From the NCBI GenBank assembly GCA_023515725.1, contig JALDTO010000235.1, positions 646,597 through 710,596 on the forward strand: a stretch of DNA of 64,000 nucleotides. The letters run 5' to 3'. Under the pieces are notes generated by a model. It saw only the letters and a program-made list of their open reading frames with translations, ran no database searches and had not been told where the DNA came from. Position numbers and translations under genes: made by a program. This DNA comes from Amoeboaphelidium protococcarum X5 (lineage: Eukaryota; Fungi; Aphelidiomycota). Below, piece by piece: positions 1 to 64,000 of the stretch; the first letter of the stretch is position 1; each line of letters begins with the position of its first letter.

Positions 1-267
1 ATTCTGAAACAAGAGAAACAGTGGTGGTCGGTCGATATCTTGGGGGAAAGAATGAACTCCTTGTCGAATGATAGTTTGCATTGGACATTGATCAGATTAG
101 AATAATCAATAATTCATGAAAAGTCTGTTAGAAACGCGTTCTACTGTGACAATTTCAGCATAAGAGACTGGGGAGAATCCGTACTCGCTCGGATCGGTTA
201 AAAAGATGTTGTCAATGCAATGAGCAACACGGAGAGAAATCAAAGGACGCGTTTTAAGGCGGAATGA
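1..267 (+). CDS. Possible 3' end of an unknown gene (partial)
   Basis: Frame 1 is open from the window edge for 88 codons (TAR=Gln) to TGA at 265-267. No recognisable motif. Confidence 0.3.
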
Positions 268-366
268 AATCCAACTTTTCCTACGACGACCTTCGCTTGA
301 GAAACCAGTTGTTATCAACTCTCTTTATATTCATTCATTCACTCACCTGGTTATTTTTGAACGATT

Positions 367-1035
367 ATGTACTCTCCGACAATGTCGTTACAATCGCTGT
401 GCATTGCGCTGTTACTCTTAATTGCTGTAGTTAATGGTATCACGTTCGACTTAATGGCGCTGCCTGAAGGTGGCATCACTAATGAACGGTGCTTCTCAAT
501 GTACATGGCTAAAGACGTTCTGGTAACTGGCTCATTCACGTCAACACCTGGTCAGTACTAGTCGCTGAATGTTGAATTCACAGATGCTGCGGGTAGTGTT
601 CTGTACAGTAAGAAAGATGCTATTGGTAGTCAGGAGTACAAGTTTAGTTTTACCACTCACGAGTATGCAGATTACATGCTCTGCTTCATTAACAATCTTG
701 CCCCTGGTATCGCTCCTCAGCCATCATATTTTAGAACCATAACTTTCACCACTAAAACTGGACTGGAGGCTGAATAGTATACGCATCCTTCTGATACTAT
801 CAATAAGTTGAAACCGTTGGAGGCTGAGCTAAAATACCTGTAAGATGCCATGTAGACCATCGTGAATGAAATGGAGTATTTGAAAGGGCGCGAGGCTCTG
901 ATGAGAGACACCAACGAATCGACGAATAATCGTGTAAAGTGGTTTAGTGTCGTCAACACACTCATTCTGGTTAGTAGTGGTATCTGGCAGTTGTGGTATT
1001 TGAGAAACTTTTTCCAGACCAAGAAGTTGATGTGA
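367..1035 (+). CDS. ERV25: p24/emp24/GOLD cargo receptor, Erv25/TMED10 (p24 delta) type
   Basis: Signal peptide, GOLD cysteines (ERCFSM...YMLCF), KLKPLEAEL, MRDTNESTNNRVKWFS, TM, C-terminal YLRNFFQTKKLM*. Internal TAG/TAA read as Gln; ends TGA. Confidence 0.9.
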
Positions 1036-1443
1036 GATTATATGCTGACATTGCTATATACATTCTCAGAATTGTACATTCATTTTATTTACCATTCTTG
1101 AATGTGTTATTCTCTTGTACAAACGATTCTCTTATTTTGTACATTGTCTATAAAATGGCGCTCATGTAGACACTAGGTAAGTTCATTATAAGACAGTACT
1201 ATACGAATGTCCACGCTTACTATAAAAAGTGCCCTGTCATTAGAAGGGCTTTTCTCTCTCTTTTCGCCTATTTCAAAGTGGCGCCCCAACCGAGCGCGTT
1301 TCAACTTGAAATCTCGTCGATTTTTTTAGCTTGAGCCCAATACGTAAGTGTCTGGATTTCCTTTAATTTAAAGTATATTTAGATCAACGTTCATAGTCTT
1401 GGTATATTTTACGTGGTTTTAAGCTTGCTTACAATAGTGAATA

Positions 1444-2454
1444 ATGTCTGGCGTGAAGGCGAAAGAATCTGGAGATAATCTCAATATGTTACAGCAGCAG
1501 CAGCAGTAGTAATAATAATAATAATCTACAAAATTGGACCAATCTGCATACGATGAAGTTGGGAACGAGATGTATGAATCCGCAATGTCTCAAGAAGATG
1601 GCTAAGAAGCTATGAAGTTGCCTAGATTCCTAAGATTTCTCAACTGGTTCAACAACTGGCCTCCTTTGGCGCGCACTTTGGTCTATGTTGTGTTTGGCGG
1701 TGTCATCCTGATGATCCCTGCCGTATGTGACTACCTATTCCTGATCGAAGACAAGAGTGTACCTTTTCTGGAACTTTAGTCAAATGCGAACATTGGTGGG
1801 AGACCGATGATGTTCTGGTTCATCGCTCTGACATGTACCTGGGCTGCGTACTTTCTATCGTCGTGGTTATGGTTGACTGTACCTGTCATTGTGTTGCGAT
1901 TGATTGATCTGCTGTTGGGTAAGTACTACGCTCAGCTGGCCAAGCCTAAGCTTGAATACTTTTAAGTGTTGCGACACTACTTGGCTCTAGTGATTGCCAG
2001 TGTTGTATTGAATGCTGTTATGGAAGTCTTGATTATTAGAGGATCTCGTGATGATTATAAAGGAACTCTGGCTAGCGTTTTGAACTGTCTGATCATTGGT
2101 TTGGTGGCATTGGCCATAGAGAAGTTCCTACTACAGTCCATAGCCGTGGGATTCCATAGAACTGCCTATACCGAGCGTATCGTAAAAGCCAAGTTCTCCG
2201 ACTATGTCGTGGAAAGATTGTACGTTGCTGTTCGCAAACGCAGAAAGCAAGGTAGACAGGGCGGAAACAGTGAAAATAGTTCACCGACTTAAATTAAGCC
2301 GTTCTGGACATACGTACCTACACCCGCTATAAGAGGTAGCGCTAACACTCAGGCTAATGATTAACGCGCTGCTCAGAACATATCACCACAGGAAGAGTCT
2401 ATGGAGTTGAAGTACCTAAATCAGGCTGGCAGAGAGAAGAGAACTTCACAATGA
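1444..2454 (+). CDS. N-terminal (multi-TM) half of an Msy1/Msy2-type MscS-like mechanosensitive channel, 336 aa
   Basis: About 4 TM segments, IGGRPMMFWF and EKFLLQSIAVGFHRTAYTERI..K motifs typical of fungal MscS-like N-halves. No EF-hand or pore domain. Own ATG and TGA. Confidence 0.8.
1492..1524 (+). repeat. Poly-Gln tract encoded by (CAG)5 TAG (TAA)5
   Basis: Mixed CAG/TAG/TAA run in frame within the 1444 ORF. Confidence 0.9.
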
Positions 2455-2550
2455 AAATGAAGTTTAAATGTAATTATATAATTATCGTTCATTGGCGACT
2501 CACACAGATAAACGTGCATTAAATTCAATAATTGTCAACAATAATGATAA

Positions 2551-3849
2551 TCATCCAGTCTTGACTTGATCTTTCAGAGCTGAAGAACCCAAAATTTCAC
2601 GTAAAGCCATCACTGCCTTGTTGTGACGCTTTCGAGTAACATCAATATCCTAAAAGTTTCCCTTGTAATTAATTCGCAATAGAATCTTCAACTTTCCATC
2701 AGCGAATCCATTGTTATTGTCTATATGAACAGATACGGTTGGCAGATAATCTCTGGCGTTCATTCTAACAAATTTAGTCACTTCGTCCTCCAACTGCGCT
2801 AACAATTTATCCACCTTGTCAGATTCTGCATATAAAGTGAATGTCTCAGACTAATTAGGACTTCTTCTATAGTTATAGATAACCTTAGTCTGAAGGATGG
2901 CATTCGGAATTTTGGCCAATTTACCTTCAACATGAACCAGGGTGGTACTGTTGAGGGCGATATTCTTCACAGTGTACAACTCTCCATCAACCACAATCTT
3001 GTCACCTACATCAAATGGGTGCAATACGAATAGAAAGAGGATATTCTCCACCACAGTCTTGGCACTGTTACCAATCACCACACCAGATAGGATGATGAGT
3101 GAACCAAAAGTCAACAGGTACTGAGTAAGCGCAACACCAAACACGCTCAGCCAAATGAACAGCACCACAATGAACGTAATTACCAGCAGAAAACTATCCA
3201 AGCGACCAACTACAGTTCCCAAATCTGCAACACCAGTCTCAATAGCCTTCTTCTCATTCAAAAATTGTTCAATCGCAGTCTTCATCTCCTCCTTCTCAAT
3301 ATCACCATTCCCGTTAGTGTCAAATAGTTTGAAAGCCTTGCGTGCTTCATCTGGAGATGGAAAGTAAGGCACAAAATTGTCAATTGTCACCTCCGACTTT
3401 CCAGGCTCGAGCAGGGCATTAAATATGTCATTAGCCAACTTGCGAGCCTGCTGCACAGATTAGACGTCAGTGTCAGATGCTGAACCACCGATAAAAGTAT
3501 TCAATGCGGCATTAGTCACATCACTTAGCACGCCACGCGTTGTTCTCATCACAGAATTGACACCAGTCACCTCAGTCACGGCATTGACGAAACTGAATGG
3601 CTTCTTCAGTAGATCCTTGGCACTATTCTGCTTCTTGTTACCACCTTTAGACGACCCGGACTTACTCTGTTTAGCACCACTCGACTGACCACTCTCAGGA
3701 CTCAGCGCATCCTCAGAAAATGACACCATGGCAGGATTCTTGCGACGCTGCGAAGGCGGAGATTGCTCAACTGCACTACTACCCACATTGATGAAGTGTT
3801 CAAAACTGTTTGAATTATTCAAATTCTATTCAGACTGATTTCCGCTCAT
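2551..3849 (-). CDS. C-terminal half (EF-hand + MscS pore domain) of an Msy1/Msy2-type MscS-like channel, 432 aa
   Basis: ARKLANDIF, EF-hand AFKLFDTNGNGDIEKEE, TMs, FLFVLHPFDVGD, IPNAILQTKVIYNYRRSP. Continuous frame from ATG 3849 to TGA 2551 with TAR=Gln. Confidence 0.88.
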
Positions 3850-4054
3850 TATTTCGATTTAGAATCTCTTCTTATGACAAAATTATAGTGAGCGAACGGA
3901 ATATGACCAAAATTGTACACTACAACGTAATGAATCGTGGTGTTATATGAGACGGGCTAGTAGGCGATCAATAGTGCGCGATGCAAAGTAAAGATGAGGC
4001 TGAAACATCACTCGGCCAATCAAAGCTTAAAGTGGAACGTTAACGCAAGCCGCT

Positions 4055-5761
4055 TCATCCATTTGAGAAGTATAACGTGTAAAGTGTAGTAATGAAATGT
4101 TACGAAAAGACCATTAGAGGAAAGTTTTATTATTATTAAATGAAAATGGCAGAAATCACGAGACACATGTTGACAATAACGACTATAGCAGTGACAACCC
4201 ATGAGAGATAGAGCATGTAACCCGTTACGGCGAATTCTTAATTCAACGACTGAGTTTGAGGATTATTATCTTGTTCTAGATTTAGATACTACTCACTCGT
4301 TGCCAATATTCCAGATAGCCAGCTAAATCTGGTACTTAACCGCAATGAACGGCCACCACTCATAATTTCTTTACTGCTGACAAAGAGGTTGAGTGGTATG
4401 AGAGCGAATGGTAGTTGACAACTCAATATCACTTGAGATATGACCAAGAGTCTATTCAGTCCATTTTGTCCATATAAAAGCACAGTTATGAGAGCAGGTA
4501 GTATAGCGCACACTCTAGTAAATAATCGCCTAATCACTGGCTTTAATCTCAGATTAAGAAATCCATTCATCACCACCTGACCGGCAATTGTGCCAGTTAT
4601 TGTACTACTTTGACCGCTGGCTAGAAGAGCAATAGCAAACAAGGCCGCTGCACCACTCCCAATGTATTTCTGCAAACTAGCGTGAGCATCTTAAAGTTCA
4701 GCCACTTGCGATGGATCCTTACGAACATCTGGATTAGTATAAAAGGCAGATGCTCCGACTATGAGAATAGTGGCATTAACAATAAACGCGAACACAAGAG
4801 CAACAACCATATCAAATGTGGCATATCTCAGAGTGAGTCGCACGGAATCTTGGAAATTATTACCCGCAGGAGAAGGACTAGTCTCAATAACTGATGTCTG
4901 CACATCTAGCTCAATGTCATCTATACCATCTATAATCTACATACCATCACCATCACCACTCACAGAATCTTCGTGAACCAAGTGTTTATTCTAGCATATT
5001 GACGAGTGCAAGTATAAATTATGAGGCATAACCGTAGCTCCCATTATTCCAATAGCAATTAAAAGGCGCTCGGTCTGAGTGAACATTTATACAATATTAA
5101 GAGGATTAAATCCAGATAGTACGGATATAAAATCAGGTTTGGTATAAAACAACTATGCCATGAAACATATACCAACTACCAAGACAAGTACGAATATAAC
5201 TCCCTCATAAACCCGCTAATATTACGATCCCCACCAGCGAAGAATTAAAAGAACATCAAGAGCAGTGATAAGAACACCCCATTCGAGTGGAAGTCCAAAT
5301 AAAAGATTCAATGCAATGGCACTACCTATAACTTCCGCAAGATCAGTAGCCATAATAGCAATCTCTGTAAGCACATAAAGAACGATATTGACCGGTCGAT
5401 TAAACACCAACTTGCACTGCTAAGCCAAATCCCGCCTTGTCACAACTCCCAAAAGGACGCAATGTGACTAGAAGAACATCGCCATCAGAGAAGTCAGAAG
5501 AACGATACATAAATGAGTATAGCCAAATTTGGCACCGGCACTAATATCAGTTGACCAATTACCCGGGTCCATATATCCCACAGCAATCATATAAGATGGA
5601 CCAATGAATTAGAACAGCGACTTCCAACTGGATTTACCATCGTAAATAACATTCTATGTATGGTCATGATTTTTCGTCGCAGCCTCTAACTGTGTTGCGG
5701 AGCTGTCAACGAAGAACAACTAATGAAGCTTCTGTACCAAATGCTGAAATTATCCAGTCAT
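4055..5761 (-). CDS. NRAMP-family divalent metal (Mn/Fe) transporter, Smf-like
   Basis: [76 protein letters not shown]. The 3' end is uncertain because four TAA codons follow the last TM before TGA 4055. Confidence 0.93.
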
Positions 5762-6152
5762 TTCTTACTCGCCCATTAATACTAGAATTTATAAATAGTG
5801 CTTTTCTCAATATAAACTCTAAACTTCAACAACAACGTATCAAATATGAATGAATTAAACTTTTCTTCGCGAAGAAGAAACAGAAGTCTCTTCTGAGAGG
5901 GAAAGCCTAGGAGGCGCGATCAACAGAACTTAATACACGTTCAAGTTTTGCATTGAATACTCATAGTGATAATGACAATTAAAAAAAGATTGTATATTGC
6001 CAGTAAAAGTCATCTTCCAATAATTGAATATAGTTGAGGAGAGAGAAAATATATGCAGGTATCATCATTAGATCAAAATTATCACGAAAAAGGCAAATAA
6101 TACGATCGACTTTCGTAATCATCTAAATGCATTCAATACAGTAATATTCAAT

Positions 6153-6599
6153 TCACTTTCTAGACTTTTTATCACTATTATTACCCGTATTCAAACTGTC
6201 AGATTCATCCGAGACTTCATCATCGTCTGACTTCCTCAACAGCTGAGCTTCTTGTTTAAGAACGTTCAATTGTCCAAGTTGCTCGTCCGAGAAGGAACTC
6301 AGCCTCGCGCCAATGCTCATTCCAAGTGTACTATCAGATGACTCTTGTCTATTATTGTTACTATTATCATTGGCATTTGTAGACAATTTCAGTTATTATT
6401 CTAATGTGCGTGCATAATTAGACCATTCATTTAGAAATGGTGGTACGAAGGCTGGATCACATTCTTTATGTCGCCTGAACTCATCCTTTGCATACTGATC
6501 ACCAAGATACTTCATGGCAGGTGGAAGTTGGAGGTGCAATCTCAGAATCTTGGCGTACAATTTCAATGCAGGCGTCTTTACTCTCTTTTTCAGCACCAT
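6153..6599 (-). CDS. SDH7: Succinate dehydrogenase assembly factor 3 (Acn9/Sdh7, LYR family)
   Basis: LYAKILRLH..LP..MKYLGDQYAKDEFRRHK...FLNEW..Y and SDEQLGQL. Two ORF-track fragments join through TAA TAA=QQ. Confidence 0.9.
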
Positions 6600-6829
6600 A
6601 CTTTTTATTATAATAATTGTATCAGTATTTTTATACTCTCAGTCAGACTGCCTTTATATCTATCTCTTGGGCGCGAAACGTAATGAATTATTTCATCAAA
6701 GCATTCAGAAAACGTTTCTCCGTCTGAATCGCTGGAATCTCTTTGTTTCAAGTTTTGTTGCTTTTTGTATTTAAAACTTGGTTAGTCATTTTTAATTTAG
6801 GCAATCTGTTAAATAAAATTAGTCAAGCC

Positions 6830-7986
6830 ATGAGCAGTGTAAGCATTTTACTATTGTTTTGATTTAGCGATGGTATACGTTATATATTCTGGGTGTGTAG
6901 TCGATGATTGAAAAGACGTTTAGAGAGTATGACAGTGGAGCGAAAGGTCATTTGAATGTGGGAGAGTTTTGTTAGCTATTGGCTGATATGGATGTCGACG
7001 GTGCCCGCTTTTAACAATGCTTTGATTACATGCTCTCTGGTAATAGTACTAGTGCGAATGTCCTTGATCTTTCTGCATTCAAGAAAGGCTTCGTTAATTT
7101 GTACTTTTGGAAATTTCAAGTTCCCGAGAGCTATAGAAAGTAGAATGCTGCTGCTGCTCCGTCTGTAGATGTAAACGTCAAGTCTTTAGTCTCTAATAAC
7201 AATTTTGTTATTGATGGCAATGTCGTTCGCCTGATCAAGTTGGTGGACATCGTTGCTCAAAAGAGCGCCGTTTAGAGTGTAGCGGTACCTGATGAGAAGA
7301 CTGTCGCTGCACAGAGTGTCGCCGTGGACAAGGTCTCTTAAGATGGCTCACCTGCCGTTGTTAAATAAGCTTCAACCGAACAGCAACAAGTTCCAAGTCA
7401 AACCAAAGCCGAGACTTCTCCTTAAGCCTAAGCGATTGCACCAGCTGCAATTTAAGCTCAACCTGCGGTGTCTCAAACTGCAACTGCTTCCGTGCCTGTC
7501 GCTGCTGGTCGCCCGTCATTGAGCTCATCGTCGGCAGCGGCGGGTAAGACCGGTGTCAATGTTATGCCTGCTTCTCAGACGGTTATCACTCCGGCGGGAT
7601 TGACCAGAAGCACGTCGATGAGAAGAAATGATGGAGCGGGAGGTGGATTGACAAGATCCACTTCTACTAGACGTCCTTAACAATAACCAGGTTAGATTCA
7701 GGTGGGCGTTGCTGGTGCCGCTCGTGGAGGTTAGCCTAACTCTGCTCCTGCTACAGCTCTGCCTCTTGCTGGAAGTTCTGCCACCACTGCTGGTGCTCAA
7801 GTTGGCAATGATCCGGATTGGATGAAAAAGGTTCTTGAGCAGAAGATTATCGAGGCCACTGGTATTGGTAAGAAGGATGACTAAGCTGCCATTAACAAGG
7901 ATCCTACTTGGATGGCGCAATTAAAGAAGGAGTCTGCACCTAGTCCAGTAAGAAAGGATTCTACTGGAAAATCGGAAGGGCAATGA
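6830..7986 (+). CDS. Unknown protein with N-terminal EF-hand-like region and Ala/Ser/Pro-rich tail; intron 6839-6900
   Basis: ATG AGC AGT|GTAAGC...TGTAG, then FREYDSGAKGHLNVGEF (EF-hand-like), long open frame to TGA 7984-7986. Confidence 0.7.
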
Positions 7987-8333
7987 ATGGGTATATATGC
8001 TGCAAATATATTTTGTTAAAAATCTGTTAGGCTGAAACTGGTATGACGCGTTTAAGCACTTACTAGCTCTTCTTATTAAATCAAAAAACTTTTTATACCT
8101 CATATTTATTCACTCTCCAACCTCGAACTCAACATCATCGACAATCTAAGCGGCATACTTATAGCTTTTCACTGCCCGGCTATTCCGTTTGTTTCAAAAC
8201 TTCTATGGGTGCCTTGCTTGTTATTACTCAGTCTTAACTCATTCGTAGTAGTTTTAAACTAACTGGTCATGATATGGTAACGAGATCTCATTAATATTGA
8301 CAGCCATATAACTTCTATTTGCTTAATGCATCG

Positions 8334-8574
8334 ACCATAGCCAAACTGCTAGGGGGTCGCGTGTTGACCATAGCAGTTCTGCTAGGGGTGCCTTTTTGGA
8401 CACAGCAATGTTCCAACTCATTCGAAATTAACTTGTGCTGTTTAATTGAGATGTAATTGAGAGATATAAGTTACTTTGAGAACATTTAGACTTCTATCTT
8501 AAGCAGAGTGGAACCATAGCCAAACTGCTAGGGGGTCGCGTGTTGACCATAGCAGTTCTGCTAGGGGTGCCTTT
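8334..8574. repeat. Perfect 62-bp direct repeat (8334-8395, 8513-8574); each copy holds two CCATAGC-n-TGCTAGGGG units
   Basis: ACCATAGCCAAACTGCTAGGGGGTCGCGTGTTGACCATAGCAGTTCTGCTAGGGGTGCCTTT occurs twice, 179 bp apart. Confidence 0.95.
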
Positions 8575-9157
8575 CTCAATTAAAAGGCAAAAGTGTCACT
8601 GAACTGAGGCTCTAGCTTGCTTCCGATGGACTATTTGACAGAGAATTTATTAGACAAATGCGCATCAATTGCTTTGGAGTTGTCATCTTCTTATACATAG
8701 TAAAGCAGAACGTTGATTACCTTTATAAAGACTACTAGAAGCAATGCTCGCACGCAAAGGGGTGACCTACTTTAAGAGTAAATTTTCAGAGCTGCCTCCT
8801 AAATATTTTATGCATAAGCACCGTACAGGCTAGAATCAGGCGTTCAAAATCAGCACCGAAATTTCTCGTGGCTCTATATATTAAATACCAGCGGTTCTTA
8901 CACGCGGAACGTAATAATGCGAAAAGCCATAGATGTTACACTGGATAGAAAATGATAGCCGTTTTTCTTTTGGAGACTTCCAGCCGTTGGAGATGATTAT
9001 ATCGCTTAGTTTTTTATATGGTTACAAAACCTCAATAAAACAGTAACGGTGAAGATGCTCTTGACGTTTATATAGTATGTGCTGTATTGCTTAAAAATTT
9101 TTTCCAATTAATTGAAGCGACTTACTTAATTTTAACAGTGTATTTAAATAGGATTTA

Positions 9158-11503
9158 TCATGATTGATTATCACCATCATTTTATGACATTAATGATTTG
9201 AACAATCTGACAAGCCTTTTCCCAGCCGGTCTAGAACTTCCTTTAGTACTACCGCCACCATCGACATCAGACTACCTGTCGTAACTAACTCCCCATTCAA
9301 TTTCGAAATCAATCAGACCAAGATCATCGCTCAGAACTCCAGTTGGTTCAGCAGTGTACAGATCTTAAGCATTTGCTCTTTTTGGATATGCCAATGAGAG
9401 ACCAATATTACGCGGAATTGAGTTTACCGAATGTATGCTCGATGCACGTTCAACTCTACCTAAAGAATCTTTGGACTTTGCTTTAGTCTGCGGTATGATA
9501 TGATTATGAGAATCATCCTTCTCTTCACTCTTGGGCTTCAATGGACATATTGGCATTATGGTAGATTTAGCAGGTATTAAATCTCGGGCCTCTTGCTTCT
9601 CAAAGAGATCGTAAATATAATCCAAAGACTATTCCAGACAAGATTTAAACCATTTAACACGCATATTTTTATAGTTATTGACAAAGTACTGACTTTGATG
9701 AGCAGTTGAAGACTCCAAAGTAGGCACCACATCACCCACAAGACCAGCAATATTAAACATGAAGCGATCCTCCCTTACCATATACGCTACACCGTAACCG
9801 TCAGGTACAACCTCTCCCCAGCCATATCCTTCAAAGTAATCTGATGGGATCTACGATGTAGATAATGTCCAGTGACAGGATAGATTATACACAGGATCGA
9901 GAAAGAAGGCTGGCATAGCTTCGTTTTCTTTCAACGATAGTCGGAGACCAAGAAAATGGCGATCTATACCATGGCCTAGAAGGCAGTCCACCATGTACTT
10001 TGAATGAGTCTATACGGCATCTCTAAACAAGATAGCCTTCTTGGAGTAAGAGATATTGTTATCCGAAAAAGCCTGACAAAATTCAACGGATTCTGCCGAG
10101 ACACTTCTGCAAGTCTCCGTTCGGCCCCATTAGAACTTTTTCATTCCAGCACTTTCATACGTGGCACAATTAGAGCTGTACATCAAGAAGTATGCATATT
10201 ATATCGCCATCTATAAGAAGGAATCAGGTGACATGAGCAACTTTTTCACGAATCCCTTCCCGTATCTTTAATAATTTAGTACTTGGACATCATGCTCTTG
10301 GACGTGCTTCTTCAAACACTGCACAGAGTCTTCGACAGCTTTAGATAGCTCAGGAGGACATTATATATTTAATGGAGACACGGATGGAAGTTTAACACCA
10401 TCAGACGTTTAATAAAGTGGCTATTTAATGTACGTAAGAGACTACTGACAGATGTAATCACACAGTCTTGCGGGAGTGGTAGCATCAAACATGCTGTGTT
10501 CACCCAGAAACCCAGCTCTGCCATTGCCGAATACAATAAACTACAAGCTCTTATCAAACCATCTATTGACCCCATAGTTATGCCAACACAAGTGTGAAAG
10601 CTCCACTCTATCAACAGGCCAACTATCCATATCCAAACAGATAAGAAATGAGCAACTCTACAGCTTTCTAATCTCCCCTCGATTCTTGGATATCAAAATC
10701 TTATAATTCTTGGCCCATTCATCGCGATGACCTGAACTTAAAGCTCCCACTGAAGATGACTGAGATGGATTACCATTTGATATTATCGATGTTAGGACTT
10801 GTGCAAATTGCTCTGGCTGATAAACAGATCCGTCAGCATTAACTTCATCAACTATGAAATATTAACCGTGGTAGGCCACAGCAAAACATCTGTGCAACTT
10901 GGGATCGAATACCTCCACATAATCTTAACCTTCATTGGGGATGCGACAGGCATTATACAAATAATGATATTAAACCATAGACAGAGGATAAGTCTTCACC
11001 ATTTCAGGAGGGAGCGACTGGTCAATGATCATCTACTTGAACTTGACAGCATGGTAACAAATCAATGAAGCTCTGGTCAAAGGGTCGAAAGCATTATAAT
11101 CAAACACAAAGAAGAAGGACACATTCAGAACCACAGACTCCCGATACTTGAGATATGAGTACATGTTCCACCAGTCAATCAACCAACTGGGCCGAGTCGG
11201 TCGATCATTATCATCTGCAGAACGACTCGGCAAAACTTCAATATCTCTACCATCGGGAGTATAATAGGAATACTCAATCTACCAATCAGTAATCTATGCA
11301 GCCTGCTTCTACCGTTCCTCCAATCTACCTTAGAGGATAGAGGCAATATTGCTCTGCAAAAAGTCTGTGGCCACCTGCTGAACTCGATCATACTCTTTCC
11401 CACTCAAGAATGGCTTCACAGTCTTCAAGTACTTGGCAATAGTCTGATCCAATGGTGGAACAGGTAATTGAGGCAGAGTACTATCATAGTGGAAAGTTGA
11501 CAT
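9158..11503 (-). CDS. Carnitine O-acyl/acetyltransferase (Cat2/Yat1 family), 781 aa
   Basis: TFHYDSTLPQLPVPPLDQTIAKYL, SWLIDWWN, NRWFDKSL, GFLGEHSMFDATTP, TYESCATKSAGMKKFQWGRTET, GHGIDRHFLGL, GYGWGEVVPDGYGVAY. Confidence 0.92.
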
Positions 11504-11890
11504 TTTATAATCTTTAATATAACACCCAGACTATTAAGGATGTGCTGAATATTTAGCGTAAAGTTTCCTTAGCAATCAAGCAGAAGAAGAAAAGGAATAG
11601 AACGCTGCCTGTTTCACTTGATCTGTATCGTTCATGTAGAAAGCATCACTAGACATACTAACTGAAGTGTAGATTGCTAAAATGTTTATATCATATGAGG
11701 GAGTTGAATGAAAACGAAATCCCAGATTTTTCAGAAAACGAACTCTCAAAATCGTACTAACTTTGGTGAATACCTTGAATATAGCAATGAGATTCTTTGT
11801 ATAGAAACATACGGTTAGAAACAGAGAACAAATCTCCAGACAGTCTGAAACCAATTGATAAAATCTTCATTTAATTTAAGCTGTCCTTTG

Positions 11891-12007
11891 ACGCGTAAAG
11901 TGTGGCTTACAACGTTTCAGCATTCAGTACTCGTTCAATTTCCTGTTTCACTTCGCCTCTCTGTTTTATCGTTTCTCTCTCTCACTGTACTAAAGCGGAG
12001 AACGCGT
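11891..12007. promoter_or_regulatory. Two MCB-like ACGCGT elements upstream of SMC5
   Basis: ACGCGT at 11891-11896 and 12002-12007, within 200 bp of the ATG at 12082. Confidence 0.4.
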
Positions 12008-12081
12008 CTCTTCTCCTCTTTATTGAATCAGCTTGTCTTGCACTTACACCGTTATACATTGCTAAAAAATACCGCTCAGTC

Positions 12082-15000
12082 ATGTCTACGCTGGTGGAGC
12101 CTGTTAATAGTGGCATGGATGTTGTTGTACCTCCAGCTCCTGAGTAGTAGGTTTAGTAGAATTTCCTCCCTGGTGCTATAAAGAAGATTTATTTAAAAGA
12201 CTTTCTGACATACTCTAAGCTTAGTGTGGACATGGGTCCTAAATTCAATTTTATCATTGGAGCGAATGGTACCGGAAAATCGTCTATTGTATGTGCTATA
12301 TGTCTCGGTCTTGGATGTAGTCCTGATACGTTGAAGAGAGCGTCAAAGCTGAAAGATTTTGTGCGTCATGGTCAGGATGAAGCTATCATCAAACTCACAT
12401 TGCAAGGTAGAGATGGCGATGATGTGGTAATTAAGCGCAAGTTTAAGGCTGATAGAGTGAGAAATATCAACAACACTACTTGGTTCCTAAACTAGAAGGC
12501 TGTCGATGAAGATGTTATTCTGAAGACTGTTGCGGATCTTGACATTAATCTGGATAATTTGTGTAATTTCTTGCCTTAAGAGCGTGTTGCTTCATTCGCC
12601 CAAATGTCTGCCAATAAGTTGATGGTGGAAACTATGCGCACTGTTGGTGGTAAGGCTATGGTTGATCAGTATGATAGACTCTGTAGTTAGAAGGAGGTTG
12701 AGTAGGGACTGGCGTAGACTCTGTAAATTGAGCAAGATTAACTGACTGACCATATTTAGAGAAACAGAGAGATGGAGGCTGAGGTTGAGCGTTACAAGGA
12801 GCATGAGAGGATCAAGCGCACGATTTCAATGTTGGAGAAGAAGCGTCCTTGGATTGAGTATAATCATGCTAGAGAATAATTCTTGGAAGCTAAAGAGCGT
12901 AAGAAGGAGTTGAGTGAGTAGATCAAGTAGATGAAAGAGTTGAATGCTCCACTTGTTCGTAAGCTGCGAGATTGCTAGAACAATATTGAAGTTGGCAATG
13001 CAGATCTGGCTGAAATTGATGCCATTCTGAAGCAGTTGACCAAAGGTGAGACGCAATTGAAGAAGAAGGTGAAGGAAGCTACCAAGGAGGTATCCGAGAC
13101 CAGAGAAGATTTGGAGAATGTTGAAAATTAAATCTAGGCTCACAAGAAGGATTTGAGAAAAGCCAAAAAGGAGTTGTAGCATATAGAGAAGTAGCTGTTG
13201 AGATGCAAAGATGAGAGATCCGCCGAAGAGCTAACTTCAAAGTTCAAGGAGGCTCAGAAGAATTACAGAAATGCCAAGGTGGCCTGTGATGATGCAGAGA
13301 ATGCACTTAATGGTGCCAAGTAAGAGTTAGGTGCGATGCATGCGCGTTAAACAATGTTCAAGAATAAGATCAATACTATGGAGAATGAAAAATTGAAGAA
13401 AATGGAAAACTTGCGTACATGGTCTCCCGATACTCATAAGGCTTGTGAGTGGCTCAAGAATAACCGTCATCTTTTCAAGAAGCACGTCTATGATCCTGTT
13501 CTACTGGAAGTTTCCATTAACGATCCGCGCTATATCAACATTTGTGAGAGTCTAGTTAGATAGTAGACACAGTTGATGTTTGTCTGTCAATGCCAATCTG
13601 ATTACGATTTGCTGATGTCTGAGCTGAATGACAAGTAAGGTTTGCGTGTTAATGCGTGTCAATTTGAGGGAAAAGCATTGCCTCAGTATCAGAGTAGTTG
13701 CGATATTTCAGAGATTTAGAATGCTGGACTAGACTGCTTTGCATTACAGTAGTTTAAAGGACCAGAACCAGTATTGGTTGCATTGTGTGAGCTGACCAGA
13801 TTGCATAATATTCCTATTGGTCTAGGCGAGAGAATTGATGAGGAGAAAGCTCATCGTCTTGGATTATCATTTTACATTGCAGGTAACACCAGGTACAATT
13901 GGACCACGTCAAAGTATGGTGCTAGATAAAAGACTTTGAAGACATCTTCTGTTAGTCATGCAAGGAACTTTAACAAAGCCACTGTCGATGAGGACTTGCT
14001 GCGTTAGTGTAAGGATGAATTGAACTCTATCATCAGCAAAATCAGTGAGCATGAGACTGCGATGGCTGAATTTGTCAAGGATTTTGAAATGAAGAAGGAG
14101 AAATTGAGTGCTCAATCTGTAATTCGCGATAAGTTGGCTGAAAAGCGCCGTATTCTTGCAAAGAATGCCAACCTGAAATCCTCTCTCACCACTACCAAGC
14201 TTGCTGTACAATAGCGCATTGAAGAACTCAACAGCCGGCCGTCTGATGACGAGTTGAAGCAGGAGTTGACTGCTGTTTACCACAATGCATTGAAGAAGAA
14301 GCTGACGATTGTCAAGTCGTTGAAGGAGAACATCTAGCAGTGGTAGGATCATATTGAGGTTCGCACGTAGATTTGCTTTAAGTTGTGGCAGTCTATGTTG
14401 TAAAAAGACTAGTTGGAGAAAGAGTAAAAGAGTGGCAGCACTGAGCTGGCAGAGGCTTTAAAAAGATCCGCAGAGATGGTGGATGAGGTGCAGTAGAAAA
14501 AGACCGCGGCACAAGCTCTTTTGAACGCTGCACGTCGTTTGGGAGATCCTTCGGACGAGGAGTAGCAGTTTTTCACCACTTTACCTGATGACTTGATCGA
14601 GTTGGACACTATGCTGGCTGATGAGCGTGTGAAAGCGGAACTTAATGCTGATACCGATCCTGTGATTGTGGAAATGTATGAGAATCGTGAGAAGAGAATT
14701 AAAGAATTGACTGGCAAGGTTGATTAGCATAGATAGCAGTTGCTGGCTTTAAACGATGAAATGAAGTTGTTGAGAGAGACCTGGGAGCCGGCTATTGATT
14801 AATGTATTGAAGGTATTAGTCAAAGATTTTCGAGATATTTCATGAAGTTGGGATGCGCTGGAGAAGTTTAATTGAGAAAGGGAGATTAGTTTGCCAATTG
14901 GGGTGTTGAGATTTTGGTAAAGTTTCGTGACGCTGAACAATTAGTTGCTTTGAACTCTCATCGCCAGTCTGGAGGTGAGCGTGCTGTCTCCACGATAATG

Positions 15001-15255
15001 TATCTGATATCTCTTTAATGTTTTTCTAAATCTCCGTTCCGTGTGGTGGATGAAATCAATCAAGGAATGGATCCTCGTAATGAGAGATTGGTGCATGCTC
15101 AACTGGTCGACACTGTATGTAATGAAGGTCAGAGTCAGTACTTTCTGATCACACCAAAGTTACTTCCAGACTTGCAGTATCACGCTGGCATGAAGATTCA
15201 TGTCATTTTTAATGCGGTAGATCTTCCTGAAGATAAAAAATGTTTCATTGATTGA
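12082..15255 (+). CDS. SMC5: Structural maintenance of chromosomes protein 5, 1057 aa
   Basis: Walker [21 protein letters not shown]-loop FLP(TAA=Q)ERV, coiled coils, [50 protein letters not shown]. Confidence 0.96.
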
Positions 15256-15528
15256 TTGATTGACTGATTCTGGACTGTGCGATAGTGTTACCTTAAAATT
15301 GCATTTTATACTTTATGAGTTGTGATTACTATGATTAATAATAAAAAGCTTGTGTGAAGTGCTTTAATATTTATCTGATACACTTACGGTCTTTGCCTCT
15401 ATAACAACTCATTGTGATTGTGATCTATTTTTAGGCATGTTGTTATAAAGTCATCATTCCTTCAATAAGTATCTTACTATCACTTCTTTTCTAGGTTAAT
15501 TGGCTATTTGATTTTATCGTGTGCATAA

Positions 15529-17592
15529 ATGAATAGAATCTAAGCTTTATTGTGGATAGCCTCAATCTCAATTTAGGCAACTGCGCAAGTGTTTTACTAA
15601 TCTGCTCTAGGCGCATTACCTTGGAGAAGCCTCGGTCTTGGCGACGTGTATGTGGGTGATTTTGTTGTGAATGGTGCTGATGGATACATAAGTGGAGCGG
15701 CTGAGGGGCCCATTTTTAATTAGCCGGCATATGGCTTTTTGGATGCAGTATTGATCAAGATAAATGTGCTCAATGGTTCAGTGCTGTGGGTCAGGAAATT
15801 TGGCGGGTCTGGTGATGATCTTGGCGCTGTTGGTAGATTTTACGATTAAACGCATTATCTCTAGTAAGGACTGGCCTATATTCCGGGTAGTGATCTTATC
15901 GCTATGCCATTCTCATTCTAATCTCTTCAAGTATTGGGAGTAAACAAAAGGGGTGATACTGGAGATAGTGGTATCGTTATTTACTCTTCAAATGGCACCT
16001 TAATGAAGGCCTTAGGTAACTTCCCAATGCACAAAAGTGGTGTATATTTAAAATCATTCCATACTGATCTAATTTATGATCAACAGAGGTAGAGTCTTTT
16101 AATGTCGTACATTTAGTATTATGTCAATGATTCTATTGGATATGGTCACTTGGCTCAGGTGTCACCTTTCAATTACTCGGTTGAGCTTAAGACAAATTCT
16201 TCTATGGAGTTTAGGACTCTTCTGATGGTTAAGGATACTTTATTTATTGGTGGTCACTATGCCGATTTTAATCGGAATCTGTCGAACATATCTTTCGTTG
16301 GATATGATATCTCGAACATGACATAGCTTTACTCATCGATTGCCAGCTCAAGTAGATAAGATTACGTGTCTCGAATTATCTATAATTCTAAATTGGATGT
16401 TATCATGTTCTCTGGAATTGGAAGATCTCCAGAAATTCCATCCGTATAGAGCTCCAGCGTGGGCGCGTTCATCCTGGGTAGATGGAATTACAAAAATAAC
16501 CAAATTTCTATCGTGGCAAGAGTTGGGGTTAATCAACAGTATTTAACTGACGTATCGACAGGTGTTTATTGGAATGAGACGCTGGATTAGTATTACGTGT
16601 ATGGATTTACTGCACAATCTGACTAGGCATCCACCAACGTTACAAGTCTACTGATTGTCTACTCTGCCAACTTAACTCAGCCAAAATTGGTGTACATTAC
16701 TGAATTTCCATTCTCCTACGTTGCCAGCATCAAGTATCCGTATGTGCTCATCTCATCTGCTGGTCTCCCTGTTCCTCAACTTGGCGTTGGTCCACACATT
16801 TGGCAATTACACAATGATTCTGCTAAAGCGACTCAAGTCCTATCATCTACTACATCAACATCGACCTCCTCTATTATTAGGACTTCAACTTCGACTACGA
16901 CAAGTAGTTAGCTTCTTACATCAACGTAGCTTAGTACTACAGTGGTAATAACTAGCACTACCTGGTAAGTGACCTCTAGCGTGGCCACAACATCAGCTGG
17001 GCTTACTTCTCCAAGTGTAACATCATAGCTGATCACTAATAGCTCTTCAAGTTTATTGGCATTAACAACTTCAAGCTCTACCGCGAATCTACTGATATAA
17101 AACTCGACATCCAGAGTTGTGTCATCATCTACATCTACTCTAATGGGTTTGGTAACAAGCACTACCTCCAACAAAATGGATACTTCTACACTAACTTCAG
17201 CTTCTCTGTTCTAGACGACAAAACCACTCACTACCACTAAATCTACTACTGATCGACTATCATTGGTGTTCTTCAATTCTGTCAGTGATCTTCGTCCTGG
17301 GTCCTCAAGTTCGTCTAGTACCACCTCAGATTTTAAAGATGTCGTTGATTAATCTCAAGCGAATCAAGTATCTGGAAGCCTGATCTAGATTATTGCTGGT
17401 GCCATTGCCGCTTTTGTGTTTATATGCACAATTGCGGTGTTATTTATGGTTCATAAACGGCGTCGTCAAATGCATGCGTAGAAAGTGTTAATGCAATAGT
17501 AGACCTCACACACTTTTATGCAGGTAGTTCACCAAACCATCCCTATCTACTAAACAACAGTCACTCCGGCATAATAGTAAGGTAGATAATGA
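15529..17592 (+). CDS. Type I membrane surface protein: signal peptide, beta-propeller-like ectodomain, Ser/Thr stalk, TM, short tail (687 aa)
   Basis: Continuous frame with TAR=Gln. YGFLDAVLIKINVLNGSVLWVRKFGGSGDDLG, many N-glycosylation sequons, S/T-rich region, TM IIAGAIAAFVFICTIAVLFMV followed by HKRRR. Confidence 0.78.
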
Positions 17593-17796
17593 TGGCAAGT
17601 TGTGTAAAAATGAACTCAATGATGAAATTAGTATTGTGATGATGAGTGTTATGACTTGTGTTCTAAAAATAGATTTCGATTCAACAACGAATGTCCATTC
17701 CCCTTCCTTTTGTCGTCATCTTTAGAGTATTTATGACTGACTTGACTGTTTAAATCACTACTCGTATAGCTTAGTAATCAATAGACGTAAATAATC

Positions 17797-19770
17797 ATGA
17801 GATTGGCCGCATTACTGAGTGTAATGAGCGTGGTGTTGTCGCTCAATTACACGTAGATCACATACTACAATTTGGGAAATGTGAATGTCGGTGAGATGGT
17901 TGTTGATCCTTTCGATAATAATATCGCTTATATTGCTGGTGAAAGCGAAGGCTCTTGCTTAAATCAAATTAGTTATGGAGGTTTGGACGCTTTGTTGATT
18001 AAAGTTGATTTGCGCAATTCTACTGTATATTGGGTAAAGCAGTTTGGCGGGCCTGGTAGGGATTACGGCCCCATTGTCAGGCGTCAAGTGCTGAATAATT
18101 TCTATCAGCGAGGTCTTGCCATGATTAAAGATTAGAATCAAATTGCAATGGCTTTCTCCTTTACGTCCAGTCAGGTTGAGTCAGTCGTTAAGAGGCCCGG
18201 TATTATAGTTGATTCTGCCATTGCCCTCTTCTCGCGTAATGGCTCTTTGGTCAAGATGATTAGCGACCTGCCTTGTGTAGGCTTTGAGTGGTGTTACAAT
18301 GTTACCAGCGTTTACACTACGCTGTTAATGTATGATGATAAAGCAAAGGTGCTTCTAACCACTTACTCCTCCTTCTACGAACAGGTCAGTATGTCGTCCT
18401 CTATGGCTGTGATCAATCCAGTAAACTCCTCGATTAAAGTCTTCACCTCCGTGAATGATGGTAATTTGCGTCAAATTCTTTTTACTTCATAGAATGATAT
18501 GCTACTGGTTGGGTAGAAGAAAAGACCGGACAGGCTTTATTTTCAGTAGTTGCACTTTAGTAACTACTCTGTTATGGGACCTTCGCGCGATTTTGAATAT
18601 TCATGTGGCGGTTCAGACGCTGCTCTAGGGTCAATCTTGAATGAACAAGATAAGAGTGTCATATTCGCTGGTATATCTGTCTCAGATTCATTAGCAATTA
18701 ATGGTGGCTCCGGTTCATTCATTATTGGGCGATGGTTCTACCAGAATTCTACTGTTTAAATTTTGACTCGATTCGCCTCCAATTAAAGTGCTGAATATAT
18801 AACATGGTAAGATTCTGCATCATATGGCTTATACTACAACGAGTTATAAGAACTTTATTATGTCTATGGTTATCTGTCAATGTCTACAGAGTACGGTAGA
18901 AAGACTCAAGCTGCTGTGTTGACATATTCAAAAAATTATACGCTGCTGGACTCTTACATCAACTAGGATTTCAATTTTTCGGTAGTGGCTAGCTCGCAAT
19001 GGCCATACCTTTTGGTGTCTGGGTAAGAGTATCTACCAGACGCGTAATAATCTGGGCCCGTGATTATTAAGTTGCCCGATCCATAGCCGATTTAGTCGCC
19101 AACTACCTCTGTCGTCACATCTTAGAGGACTACCACCACTACAGCATCAACGTCTACATTTACAACCATAATAGGTACTAAAAATGGCATAACTAGTAGT
19201 TCTTCTATCGCAGAATATACAGCGACTACTTAAGTCTCCGTTGCAGCCAGTCTAGTATAAACACCTGCGGGCAATGCAACGCTCAGTCTCCTTAATAATA
19301 GCAGTACTTATGTCGCGTTGATTAACTCTGTCAGTTCTCTTTCTAAAACTGCTGAGTTAGCAACTACTAACTTATTGCAGTCTATTATAATACAATCTAC
19401 ACCTAGTAGCCTTGTATCTTCTGGATAAACTGTCTAATTTAATGTTGGTACTGTTCTTTAAAGTAGTTACTAACACTCAACGTTAAGCTCGTCAGATCGC
19501 TTGTTAAACGTGGATGCACCAGGCGCTGCTTCTGCTAACTTGGTGTTAATTTACGTGATTGCAGGCTCATTCGCTTTCCTCGCTGTGGTTATTACTGCGA
19601 CAGTATGCGTCTTGTTAAAGAGAAGGCACAACAAGTTGAAGTAGGCTCGTTGGTAGTAGCAATACGCCGCGCAGTCTTAAAACACCAGCATGACATCAAT
19701 GGCGATGACAATTCCTCTCAATCTTAACACAACCTCCGGGCCATCTTACTCTATTTACTAAAATTAATGA
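17797..19770 (+). CDS. Tandem paralog of the preceding surface protein (657 aa)
   Basis: Signal peptide, YGGLDALLIKVDLRNSTVYWVKQFGGPGRDYG, S/T stalk, TM LIYVIAGSFAFLAVVITATVCVLL followed by KRR. Confidence 0.78.
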
Positions 19771-20017
19771 TGGGATTTACAGTGATAATAAACGCGCGTG
19801 GTATTTCTTACATTCATATACTTTACTTACTATACTTACACTTTATGACACCTCTCTTCACTGCTCAATGCACAGCGCCAAAGTTGAAACAACGTCGGCA
19901 TGATCCATGGGTGGACAGGTCATCACTTCGGCTCACTTGATCGATTTTGATGCCTTGATCACTCTCTGCGCTCTTTGTAGATATCATAGTAAATACACTT
20001 CATTATAAGTCGGAGGT

Positions 20018-23000
20018 ATGAGTAGAGAGAATTCTAATAACTTGATACGCAATAGAACTTTGAGTGCGCGCGTTGAGAATCTTTTTGATGAGATCAATTT
20101 GCAAGATCAGTTGTTGATACCTGATCACGCTGATGATGACTTTTATGATGGATATAAGCAGGAAACCGTCCATACTAACTTTGATAAAGGTCCAGGACCG
20201 CTGAGTCCTCCGCAGACGTATCTCAATAGATGCCGCACTTTGTCTTCCGATCCTATGGCTGACAGGAGATGGCAGTCGGCGGTGGACAAGGCGATCAGAT
20301 CTATTGTGTCTCTTTAGGTGACCGAAGTACGCAGTGTGGACACGAACAGAGCTGGTATATACAACGCGTCAGGATTTGTGGTGGATAAGGTGCAAGGACT
20401 GGTGCTCACTAATAGACACGTATGTTCAGTTGGACCCGTCCGCATTAAGGGCACGTTTGCCAACTATGAAGAGATCCAGCTGCGTTGTGTCTATGTCGAT
20501 CCGATACATGATTTTGGTCTGTTGAAGTTTGACACTGCATCCGCTGTCAAGTATATGGATATTGATGAGATTGCTCTGGATCCAGATGGTGCATAGGTTG
20601 GTGTAGAAGTGCGTGTAATAGGTAATGATGCCGGTGAGAAGTTGTCTATTCAGCAAGGATTTATCGCGCGCATTGACAGAGAGGCTCCACAGTATGGTGT
20701 TGGATCTTATAGTGATTTCAATACATTCTACATTCAGGCTGCCACTGGTACAAGCTGTGGATCAAGTGGATCTCCAGTGATAAACTCAAAGGGTAACGCA
20801 GTAGGCCTGAATGCTGGTGCGGCAAAGTAGAGTAATCATTCGTTCTATCTACCTTTGGGTGGAGTGTAACGTGCTTTAGACGCTATAAGATCTGGTGCGG
20901 CGTGTTTACAACGAGGTGATATCTTGGTAGAATTTGAGTTTGCCACGTTCAATCGCCTAAGACATCTTGGTATGAGTGGAGTTGAAGAAGAGGCTCTCCG
21001 CGCTGAGGTGAAGAATCTAGCTGGTATGCTGGTATGTAAATTTGTATTGCCTGATGGACCAGCTGACGGCAAATTGAAACCAGGTGATATTCTTGCAAGT
21101 GTGAATGGAATAAAGATATTCAATTTCATTCAGCTCGAGGAGGCTCTTAATTGCCACGTGGGGTAAAGTGCCAGCATTGAAGTGTCTCGTAACGGTGAGA
21201 GAATTTGTTATACAATTGGTGTTGTAGATTTGAGTGAACTATGTGTGCCTAGCAAGTTTCTTCAACTTGGAGACTCTATCCTGCACAATGTCACATACAC
21301 TATGGCACGTACTCTAAATATCCCGTTAAAAGGTGTATTTGTCGCTAATGTTGGATCTACAATAGTATAATCGGGCTATAATAAAGCTGCTGAGAAGACG
21401 ATATTATATCATGCAAACTAACATACTCTGTCTAATGTGGATGATTTCATCTCTGTAATTCAAAAGATTTCAGATGTCAGCACTCTATCACTGAAAGGCT
21501 TCTGTGTTCCATATACTGAACAAAAGTCTATATTCAAGATTCAAGCTGATAATGAAGCACTCATGTGTATTGTATTTGCTCGTGGTCAAGATCACTAGTG
21601 GTATCAGGAGAGAAAGCTTTCCCTGGCCGATAATAATTCAACTCAGTAACAGATGGTGGAATTTTAGAGACCAGTATACGCGCAGAGAAGTAATGGGAAA
21701 TTGGCGTACTCGGATTGTATTAGATGTCTAGTAAGAGTACAGAGTCGGATGCCGCTACTCGTAGATGGCTGTCTTTAGAATAGTTTCAGTGGTATAGGAT
21801 TTATTGCCAGCTGGGAGCATGCTTTGATTGTGTGTGATACTGCCTCTGTGCCATCTTATCTATGTAAAGTGTTGGTCACTTTCACAGACAGCTAATAAGT
21901 TATTGCGTATCCCGTATTCATCCATCCGTATATGAACTTTGTCATTCTAAGATTTGATATGGCCGAATAATCGACATGGTAGAGTATCCGCTAGAAGAAC
22001 CCTGTGAAGAAATTCTTGGGCAATAGTGATCATGCAGAAACGACGTATAACTTTCATCCACCTGCACTGAGCGATAAATTCAAGTTGCTTCTAGCTCATT
22101 TTGATGGACAACTTACCGTGGAAGACGTGGCTGTGAAGTGTGTTGCGGAATAATTTGGGAGATCAGGTCAAGATGTGCCAGGTACTGGTGGTGGAAGTGG
22201 TAATTGCGAGTTTTACTATCTGAGCCAAAGTATAAGCGAATACTTTGGTGCCTTGTTGGTGGATGATATAGGACGGATCCATGGCATTGTTAGCGATCAC
22301 AACTCCATTGATGATTTATCTTTCTGCCTGCCCACTTTTTTCATATCTGATGCTATTAGATGCGTTGCTTAAATGCTAGTTAACTAACGCATTATTGGTC
22401 GCTTACCTATTACTGCTTAAACTGCATAGCAGCCATGCTTGCGTATGTTGCCTGCCAAGTGTTAACCACTGCCAATATCTGAAGTGATAGACCTCTATCA
22501 GCAATGGAAAGACTGTCTATTGAGTGCTTGTAAAGAGAGGCACACGGTATTATAAGTTGTGAGGACCTGCAAATCATCCCAGTCCCCATTTGAGTGCGGA
22601 GATATCATCTTGGCTATCGATTAGAAGTTTGTTGCCAGAGCATCTGACCTGCATCTCATTGAGTAATAATGGTCTATCCCGGGGTATGATTGCCGGTAAA
22701 TGGCTGTTGCAAGAGTATTACGAAACTACGCCGAAATCGAAGTCAAGTTCTAACCTGCTCAGCTTTATGTGGACCAGAATGAAGAAGACTGCGATTACCT
22801 TAGCTGGTGTGGATGTAATATACAATTGCCGTCCATGAAAATCATTGAAGATACCTACTGTAGTGTGGTTAATCGTTATCCGATCAGCGTGCTGTCCGGA
22901 ATGCCTTACATTTCATCAGTGATGGTTGGCTCTCCAGCTCACGCAGCTCAACTTACCGGCGGATTTTACATTACGGCTTTAAATGGACGCAGATTCGACT

Positions 23001-23236
23001 AGATATAAGCATAGCATGGCGAAGGAGATAAGTGGTGTGATGCTTTTATATCATGCACCTCAAGTCAAGATGATAATCAGAATGCTGAATCGATGGAGAT
23101 TAGACTGGAAGTGATTAGTAGAGCTGGGCACTAGAAAGTGGTCACTATTTAACCGGATCATGTATTCTGGCCTGCAACGACATTTACGTTACGCAGAGAC
23201 AACAAAGGCAAGACTGTCATTACAACGCATGAATGA
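20018..23236 (+). CDS. NMA111: Nma111/Ynm3-type HtrA serine protease with PDZ domains (1072 aa)
   Basis: [52 protein letters not shown] (His/Asp/Ser triad), [17 protein letters not shown], second degenerate protease half, terminal PDHVFWP. Confidence 0.9.
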
Positions 23237-23282
23237 ACAAATGATAAGATAATGAGATCTTGAATAATAAATATACAACTGT

Positions 23283-25046
23283 TCACTGTTCACCACCATC
23301 TTCTGCATCCTCCTCATCCTCATCGCTCTCATAATTCTCATCAAATTCCTCGGCAACGTCGCTCTCCTCACCGGCAACGAAATCTTCATCGTCTTCGTCA
23401 CTATCCATGTCCATTCCATTCGTGCCGCCAGCCTTCTCATTATCAGACTCAATCATACCGGCACCAGCATCATCATCATCGTCACTAGACAGACCATCCA
23501 GAGCAGTGATAGCCACCTACTCCACGCTAACCTCGGTGCGGACTTTAATACCAACAGCTTTGAAATGGGAAACCAACTTATCGTACTCTTCCCGCTCCAA
23601 TCCACTGAATGGCAGTGTCAAACCAGCGGTATTTCTCAGGAACACCTTCATATCAAAAGTCTTATTCGCCGTGCTACTACTACTAGAATCACTACCAACT
23701 CTAGAAAAGACAATGTGAGACACTTCTTCATACCTGAAATGATGAGTCGGTTTAGGCAAGAAGAGGCCTTCAGTTTACAACAAGTACAGGTATCCTTCAT
23801 TCGCCTTAATTGAGCACTTTACACACGGATTACTGAAATGGCTCTTGAACATTCCGGCTTTAGTCAAGTCGATTCCACTAAAGCCACTCAAAAGCGCACC
23901 AAGTACCTGATACATTTCAGCATCGTACTTCAATCTTAACCTGCCGCCAAACTTGGTTCTCAGCAAATCCTCCTTCTGTTGTTAGATCATTGCAGCAGAT
24001 TACGCGTCACCAGAGAGAGCATCCAGATTCAACTCAATCTCCAAATCAACATCCTTAACGCACTAGATGACCAGGAACGGATATCTCGTCTGACCCTGAC
24101 GGAGAGGTGGATCCATACCAATGACGATAAACTCATGGATATCGTCTGGACGGGTTAGTGCAAACAGAGACTTGATACTTAAGTACGGTATTCTGTAATT
24201 ATGAGACTTACCATGCAATCTAATGCTGTCTTCATACAAGTCCATATTGTATCTGCCGCGAGGAGTGATAAATGGGACATCTTCGATTAACGCCAATGGC
24301 TCTCCAACCAACTGCCCAACGTCAGCTTTAGCTTTGACAGTCTCATAAAAGATATTGGCAGCAGAATCTTGGTCCTAGTTCTGATCCACTTCCATATTCT
24401 CTTCATCATCTTCTTCTTGATTATCACCACCTTCAGCATCTGCTGCACTGGGTCTACCACCCTGTACCACCATATCTGGAATGTAAAATCGCGCCTCAAC
24501 CAATTGATCACTACGCGCACCCTCCTTACCTGCCAGTTCTAATTCATCCTCAGTAGGTGGCTTAATCTCAATAGTAACCTCCGTCTTTCCATTCATAGTG
24601 GTGCCGCTGACAGCACTGAGTGGAATCTCCATCACCGGCTTATTACCGACATTGAACCAGAGTGAGTTACCAGCAAAGTCAGTCTATCCCCAATTCCAAC
24701 CTCTGACATTGGTCTCCTTCATCTCCACCTCAACGCGCCAACCTCTAAACAGTCGGCGAATTTCATCCAGGTGGCCACCACTGGTGAAATTACCATTCTG
24801 ATCAACTTCTGACTGAAAACCATCAAATTTCACAATGTCGCCATTATTCAGACTTATTCTCAGCATGTGTCCCTTGCTTCCTCGCAAGAACTGAGCCTTC
24901 CGTATGTCTCCAGCGGGAACGGTAGTAATCTTGCCACTAGACGATGCTTTAAAGCCAAGACCACTGCTAGCAATTCTCAGTCTCCCCGGTATAAGAAGTG
25001 ACTTTCCACCCTTATAAATGTTCTCATACTCATAAACCTCTGCCAT
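23283..25046 (-). CDS. POB3: FACT complex subunit Pob3/SSRP1 (no HMG box)
   Basis: NVRGWNWG, TPRGRYNMDLY, LHGKSHNYRI, DPPLRQGQTRYPFLV, VKCSIKANEGYLYLL, acidic tail DEDDEDF. Confidence 0.95.
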
Positions 25047-25575
25047 ACCTGTCTTACTGTACTGTCAAATCCAATTGAATAGTAATGAAGAGAGAAACCG
25101 TTCTATAAATTAAAATTATTAAACGCGCAGGAATCCCACTGATAGTCGACGGTATAAACTCACACGAAAGAAAGAGCGAGAGATATGGAATGACAAGAAG
25201 GAGTTTTCACTCATATTTAGACAAGAGCAAGAAGGAGAGACCCTCGCAATAGTCTTTCTTAGTAGAGCCGAATCGACGCGTCTCATTTCCTTCTCCTCGA
25301 AACGACGACGCCGAATCTTTCTCAGTCTTATTCACACGCCACGCTCATTCACTCTCACTCACTCACTCTCTTCTCATTTGTTCTTTCCTCTTTTCATCGT
25401 TTTGTGTGTTATTTGACTATATAAGCATATTAAGCACATTTATTGTCGGAATTTAGTGTATAATCAATACTGTCATATCGTTACATTATTGTCCTGGTTT
25501 TTACATCCAATCCTCAGCAAAATCTTGATTATTTTGTGTAAATATAATCTCTATCCCTGCCATAGTCTATATAAT

Positions 25576-26058
25576 ATGAGTGCTCCGTAACATCCAATGA
25601 AGAAATCCTCGCCTCTAAAGCCTAAACAATCACCGCTAAATCCTGCGAATAATAGTAATAATAATGCCTAGTAGTAATAGTCTAAAGAGGGTGGGCCTGA
25701 TCTTTCTAAATTGACTCCTCAAGAGCTGTAAATATACAAAAAGTATGGTAAATTGCCCACGAAGAAGGATATTGTGTCGCATAAGCTGAAGGAGAGAAAA
25801 TACTTTGACTCGGGCGATTATGCAATGTACAAGGCTGGTAAGACTGGTCCAACGGGCGCCAATGTTGGTTCTGTGCATCCATCACCTGATATGATTCCAC
25901 ACTCTAGCCCGGCGGCGGCAACTAATGTCCAGGTGCACCCTCTGCCTCACGGTAGCAGATCTAGTGGTGGACATGACAAGAGTGGTGGTAATGATGCTGC
26001 AGAAGAGTAGAATTAGAATTCAGGTGCTGGCGATACTAAAACTGTTGAAAAGTCATGA
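25576..26058 (+). CDS. Endosulfine/ARPP19 family PP2A inhibitor (Igo1/2-like)
   Basis: KKYGKLP...KLKERKYFDSGDYAM (Greatwall/Rim15 site) and HPSPDMIPH. Confidence 0.93.
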
Positions 26059-26187
26059 GTTTTTGTAGTATACTGTACCGCCTCTATCTATATATATCTA
26101 TCTACTGATTGAGTGAGTGAGTGAGTGATTTTTAGCATAAACAAGCTTTTGTATGTTATACTTTTAATAGTTATTTTTACTCACGTA

Positions 26188-27069
26188 TCATTTCTTAAAC
26201 AGTTTGGGATCTACCTTAAGTACACCTTTGACGTATTTCCCCATACCAGACTTTAATCCACGTTCAGAGCTAGATCTCGTATTTTTGATGCCCAAAAGCT
26301 GCTTGGTCTTTTATCGCTTGGTATTATTTCGCACAGTTTACGCTAGAGGATGTGATGAGCTGGTGAGAACTAATGATGATGATGACAATGATGAGGATTT
26401 AGAACCGGGATTTTTAACAGTCACCTATCTACCAGTAGTAGATGAAGCGAAATGGAGTCCATCATCGCCAGCCTGCTTAATTAGAGCCTATTGCTTCTCA
26501 GCGCGCTGCTTGCTCTTCTTCAGCATTCTCTGCATCAAACCTTGTGGCACCTTGCACTTCTCCTATTTGACGAGTCCGAGTGCATGTAGCTTCTAATCCA
26601 TAAATTTCCTTCTATCCTTACCATGCATATGTTTAAGCGATACTTGTTCCAATTCCATATTGACCAGCTTATGGAGTTCTTTATCCAATTTTAGATTCTC
26701 CAGCTCTTCGTTATCACTGTCATCCTTGTTATCTTGACGCGTCGCCTTACTTGCACCAGTCTTATCCTAAGGCGTATTAACTAAAGACTATTGGATGTCT
26801 TTGATGGATGCAGACATGAATTTCCGTCTATCCGACTTGCCGTTGTTACTCTTATTCTATCTTAGTCCACTATCATTAAATTCTACAATCTGCACCTTGT
26901 TTTGAGGCTTTTTTTAACCATTAACAGCAGAATTTTCAATCAGTGAGTTGGTGCGCACAGTCTAGTCTGGGTTCAACTTGTTAATAGACTATTATCGCTC
27001 TTATACAGCAGTCTTGGACCGAGTGTCTGACGCGTACAATGATATCAAATCCTCAAATTCTATTTGCAT
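26188..27069 (-). CDS. Probable 40S biogenesis factor, Faf1/C1orf131-like basic protein
   Basis: Open 293-aa frame. GKDRRKFMDQKLHALG..KVPQGLMQRM and C-terminal GLKSGMGKYVKGVLKV resemble the Faf1/DUF4602 family. Confidence 0.6.
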
Positions 27070-27180
27070 TTTGATTTATTGTATTAATTTGCTTTAATAA
27101 TAAAACTGTGCAGATCAAAGTGAAAACATGAAAAGGTCTAAGTAAATCAAAATCATCGTAGAAGAGCTTGTTAAAATTTA

Positions 27181-28350
27181 TCAATTTTTATCGCGCTATT
27201 GCACAGCTTACTGAGTAACTAGTTTAACTTATTCAGCGATTCTCTAGATATCCTTGGACGGTATATCTCCATCAATAAAGATAGAAGAGTTATCTGGCCT
27301 GAATAGTTTCGACCGATCAACCAACTATGAAGATGACAACCGCAATCGAGATATAATATACTTGTTGGCAAGATGAGATCCCAGTACCGCAGCATAGCAT
27401 AAAGAAACCAGCGAGACACCTGCAGTAACTTCATAAAATGACATTTATTCATATAAATATTCCAACTGTAATCGATCGATAGAGGATGCAACAATGGCAC
27501 CAGAACCACCGAGGATAGAAGTTACTCCGGCAGTTATTTTAGCAGTTGGCATCAGCTGTAATTTAGAAGAGGACAACTGACCATCGAACGCGTTAATAGC
27601 CAATTGGAAATCCAAATCATCTGAATATCTCAACTTTGCAAAATAGAATGGCATATACACCAAACTATATTAAGTCTACTCTACTTTAGGTGTGTTCTAA
27701 ACAGCTATTCTGCATCTTCGAAGATGGAAATTACACAAGTCTGTTGCTCTCCGAAGAACATTTTCAGTACTGTGATGTAAAGCGCGCTAATCCACATCAT
27801 TCCAACTAGCATTTTATTATAAAATTCCAGACTTAGATAAAACTTGCATTGTACAGCCATCAAGAGCAGCCATATTCAAGTTCTCGCGATTGGCATCTAA
27901 TCCTCTAATCAAATCGGACTTTTCAAAATTAACAGGAAACTGATTCCAGAGTTGCATATTATCATGATTAGATTTCACCAAACTCTACTATTTGAATGGA
28001 AGAGATATCTTGAAGGGATTTGTGAAATATCCAGCGCGGTAAACTCTACCCGCTCTACTAAGAACTGACTTTTCTTTAATCGCGTCAATATGCAATCGAA
28101 CATCCATCTCTACATTGAATACGTCTGTCTAAAGATAGAAAGGTACAAGTGCAGCCGAAATGTCTTCAATCTCTGGCTTTCTACTCATCGTGATGGATGA
28201 GTTTAAATGGTATATCCGCTCTACTCTCTCTCTTGCGTCATTAGCTGTAATCTTGAATGGCAGATAAAAAGCACGAGGATCTATGGCACTCTATTTTCTA
28301 ATTTACGCAAGTCTACCCTAAGCTGAACGTGCAGCAGAACTCAGCGACAT
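27181..28350 (-). CDS. Unknown 389-aa protein with Arg/Ser/Ala-rich N-terminus (possible mitochondrial presequence) and two C-terminal hydrophobic segments
   Basis: Continuous ATG-TGA frame with TAR=Gln. MSLSSAARSAQGRLAQIRK..., FYLPF, LVPFYL, VYMPFY, INAFDGQ. Confidence 0.65.
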
Positions 28351-28615
28351 ATTAATAATGGATTAATGTACCTATTTGATGAATGTAGTAAGTGATATCT
28401 CGTAACGTTGTCTACATGTGAGCTCCTCTTCAAACGCGCTCCATTCCCCCTATTAACACTACGCAGAGCGCGTTCCCAGAACGAGCGCGCGCGAATGAAC
28501 CCAACCTTAGCTCTGAGGTGAACGCGTAAATTTTCTTTCGCTGATCAAAAATAGCATAGGATTCCCCTTTGTAAGTGTGTAGATTCTATTAGTACAAAGA
28601 TTATATATATTCAGA

Positions 28616-29053
28616 ATGGGAAAGAGTAAAGTACGTGGTTTGAATGCAGCACGTAAATTGCGCACTAAGCGTCGTGAGAATCGCTGGGCAGACAAATCAT
28701 ACAAGAAGCGTGCCTTGGGTACTGCATATAAATTCAGCCCCCTCGGAGGTGCATCCATGGCGAAAGGTATTGTGGTGGAGAAGATTGGTGTCGAGTCCAA
28801 GCAGCCTAACTCTGCCGTCAGAAAGTGTGTGCGTGTACAGTTGATTAAAAACGCAAAGAAGGTGACCGCCTTTGTGCCAAGAGACGGTTGCTTGAATTTC
28901 ATTGAGGAGAACGACGAGGTGCTGATTGCCGGATTCGGTCGTAAAGGTCGCGCTGTCGGTGATATTCCCGGTGTTAGATTTAAGGTGATCAAGGTGGCTG
29001 GTGTTGGTCTCTTGTCGCTGTGGAAAGAGAAGAAGGAGAAGCCAAGATCTTGA
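28616..29053 (+). CDS. RPS23: 40S ribosomal protein S23 (uS12)
   Basis: [47 protein letters not shown]. Confidence 0.99.
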
Positions 29054-29218
29054 TTACGCTTATCCTCTCATTACTATCTATCTATCTATTATCATTATTG
29101 TATTGTCGTCATATGAATAGTGATAATAATGATCGATACTATAATAATAAAATGGTAAAAACTTGATATTTATTCTTCCATTTTCTTTAGTATTATTTTT
29201 ATTCAAGCGACGTTTAAT

Positions 29219-30466
<1,248 letters not shown>

Positions 30467-30725
30467 CTTGCAGCAGAATATCTTATAACGTATACACGAT
30501 GATAGGCTGTATTTATATAGAGCAATGAGGAAAAGCAGATAAAAACGGTTGTTGAATCGAAAACTGAAAACAAAATTATGATCGACCGCTCCGATTCCAC
30601 AAATAACCCAACAATCAGAAAACTTTATGAAAATCAAGTTCAATATAAAAATCTCCCTGTACTTTTTCTTTATCATGTATGTGATTTGCAAAACATATTC
30701 ATAAAGTATATCAGAATGCAATCTC

Positions 30726-31202
30726 TCAACGACCAGCGGTGACGCGCTCAAAGACAGTGTCGTATGCCACCTCGCTCAGATCAGTGCCTTAAATCTCGCT
30801 GCCAATGCCGACGAGTTTACGTCTCAGCGCGTCTTTGCTCGCAGCGTAAAGCATCTTTGACTTCACTCGGCTCTGCTCAGGAGCCCACACGTAGAAGCAG
30901 ATCTTGTTGCGCACACCCTCACCTTGGGTATCCCACTCGAAATCATACACAGCATATCTGCAATCATCTCTAGGCAGACTGGCCACAAACTCATCATAAT
31001 CGCTGCACTCCTGCACAGTCTTTTCTACTTCAATCGCCTTGTTATCATCCGATAGCTTAAACACCACATACTTGTACTTCTTCTTCAATTTAAGCTCTTA
31101 ATATACGTGCAGACATTCGTCATTTACTTGTACTCCCGTGCTCTACAATCAGGTCGCTGTTAATGATATCAATCATGAAAATGGATATAAGTAACTTACC
31201 AT
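30726..31202 (-). CDS. Cofilin/ADF, paralog A; intron 31143-31199 directly after the ATG
   Basis: M|STGVQVNDEC, CRYAVYDFE, RNKICFYVWAPE, KSKMLYAASKDALRRKL, EI(TAA=Q)GTD. Confidence 0.95.
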
Positions 31203-31460
31203 TTTTGATATTTGTGTATTTTATTATTGTAGAAATAATATTCCGATCTATTGAGAAGAGAAACTTACGAAGGTAATCCCTAAAGGTGTTAATTGACGGC
31301 GCTCTCGAAAGAGTACTGAAATCGATGCGATTCACGGCGAGAATCTTGTGCGCGCGTGAGAGTCACACGATAGCTTAAAGAAGCTTTTAATGTGGCGCAT
31401 GTAATTTCTATTTGGACTTTAAGGAGTCTTCTGATTAATAAGAAACTCGGCCAACAACAA

Positions 31461-33134
31461 TCAGTTTTTACTCATCAACAAATCAATTTCACTTTTCAGT
31501 CTGTTCATGGTGTTGTTCACAAACATATCTGCACTGTTCTCGTTCAATGCACTTATAGACTCTGCAAAATCAGAGTACCGTCTCATCACGAGGTTCAGTT
31601 TGGCTTCAGGTAGAGACGATGGAATCTTCTTGATAGATGCAATATGTTGATCAACGACATACTGGAATCGCGGCCATAGTAACAGATTCACTCCATTCAG
31701 AAAAGAGTCCAGCGCTGGAATCCGTCTGTTCTGCATAATTATTTGGCACTGCGCGGTAATACGAATACACAGCAATAGACCGACCGCATCAAAACTATTC
31801 ATAACAATGGTCGAGATCATTTCCTACACAGACTTTATACTCTTACCGAACACCTACTGGAAAATCTCCTGAACCAATTATTTTCCATTGTAATGGCCTT
31901 GAGTAAAAGAGTCGGGAGGGCGAAAGAACTCTGTAATAAAACTGTACTCAGATGATGCATTGTCGAGTAGTGTCCTGCATACAGAGCGGAATACAGCTTC
32001 CACGAGATATTTAGCATTCTGTTCCTCCGCCACATGAGGGATAATCACAGGCGAATCCATGCTAGTTAGTTACTTGACTCTATCACCCAAAATGAATGGA
32101 CTTATTTTACCAGCCATGTTTGATAAAGCTGAAGTTCCCTTCCCAGTGGCCACCATCAACGCCTTTTTCAGATTCAATCCAGACTGGCCATCATCACTGC
32201 CGATTAGCTCCGTCTTATCTCCAACGGTTACAAGTGTTTTCTATAATCTACTCACGTACTTTCCAAATCTGGCACTGTAATACTACTACATAAGATACTC
32301 ATACGTCAATCTAATTTCAGTCGAGGCTTCATGATGTCTCATCGAGATGAAGTGATTATAAGCCCGGAAATTTAGTAGCATCTTCTAAACGACAGGAGCA
32401 TTTGTATTCTGACTACCCAGTTACTGCAATCTCTCTAATAGAAAATGTCGGATACGCTCTGTAGCTTTCAAGCGCAACTTCTCCATCACTGGGCCAATGT
32501 CCTTGTAAGCTCTGATATGATTGTGCGAATGCGATTTGACGTAATTCATTTTACGGTTCAATTCGATTAGAGTATGCAGATACAAATCCCCATGCAGATC
32601 ACCCTCACATAGCAGCTTAATCTCCTAAGGTGTCAGTAGAATACCTTCAATAACTGTGCCCATAGCTGCTTTGGCGGCCAGTCTATTCTTCAACTTGACA
32701 GACTTGCCAATCGAAATCTCTTGCAGTGCCTGAATATCATTCGACAGTTGAGCCAAATCACTTTAAAACCCATTCAATAGACTCTCCATATTTTACAAAA
32801 TCGCATCACTTCCTTTCACGTGCGTATACAATTCAGCCAGTTGAGTAGAATTCGCCACATGATTGTCAATCAAATGCTCTTCCTTTGCAGATAGCTCCTT
32901 CTTCAAACTAGCGATATGCTCTTTAACGTCGATTCCACTCTATGCAATACTATTAATGTACTCTTTATCGACTACACTCTCTTCATTCCCATGTTCATTA
33001 TTATTATTTGGACTTTAAGAATCAGCATCCTAATCATTTTCAACTTTAAACAGAAAATTCAATACTGCTTAATCGTTAGTTGACAAGGATTGCACATTAG
33101 TAGTTCTTTACTGCTATTATGATTCCACTTCCAT
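31461..33134 (-). CDS. VPS52: GARP complex subunit Vps52 (557 aa)
   Basis: MESLLNGFQSDL..LSNDIQALQ..S...VKLKNR, GPVMEKLRLKA, FILGDRVK, VEAVFRS..RTLLDNASSEYSF, FDAVGLLLCIR, LLWPRFQ, RRYSDFA. Confidence 0.9.
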
Positions 33135-33356
33135 TTATACAGAGATTATAAGATTTTAAAGTAATTAAATCAAGGATATAAAATCTACTCAGTGTTAGCA
33201 CAAACGTTCCTGGCAGTCAAAATCAAGAAATGCAAATTCGTTTCAGTTTAAATCTGTTGAAAGGAATAAACGAACGTCTTTGTTTCATTGAAGACGTTCC
33301 ACCCGCTCACGGATACAGTGTACCATTCATTAAGTTGAAGAAATCTTGAATAGAAT

Positions 33357-35018
33357 ATGCCATCTGCTTCTGGTGCAACTCTTACTTCATCTGCTTAAAC
33401 TTTTACATAAAAGAGACGGAATAACTATGCGCAGAAGCTTATAGAGAATATGTTCTATCTGTTGATGACTGTGCTATGGCTGACATACGATGCTTTTGTT
33501 CAATGGTGGAGCTGGTTTAGAGTCAATGTGGTCACTATGCAAAGTCGACGAGATCATTTATTATACGTTCTGCAAAGAGCTCAGACTTACGACGAGTGGA
33601 AACAGATTGCTCATCACCTTGATGTTATCATGAACAATGATGATTATTGTAATGACCCCGTCTCGGTTGACTATGATTTTAGATTGATTTCCAAGCGATT
33701 GTCTCAACTCAGGAAAGCGCGATAATAGAATGATGTTCAAATGCTGATTTACCGACTTAGAGCTGGCCTTCTGCGGAATTTGGGTGGTATCACTGACGTA
33801 AAACTGTACTAGCGATCATTATTGAGAACAAAAAAGCTGATAGAGGAGTATATTGAAGAAGTTCTGGACTCTTTCCGTTACGTGACGACCGTTCGCGATC
33901 CACAGCTCTCGTTTCAGAGTAAACTGGAATTCTTCGCCGATACGCGTCAATCTTTTGGCAACACGGCGCTCATTCTGCATGGCGGTGCAACTTTTGGTCT
34001 CTATCATCTGGGTGTGGCTAAATGTCTCTTTTATAATAATCTTCTACCTCGCGTCATTAGCAGCTCTTCCGTCGGTGCATTGGTGGCCGCGTTAGTTTGT
34101 GTCCACACTGACCAGGAACTGCCGGCTGTGTTTTAGGCGGAATGGCTTGACTTGCGGGCTTTTAAGAAGGTGGCCACGTCTGGTTAGATTTCGAGAAAGT
34201 TGTAGAGATTACTGAAAACTGGTCATCTTCTCGATGTTAATGTTTTGGATGAGTGTGTCAAGGACAATATTGGTGATATCACGTTTGAAGAGGCGTTCTA
34301 AAGATCAAAGCGGATTTTGAATATTGTTGTGTCAACCGTGGAAAAGACGGACGTTCCCAAGTTGTTGAATTATCTTACGGCGCCTAATGTACTGGTTAGA
34401 ACTGCTGCGATGGCCTCTTGTGCTGGTACTGGATTGTATGATTCTCTCCCTCTTCTAGCTAAGGATGCGAGAGGCTAGATATACTAGTTTCATAAATAAC
34501 ACATTTAGTGGCGCGATGCTAGTGCAGATGAAGGCCCTACTATGCGGTTAACTGAACTGTTCAATGTCAATCATGTCATAATGTCTCAGGCTAATCCGTT
34601 TGTTCTGCCTTTTGTCACTCAGCCTGCGATGACTAAGAATACTTTGACGCAGAAGTTGAGAACTTTAATAAGCATGGAAATTAGACATCGATTGAACCAG
34701 GTAAGCTTATACTCGTTTATGAGTTTAAAAGTTATCATGAATATCCTGTAGCTAAATGATGTGGGACTTTTACCTCTCTTTATGCGCGGAATAATTGACA
34801 AGAATATGATGGGAAATATTACAATCACACCAGAGGTTTCAATTCAAGATTATCGATTGGTGTTCTCCAATCCGTCAACTGATCAACTGAGTAAATGGAT
34901 AGTAAAAGGTGAGCAGGCCACCTGGCGATATTTGAATCTCATATACCATCGTCTGGTGATTGAACTAGAACTTGATAGAATTCTTCTCAGCTTGAAAGCA
35001 TCAAATAGTAATACATGA
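33357..35018 (+). CDS. Patatin-domain triacylglycerol lipase, Tgl3/4/5 family; intron 34701-34751
   Basis: AQTYDEWK..A..LD, GLLRNLGGI, RQSFGNTALILHGGATFGLYHLGV, LLPRVISSSSVG, LLNYLTAPNVL, LTELFNVNHVIMSQANP. Confidence 0.9.
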
Positions 35019-35536
35019 TGCTGTGTTGTGAAGCTGACACGAAAAGGTAACGCGTGTATTAATGAATCTTGAGTCATGGACTGCCGAACTACCTTTGAGC
35101 AGGTGGCTTAATGAATATTTTCTGAGCCTGTCGTTTAAAAATTACCAAATATGCACACTTTCCGGTGTAAGGGCCATAATAAGGATATTCAGCTAAACAA
35201 CTCTTCAATCACACGCGTATGTGCTTACACCAGCTCTCGCCAGCGATCATCCCTAACATCCTTACTTTTCTACGCGCGCGTGTGAAAAATCAGTAAGTGT
35301 CATAGTCCTGGTCTCAAAATCCCACCATATATTTGAAGTTATGATATCACAGTGCGCGCCACACCAAAATGGTTCTCCATTTCTCATCTTATATTTGCAG
35401 ACGCTCAAATATAAGATACTGTAATTCTATGCACTACAACTTGAAACCGGGAAATGAAATCCGTAAATCTACTCGTTATCTTAAACTAGAAAAAGCATCA
35501 AATTTGGATAGATCAACCAGAAATCTTAATATCATC

Positions 35537-36295
35537 ATGGCAGATTCATTGGAAGACAACCTGCTGTTAGACTAGGACTCAACAAAGCTAGTGCCCGTAT
35601 ATGATGAAGAAGTCATCGCGTCTGGCACGCAACTATAATCTGATAACGATAATAGCAAAAAGCGTAAGAAAACTACAAAGTCGGATAAGTCTGTATAGAA
35701 GACTAAAAAGCAAAAGAAGAGTATATATGGAAAGTAATTCGATAATAAAGATGATTTTACGTCATATATTTTAGATGTTGCCAAAGAAAATCTATCGACG
35801 CTGGATAGTCAATTATTTGAAGAGTAAATAGACTAGTTCGTGACACCATTTGATCAGTCCACGCGTTTGTCTGATCTAATCACTAGATCAACAGAGAAAA
35901 ATAATGTCAAGACTATAATACTATGCTCTGGAGCATTGCGATGCATTGAAGTCATAAAATAGTTCAAAGAGTAAAAGTTAAAGACTGCTAAATGCTTCGC
36001 CAGACATATGAAAGTGGACGAATAATTAAACTATATATCTGGTTCAGCAGTGGATGTAGCTGTCGGTACACCTAATCGCGTTCTTTAGCTACTTAATAAG
36101 AACGCGTTCGATAACGTTGACAGAATAATCATCGACATGAACAAAGATGTCAAGGATCGCACTATCCTCGATCTGCCTGAATGTAAGCGCGATCTTGTTC
36201 TTCTGTTATCCTCTAGCTGCACACGCGCCTTTGACTCTCAGCGTAATCTGAAAATACAGTGGCTGAATAATGATTACGAATTTGGCAGTAAATGA
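35537..36295 (+). CDS. CMS1: Cms1/CMSS1 small-subunit processome-associated protein
   Basis: MADSLEDN, IILCSGALRCIEV, AKCFARHMKVDEQ, VAVGTPNRV, KDVKDRTILDLPE. Confidence 0.85.
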
Positions 36296-36739
36296 AATAA
36301 AGATTATTGAAATATGATTTATTAAGTTTCCCCGCTTGTGCCACCATCAGTATTTTAAGCATGTATCATTCAAAGTAAACAACATTCGTCTGCAACAAAG
36401 CGGGCGCCAAGGAACCGCCGCGAGAAAACGGAGACTCCCGCTTAAGGGCGAATAGTAAGCGCACATTCACTTTTTAGCCGATCGGTTCTGGTGCAGCGCG
36501 CGCCATCTTTTATGAACATTTCCCGACTTCCTATCTCATCGGATAGAAACTCTAATAAAAAGCTTCACCTTGGTCTATTTAGCTAGCGCATTAAGAATAA
36601 AGTCTTGGTCCATATACTGCTGACATACTACTACTATTACTACTACAAATTCTTTTAATATTATAGCTATATATTAATAACAATCTCCAATTTGGTGTTA
36701 TCTTATCCGTATACAGTCAATATTACTCCAATTTACACA

Positions 36740-37138
36740 ATGTCTGATATAGTTGATATGAATATATTTTCGGAAGTCTTGCAAATGGACGATCCTGATG
36801 ATAACTCCTTCTCACAGTCACTGGTGGAATAGTTTTTTGGTCAGGCTGCAGAAACTATAGCTATTATCAAGGATGCATTTGCTAAGCAAGACTATGCTCA
36901 AGTTTCCCGCCTAGGACACTTCTTGAAGGGCAGCGCTTCGGCTCTCGGAATCACAAAGCTCAAAAGCACTTGCGAGAAGATTTAGCATTGCGGTGAATAG
37001 AAAGAAGGTACTCCTTTTAGTGGAATGTCTGTTGACTAATGTGCTCTTAAATTATAGGAGATGATCAAAGATTTGGATATCTAGGCTGCTGAGGCCAAGA
37101 TACATTTCAAGAAGCAGCTGGGATACAAAGATCTGTGA
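36740..37138 (+). CDS. YPD1: Histidine phosphotransfer (HPt) protein, Ypd1-like, 132 aa
   Basis: FSEVLQMDD..FSQSLVEQFFGQA, SRLGHFLKGSASALG (phospho-His), CEKIQH. Absent from the supplied ORF track. Confidence 0.92.
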
Positions 37139-37286
37139 GAGAAAGCGGTTATTATAGATATTTGCTACTTGATTTACGCGTATTTTAACTTTAAACCAGT
37201 AGTATAGATCTTGATAAGACAAAGCATTTTATTGCAATAGTTCATTAAAGGAGCTATGGGCGTCGAGAATCAATAGTAAAGCTTAA

Positions 37287-38363
37287 TCAGTAATACCAGT
37301 GGAGGAAGAGGAGAGTGAGTGATAGTACAAGAAAGTACAAGAGAACAAAGTTACGCCATGTCACGCCATATTGCAAAGTCTTCTTAAGTACCACGTTGCC
37401 CTTTTTCACGGTATCAGTCGTATAGTGAGCCTCGGTATAGAGATAATTAATCTGCTCAGCCTGAGATCCAATATGACTTTCCAACTAAGTTTGCAATTGA
37501 CTAATCTCAAGCAACGTTCTCTCGGTTTACCTACAGATATTTTATCACATTACGATCGAGAATATCATATAATGTTCTAAAAAGCTATCAAGTTCTTACT
37601 AGACTTAAGTTTCCATTGCGAGTAGATCCTCAAGCATCTCAGCATTCTCTAGTTCCAACATTTATCGTTCTTTAGAGGAGAGCTGTTATGCAGGATCATC
37701 TTCAGCAGCCACCTGATCATCGTCATTTAATTGTTGCATTGAGTAGAAACTACAAAGAGTTGATGATGGCGTTATAATCACACATATTCTTGACGCATAT
37801 ATTACTCTTATTATAAGTTCTAGCTATCACCTAGGTGAGAAATATCGCGAGACATCCTATCCTCTTACTCGGCAATGATTTACTTTGATAAAATAGCCAG
37901 CTACTCGGTCAATATTTGACATACTATAGTCCAGTGTGCGGATCTGACTTTATGATGAGATTGCAGTACCTGCGTCTAACTTTCAAGGCGACTAACACGA
38001 GCGACACTTTGCTTTATAAACAGATTAACCTGCTAATCAATGACCAAAGCATCACTTATAATTTGCTGTCTAGCTTTACTTTTCCCAATCTACTACAGCT
38101 GAGCAACTTTGGACTACTTTAGCAGACGTTACATGTTCTCAATACCACGAAGCTACACAAGCAAGATTGAACGCGCGCTAAATTGCAATAAAGCTAAAGC
38201 AAGATATACTTACAATATCAGTAGACTCTTTAACAATCTCAGATGAACGTTCGCCGCTTGAGTGAGACAATGGCTGCAAAATTACCCGTTAGATTTACTC
38301 TGGATCTGTCGAGAGCTTTCGCAGACAATCGCGATAATCAGAAGTTCTATCAACGGCAATCAT
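37287..38363 (-). CDS. Syntaxin 18/Ufe1-like ER Qa-SNARE; introns 38153-38213, 37750-37805, 37531-37599
   Basis: N-terminal DRTSDY, QMLELENAEML, ERTLLEISQLQ..L..H...QAEQI, V.KGN..L, C-terminal TM ...LLFLHWYY*. The introns reconcile the frames. Confidence 0.85.
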
Positions 38364-38622
38364 ACCCACAATACAGATTCGTTGCTTGAGCGACAAATGA
38401 CTGACTGACCGTTACTTGATGACAAAACATTTACTCTGAGAGGGAGAGAAAGAGGAGCAGAGAATTTACTGTGCAGCATTGCTCTAAGAAGAAACGACGC
38501 GACAAGAATCCCGTTTCACTTCGCGCGCGTTGTTTCAAGATTGCATTGGAATTGTCTCACCAATCTTGTCTGTACTTGAGTACTCAAAAGATATACAATA
38601 TTCTGCGTATAGAGTTACATAT

Positions 38623-40885
38623 ATGAATAAGAACACAAGTGGTAGCATTCAGTCTTAGACTGCATCCAAACTCAAGCCTCCGTCCTCGGTCAAAAAGGTA
38701 ATTCTGTCTATTGAACTCCTACAATCTTTGTAATATACAACATACTTTGTATGTAGATTTTAAATCACGCTGATAAAGAGAATGGCCCACCTTCTACTAA
38801 ACTAACTAATTCAAAATTAAATATAAATATTAAAGACATTGTTCCATGCAGTAAGCCATTGTAAAAGCCCAAAACTATTGCCAAAACAATCCTTGGTTAG
38901 TCAGGCGGGTAATAAGTCAAGACTAAGCCTATCGCCAAGGCTACTGCTAAGAATGTTAATCCTCCTGTAACTTCATCATAAACTTGCAGTGCCACTTCAA
39001 AGAGACCTGGTTGGGATATCAAAGGAAAGCTTCAAGATGCTGAAGCCAAGGTGGTTAGTCTAAATAGCTAGAATCAAGCTCTCTTGGCGTAGACTTTATA
39101 GTTGCAGCAGGAGATCGAGACTGAGATTAGCAAGTCTAAGATGGTGCAAGATGAGCGAGATGGTTTATAATCTCAACATTCTTCATTGGTCTTAGAGCTA
39201 TCACATCTCAAATAGTTGCTTAATGAGAAGGTGGCTGTTTTAGATGTGTTGAAGCGTGAGCACGAAGATGAAATTTAATTTCTGATGACAAAAAGTAAAG
39301 AATAGCTGCAGTAGTTAGAGATGGAGAATGATCAGTTCAAAGTCAACTTGTCTGAACTCAATATTTAACTTACTGTCTTACAGTCTAAGAATGTTGACTT
39401 ATCGGTATGAATTATAACCATATACGCGTTACTTGATAAATAGTTTGATTGACTTGTAGGAGCAGTTATAAAATTTCCAGAGAAGTGGTAGAGATATGAA
39501 GTTACAGTTCGATGTTCTTAAGGTGGAGTACGAGGTGAGATTTATTGTTCAGTTATAACCAACATGATAATTCATTGATTGTAGGACAAGTTTGAACAGA
39601 ATAAACGTCATAAAGGTCAACTGGAAGACGCGAATGTAAAAATACTGCAGCTTAATGAACAGCTGATAAAAGAAGAGTAGTAAAGACGGTATCTGCATAA
39701 TCTGGTACAAGAGCTGAAAGGCAACATCAGAGTGTTTTGTCGTATTCGCCCTCCTTTGGCAGAAGAAAACCAAGACTTGTCTCATATAAACTTATCCCTT
39801 GTGGATGAAGGTTCTGTTGCATTTATGCAAGTCTGCGTAAGAATGATATACTTATGCCTCTTAAACTTTGATATTATGATCAAGATTGTAGGAGAGTGCT
39901 GATGGTTAGCGGACTAATGTCAAAGAGAATTTATTCCAATTTGACACGACATTTCCGATTAATTGTACATAGAGCCAAGTTTTTGATGAAGTATCTCAGT
40001 TAATATAATCCGCATGTGATGGTTACAATGTTTGTATATTTGCATATGGTCAGACTGGATCTGGTAAGTGTTCTATGTTTCCGTAAAGCTATATCGAAAA
40101 TACTTAAATTTGTAGGCAAATCATTTACAATGGAAGGGAATATGAATAGCCCCGATCAGTTTGGAGTTATACCACGTTCGGCTCAGCTGATTTGGAATCA
40201 TGCCTAAAAATTGAGAGATCTTGGATGGGAATTTGAGTTTTCTGGTTCATATTTGGAGATTTATAACGAGCAGCTGTATGATCTTTTAAGATCTGATTAC
40301 GCACATTCTGATAACAGCGAGAAATTAAGCATAAAATTAGACTCTGATCATGAGATATACGTGGCTGGATAATCACAAGTGCCATTGCTGTCAGAGAAGG
40401 ATGTTTTGAAGATGATTACTAATGCGTCCAAGAATCGCAGAGTGGCCGAGACTTTGTGTAATGAGCGCTCTTCCAGAAGTCATTCTGTGTTCACGCTCAA
40501 CATCAAGGCGCGTAACTCTGGAGCTGATGAAACGTTATATGGATCTTTAAACTTGATTGATCTGGCCGGTTCTGAGAGATTGGCAAAGAGTGGTGCTACT
40601 GGGGATCGATTGAAAGAGACACAGGCCATTAATAAAAGTTTGAGTGCACTTGGAGATGTTATCATGGCTCTATCGCGTGGAGATTCTCACATCCCCTACC
40701 GTAATTCTAAGCTTACTCATCTACTGTAGAGTAAGCTGGGTGGAAATTCGAAGGTGCTCATGTTTGTCAATGTTTCACCAGGCGCAGAGAATATAAGCGA
40801 AAGTATCAACACTTTGAGATTTGCCACCAAAGTTAATAATTGCCACATAGGAGTTGCTAAGAGATAAACATTATAATACTAGTGA
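38623..40885 (+). CDS. Kinesin-14 (Kar3/Ncd type, C-terminal motor); introns 38698-38756, 39405-39459, 39535-39584, 39837-39891, 40064-40115
   Basis: KRPGWDIKG, coiled coil, [69 protein letters not shown]. Confidence 0.93.
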
Positions 40886-40988
40886 TGAAAATTGTTTTTG
40901 AATTTTGGGAATAAATGGTATAAGAATTTTTAAGTGATCATAGCAAATCTTTAATTTTTTTCTCTCCCACCAAACAGGAAGATTTGTG

Positions 40989-41648
40989 ATGACGTTGTCG
41001 ATACGTATCCCTTTTATAAAAGCTTTAAATTAGTACCATCTCTAAAGGCGCATGGTATCATTTAATGCTAGAAACCCGTTTGAACATTATGAAAATTTAT
41101 AGCTTAAACCAGATGCATCTCTAAGGAGGAAAGACATTAAAGAGAAATATGCACAACTTGCGTAGATATGGCATCCCGACAAGAATCAAGATGAGAATGC
41201 TGCCACCTAATTTGCATGTATCACAGAGTCGTATAAAATACTTAGCGATCCAGATAGAAAGAGAGAATATGATACCTGGATCTAGTCTGTGGGACGGCCG
41301 AGGTCTCCTTTAACTAGTAGTGGTATTAATGATTAGCGATAGTACTCACCGTTTGGTACAAGTCGCGAGGACGATGAGCGATATGTAGATCACAAGGCTC
41401 AAGAGTACGCGAAAATGCGATATCAATAGAACGCTCGACATGGCCGATACCATGCTCATTAGCATCAGATGCCTCCATAGTACTAGGATCCGACGGATAT
41501 TAGGTGGAAGAAGGCGCAACAACAAACACAACCGGAGAATGATAGAATAAACGCCATGAGGTCTCAACTCTCAGCGGACAATCTAAAGTTAGCTCTTGCG
41601 TTTGGGGCCATATTAGCCTACTCTGTCCTGACTATTAGATTTTCATGA
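40989..41648 (+). CDS. J-domain (DnaJ class C) protein with presequence-like N-terminus and C-terminal TM
   Basis: HYENL.L, IKEKYAQLAQIWHPDKN, F..I.ESY.ILSDPDRKREYD, terminal hydrophobic stretch. Confidence 0.85.
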
Positions 41649-41877
41649 TGTTCATATATAGATAGATTTTTTTTTGAATTTTACCATATATATAACTTAT
41701 TGTGGCTGTTCTCATTGCAAAATCAGTTTAATTGCCTAAATTGTGGTGCTATTTTTAATCGCATTGCGCCAAATCAACATCGAAATTCACAGATATTATC
41801 ACCTTTTCCATGTATCAGAGCTCACATTGTTGTCATAAAATTAAGATAAATAATATCGAGTTGTGAATAAAAAATAA

Positions 41878-43744
41878 ATGAGGTAGGCTGTGTATTTTAT
41901 TTCTTCAGGTAGAACTCCTAGTATCATTGTTATATTGTAGTGAAATTCCTTTGATTTCAGTTTACGCCCAGGCGTTGTACAGTGATGGTCAATGGCGCCC
42001 ATTCTCTGCTGGTTACAGCCAATTGATCTTGTATGGAAACAAAGATGCGCACACCTATCGCTTGATAGGCCGTAATGTTGACGATAATCAGTTCATAATC
42101 AATTCCTAGTTCACTGCCACTGGAGTTCAGTATCAGCAGGCGTCGGATACGTTTCATCAGTACTCAGATGGCACGAATGTCTATGGATTCAACTTCTATC
42201 AGCAGGATGATGCTCGCCAGTTTGCCGAAGCTTGTAATGCAGCTTTGAAAGACTTGGCCACTCCATAACCTGCCCCACCACCGGCTATGCCACCACCAGC
42301 TATGCCGCCTGCAATGAATAAGTTGCCAGCTGCATCATCTACTGGTAGTAAGTTTGGAGCACAGGCTGCCGCTGCTCAAAGTAATCCCGCTCCAGCTCCA
42401 TCTAGTGGTGGTGGTGGACCCCCACCTCCTCCTCCACCTGCGCCTGCTGCAAGTGTTGATGTTGATGATTCCGCCGCAGCTGGTAATGGTTTGGCAGCTG
42501 CTCTCTCTGGCGTAAAGCTGAAGAAATCCTCAGCACCGCCTCCTAAAGAAGACTCCCCAAGTCATGGCGGTGGTAATGCCAAGGCTCCAGCTCCGTCTGG
42601 TGGCGGCGGCGGAGGTCTTATGGGCGAAATGGCTGCAAAATTGGGTAAACGCACTCAGATTGCAGACCCAGCCCCAGCTGCATCAACGGGATCAAGTGGC
42701 TCGCTCGCTTCTAAATTGGGATCTGCACCACCTAATACGTTGGCGGGAGCTTTGAAGGCGAAGAATATGAACTCTTCAGCATCAAACGCGTCCATGAGCG
42801 AGTCCAAGTAGGAAGAAGCTGCTCCGGAAGTAAAAAAGTTTCCTTTGAACAAGTTTGGCCAGCCAGCTGCATAACCAGCAGCAGCTCCTCCTGTCGAGAA
42901 GGAGCCAGAAGCACCAAAGTCCAAATTTCCGGGATTAAAGGTTGGTAATAAAGCTGCTGCTGCCGCTCCAGCTGCTGAGGAAGAAAAGGAGCCAGAGAAG
43001 CCAAAGTTTGGCCCACCTGGCGGCAACAAGTTTGGTGGTGCAACCAAGTTTGGTACACCAGCTCCACCGCCACAGGCTGAACCACCCAAAGTTGAAGAAT
43101 AGGAGGAGAAACCAGCATTTGGCAATAAATTCTAATCTGCTCTGAACAAGAATCATCCACCTAAAGAGGAAGAAGTCCCTCCTCCAGCTGCCGATTTCCC
43201 AAAAAGCAAGTTTGGAAACGGTAAGTTTCCATCTGCATTGCCTGATAGCAAGTTTCCGCCACCGTCTTCGGTTAATAACTCTGCTAAAAGCTTGCCACCA
43301 CCAGCTTCTATCCCTCCACCGATGGCTAAAGCAATAAGCCCGTTATAAGCTGAGCCATAGAACGCTGATGCTGCAGATGAAGATGACTGGGAATCTTCGC
43401 CTCCAAAGAAGGGCGCGCCTGGTAAATTTCCGTTCGGTAATAGTAAGGCCAGCAATAATACGTCTGACAGCTACGGCGGTTCTGCTGCAAAGAATGCTGA
43501 TCATGATTCTTCATAGGATGTGCATCATTCGGCGTCCCCATTTGGAGCTACTAAAGAATCGCTGAAATCTAGCCGTAAAGAATTGCCGTCTGGTAACGAT
43601 GGAATGTCAGCAGAGCAATTCCAGTAACTGAAGGAAGAGATGGTGAGTGTTGTCAAGTCTGAGATGTAGAAGGTCAAGGCGGAGATTGAAGACACACTAC
43701 GCTCTGAGATTGCACAGCTCCTCAAAACTTTGATGGGCAATTGA
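41878..43744 (+). CDS. Ena/VASP-family actin polymerase (EVH1, polyPro, GAB, FAB, tetramerisation coil), 602 aa; intron 41883-41940
   Basis: MSE start; EVH1 (QWRP..GYSQLILY...TYRLIGR...IINS...YQQASDTFHQY.D...VYGFNF); GPPPPPPP; GLAAALSGVKLKKS; GGGGLMGEMAAKLGKR; C-terminal QLKEEMVSVVKSEMQKVKAEIE. Confidence 0.88.
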
Positions 43745-43867
43745 TCAATAGCGAAGTAGGTATAAACGATGAACAAAAGAAATATAGTTGATGGAATTTA
43801 AATCTAACAGTGGCTTACGAATTAATCACGCCATTTTCCATTTTCAATCGACGCGACCGTTCGTTGA

Positions 43868-44904
43868 ATGATTTTGAAATTACGCAGCAGTCGCTTTTAA
43901 ACTTCAGCTCTACACTCTGTAGCAACACGAAACTTTTATCGCTAGATGACTTACACTACTAGAACTGTTGGTGCACCAAACTCTTTGGATTACCGTCTAT
44001 ACATTGGTAGGATTTCCTTTTGCGTGGTTGTAAACATTTTACGTGATGTTACCCATTATAATGCGTGTATGTAGAGAAGGACGGTAAGGCAGTCTCGGCG
44101 TTCCATGACATTCCTCTGTACGCTAATGCGGAAAAGACTGTGCTTAACATGGTGGTGGAGATTCCTCGCTGGACCAACGCTAAATTGGAGATTAGCAAGG
44201 CGGATGCATTGAACCCAATCAAGTAGGATGTGAAGAAGGGCAAGTTGCGCTTCGTCAAGAATTGCTTCCCGCATCACGGTTACATCTGGAACTATGGCGC
44301 ATTTCCATAGACTTGGGAGGATCCTAACCATGTGCATCCGGAGACTAAGGCTATTGGTGACAATGATCCACTGGATGTTGTGGAGATTGGCGAACGTGTC
44401 GGTCACATTGGACAAGTTAAACAGGTGAAAGTATTAGGTGTAGTTGCACTTCTGGATGAGGGCGAGACTGATTGGAAGGTGATCACGATCGATGTCACTG
44501 ACCCTCAGGCAGATAAGGTGAATGACATTGAGGATGTGGAAAAAGTATTCCCTGGACTGTTGAAAGCCACTACTGAATGGTTCCGCATCTACAAAATTCC
44601 AGATGGCAAGCCAGCTAATGTTTTCGCTTTCAACGGCGACGCGAAGAATCGTGATTACGCTCTCAATGTCGTGGCTGAGACTAACGAAGCCTGGAGGAAG
44701 TTGATTACCAAGGCTATCCCTAACAAGAGCGACAAGTATGATATTTAGACCGTTAATGTGAATGTCAAAGATAGTCCGTACTTGGTTGACACCGCTTCGG
44801 CTGAGTATGGTAAAATTGCTCCAACTGCCTAGTAGCTGACTGCTAATCCTGTTGATCCTGCTATTCACAAATGGTACTTTATCAAGGGAGATTCTAGCCT
44901 TTGA
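43868..44904 (+). CDS. IPP1: Family I soluble inorganic pyrophosphatase; in-frame ATGs at 43868 and 43946; intron 44007-44074
   Basis: [25 protein letters not shown](TAG)[20 protein letters not shown](TAG)[31 protein letters not shown]. Confidence 0.96.
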
Positions 44905-44997
44905 GCGAGACGATAATTAACAAAGTTATGAGACAGATCATGAAAAATAAAATGCACCATCTTGCAATGATAATAAGCTATATCTTGACATTAAAAA

Positions 44998-45551
44998 TCA
45001 AACTTGAGAGTAGGGCAGATTGGCAGTCTCTTTATTACCGTTACTGCCAGTGGCAATGAACGATTCCGGTGATTCTAGTTCATCATACGCCACCTAATTA
45101 GAACCCCCATTCTAAACTAAAGTGTTAAATTAAGTATCTCCTCGTACCTTCAACTACCGGAATATTAACATTACAGTCACAGGCTTTGACAGCAAATTTA
45201 TAATAGTCATCGCAAGACTATACTTGAATGAACTGAGACTCGTCCTATTAACATCGGGACTATTATTAATACTCAGCCAGACAACATCAGTCACCAGAGT
45301 TAGTGTGGTCAATATCGCAAACTACAATACGCGTCATGCGTTTATTAGTAATACACACGGTTCAGATCTAAATTGAAAATTAAAAAAGACGCACTTACTA
45401 TTTTCAATGGCTAAGAAGTCTCCATGTTATTTACAGCTAGCAATCCAAATAGCAATATAGGAACATTATATGAGGGATTCGGAGCGAAAGAAGCCAACAG
45501 GCCAACTATAATTTAGGCAAAAATTATCTATTACAACCTCAACGAACTCAT
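44998..45551 (-). CDS. AGTRAP-like small multi-pass membrane protein, 158 aa; intron 45322-45398
   Basis: YNVPILLFGLLAV..., TLVTDVVWLSI, KYSLAMTIINLLSKP...RG and AYDELE align by eye with AGTRAP (RFGVGMAILSLLLKP...ERG, AYQTID). Absent from the ORF track. Confidence 0.7.
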
Positions 45552-46065
45552 CTTGATATTTCCTTTTTCGATCTACAGAATCGATTGTCAAAACGAGAAG
45601 AATTTTAGGGAGAGAGCGCGATGGACTCTTCTCAGGCGATTAGCGTAAAATTCCACCAATTGTGAAATCGATTACTATCAAGCGAGAGAAGATTGTTATA
45701 ATGCGAGAGTGTGAATTTAAATGAATCTGATGTGTTGATCATATAATCAGTCCATCAACTGTATGCTAGATCCCTATAGCTAAATGAATAACGATATAAC
45801 AACAATAAAAAACAATTGAATAAATTACTCAAATGAGGGCAGCATACAGGTGCAATAACGTGCCAATCATCGAGTGATAAGCGCCACATTTTGATGAAAC
45901 AGCCCAGCACGGCACGCCCGCGGAATGGCAACTGAACGAGGCGGCGGTTTCTTCCTCTAAACACTCACTCACTTACACTCATTTTACTTGTGCTTAATAC
46001 TTTAACAGTTACTCTATTCCTGTTAATTTCCCCTATTAAACACACACTTTGTTATAATAATCAAT

Positions 46066-46557
46066 ATGGTAAGTTGTTTATCTCTCACCCCATGTTTTAT
46101 TCAATGTTCATTTATTCATTCATTCGCCATTATAATAGTGTAGTCATCCGGTGTTACTGTAAACGACAAGTGCCTTGAAGCATTCTAGGATTTGAAGTTG
46201 AAGAAGAAGTACAAGTTTGTGCTATACAAGCTGTCTGATGACAATGCTTCCATTGTGTTGGAGAAGAGCGCCGAGGCTGGAACTTACGATGAATTTGTCT
46301 CCAGTCTGCCAAAGGGCGAGTGCAGATACGCAGTCTATGATTTTGAGTTTGAGAAGCCTGGCGAGGGTCAGCGTAACAAGATTTGTTTCATTGCATGGTC
46401 TCCTGATTCTAGCAAGATCAAGTCAAAGATGTTATACGCTTCCAGTAAGGATGCTCTGCGTAAGAAGTTGGTTGGTGTTTCTACTGAGATTCAGGCTACT
46501 GACTTGAGCGAGATTGCGTACGACGTGGTCTTGGACAAGGTGAGCAAATCTAGTTGA
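46066..46557 (+). CDS. COF1: Cofilin/ADF, paralog B; intron 46069-46143 directly after the ATG
   Basis: M|SSGVTVNDKC, ECRYAVYDFEF, RNKICFIAWSPD, KMLYASSKDALR, EIQATD. Confidence 0.96.
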
Positions 46558-46999
46558 ATATGCACTGCTTCTCTATGGTGGGCAGTACTTTCTTGGGTGG
46601 TGTTGGCGGCGTGAAAATTGGCGAAATTGAAATAAAATGGAATGTTCCATGTTTTGTCTGCTTTTTTATCTTTCCCTTTTTACATTCTTTGCAGGTGTTA
46701 CTGTAGTTGATTAATTTTACACTTGCTTTCTTTCTCACTTTAACTTGCTTGTTCATCCCATAATAGCTTCTCTTTTACAGTCGCACGCAGCCTCTCTATG
46801 AGTTGTACTGTCTCTCGCTCGCTCTCTCGTTCTGTACCTCTCGCTTAGTCTTTCCTGCACGTTGAAACACGACTGACTGAAATATTTCTCTCCCCTTCCT
46901 TTCTCCTATTGCTTCACTCTTAAACTGTACAGTACTCATTACTCCTAGTTGGTAGTTAATATTTAAATTTTACAATTAAAGCCTTAAGTCTCGTTTAAT

Positions 47000-48166
47000 A
47001 TGCCACAAGAAGCTACTATTATAGTGTATGATATATCAATACCTTTATTTTTGTATTAATAATTCAACTTTGTTATTATTCATTTGTAGAATTGATAACA
47101 CCGAGTGGATGCGTAATGCAGACTATACTCCGGATAGATTGAAGGCTCAGAATGATGCTGTTAGTATGGTATTCAACATCAAGACATAGAGTAATCCTGA
47201 GAATGTTGTCGGTCTCATTTCTATGGGTGGCAATGTGTAAGTATACATGTTAGTTTGAGGAGTTTTGATCTCTATTGTTGCATTCTCACTAAAGTGGTTA
47301 CATGTAGACCGGAACTTCTAACTCCTCTTACCAATAAACTGGGATCTATCTTGAATGGATTGCATCATTTAAAGATTTCGGGTAAGCCGCATCTTTCTAG
47401 TGCTTTACAAGTTGCTTCGCTGGCGTTAAAGAACAGATTCAACAAGAACCAGGCCATGAGAATTGTGGTATTTATTGGTTCTCCGCTTGGATCAACTTCA
47501 AAGACTGCTAACACTACCGATGGTGACGAGGACTCTGAAGTGGCACTAATTAAACTTGCCAAGAAGTTGAAGAAGAATAACGTCGCCGTGGATATTGTGT
47601 CTTTTGGAGAGGAGGGAAATGATAAGCTGTTACAGTCATTTCATGATGCTATCAACAATAACGACAATTCTCACATTGTATTCATCCCACCAGGTCCGCA
47701 GTTGTTGAGTGATTAGCTATTGAATACGCCCATTGTGGCTGGTGAAGGTGGAATGGGAGGTGGAGCTGGTGGAGCTGGTGGTGGATATGAATTTGGCGTT
47801 GACCCATCTCTGGATCCAGAACTGGCATTGGCGCTGCGTATATCCATGGAGGAAGAAAGAGCTAGACAAGAGAAAGGTGGTGCACCTGCTGAAGGAGCCT
47901 CCTCTACGCAAGCTCCTTAGTAAGCGAATGCTGTACCACCACAGACGGAGGAGGAGAAAATGTTGGCCCAGGCAATTGCAATGTCCATGGGCTAACAAGC
48001 CGGTAATGTTGGCGGTGACGGAGATGTTGATATGGAGGGAGGTGATGATAATGACGATGTGGCTCGTGCTATTCAAGAATCATTGATGAATGCATCTTCT
48101 ACCACTGGTAGTAATAATAATAGCAGCAAGACTCCTGACAATAACTCTAAAAATGGTAAATAGTGA
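47000..48166 (+). CDS. RPN10: 26S proteasome ubiquitin receptor Rpn10/PSMD4; introns 47026-47089 and 47237-47307
   Basis: EATIIVIDNTEWMRNADY, SNPENVVG, RIVVFIGSP, LAKKLKKNNVAVDIVSFG, FGVDPSLDPELALALRISMEE, further UIMs. Confidence 0.96.
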
Positions 48167-48466
48167 ATCCCAATACTATATAGTGTTATTGCTGTACGTA
48201 TTGACACTGGAATGTCATTTTTCTTGAGATACGAGCTATCTTGCATCGAATGAATCTTTTCTTGCAATACAAACTACTTGCGATAAGAGTAAATCTTAAT
48301 TTTTCGCAGCGCCGAATGAAAGTTTTTCGTTTCAGAGTGATTTTCTTGTTTCTTTCTTCTCTTTATCACAACTTTAACTGCTAGCTTTATTATAACTGTT
48401 ATATCAGCACCTCCTCATTTAGTATTTACTGAATTTATTGTATATATATAAAGATTTTGTGGTAGT

Positions 48467-51352
48467 ATGTCTGATAAGAAATTTTTTGCTAGAGGTTAGT
48501 TTAAACACTCTTATTCCCAAGCTCTAATACTTTGAATTGAACTGTCAACACATGTTTAAATTGGTGTAGGTAAAGTGCAGGAACTGAGAGAGGAGTTGAA
48601 CAGTGATAAAGATGATAAGAAACATTCAATGAAGAGAACCGCATTGAAGAAGATTGTTGCTAACTTGACAATGGGTAATGATATGGGTGCTCTGTTTCCG
48701 GACGTGGTTGCTTGTATGCAGATTGGTGACATTGCGATAAAGAAGATGGTTTATTTGTATCTGATCAACTATGCCAGACACAAGCCAGATATGGTCATTT
48801 TGGCAGTGAATAGCTTTTTGAAAGATGCTGCCGATTCTAATCCGCTGATAAGAGCTCTAGCTATCCGTACAATGTCTTACATTAATGTTGACAAGGTGAC
48901 TGACTGTATCTGCGAGCCACTGCGCAACTGTCTCAAGGACAAGGATCCTTATGTTCGTAAAACTGCTGCTCTGGCTGTGACAAAGTTGTACTTTCATGAC
49001 TAGGAATTGGTGAAAAACTAAGGTTTGCTCACGAATCTTAAAGACCTGGTGAATGATAGTAATCCAACGGTGGTGGCCAATGCTTTGATTGGATTGCTGG
49101 AGATTCATGAAAAGTCACCGGATTTTCAATTCTCACTAGACATGAATGCTGCCAGTAATTTGGCGACTGCTCTTAATGAATGTTCCGAGTGGGCTTAGAC
49201 TTATATTCTAGAGGCCATGATGTTTGTCAAGCCAGGAGATAGCGCTGATGCAGAAAGTTTGATTGAGAGAGTGCTGCCTAGAATGTAACATGCTAATAGT
49301 GGTGTGGTGTTGGCTTCTGTAAAAGTTTTGGTCTACTTGGCCGAATTCGTGTCGAATAAAGATTACGTGCGGACCATCTACAGTCGTCTTGCTCCGCCAT
49401 TGGTCACACTGCTTAGTTGTGAGCCTGAAATTCAGTACGTTGCACTGCGCAATATATTACTGGTTGTGGAAAAGTAGCCAGATCTTTTAAAGAAGGACAT
49501 TCGTGTGTTTTTCTGCAAGTATAACGATCCAATTTACGTCAAGTTATCCAAGCTGGACGTTTTGTTCAAGTTGGTCACCGAGTCGAATGTTGATTTACTT
49601 CTCTCTGAGCTGAAGGAGTATTCTAGTGAAGTCGATGTTGAGTTTGTTCGTAAAGCAGTACGTGCTATTGGAAGGTGTGCGATCAAGATTGAGAGTGCGG
49701 CAGATAAATGTATTTAGGCGCTGGTGGAGCTGATCTAGACTAAGGTGAATTATGTTGTGTAAGAGAGTATTGTTGTGATTAAGGATGTCTTTAGAAAGTA
49801 CCCTGACCAGTATGAGAGTATTATTGCGGTGCTGTGTGAGAATTTGGACAGTCTTGATGAACCGGAAGCTAAATCTTCCATGATTTGGATCATTGGTCAC
49901 TATGCTGATCGTATTGACAATAGTGATGAGTTGTTAGACTCATTTCTGGACTCCTTTCTGGAAGAGCCTGCTGAGGTGCAATTGTCTATGCTCACTGCCG
50001 TGGTCAAGTTATTCATTAAAAACCCATCCGGTGGTAAAGTCTTGGTCCCTAAGGTGTTGAAATGGGCAACTGAAGAGGTGGACAATCCAGATGTTCGCGA
50101 TCGTGGATACATTTATTGGCGTCTGCTGTCTACTGATCCTATTGCTGCAAAGTCCATTGTATTTCCGAGTAATACCACCATCAATGCAGGTGCTGACCGA
50201 TTTGATCAGAAGCTTTTGGATGAGTTGTTGTCGTAGATTGACACTCTGGGTTCTATTTACCATCGACCTGCCAGAATGTTGGCTCCTCACTTAAAATTCC
50301 GTTAGTCTACGGCTAACAATAATAATGATAATGGCTCATTTAATCCGCCTGCATCGCGAGTGAGTGCTGGCTTTGACAATACTTTGTAATAGTCTCAGAA
50401 GGTGTAGCAATAGCAAAAGATGAAGTCTATGAATTTGTTGGACATTGATGAGCCTGAAGATTCATAAGATTCTCAATAGTCATATCAGTAGTAGCCTCAA
50501 TACAACAACTACACCTAATAGCAGAGTCAAATGATTGCTCCTCCTGTACAACAAAATGGTCTATCTTCTCAGATGAGCGGCCTTGGTCTAGGGAGCAGAG
50601 AAGTCTTAGATCTTGGTCTGGTCACTGACTCGTTCGTGCCTGTAAAAGTTTAATTTCTTGCTGCTGCCCAGGGTAAAGGACTTGAAATTCATGGTACATT
50701 TGCCAGAAGATAGAAAGCCATGTTCATGGATTTGACCATTCAGAATAAGGCATTATAGCCTATTGGCGACATTGTGCTGCAATTCAATAAGAACTCATTT
50801 GCCATTGTACCTGCTGGTGGGATAAATATTCGTAATCCATTACCACCGAATAGCAGTGCTGAGACTACGCTGGCACTGGCTATCAGTCCTACTACTCATT
50901 TCACCCTAAATGATCCAATCAATAATCTCCATGTTGCAATCAAGGCGTCTACTGGTTTGTTCTTCTTCTTTACCAAGATCCCGATGCATATTTTGCTGGT
51001 AGAGGATGGTCTACTGGTCCAAGCAGACTTTCTACGTAATTGGAAAGAGCACGTTACGTCGGCAACTTCATCCATGGTGGATCAGATTCAGTTCCCATCT
51101 GTTGAAGCATTGAGAAATAAGCTGAGTGCGAATAACATTTTCACCGTGGCTGAGAGAGTGATCGATAACAAGGGAATGCTGTACTGTAGTAGCAAGCTCG
51201 TGAATGACACCGTTGTGCTGATGGAGGTACAAGCTCAAGTGAATAATGGATAGTAGGTTGTGTCTTGCATGCTCACCGCTCGATCTTCGAATGCAGCGTA
51301 TCATAACGCTTACCTCGCCGCTGTCAGTGATATTTTGAGAAATGCCAAGTGA
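48467..51352 (+). CDS. AP-1/AP-2 complex beta subunit with hinge and appendage (ear); intron 48495-48569
   Basis: [63 protein letters not shown], clathrin box-like NLLDID, ear [13 protein letters not shown]...QFNKNSF. Confidence 0.95.
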
Positions 51353-51514
51353 TGATGATGATTAAAGAGATGAAAAAGAAGTGTTGTGATAAATGTGGAG
51401 TTATTAGTTTAAGATTAGTAATGATATGATAAGTATATTTTCTCAAAAAAAAACATTTGAATAGCACTATCAACAACAATCCTTGAACATTACATGATGA
51501 GCCTATTTTATCAA

Positions 51515-51898
51515 TCATTACAACAAAGAGTATGTCTAGGCACTATCTACAACACCAGATCGCTGTGAATCAATCTCTGCAATAATCTACTTGAGATGGT
51601 TCAACTCCAAGGCCTGAATCTCTTTAATCTAAGTAGTTTCCAACAGTTGCATCTCTAATCGTTTCAACCGCAGCTAGAGTTCTATCCGCTTCCTCTGCTC
51701 CATATCAAGCGCTCTACAAGCCGCCTCCACTCTATCACTCGCCTCCATGAAGAGAAGAGCAGTCAGATCTTCCACCTCACGCTCCAACCTATTAAACTTC
51801 GCCTCAGCTTTCCGCCTTGCACTAACCTCAATCTCTAACGTTTACTTTAATGCAGCAATTTAAAGTCTATTCAATTCCTGCTCTGTCAATTAAATCAT
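51515..51898 (-). CDS. Small coiled-coil protein with a Sec2/Rabin8 GEF-like segment, 127 aa
   Basis: RRKAEAKFNRLEREVEDLTALLFMEASDRVEAA resembles the Sec2 motif ELEELTASLFEEANKMV. Confidence 0.65.
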
Positions 51899-52514
51899 TC
51901 TTTCAGATGATAATAATAATAGTATCAAAATGTGTACACTGTATTCTGCGAGCAGTAGTAGAGAATAAAATTATATCAAAACTATAGAGTGCAAAATAAT
52001 CAGGTGACAGAATGACTTCAAACTGACTGACAAGAGGAGAACTGGATCAGAATTGTATCGCCGTTACCGGTACTACAAAATGACGATGAAAGAATCTTGG
52101 CGCTGCAATGATTCAGAGATCCAACATCAACATTTCCCGTTTCGGAAAAGACCTTCAATCTTGGCGAATTATTACGGTTTGATCGGCTGAAACTGCGCGG
52201 TATGTTTACAGCTTTGGATTTACAGATGTCTACTTCTTTATGTCGATTGTCTGTAGATATAGATTTAAACCCGCATAAGTCTTACATTTCATGTTTGAAC
52301 AGTAGCATTTTTGATCCAATGCCATCAGCACATCATTCAGAGCCTACAGAGGCGTGAAATGAATGTGAGTGTTGTCTATAATGAGCTTTCTTTAAGTACA
52401 GTATATTCTTTATAAAGCCGATTTCCCTCTTTCAGTAATCCCTCCTTAGAATTTCTTCGTTTTCGCTCTTTCATCGCTACAAAAGTATCTTTGTATACAA
52501 ATTGTAGATTTTAA

Positions 52515-55335
52515 ATGTCAATTATATAATTGGAGGAGGCTTTATAATCTCTGCAGTTGACTTAGTAATCATTTGCGTAAAGTGCATTCAATTAACGCGT
52601 CATAGAGGAGTACAGCGCTAAAGTAAGCAGAGAATTTGATTAGTGATTGATTTCATAATTGTCTAATTGAGTGTAGTAATGGTGTGATTATATATGCGCA
52701 TAAAGTAGTTAGAACTAGCAGCAAGTTATACAGCGGGCCAATTTATTCAGATAATACGTAAGATTCTGTATTAGCCTTTATTTAAATTTTCGGATGATGA
52801 GTATTGGAAGATTTGTAGTTAATGCAAAACAATGGACAGCATTTGTAAGATTTTATTGATCGCGGATTGAGATAGATTTAAGCCTCTGCCACGGATGATT
52901 TATTGATTAGATTTGTACACCACGCGTTATATCAAGGTCCAGTAGATTTATAGTAGAAACAGTTGTAAAAACTTAGATCTAAAGTGAAAAGCCTCATAGT
53001 TAGTTAAATTGATTGCATTGATAGTCAATCGCTGCCTCCATCCACGATCAGATCATTGCTTAGTTGTGCTGGTACATTGATTTAATTTGCGAAATGTGAT
53101 ACCTCCATTCAGGTAATAATTGCGCGTTTGCTTAAGTTGGCTCATCGTTTAGTGTAATAGTCGTAGGTGCCATACAAGATATTGTGTCCTCTCTTTAGGT
53201 GTTTGCAGAATATTTTCTCAAGTGGATATAGAATTGGACCTAACGATTCTCTCCTTGTTCATGATATCAAGCATATAATAGCGAGAGCTCTGTAATCATA
53301 GAACTTATAGAAAGAGAAATAAGTGAGCGCTTATATATCAGAGTAAACATCGTGTGCAGAGTCCAAGATTAGTCAGTTATCATCAAGTAGACTGTCTCCT
53401 TTTGAAAGATTCATGATATAGTCTTTGAAGCTGGTGCAGGCTATTGCTAGATACAATGCAGCGCACATTATTCTTGAGTGGTCAGAACTATTCGTGTAAT
53501 CTTCTTCCTCATCATCAGTCATATCATTTAGTTTGTATTCACTTTTAAACTGTCGCGATGATCTTGTTGTTATTGATGTTTAATTTGCTGCTCTTGACGT
53601 GCTTGCTGATATATGCCGCTATGGACGATCTGTATGGAAAAATGCGGTTGAATCTGATAAAGATCTCTCATTCACTTCACAATCTCTGTATATATTCAAA
53701 ATTATCAAGTCTATTCATGAGCTTCTACTGGGCTTACTGTTATACAAGGTGTTTAACGGATAAGTCTCCGGTAACCAATTTGGTCTTCTCTCTTATGGTT
53801 AAGCTAAACGCGATAGCGACATGGCATTGGAGCCGTTAATGATCTCAGTCAATCGTGGACGGTTGGCTGACCAGTGTAAGCCAGGTAATATAGAACTGGA
53901 ATATGGTAGGCGCGTTGTTTTTGCTTTGGAATCTTTAATTAGTGCTGTACCATATTCTTTGTTCAAGTAAGACTTTTGTGGTAGTATTGCGCGTAAAATT
54001 AAAGGTCTTGATGTTGATAGCATACGCGACTTTATACCGCTGATTCTTAGAATGCTCTGTACGATGCTTAAGTCTTAACTGTCCGATGAATAGAGAAAAT
54101 AGATATAGTCGGAATTGGATGGATTCCTTGAAGTTGCGCTGAATGGAGCTTCCTCCAATAGAGGTACACCACATTTTGACGCCGATCTATAGTCATCAAG
54201 CCTTCAATTTATCACTGAATATCTCAAGGCACAATATGCAATCTATGGTGTCATTTGCGATACTCTATGCCAGAATCTTATAGATATCCTTACCTAAAAT
54301 CTCTCCGTAATCGCGAAGCTTTCTGATACGGACGCATTGAATCTAGCGTTGTTTTTGAAGTAATGTCTCGAAACTAAGGTTATATCATTTGATAATCCTC
54401 TAGTTATGAATTATATATCTCAGCTGTACGATTCGTGGAGAGGCATTCTGCTGAGTACCATCCTGGACATACTTTCTCTGGCTTCTGCGACCGATATTGA
54501 TTAACTTGATGGTAGAACATTTGGATTTTACGCAGCTTTGCTAAATTCTAGTTTTGATTCCGATTCCAATGGTTAGAATGATGAATCTATTATCCTTAGT
54601 GGCTTGGGTATGTTGGGTGTATATGCCTAGTTCCCATCACTGATTACCTGCTAAGACGAGGCTGAAGATTATTTGAAAATTACATCCAGCTTACTCAGCA
54701 AGCGCAACCTGAACATCCGCGCTAAGGCGTCTTGGGCATTGGCTAATGTCATAGAGTAAGCTTAGAAAACTGATTTATATTGCTTGGATCATTCAACACT
54801 ACTGGCGCTAGTTAAATAGATCTTATAGATGAAAGAGGATGTTGATAAGGTGACGTGTCATTTGTGCCGCGTCTTGCGCTCTTGTCTCTTAATACTACCC
54901 ATCTCGATCTTGCATAGAGAGTCTAACAACATTCTACCTCAATGCATCGAGTTTTTACTGCATCAGATTGCATCAGTTAGTCCAAAGACGCGTTGGAACG
55001 CATGTCATAGTTTGTCAGAAGTTTTGAGTCGATAAGAGTTGGTCAGTTTATTAACATTGCGCATTATTTAATGTATTGTCGACTCTATATTCTCGTGTAT
55101 ACAAAGTTGCCGTAATTATAAAGTTTGGATCTACGCAACGTCATGTTTGGTGCATTTGCGTCAGTCTGGTGATCAATGGTTGTCGTTGAACAAAGACCGA
55201 GTATAACTGCTCCAAACCATAGCTGATGCGGGTGGTAAACTGATGATATCTGATGGCGATAGTCGATCAAGTATTGTAAATGAACAAGAGTACCAGGAGA
55301 AGCTTCATAAGAATATCCTAGATACACTGCGTTGA
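52515..55335 (+). CDS. HEAT repeat protein, HEATR6-like; introns 52623-52676 and 52758-52818
   Basis: Long helical-repeat ORF with NIRAKASWALANV, PKTRWNACHSL and CRNYKVWIYA, resembling the HEATR6 C-terminus. Confidence 0.72.
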
Positions 55336-55362
55336 TTTTAATAAAATTGACTATTTAGAATA

Positions 55363-58014
55363 TCAATATATTTCAGACATTATGTTCACAATGAGAGATG
55401 TCCATCCTGTGAATGGATGTGATCTTTAGCCTTTACCATCTGTGGGCGAATACTACTCCCACAAATGTCCAGTCTCCTTATATTGCTTATAAACGTTATC
55501 GATCAGATTCTAACGCAACTCTTTGTAGATAACTGAAGCTTTCTTTGCCAGATCACCACTGACACCATCTATATTACTTCTATCGATATGATGCAATTTG
55601 AGAGCACGCAAGACCAAAAAGTTGATGTTCATCCAAATAGGACCGCGCCAGTAATTTTCACCTTGTCCATAGTATTCATCTTAAAGAGACAGAGAACGAA
55701 TTCCGTAATTACTCCATAGCTATTCTGGATCTTTGATTAGACTTAGAACTGCATCCAAACGATCAGGGTGGTCTTTCGGACTGATCATATCAAACATGAA
55801 CGGAAACAGACTGAGGTATCCCTTATGTACGACAATAGATTGACCATCCGTAATGCTGTCTTTATTCTTCAGCTACAAATCTCCATACGCCTTCTCTTCT
55901 TCATCATAGAAATGTTCATTAATCACCACAACAATCTTAGAATGGATATCTTTAAAATACCTGACATCCTGTTCATGATCCAAAAACTCTGCAATACTTT
56001 TCATCATATCAGCATACATTCCAATCCAACTGGTCAAGTCGAGATGTAGCTCATAAGAAGACATTTCGCCGCGAGGATAATCGTCAATTCCTGATGGAAG
56101 ACAGTGAGTAGCAGTTCGTCCTCTCCAGCGATAAACCTCGGCGTCTTTAACCACTTTACCATCCCGAATCAATTTGCCGCGCTGAGTTCTTCTATACCAT
56201 TCAAAATTGAGTTTAAACTTGGGATACACCGAAGTCAAGAATTCTTTGATAGCTTGTAATTATGAAGCGCCCCCCGTTGATAGTTTAGGATCTATACCAT
56301 ACTCTGATAGAACAATCTAATCACCAGAATCCAAGTCAAATTAAGATGTCTCCTTCATTCTGCGAATCATTGAAATGACGGGCAATATGAGAGTAGGTGG
56401 ATTAGCAAAATCGGGATATTAAACTTGAAACTCGGCGGGAACTTTACTCCTTGCCTCATCTCCCAGAATTTACTCTCTCGCAATCCACCCATCTTCATTC
56501 ATCAGGGATAGCCACGACTTGAGCATATCCATAGTGAGCCGCATATCGAATGGCTATATGACAAGATGATGAAATCCCTCATCCCATAAGAAACCTCTAG
56601 GGAAGAAAGATCTTGACGGTGTGGTGGTGTACAATTCCATCTAGCCAGTCCTCTCTGGATGTCCAGTTTTACGCCCATCACCCTCATCAGCAGACAGGTC
56701 GCCACTATTAGCAGATGAAGACTCTTGAACAGTATCGCCGTCTTCGTTATCGTCCTGGAAAAGCAATCTCTCCAAGTCATCATCTAAATCACTTCCACTA
56801 CCAAGATCAGGTCCAAAACTGTCGGAATCATCCAAGGCAGAACTATCCACGATACTATCGCCTCTAAAGAAACCAATACCGCCCATAACATCACTAAAGC
56901 AGATCTTGGCAAATTCCATATAATCATTTGAGAATTTCAAACTCTTCTAGAGCTAGAATACAGATTCAAACTTTTTGGAATAGACAGCTATCGACTTTGA
57001 AATCATTTCATCACCAGCTTTGAAGAGATTATAAGACTTCTTTACGTCCTTCTCCACGCTTTTACCATGGGTATTAAATGCTATATCAATCACCACATCC
57101 GCTCCGGTATGTACTTGGACTAGAACGAGATTTCCACCAACTGGGGCCTCTACATTCTACTACTAAAAGCGCGGTATAGAGAACATCTGCATCGGTGGTG
57201 GCGGTTGTTCATCTTCAGACTTTCGATTATCCACAAACTGGCGCAGCACTTGGGAAAAATGCCCTTGAAGCAAATCTTTAATCTACCATTATTTTTCAAA
57301 TGCAATGGGAAGTACACTAGATTGCAGAATCGACATTTTATCCGGTGAAGAGGATGATGAGGATTCAGGGTGACTCTTTTGAACCACAACGTTGAACGAA
57401 CTCTAAGAATTATCAGCAATGACTCCTCTAATAACAAGAGAGTCTTCGCTTTAATCACTAGTTGACATCTCAGTGGTTCCCTACACACCACCAATGTAGA
57501 ATATCAATGAAATTGGATACTTGACACCTTGCACGGTAATTCTATTCACCCAATCTTCGCCTACACATAGAAATCATTTAGAAACGCAATAATACAATAA
57601 GATACCTTAAGTCTTTCTAAATACTTAGAAGGAAGTGTTTAAACTTAGTCCAAGTGGAACGTCATCCAATGCTTAAATTCCAAAATCTTTGCCATTGTGT
57701 GCAAGCCAATTGTACTTCAACTGGTCAGCCATCTCACAGGAATGCCTAATCTTTTGGAAGCCATCATAAGAATTAAGAGGAAACCACAATATACCAGTCA
57801 TAAGTTGCTCAGCCGAATCCTGCGTCCGCATACCAAAGTACAAGTTCGATCTATATGTTCCCCAGTTTGAGGAGGACCATGTGAGATTACTGTTGTCACA
57901 TTAAGGCTCACTGTCAACTGAAGCTTGACAAAATGAAGGATACACCACGAATATAAGGAAACTGACCTGGTTCAATACCAGAAAAATGTACTGCTTGACA
58001 CTCAAACTAGTCAT
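55363..58014 (-). CDS. CWH41: Mannosyl-oligosaccharide glucosidase I (GH63); intron 57561-57605
   Basis: WGTYRSNLYFGMR, TPSRSFFPRGFLWDEGFH, GWIAREQILGDEARSKVP, ANPPT, SGIDDYPR, YWRGPIW.NIN, HPFTGWTSL. Confidence 0.95.
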
Positions 58015-58830
58015 TCAATTGTAGTAGTAGTGTTGTTATTGAGTGGAACCTACGCGCGCCAAAGTATGAAGAAAGAAACTGGAATGAATTTCATGCGAGT
58101 TTTAGATCGAAATGAAACAGAAAAAATATAATCGTCCAAATATGCGCCAGTTAGATAGATACAAAAGAAGTTAACTTGGATTGTTAAATTGCTCAACATT
58201 TTCTCTGTTCTTAACGTTCACTTTCACAACTTCTACTATGACTTTTACTATTCATTGCGCGATTTAGTAGTATAGAGTATTCTTGGGTTCATGAAGTTTG
58301 ATACTTTGATCCAAGTATACCGAGAAGCACGAAAACCATCTCATATATATACTCATAGAAGATAAAATGATTAATTGCGTGTGTAAGGCTGAATGCCTTT
58401 TAAAATTACAGTCGCGCCTAATTGTTACATACATTATTTTGTAAATGATTATTGCACATCACTTGATCAGCATACCATGAGTCCATCCAGTTGCTTCTGA
58501 TTAATTTTGAAGAATAAGAATGGTTTCAGTCATTACTTAGCACATGATGTAAATTTAAGATATTCCTCATCGCGTTACCCCATGATGATGATGCCGTTTG
58601 TTTCTCACCATCTTCCCCAACTCGCTCACACGCGTGATGTTCAATCAGCACGGAGATTTTTTGCCAATGACGTCATTTAATTACGCAAATTTAACCACAT
58701 GGAAGCATCTAATCGATTACGGAGTTGTCAATTACATCATTACTGCATTACCATCTTCTTATTTCTACATTTATTATCAAATTATCACAAGTGTCACAAA
58801 AAACAAATCAGTAACTAACAAAGAGATAGA

Positions 58831-59505
58831 ATGACCAAGTACAGTGCTCAGCTATAAGATATTGAGAATGTGAAGCTGCGTTTTGTTGATCCTGCTACAA
58901 ATTAGGCTGCCGAGCAAGAAGTCTCAGCAGCATCCCTCTATAATGATCAGCCTATATTCTTCGTTGTTGTCAGGCGCACTGGCTGCGTTGCGTGTCGCGA
59001 ATTGGTTAACGAAATCATGGTAAATTCTGCCGAGATTAGCAAATTGTATAATGTAAAGTTTGTTGCCGTCATTAAGGAGATCATCCAGGATGACTTGGCT
59101 GGTTACAGAGATTATTTTAATGGAGACGTCTATCTTGATACTGAGCTGGGCATGTTCAAGGCACTGACTGGCGGCAAATTGGTCAAACACAGCCTGTTCA
59201 GCTAGATGTTGCGCGGTCAAATGTGGAAGGGAGTGAAACGCGCTTTGGATAACGGCATTAAGAATGGCTCTCTCTCCGGCGATTCCACTGTCTTTGGTGG
59301 CTTCATACTAGCTGCTAAGGAAGGCGTCTTTTATCAACATTATCAAGAGCTTGGCGTACTTCCGTCAATGAAAGAGGTGTTTGAAGCTCTTTCAAACCTC
59401 CCTTAGTAATATAAGAGAAGTGAAGCATCTCCTGACCATAGCGGAGTGGTGCTCAATGACACCAAGCGCATGGTGTGCACAGATGAAGTATGTGTCCGTA
59501 CCTGA
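58831..59505 (+). CDS. Peroxiredoxin-like 2 (PRXL2/FAM213, AhpC-TSA_2) redox protein
   Basis: VVVRRTGCVACRE (CxxC), YFNGDVYLD...FKAL, GDSTVFGGFIL, C-terminal VCTDEVC. Confidence 0.85.
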
Positions 59506-59702
59506 GCTTGCTAATTTTTGTTATCGGAGCTGCGTGTTGAATGACATTGAATAATCAAATTGTTTCATCATAGTATTTTCTTTCCAGTTGTGATCTTCTA
59601 AGACGCGACTTTTAATTGGTCAGTCTTTCACCTTTCTCTTCTTGTTCTCAAGGTTTTACCTAAAACTCAATTGCTTTCGGTACTTAAACAGTCCAGTCAA
59701 TT

Positions 59703-59952
59703 ATGGATGAAGAAGACCTGGAATTTTTTAAGCAAAGGGAGAAATAAATTCACTTGCAAAACAACGCATTGCCCTGGTGTCTTTAACCGTTTGGGTGTGC
59801 CTTTATGAAGGTTAGTGTTTTAGATCGTTGATTATAGTGTATATGCATAGATAAAAAAAAATAAAAGTTATAATGTGTAGGTGATTCTTTTTGCCGTGAT
59901 ATTTGTGTGGATTATCTATGTCATAAGATTGAGCTACACTTTGTCTCAATGA
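59703..59952 (+). CDS. Putative 59-aa single-pass membrane microprotein; intron 59811-59880
   Basis: MDEEDLEFFKQREKQIHLQNNALPWCLQPFGCAFMK|VILFAVIFVWIIYVIRLSYTLSQ*, with a GTTAGT...TGTAG intron at phase 0. Confidence 0.6.
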
Positions 59953-60110
59953 AGATTGTAAAGTTCATTGTACACATAGAGTCCCGGAAATAATTTTAAT
60001 AAAATAACAATAGATGTGCACTAATCGTAATTTTATTCTCATAAAAATATTATTCCAACTGCTCACCGATTCACCACGTCGCATTATATTCCACCAAACA
60101 GTCGTCATAT

Positions 60111-61020
60111 TCAAGCTTCAAAAGTCAGAGCTAGACCAAACTTGTGAGCATTCTCACCCAGACGAGCAGAGTCAAACTGACCACCCAGGGACACCTTCAA
60201 ACCAGGTCTGACGCTCTGAGTCAAGCCAAGTGACACAATACCATAATTGTTCACCTTGCCCTTGACAAAGGTATCTCTATCCATGGCGTACTTACCACCA
60301 AGCTCAAGATTAACATTGGAAGTGGCAGACTTCTTGTCCCATGCAGCCTTGGCACCAATCTCCAGATCAGCGGCAACACGGTGGTAGTAAGAAGCCTAGA
60401 AGGTGCTGAAATTGTTCACACCATGCAGAGCGACAGAGTAATCAAAAGTAGAATAGCCCAGTGCAGCACCAAACTTGTTCACCTTACCGTCAGCGACATT
60501 GTAAGCAACTTCACCACCGGCAACGAAGCCTTCAACACCGAAAGCAGCATCAGCAGACAGAGTTGGACCCTTGAAAGCGTCCAAGTTGACATTGGTGAAC
60601 ACATGGTCCTGCTTGTACTCAGCACCAACCTTCACAGCCTTCTGGTTCACGTTTGGTAGCACTTGGCCGTTCAGAGACAACTTCAAGCCTTTCACCAGCG
60701 AGTCTGCCAACTCAACTTCACCGCCAAAGACATTGCTGGTGAACCAAGTTCCAGTCACAGTCAATCCTACAAAAGATTTTCTCATTCATCATTAAAACTT
60801 GGGACACATATCAATATTTACCTCTCTACTTCTAAACCATCTTCTGCTTCAATTCTGCAGTAATAGCACCGCTCTTGGCATCTTGATTACCATTGACGGA
60901 GAACTGCATACCGCCAGATGCGGTGGTCTTCACCTCCAACTTGGTCACACCAACAGGGATATCCTTGGACAGCAAGTCACTTGCAGACTTTCCAATTTCA
61001 GAAAATTTAGGTGGAATCAT
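60111..61020 (-). CDS. POR1: Mitochondrial outer-membrane porin (VDAC); intron 60767-60821
   Basis: MIPPKFSEIGKSASDLLSKD, KLEVKT, FVAGGEVAY, FVKGKVNN, HKFGLALTFEA*. Confidence 0.95.
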
Positions 61021-61148
61021 TTCAAAAGCAGTTATTTAATTATTAAAGATTTCTATCTATCAAGTTGTCGCTGTATAAAACGTAAGACTAGACTCTGTTG
61101 AAGAAGAAAGAAGAAGTGAATTAAGGAAAAGCGCACCTCTACGGAATC

Positions 61149-61240
61149 CGAGAGCCGCAAAAGCGCGTCGCTATTTAAAAAGCAGAAACGAATATTTGTT
61201 TCTTACAACTGTTTTTGTTTTTAATGTTCGAGAGCCGCAA
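61149..61240. promoter_or_regulatory. Duplicated 12-mer CGAGAGCCGCAA upstream of VDAC
   Basis: Exact copies at 61149-61160 and 61229-61240 in the divergent VDAC/alpha-kinase intergenic region. Confidence 0.35.
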
Positions 61241-61929
61241 TCAGTGCCTCACATTAATACATAACGTTTTTGCACTTGTAATACGCGAATGCGACTTAAC
61301 AAATTGATTAATTTTTGTGATTACTTTCTTATTTATATCATGCTGCAAAATCAAATGTATTAGTCATGCACCGTGTGTGTGTTGCTTTACTTTAATGTGC
61401 AACTTGCGCAACTGCAGCAGTATTGGTGTAAATATCTCAAGATTTTTAATATAGCAGTATTTGCTCCGCTTCTCTAGTAAAGAAATATATGCACCAAACC
61501 TCAAGCAAAAATTTGCAAACTGTTTGTGAGTAGTGGTTGCTCGATCTTTGTCACAACTGATTGCTTGATGCGTTAATCTCGAAACTGGCGCTTGCAATTT
61601 AACAGTAAGTAAGCGATTATTTGTGATAAATTGTTTTGATACTGAATGATACTTTATTATCTCTTACACACTATTCACTAAACTACTTTTTAACAACGTA
61701 CAATCTTATTTGCGAGATAAGCATACAGGTATAAGCAATGCAGCATTGGGACGCCGTAGTGTTGTCATTACTTGCTGCGCCACCCCCCTTACGCCACTCT
61801 AAGATCTTACGCAATCATATTATTAATAACAGCTCTCATAGTTCAGATAACTAAAACGCGACAAATATACGCAATCTCTTTAGTTGATATCTATATCCTA
61901 GTGTCTTTTGAATAGAATCAGTATCAAGC

Positions 61930-63945
61930 ATGTTTAATCCGTTGTAAGATGTGTTATGTCCCAATTCGTCCGGACTCAAAAGGGAGGACTGTCATTGTGC
62001 TGGATGTAAATCTTGGCAATAGGCGCAAGCCTAGTTGATGCATTCACAAATGCAATTTGAGTAAAAGAAAAAGCTTGCGGTGCAGACAAGAACCGAGTCA
62101 ATGGTAAATAGATTGCACAGTGGATACCAGACTAAGCCGCCGCCCCCTGTTCATAGAAACGGTCCTGGTAGTGGAAATAGAGGTTTGACGCGTAAAAACG
62201 CGCTGGTGCAAATTAGCATTGTCCCTTGTATTTCAGGATCAAAGGTTGGATAATTTAAGCGTCTGGAAAATGTTGGCCCATAGATGATTTAGATTGACAA
62301 GTATAATGACAATTATCAATCTGTCTTAGCATAAGCTTGTGCATTGTTTCACTATCAAGTTGAGCAATCGTCAATTGGACAAAGTCAAATCCACCAAATC
62401 CCCTAATTTGGAGTTGATTTTGACGTAATATAATGGACCCAGAATATTCAATTGGCAGGATGTAAGTATACCTCTAATAAGGATAAGGTGCTATATTTGA
62501 TTCCGTTGGTTGAAAGCAATCGCGTGTAATTGCATCCTAGTTTAAAGAGAAACTATGAGTCTCTACAGTAGCTGAATTTTTTGAATGTCGAGGACTTTGA
62601 TTACTAGTATGGTTTGCCAGATGAGAAGATGCAGGATAAGGATGATTTTGAAATTGTTGAACCGACGCGTACTTTAGATGAGCCTATTATTCAACCTGTC
62701 AAGCCTGTCAAAAAGATCAAATCTGCGCAGGAGTCTACGATCATACCTGTCAGTTCAAATGTTGCGAGAAATAGTTAGATTGAACATAAGAATAAGTTTT
62801 GCTAGTTTGAAAACATTTCCAAGGTGTCCCCTCAGCGTGTAATAAAAAATACGCGCTCCTTGTAAGGCAGTGTGGTTGTGCATGTCTACGACTATGAAAC
62901 AGGCTCCTGGTTCACTGAGGATCCAGGAGTAGTTGGAATGCCAGATCTGGCAGGAAAGACTAACAAAGGGAATATAAAAAGATGCTACTATAATGGATCT
63001 CTGGTCAAGTTTTTTCCAGATCTGCCAGTAGTCTTTAAGTGCGCAATTGATAAGGATGACGATGATTATGGATTACATGCTAGGGAAATATTAAACTCTG
63101 TTTGCGCTCAAAGGTGCTTCCTAGATTTTGACGCGGAATTGATTAAGACGCTGCTGGGTTAAGAATATCTATAGGTTGCTGGTGAGTAGCGTGGAGTTTG
63201 TGCTGGCGTGATGCTGGAGATTAGAGACAAATAAAATGAGGAATTTGGTGATATGGTGGATCTAGCAAAGATATGGACAGTTGAACCCTTCGTAGATGGC
63301 CAATTTGTGAAGTATATCGACAACGAGCATTTTATGCAAATTTGTGATGATGATCAGACTTATGAGGAGAACTTTCGTGAAGAAGTGGCCTGGGCTTTTG
63401 CCCATTACTCCTATTATTGGTTTGAGAAGGAGAACTACGAGTAAATGATAGTTGATATTCAAGGCTCTAAGTGTCACTTTACAGATCTTTAGGTGTGCAC
63501 TGTCAATGGCACCGATTGCAGTATTGGCAATATGGGTTTACCAGCAATTGTGAAGTTCTTCGTTATGCACTAGTGCAATTAGATTTGCAAGGCTTTGCAT
63601 TTAGATGTCGCGACCATTCCGTCTTTAGTAATGGAGAAGATTATGGAAGATTCTCTCTTAATGGATAAATTCGAGTCCACTGTGTTTGGATCTCCAGCAT
63701 AGGCCGCTCCTAATCCTCTTGGATAGTAGAAGACATCATTGAAGTCGGATGTCTCCATAACTTCTGTGTCTAAACAGGTAGAAGTTAATAATCAAGCCAC
63801 TCAGGATTTGCAGATAGTAAAGGAGAAATCTAAGATTAAGTTGGTGGATCCTATTGTTAAAAACATACGTCCGTCTAGCAGAAGACCTAATACGCGTGCT
63901 AAAAATGCTGCGTAGAAGAAATTGCCAACTTTGACTGAGGATTGA
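61930..63945 (+). CDS. Alpha-kinase (eEF2K/MHCK family) domain protein, 671 aa
   Basis: WTVEPFVDGQFVKY, AFAHYSY, MIVDIQG..FTDLQV, GNMGLPAIVKFF.MHQCNQICKAL (Zn-binding tail). The N-terminal region is unrecognised. Confidence 0.88.
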
Positions 63946-64000
63946 GTATTTAGTAGCTCTGGTGGAGTTAACAATGAGTACGTAAAGATAGTAATAGCAA

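Follow-up and report, generated by a model that had tools for sequence, protein, structure and literature searches.

Inversion splits a predicted Msy1/MSL10-type channel gene into two convergent genes in the aphelid Amoeboaphelidium protococcarum

Introduction

MscS-family channels are regarded as single-chain homo-oligomers whose pore helix receives membrane tension from the outer helices via covalent hairpins. The fungal channels of this family, including Msy1/Msy2 and MscA/MscB, combine the MscS three-helix core and cage with at least three extra N-terminal transmembrane (TM) helices (PMC9367656). In FLYC1, TM4-TM6 correspond to TM1-TM3 of Escherichia coli MscS (PMC8844309). TM4 and TM5 are joined by a long, mobile linker, while an extension of TM4 touches the cage and sets the gating kinetics (PMC8844309, PMC10560256). 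Here, we describe a locus of Amoeboaphelidium protococcarum, an algal parasite, in which a predicted channel gene of this type is divided between two genes on opposite strands. The analyzed DNA (the window) is a 64,000-nucleotide stretch of A. protococcarum X5 (contig JALDTO010000235.1, positions 646,597 to 710,596), and all coordinates below refer to it.

Results

Genetic code and layout of the locus

Two genes of the window, one on the plus and one on the minus strand, appear broken if read with the bacterial or the standard code, containing 11 and 4 in-frame stops, respectively, all of which are TAA or TAG and none TGA. Across the whole window, TGA-delimited open reading frames (ORFs) reach 500 to 1150 codons each and carry 5 to 46 in-frame TAA/TAG codons, compared with a longest TGA-delimited ORF of 409 codons in shuffled sequence. 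TAR and CAR codons are exchanged between homeologous copies, conserved motifs included, and a poly-Q run reads on as CAG CAG ... TAG TAA TAA. Scans of the window for tRNAs and Rfam families returned no matches and thus no suppressor tRNA to back the code. The variant code assumed in the first-pass annotation is nevertheless borne out by the ORF statistics, the TAR/CAR exchanges, and the published code of A. protococcarum, in which UAR is read as glutamine (PMC5304391): TAA and TAG are glutamine codons in this window. Because they are read in this way, both ORFs are intact. The first-pass annotation was likewise right in assigning the DNA to an aphelid.

The TGA stops of the two genes are convergent and separated by a 96-bp spacer (2455..2550), and both start codons share the context AATAATG. 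The sequence therefore confirms the tail-to-tail arrangement of two intact ORFs that had been described earlier. Among homeologs, the spacer differs by 17-32% and contains indels, and it therefore evolves about neutrally.

The N-half gene

The plus-strand gene (1444..2454; ATG at 1444, TGA at 2452-2454) encodes a product of 336 aa, here called the N-half, which is predicted to comprise a cytoplasmic N-tail with poly-Q, TM1 to TM4, a cytosolic extension of TM4, and a linker remnant. A hydropathy scan and an AlphaFold model place TM1 at 1663-1740, TM2 at 1807-1914, TM3 at 1921-2031, and TM4 at 2053-2142 (span, 1663..2142); the modeled helices cover residues 74-99, 122-157, 160-196, and 204-271, with pLDDT values of 74-91 in the core. 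The TM4 extension (2143..2256) holds a FHRxAYxERI motif (2152-2181) that is invariant in the family; in the family alignment (A2), the invariant residues are F237, H238, Y242, and R245. Conservation of the N-half is strongest in TM4 and this helix. By A2 profile alignment, the motif includes the position of MSL10 N316, which is that of FLYC1 R334, a residue that touches the cage (PMC8844309). The C-terminal tail (2257..2451), a remnant of the TM4-TM5 linker, includes PFWTY (2296-2313), the counterpart in the alignment of P(W/F)WxY in unsplit relatives, and has a pN/pS of 0.04 among the four A. protococcarum loci compared below.

An annotated A. protococcarum protein, KAI3652529.1 (337 aa), is 98% identical to the N-half product. 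It is among the homologs from other A. protococcarum loci that have a precomputed match to Pfam PF25886 ("Msy1"); our own Pfam scan gave no PF25886 match, and the Msy1 family assignment is that of the precomputed matches on homologs. In blastp searches, the N-half matched single-chain aphelid proteins with E values of 2e-47 to 4e-53 and fungal ones with E values of approximately 1e-13 to 2e-16. A search of the PDB with the A2 profile retrieved MSL10 (residues 195-350; E = 1.7e-6) and FLYC1 (residues 219-355; E = 7e-6), with the next match at 0.18, and covered TM2-TM4 of both channels. The family profile was required for this result, as a phmmer search of the PDB with a 108-aa piece of the N-half gave chance matches only. 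In a Foldseek search with the N-half model, MSL10 chains had the best TM-scores (0.32), but the match was nonsignificant (E value of approximately 1.6). The pairwise and profile searches uphold the proposed homology of the plus-strand gene to Msy-type N termini.

The pore-half gene

The minus-strand gene (2551..3849; ATG at 3849-3847, TGA at 2553-2551) encodes a product of 432 aa, the pore half, in which we recognize a linker remnant, a conserved pre-EF segment, an EF-hand, TM5, TM6, a beta domain, and an alpha/beta domain. The EF-hand has a canonical 12-residue loop (DTNGNGDIEKEE; 3286..3321) and scores 29.1 bits with EF-hand_6 (cutoff, 25) and 28.3 bits with EF-hand_1 (cutoff, 25.4); it is placed in the cytoplasmic TM4-TM5 linker, as in the fungal type. 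TM5 (3133-3198) and the pore-lining TM6 (3022-3126; span of both, 3022..3198) correspond to TM2 and TM3 of E. coli MscS. Pfam matches, modeled strands and helices, and Foldseek delimit a cytoplasmic cage (2554..3021) composed of the beta domain (2854-3021) and the alpha/beta domain (2554-2853).

The beta domain matches Pfam PF00924 with 33.3 bits (cutoff, 20.2; E = 5e-8). The pore half aligns with MSL10 435-628, i.e., TM5-TM6 and the beta domain, and with FLYC1 456-647 at E values of 1e-26 to 1e-27. TM6 stands directly before the beta domain and retains a glycine at the position of MSL10 G556. The pore-half model (mean pLDDT, 58.9; 65-84 over most of the TM, beta, and cage region) matched MSL10 (E = 3e-17), YnaI (1e-9), MscS (1e-8), and FLYC1 in Foldseek searches. 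On these sequence and model matches, the pore half is a member of the MscS superfamily, for which a heptameric assembly and gating by tension are predicted. One A. protococcarum locus (L003) has the pore half annotated as a protein of its own (KAI3646381.1; 432 aa).

Two conserved motifs, P(W/F)WxY and PF(S/N)FVNA, flank the break site, which falls in the variable linker, so the motif alignment with unsplit relatives bears out its suspected position in the linker. By homology, the cut runs through the conserved three-helix MscS core and sets the TM1 equivalent apart from TM2-TM3, because the N-half carries both TM4, the equivalent of MscS TM1, and the cytosolic helix whose FLYC1 counterpart contacts the cage. 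The first-pass annotation had taken the N-half for an auxiliary TM bundle; the bundle stands, but these two elements argue against a merely auxiliary part.

Comparative synteny and selection

We compared four A. protococcarum loci (the window, L001, L003, and L004), which represent two assemblies or strains with two homeologs each, with three outgroup loci, i.e., those of Amoeboaphelidium occidentale (L002), an uncultured relative from a metagenome (L005-L007), and a Logan assembly (L008/L009). Each of the four A. protococcarum loci (dS among diverged loci, 0.15-0.32) shows the split layout with two convergent ORFs, and at none of them does a single chain combine the cage with all six TM helices. 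Frameshifts and TGA codons are absent from every copy. In all three outgroup loci, the channel gene is unbroken and on a single strand. It runs into Nramp and then LYR in A. occidentale and the metagenomic contigs, and it lies downstream of EMP24 in the Logan contigs. The gene on L005 is spliced, and its exons were compared singly by tblastn. The synteny anchor in the window is the conserved downstream neighbor Nramp (4055..5776, minus strand; 573 aa).

The positional ortholog in A. occidentale, KAI3656393.1 (673 aa), has the same domain order, the motifs LPRFLRFL, FHxxAYxERI, PFSFVNA, and HPxDxGD, the EF-hand, and the Nramp and LYR neighbors, but it is one uninterrupted single-strand ORF with no in-frame TAA/TAG. 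The N-half (residues 55-319) and the pore half match this protein in complementary order, at residues 45-304 (E = 2e-47) and 259-657 (E = 2e-97), respectively, and match a Paraphelidium protein and fungal proteins in the same order. The N-half shares 35% identity with its A. occidentale counterpart and the pore half 41-45%, compared with about 48% for Nramp and LYR.

Comparative synteny thus demonstrates that the 3' half was inverted in situ in the lineage leading to A. protococcarum, and the unbroken syntenic outgroup genes bear out the gene fission with inversion proposed earlier. The inversion is fixed rather than a misassembly, since the outgroup genes are unbroken and all four A. protococcarum loci are split. 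The split is older than the divergence of the two homeologs and of the two sequenced strains. The breakpoints are placed by region and not by base, the outgroup proteins being only 35-45% identical, and a search around the presumed breakpoints for repeats, whether inverted or direct, returned short chance matches only. By its sequence relationships, the locus is a split variant, and not an ordinary member, of the Msy1/MSL10-type channel genes.

At dS values of 0.15-0.32, the N-half had a dN/dS of 0.02-0.08 and the pore half one of 0.04-0.06 (three diverged pairs tested; Fisher P < 1e-21), and the new tail of the N-half and the new head of the pore half are likewise constrained. The neighboring genes had values of 0-0.09 (EMP24), about 0.10 (Nramp), and 0.26-0.69 (LYR). 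Purifying selection on both halves is therefore strong and at least matches that on the neighbors; with dN/dS far below 1, neutral evolution of either half, which would have counted against the fission, is not what we observe. On sequence grounds, the N-half and the pore half are both retained as coding genes. The 16 HMMER matches to the N-domain among annotated proteins included no further A. protococcarum protein. No fragment proteins derived from transcript assemblies turned up when they were searched for, and a 202-aa pore piece had no match at E <= 1e-20 within the length range.

Discussion

Proposed two-gene channel

We consider it probable that these genes encode an inversion-born two-gene channel in which the N-half docks in trans on the pore half. 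One breakpoint of a single Msy1/MSL10-type gene fell in the DNA coding for the disordered TM4-TM5 linker and the other in a short spacer ahead of the convergent Nramp gene. The N-half gene, which would retain the old promoter, encodes the N-tail and TM1-TM4 together with the cytosolic helix of TM4, and the pore-half gene, beginning at a new ATG, encodes the remainder of the linker followed by the EF-hand, TM5, TM6, and the cage. As the TM helices of either product are even in number and its termini are predicted to be cytoplasmic, each could insert in the membrane alone. The N-half would then most likely dock noncovalently on a heptameric pore half, restoring a six-helix protomer in which the FHRxAY helix touches the cage and TM4, next to TM5, completes the paddle that senses tension. 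The outcome would be a Ca2+-modulated osmotic safety valve with two kinds of subunit. We lean, with less assurance, toward an obligate form of this channel, with seven pore subunits, each receiving the equivalent of MscS TM1 and the helix in contact with the cage in trans from a separate four-helix subunit.

Alternatively, the fission is real but the products no longer cooperate, the pore half being a minimal two-TM channel and the N-half having a separate role, such as signaling. The N-terminal region of MSL10 reportedly has a signaling role. Such an uncoupling would be consistent with a pore half that has everything lining the pore and building the cage, with outer helices and a linker that are peripheral and poorly ordered in MSL10 and FLYC1, and with halves that each have a constrained tail of their own. 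However, conservation of the N-half peaks in the very elements that touch the channel core in FLYC1, a TM1 equivalent is present in every MscS-family member searched, and the two halves are kept together at similar rates in all four loci. We therefore regard uncoupled products as unlikely.

Nramp-pore fusion models

In three of the four annotated loci, Nramp and the pore half are fused in a single GenBank model (KAI3632557.1, KAI3652530.1, and KAI3635426.1), and a database search with the pore-half region returned only two models, both fused. In KAI3632557.1, the junction is a GT-AG "intron" on the minus strand (3781..4102; approximately 325 nt, ends within about 1 nt) that is probably not real. 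The region from the Nramp stop to the pore-half ATG (3850..4054, minus strand) has indels that are not multiples of three and is therefore noncoding; it probably holds the promoter and 5' untranslated region of the pore half together with the 3' end of Nramp. Divergence there is 5-11% among the four loci, well under that of synonymous sites and of the 96-bp spacer. The L003 version has a donor GTAAT in place of GTAAC and an 11-12-nt insertion. The frame-shifting indels are no argument against fusion, as indels in an intron leave the exon phase intact.

It would follow from the fused models that the pore half is the C-terminal part of an Nramp-MscS protein produced by splicing of the approximately 325-nt intron. 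The two genes are indeed same-strand neighbors, a phase-compatible GT...AG pair occurs in each of the four A. protococcarum loci, and the fused form is the one modeled at three of the four annotated loci. Eukaryotic Nramp proteins generally have a cytoplasmic C terminus; if this holds for the aphelid Nramp, the topology would be compatible, the N terminus of the pore half being cytoplasmic. Several observations weigh against this reading. At L003, which has almost the same coding sequence as the window, the same pipeline produced separate models of 573 and 432 aa. The L004 model takes another donor (intron of approximately 403 nt) and thereby removes part of the conserved Nramp sequence. Nearby introns measure 58-64 nt, and the proposed intron exceeds them five- to sixfold in length. 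Splicing would remove the ATG at 3849 (AATAATG) and 23 codons with almost no amino acid change among the four loci: three loci have none (4 synonymous differences over three pairs), and L003 has one N-to-K replacement. The approximately 204-bp stretch ahead of this ATG is more conserved than synonymous sites, as regulatory DNA would be, and the outgroup Nramp genes end without a comparable extension. A genuine fusion protein is thus quite improbable, and the fused models are probably an annotation artifact. Three GenBank records are therefore probably chimeric, and for the closest fungal relatives, they would mislead both orthology tables and surveys of domain architecture.

Trans-splicing, which would rejoin the halves in RNA into a single-chain channel, has a candidate acceptor (GGGTAG at approximately 3781, close to where the pore half starts) and, in the N-half tail, a weak GT of compatible phase, but no sign of it was seen, the codons flanking these putative sites are under purifying selection, and a conserved start or stop of its own marks each gene, which makes it highly improbable. 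A misassembly or a decaying pseudogene pair, for which the prior that inversions can be assembly errors is the one argument, can be practically dismissed given four diverged, independently assembled loci with an identical layout in two assemblies, no frameshift or TGA in any copy, and dN/dS values of 0.02-0.08.

Comparison with known systems

Like the aphelid pair, Msy1/Msy2 of S. pombe and MscA/MscB of A. nidulans have an EF-hand ahead of the pore helices, but these fungal channels are single chains of 840-1011 aa. The fungal relatives that we aligned are zygomycete proteins (Linnemannia, Entomophthora, and the Conidiobolus cluster), and the likeness to S. pombe is by description. MSL10 and FLYC1 are solved heptamers with six TM helices on a single polypeptide, whereas the aphelid channel would be encoded by two genes cut in the TM4-TM5 linker. 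Descriptions of the two structures mention no EF-hand in this linker, in contrast to the aphelid pore half, and the plant gate residue F553 aligns with a valine. E. coli MscS shares with the pore half a kinked pore helix, a beta domain, and the cage fold; its TM1, TM2, and TM3 are contiguous, whereas the aphelid TM1 equivalent is on a separate gene from TM2-TM3.

A membrane protein gene in two complementary genes is also described for cox2, which, as outlined in PMC5374615, is a mitochondrial respiratory subunit split by insertion, unlike the nuclear ion channel gene described here, which was split by inversion. The aphelid locus offers a clean and datable fission by one small inversion, with the ancestral arrangement kept in three outgroup loci, and amounts to a natural split-protein experiment on which contacts suffice for assembly and gating. 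If the two products do form an obligate channel, they would constitute a natural heteromeric "split-paddle" member of the MscS family, which would show that the family can do without a covalent TM4-TM5 link and would let sensor and pore stoichiometry be regulated separately.

Two intact convergent genes in the organism's own genetic code

The channel region of the window holds an N-terminal gene (N-half; + strand, 1444 to 2454) and a pore gene (pore half; - strand, 3849 to 2551), both of which start in the context AATAATG. With the bacterial code, the region yields only fragments, and all interrupting codons are TAA or TAG (11 in the + frame and 4 in the - frame); the sole TGA of each frame is its end. 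The nuclear code published for Amoeboaphelidium protococcarum (PMC5304391) reads UAR as Gln, and under this code the products are 336 aa (+ gene) and 432 aa (- gene). The first-pass annotation, which described two intact convergent ORFs with 96 bp between their stops, is exactly right on these points. TGA-delimited ORFs across the window reach 500 to 1,150 codons with 5 to 46 in-frame TAA/TAG codons apiece (longest in a shuffled-window control, 409 codons), CAG codons of a poly-Q tract pass directly into TAG and TAA, and homeologous copies exchange TAR and CAR, for example, within the conserved LLQSIAVGFHR motif. This tract, a CAG/TAG/TAA mixture at the N terminus of the N-half (window 1489 to 1524), varies in length and codon choice across the four A. 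protococcarum loci (the window, L001, L003, and L004). Scripts were used for translation with the organism's own code, and search queries were stop-free pieces or stored database proteins. The Amoeboaphelidium occidentale ortholog (L002, 4552 to 6573) has no in-frame TAA/TAG in its 673 codons and ends in TGA, which fits a species without the UAR=Gln code.

Complementary halves of one channel gene

HMMER, run against 1.84 billion representatives with the 108-aa piece that is the longest of the + gene without a stop, matched a 337-aa A. protococcarum protein, KAI3652529.1 (98% identity), whose 90% cluster also includes KAI3635427.1, KAI3646382.1, and a 336-aa copy taken to be the window's own product; locus tags of this species are of the MIR68 series. 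No intact paralog was seen among the 16 N-domain-linked proteins found by HMMER, in which A. protococcarum appears only via this cluster. The N-half has four transmembrane (TM) helices, the fourth continuing as a long cytosolic helix, and Pfam PF25886 (Msy1) is a precomputed match for its near-identical homologs at the other A. protococcarum loci. Against the whole PDB, its family profile (alignment A2) matched only plant MSL10 (residues 195 to 350; E, 1.7e-6) and the Venus flytrap channel FLYC1 (219 to 355; E, 7e-6), with the third-ranked entry at E 0.18. When the N-half model was the query, Foldseek gave no significant match, and the best TM-scores were to MSL10 chains.

Along with a canonical EF-hand (EF-hand_6, 29.1 bits; cutoff, 25), a 202-aa piece of the pore half contains the MscS beta domain (PF00924, 33.3 bits; cutoff, 20.2), and it aligns with FLYC1 456 to 647 and MSL10 435 to 628 (E, 1e-27 to 1e-26) over the linker end, TM5, TM6 (the pore helix), and the beta domain. 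The AlphaFold model of the 432-aa protein (mean pLDDT, 58.9; 65 to 84 across most of the folded part) has two long TM helices followed by beta and alpha/beta domains, and Foldseek matched it to MSL10, FLYC1, YnaI, MSL1, and MscS (E down to 3e-17).

In the 673-aa A. occidentale protein, the N-half matches residues 45 to 304 (E, 2e-47) and the pore half matches residues 259 to 657 (E, 2e-97). A 722-aa protein of Paraphelidium tribonemae, a 761-aa protein from Logan, and three proteins of fungi show the same order. In the multiple alignment, the N-half stops just past P(W/F)WxY and the pore half becomes alignable from PF(S/N)FVNA, which places the cut in a variable low-complexity stretch of the TM4-TM5 linker. 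The Pfam, profile, and alignment results agree with the first-pass annotation, which had taken the + gene for a homolog of Msy-type N termini and the pair for complementary halves broken in a low-complexity linker.

Fused Nramp models in GenBank

At three of the four loci, a single GenBank model spans the pore half and the Nramp gene upstream of it (window 4055 to 5776, - strand): KAI3632557.1 (966 aa; window 3781 to 5776, - strand), KAI3652530.1 (966 aa; L001, 11110 to 14334), and KAI3635426.1 (945 aa; L004, 7122 to 10359). The pore half would then be part of an Nramp fusion protein; L003, however, is annotated with separate 573-aa and 432-aa proteins. The window model excises about 325 nt (GTAACA to GGGTAG), namely, the final 15 codons of Nramp with its stop, the 204-nt spacer, and codons 1 to 23 of the pore half, whereas nearby unambiguously solved introns are 58 to 64 nt; the L004 model takes another donor, about 403 nt, and cuts into conserved Nramp sequence. 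Outgroup Nramp genes end without an extension, and the apparent ORF upstream of 3849 is not conserved because spacer indels are not multiples of three. The three fused proteins are thus probably chimeric gene-prediction artifacts, made easier by TGA being the only stop codon in this genome.

Near the Nramp 3' end of L004 (about 8420 to 8700), TGG stands in place of the stop TGA, and a 2-bp insertion changes the frame of the tail; this ORF is 79 codons longer than the other three copies. A CXXC zinc-binding gene is annotated as 160 aa (127-nt intron) versus 183 aa (58-nt intron) (L003, 2182 to 2791, versus L001, 6183 to 6792), which again points to gene models of uneven quality in these assemblies.

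Fission by inversion

Each of the four A. protococcarum loci obtained shows the convergent split; two are homeologs from assembly GCA_023515745.1 and two are homeologs from GCA_023515725.1. A duplicated genome is known for this species (PMC10608142). Among the four copies, dS is 0.15 to 0.32, so that they are independent witnesses. A. occidentale has an intact channel gene (+) followed by Nramp (-) and an LYR-family gene (-); the window has EMP24 (+), the N-half (+), the pore half (-), Nramp (-), and LYR (-). Three metagenomic contigs of an uncultured relative (ENA ERZ4203368, ERZ4204489, and ERZ4205204) show a longer run of the A. protococcarum gene order (G-alpha, CTLH, EMP24, Msy1-like, Nramp, LYR, a 450-aa gene, and carnitine acyltransferase), and exon-by-exon comparison placed every Msy1-like exon collinearly on the + strand. 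Two Logan contigs also carry a collinear channel gene downstream of EMP24. The outgroups are distant (35 to 45% identity, versus about 48% for the neighboring Nramp and LYR genes). The relative's intact gene (L005, 5450 to 7678; also L006 and L007; GC, 49%) has short introns, one of which, 48 nt long (GTAACC...GGGTAG), interrupts the EF-hand, and its largest exon (6001 to 6870) showed no in-frame TAA/TAG.

Misassembly is contradicted by the data, as four loci in two assemblies carry the split and the outgroups are unbroken. Gene fission via inversion, as originally proposed, is upheld by the collinear outgroup genes and the four split loci; in the simplest history, a single inversion of the 3' half would have been fixed ahead of homeolog and strain divergence. 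A search for an inversion-mediating repeat found none.

Selection on both halves

Nei-Gojobori estimates made with the organism's own code gave dN/dS values of 0.02 to 0.08 for the N-half and 0.04 to 0.06 for the pore half, compared with 0 to 0.09 (EMP24), about 0.10 (Nramp), and 0.26 to 0.69 (LYR). For each half, dN was below dS (Fisher tests, P < 1e-21; three diverged locus pairs). Neutral evolution of one half had been named at the outset as grounds for rejecting the split; both values lie far below 1. The segments created by the break are likewise constrained (pN/pS, 0.04 for the N-half tail and 0.17 for the pore-half head), and pore-half codons 1 to 23 differ by four synonymous and no replacement changes among three loci, with one N-to-K change within these codons in L003.

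The spacer from the Nramp stop to the pore-half ATG (3850 to 4054) diverges by 5 to 11% among the four loci, less than synonymous sites (pS, 0.15 to 0.26) and far less than the 96-bp interstop spacer (17 to 32%, plus indels), which appears to evolve about neutrally. The former looks like constrained regulatory DNA, with the divergence expected for a promoter and untranslated regions. The window and L003 show 0 to 1 differences per 100 to 400 nt across both channel genes and the other flanks; between window 3850 to 4110 and L003 8407 to 8680, the difference rises to 6.4% with an additional 11-nt indel, L004 having L003's insertion, and this stretch may reflect gene conversion between homeologs.

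A putative two-part channel

In FLYC1 and MSL10, the six helices form a roughly linear row, TM4 to TM6 correspond to TM1 to TM3 of Escherichia coli MscS, the TM4-TM5 linker is long, mobile, and partly disordered, and the cytosolic extension of TM4 contacts the cage (FLYC1 R334-D598) and governs closing kinetics (PMC8844309, PMC10560256). Judged by these structures, the aphelid cut splits the signature three-helix unit across two proteins, at what would be the most tolerant place given such a linker. The N-half retains TM4 and its extension, where its only invariant residues cluster (F237, H238, Y242, R245, and two others), and the FLYC1 R334 position falls within its FHRxAY motif in the profile alignment. 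Each product could insert independently, given its even helix number and predicted cytoplasmic ends. We infer that the two would reassemble without a covalent link into one Ca2+-modulated mechanosensitive channel.

Full-text searches found no literature linking aphelids with mechanosensitive channels or describing a split MscS-family gene; gene fission in general is already known. The pair is a member of the MscS superfamily, and homology assigns it to the Msy1/MSL10 six-helix class. Members of that class are single polypeptides, and the A. protococcarum pair departs from it in this one feature.
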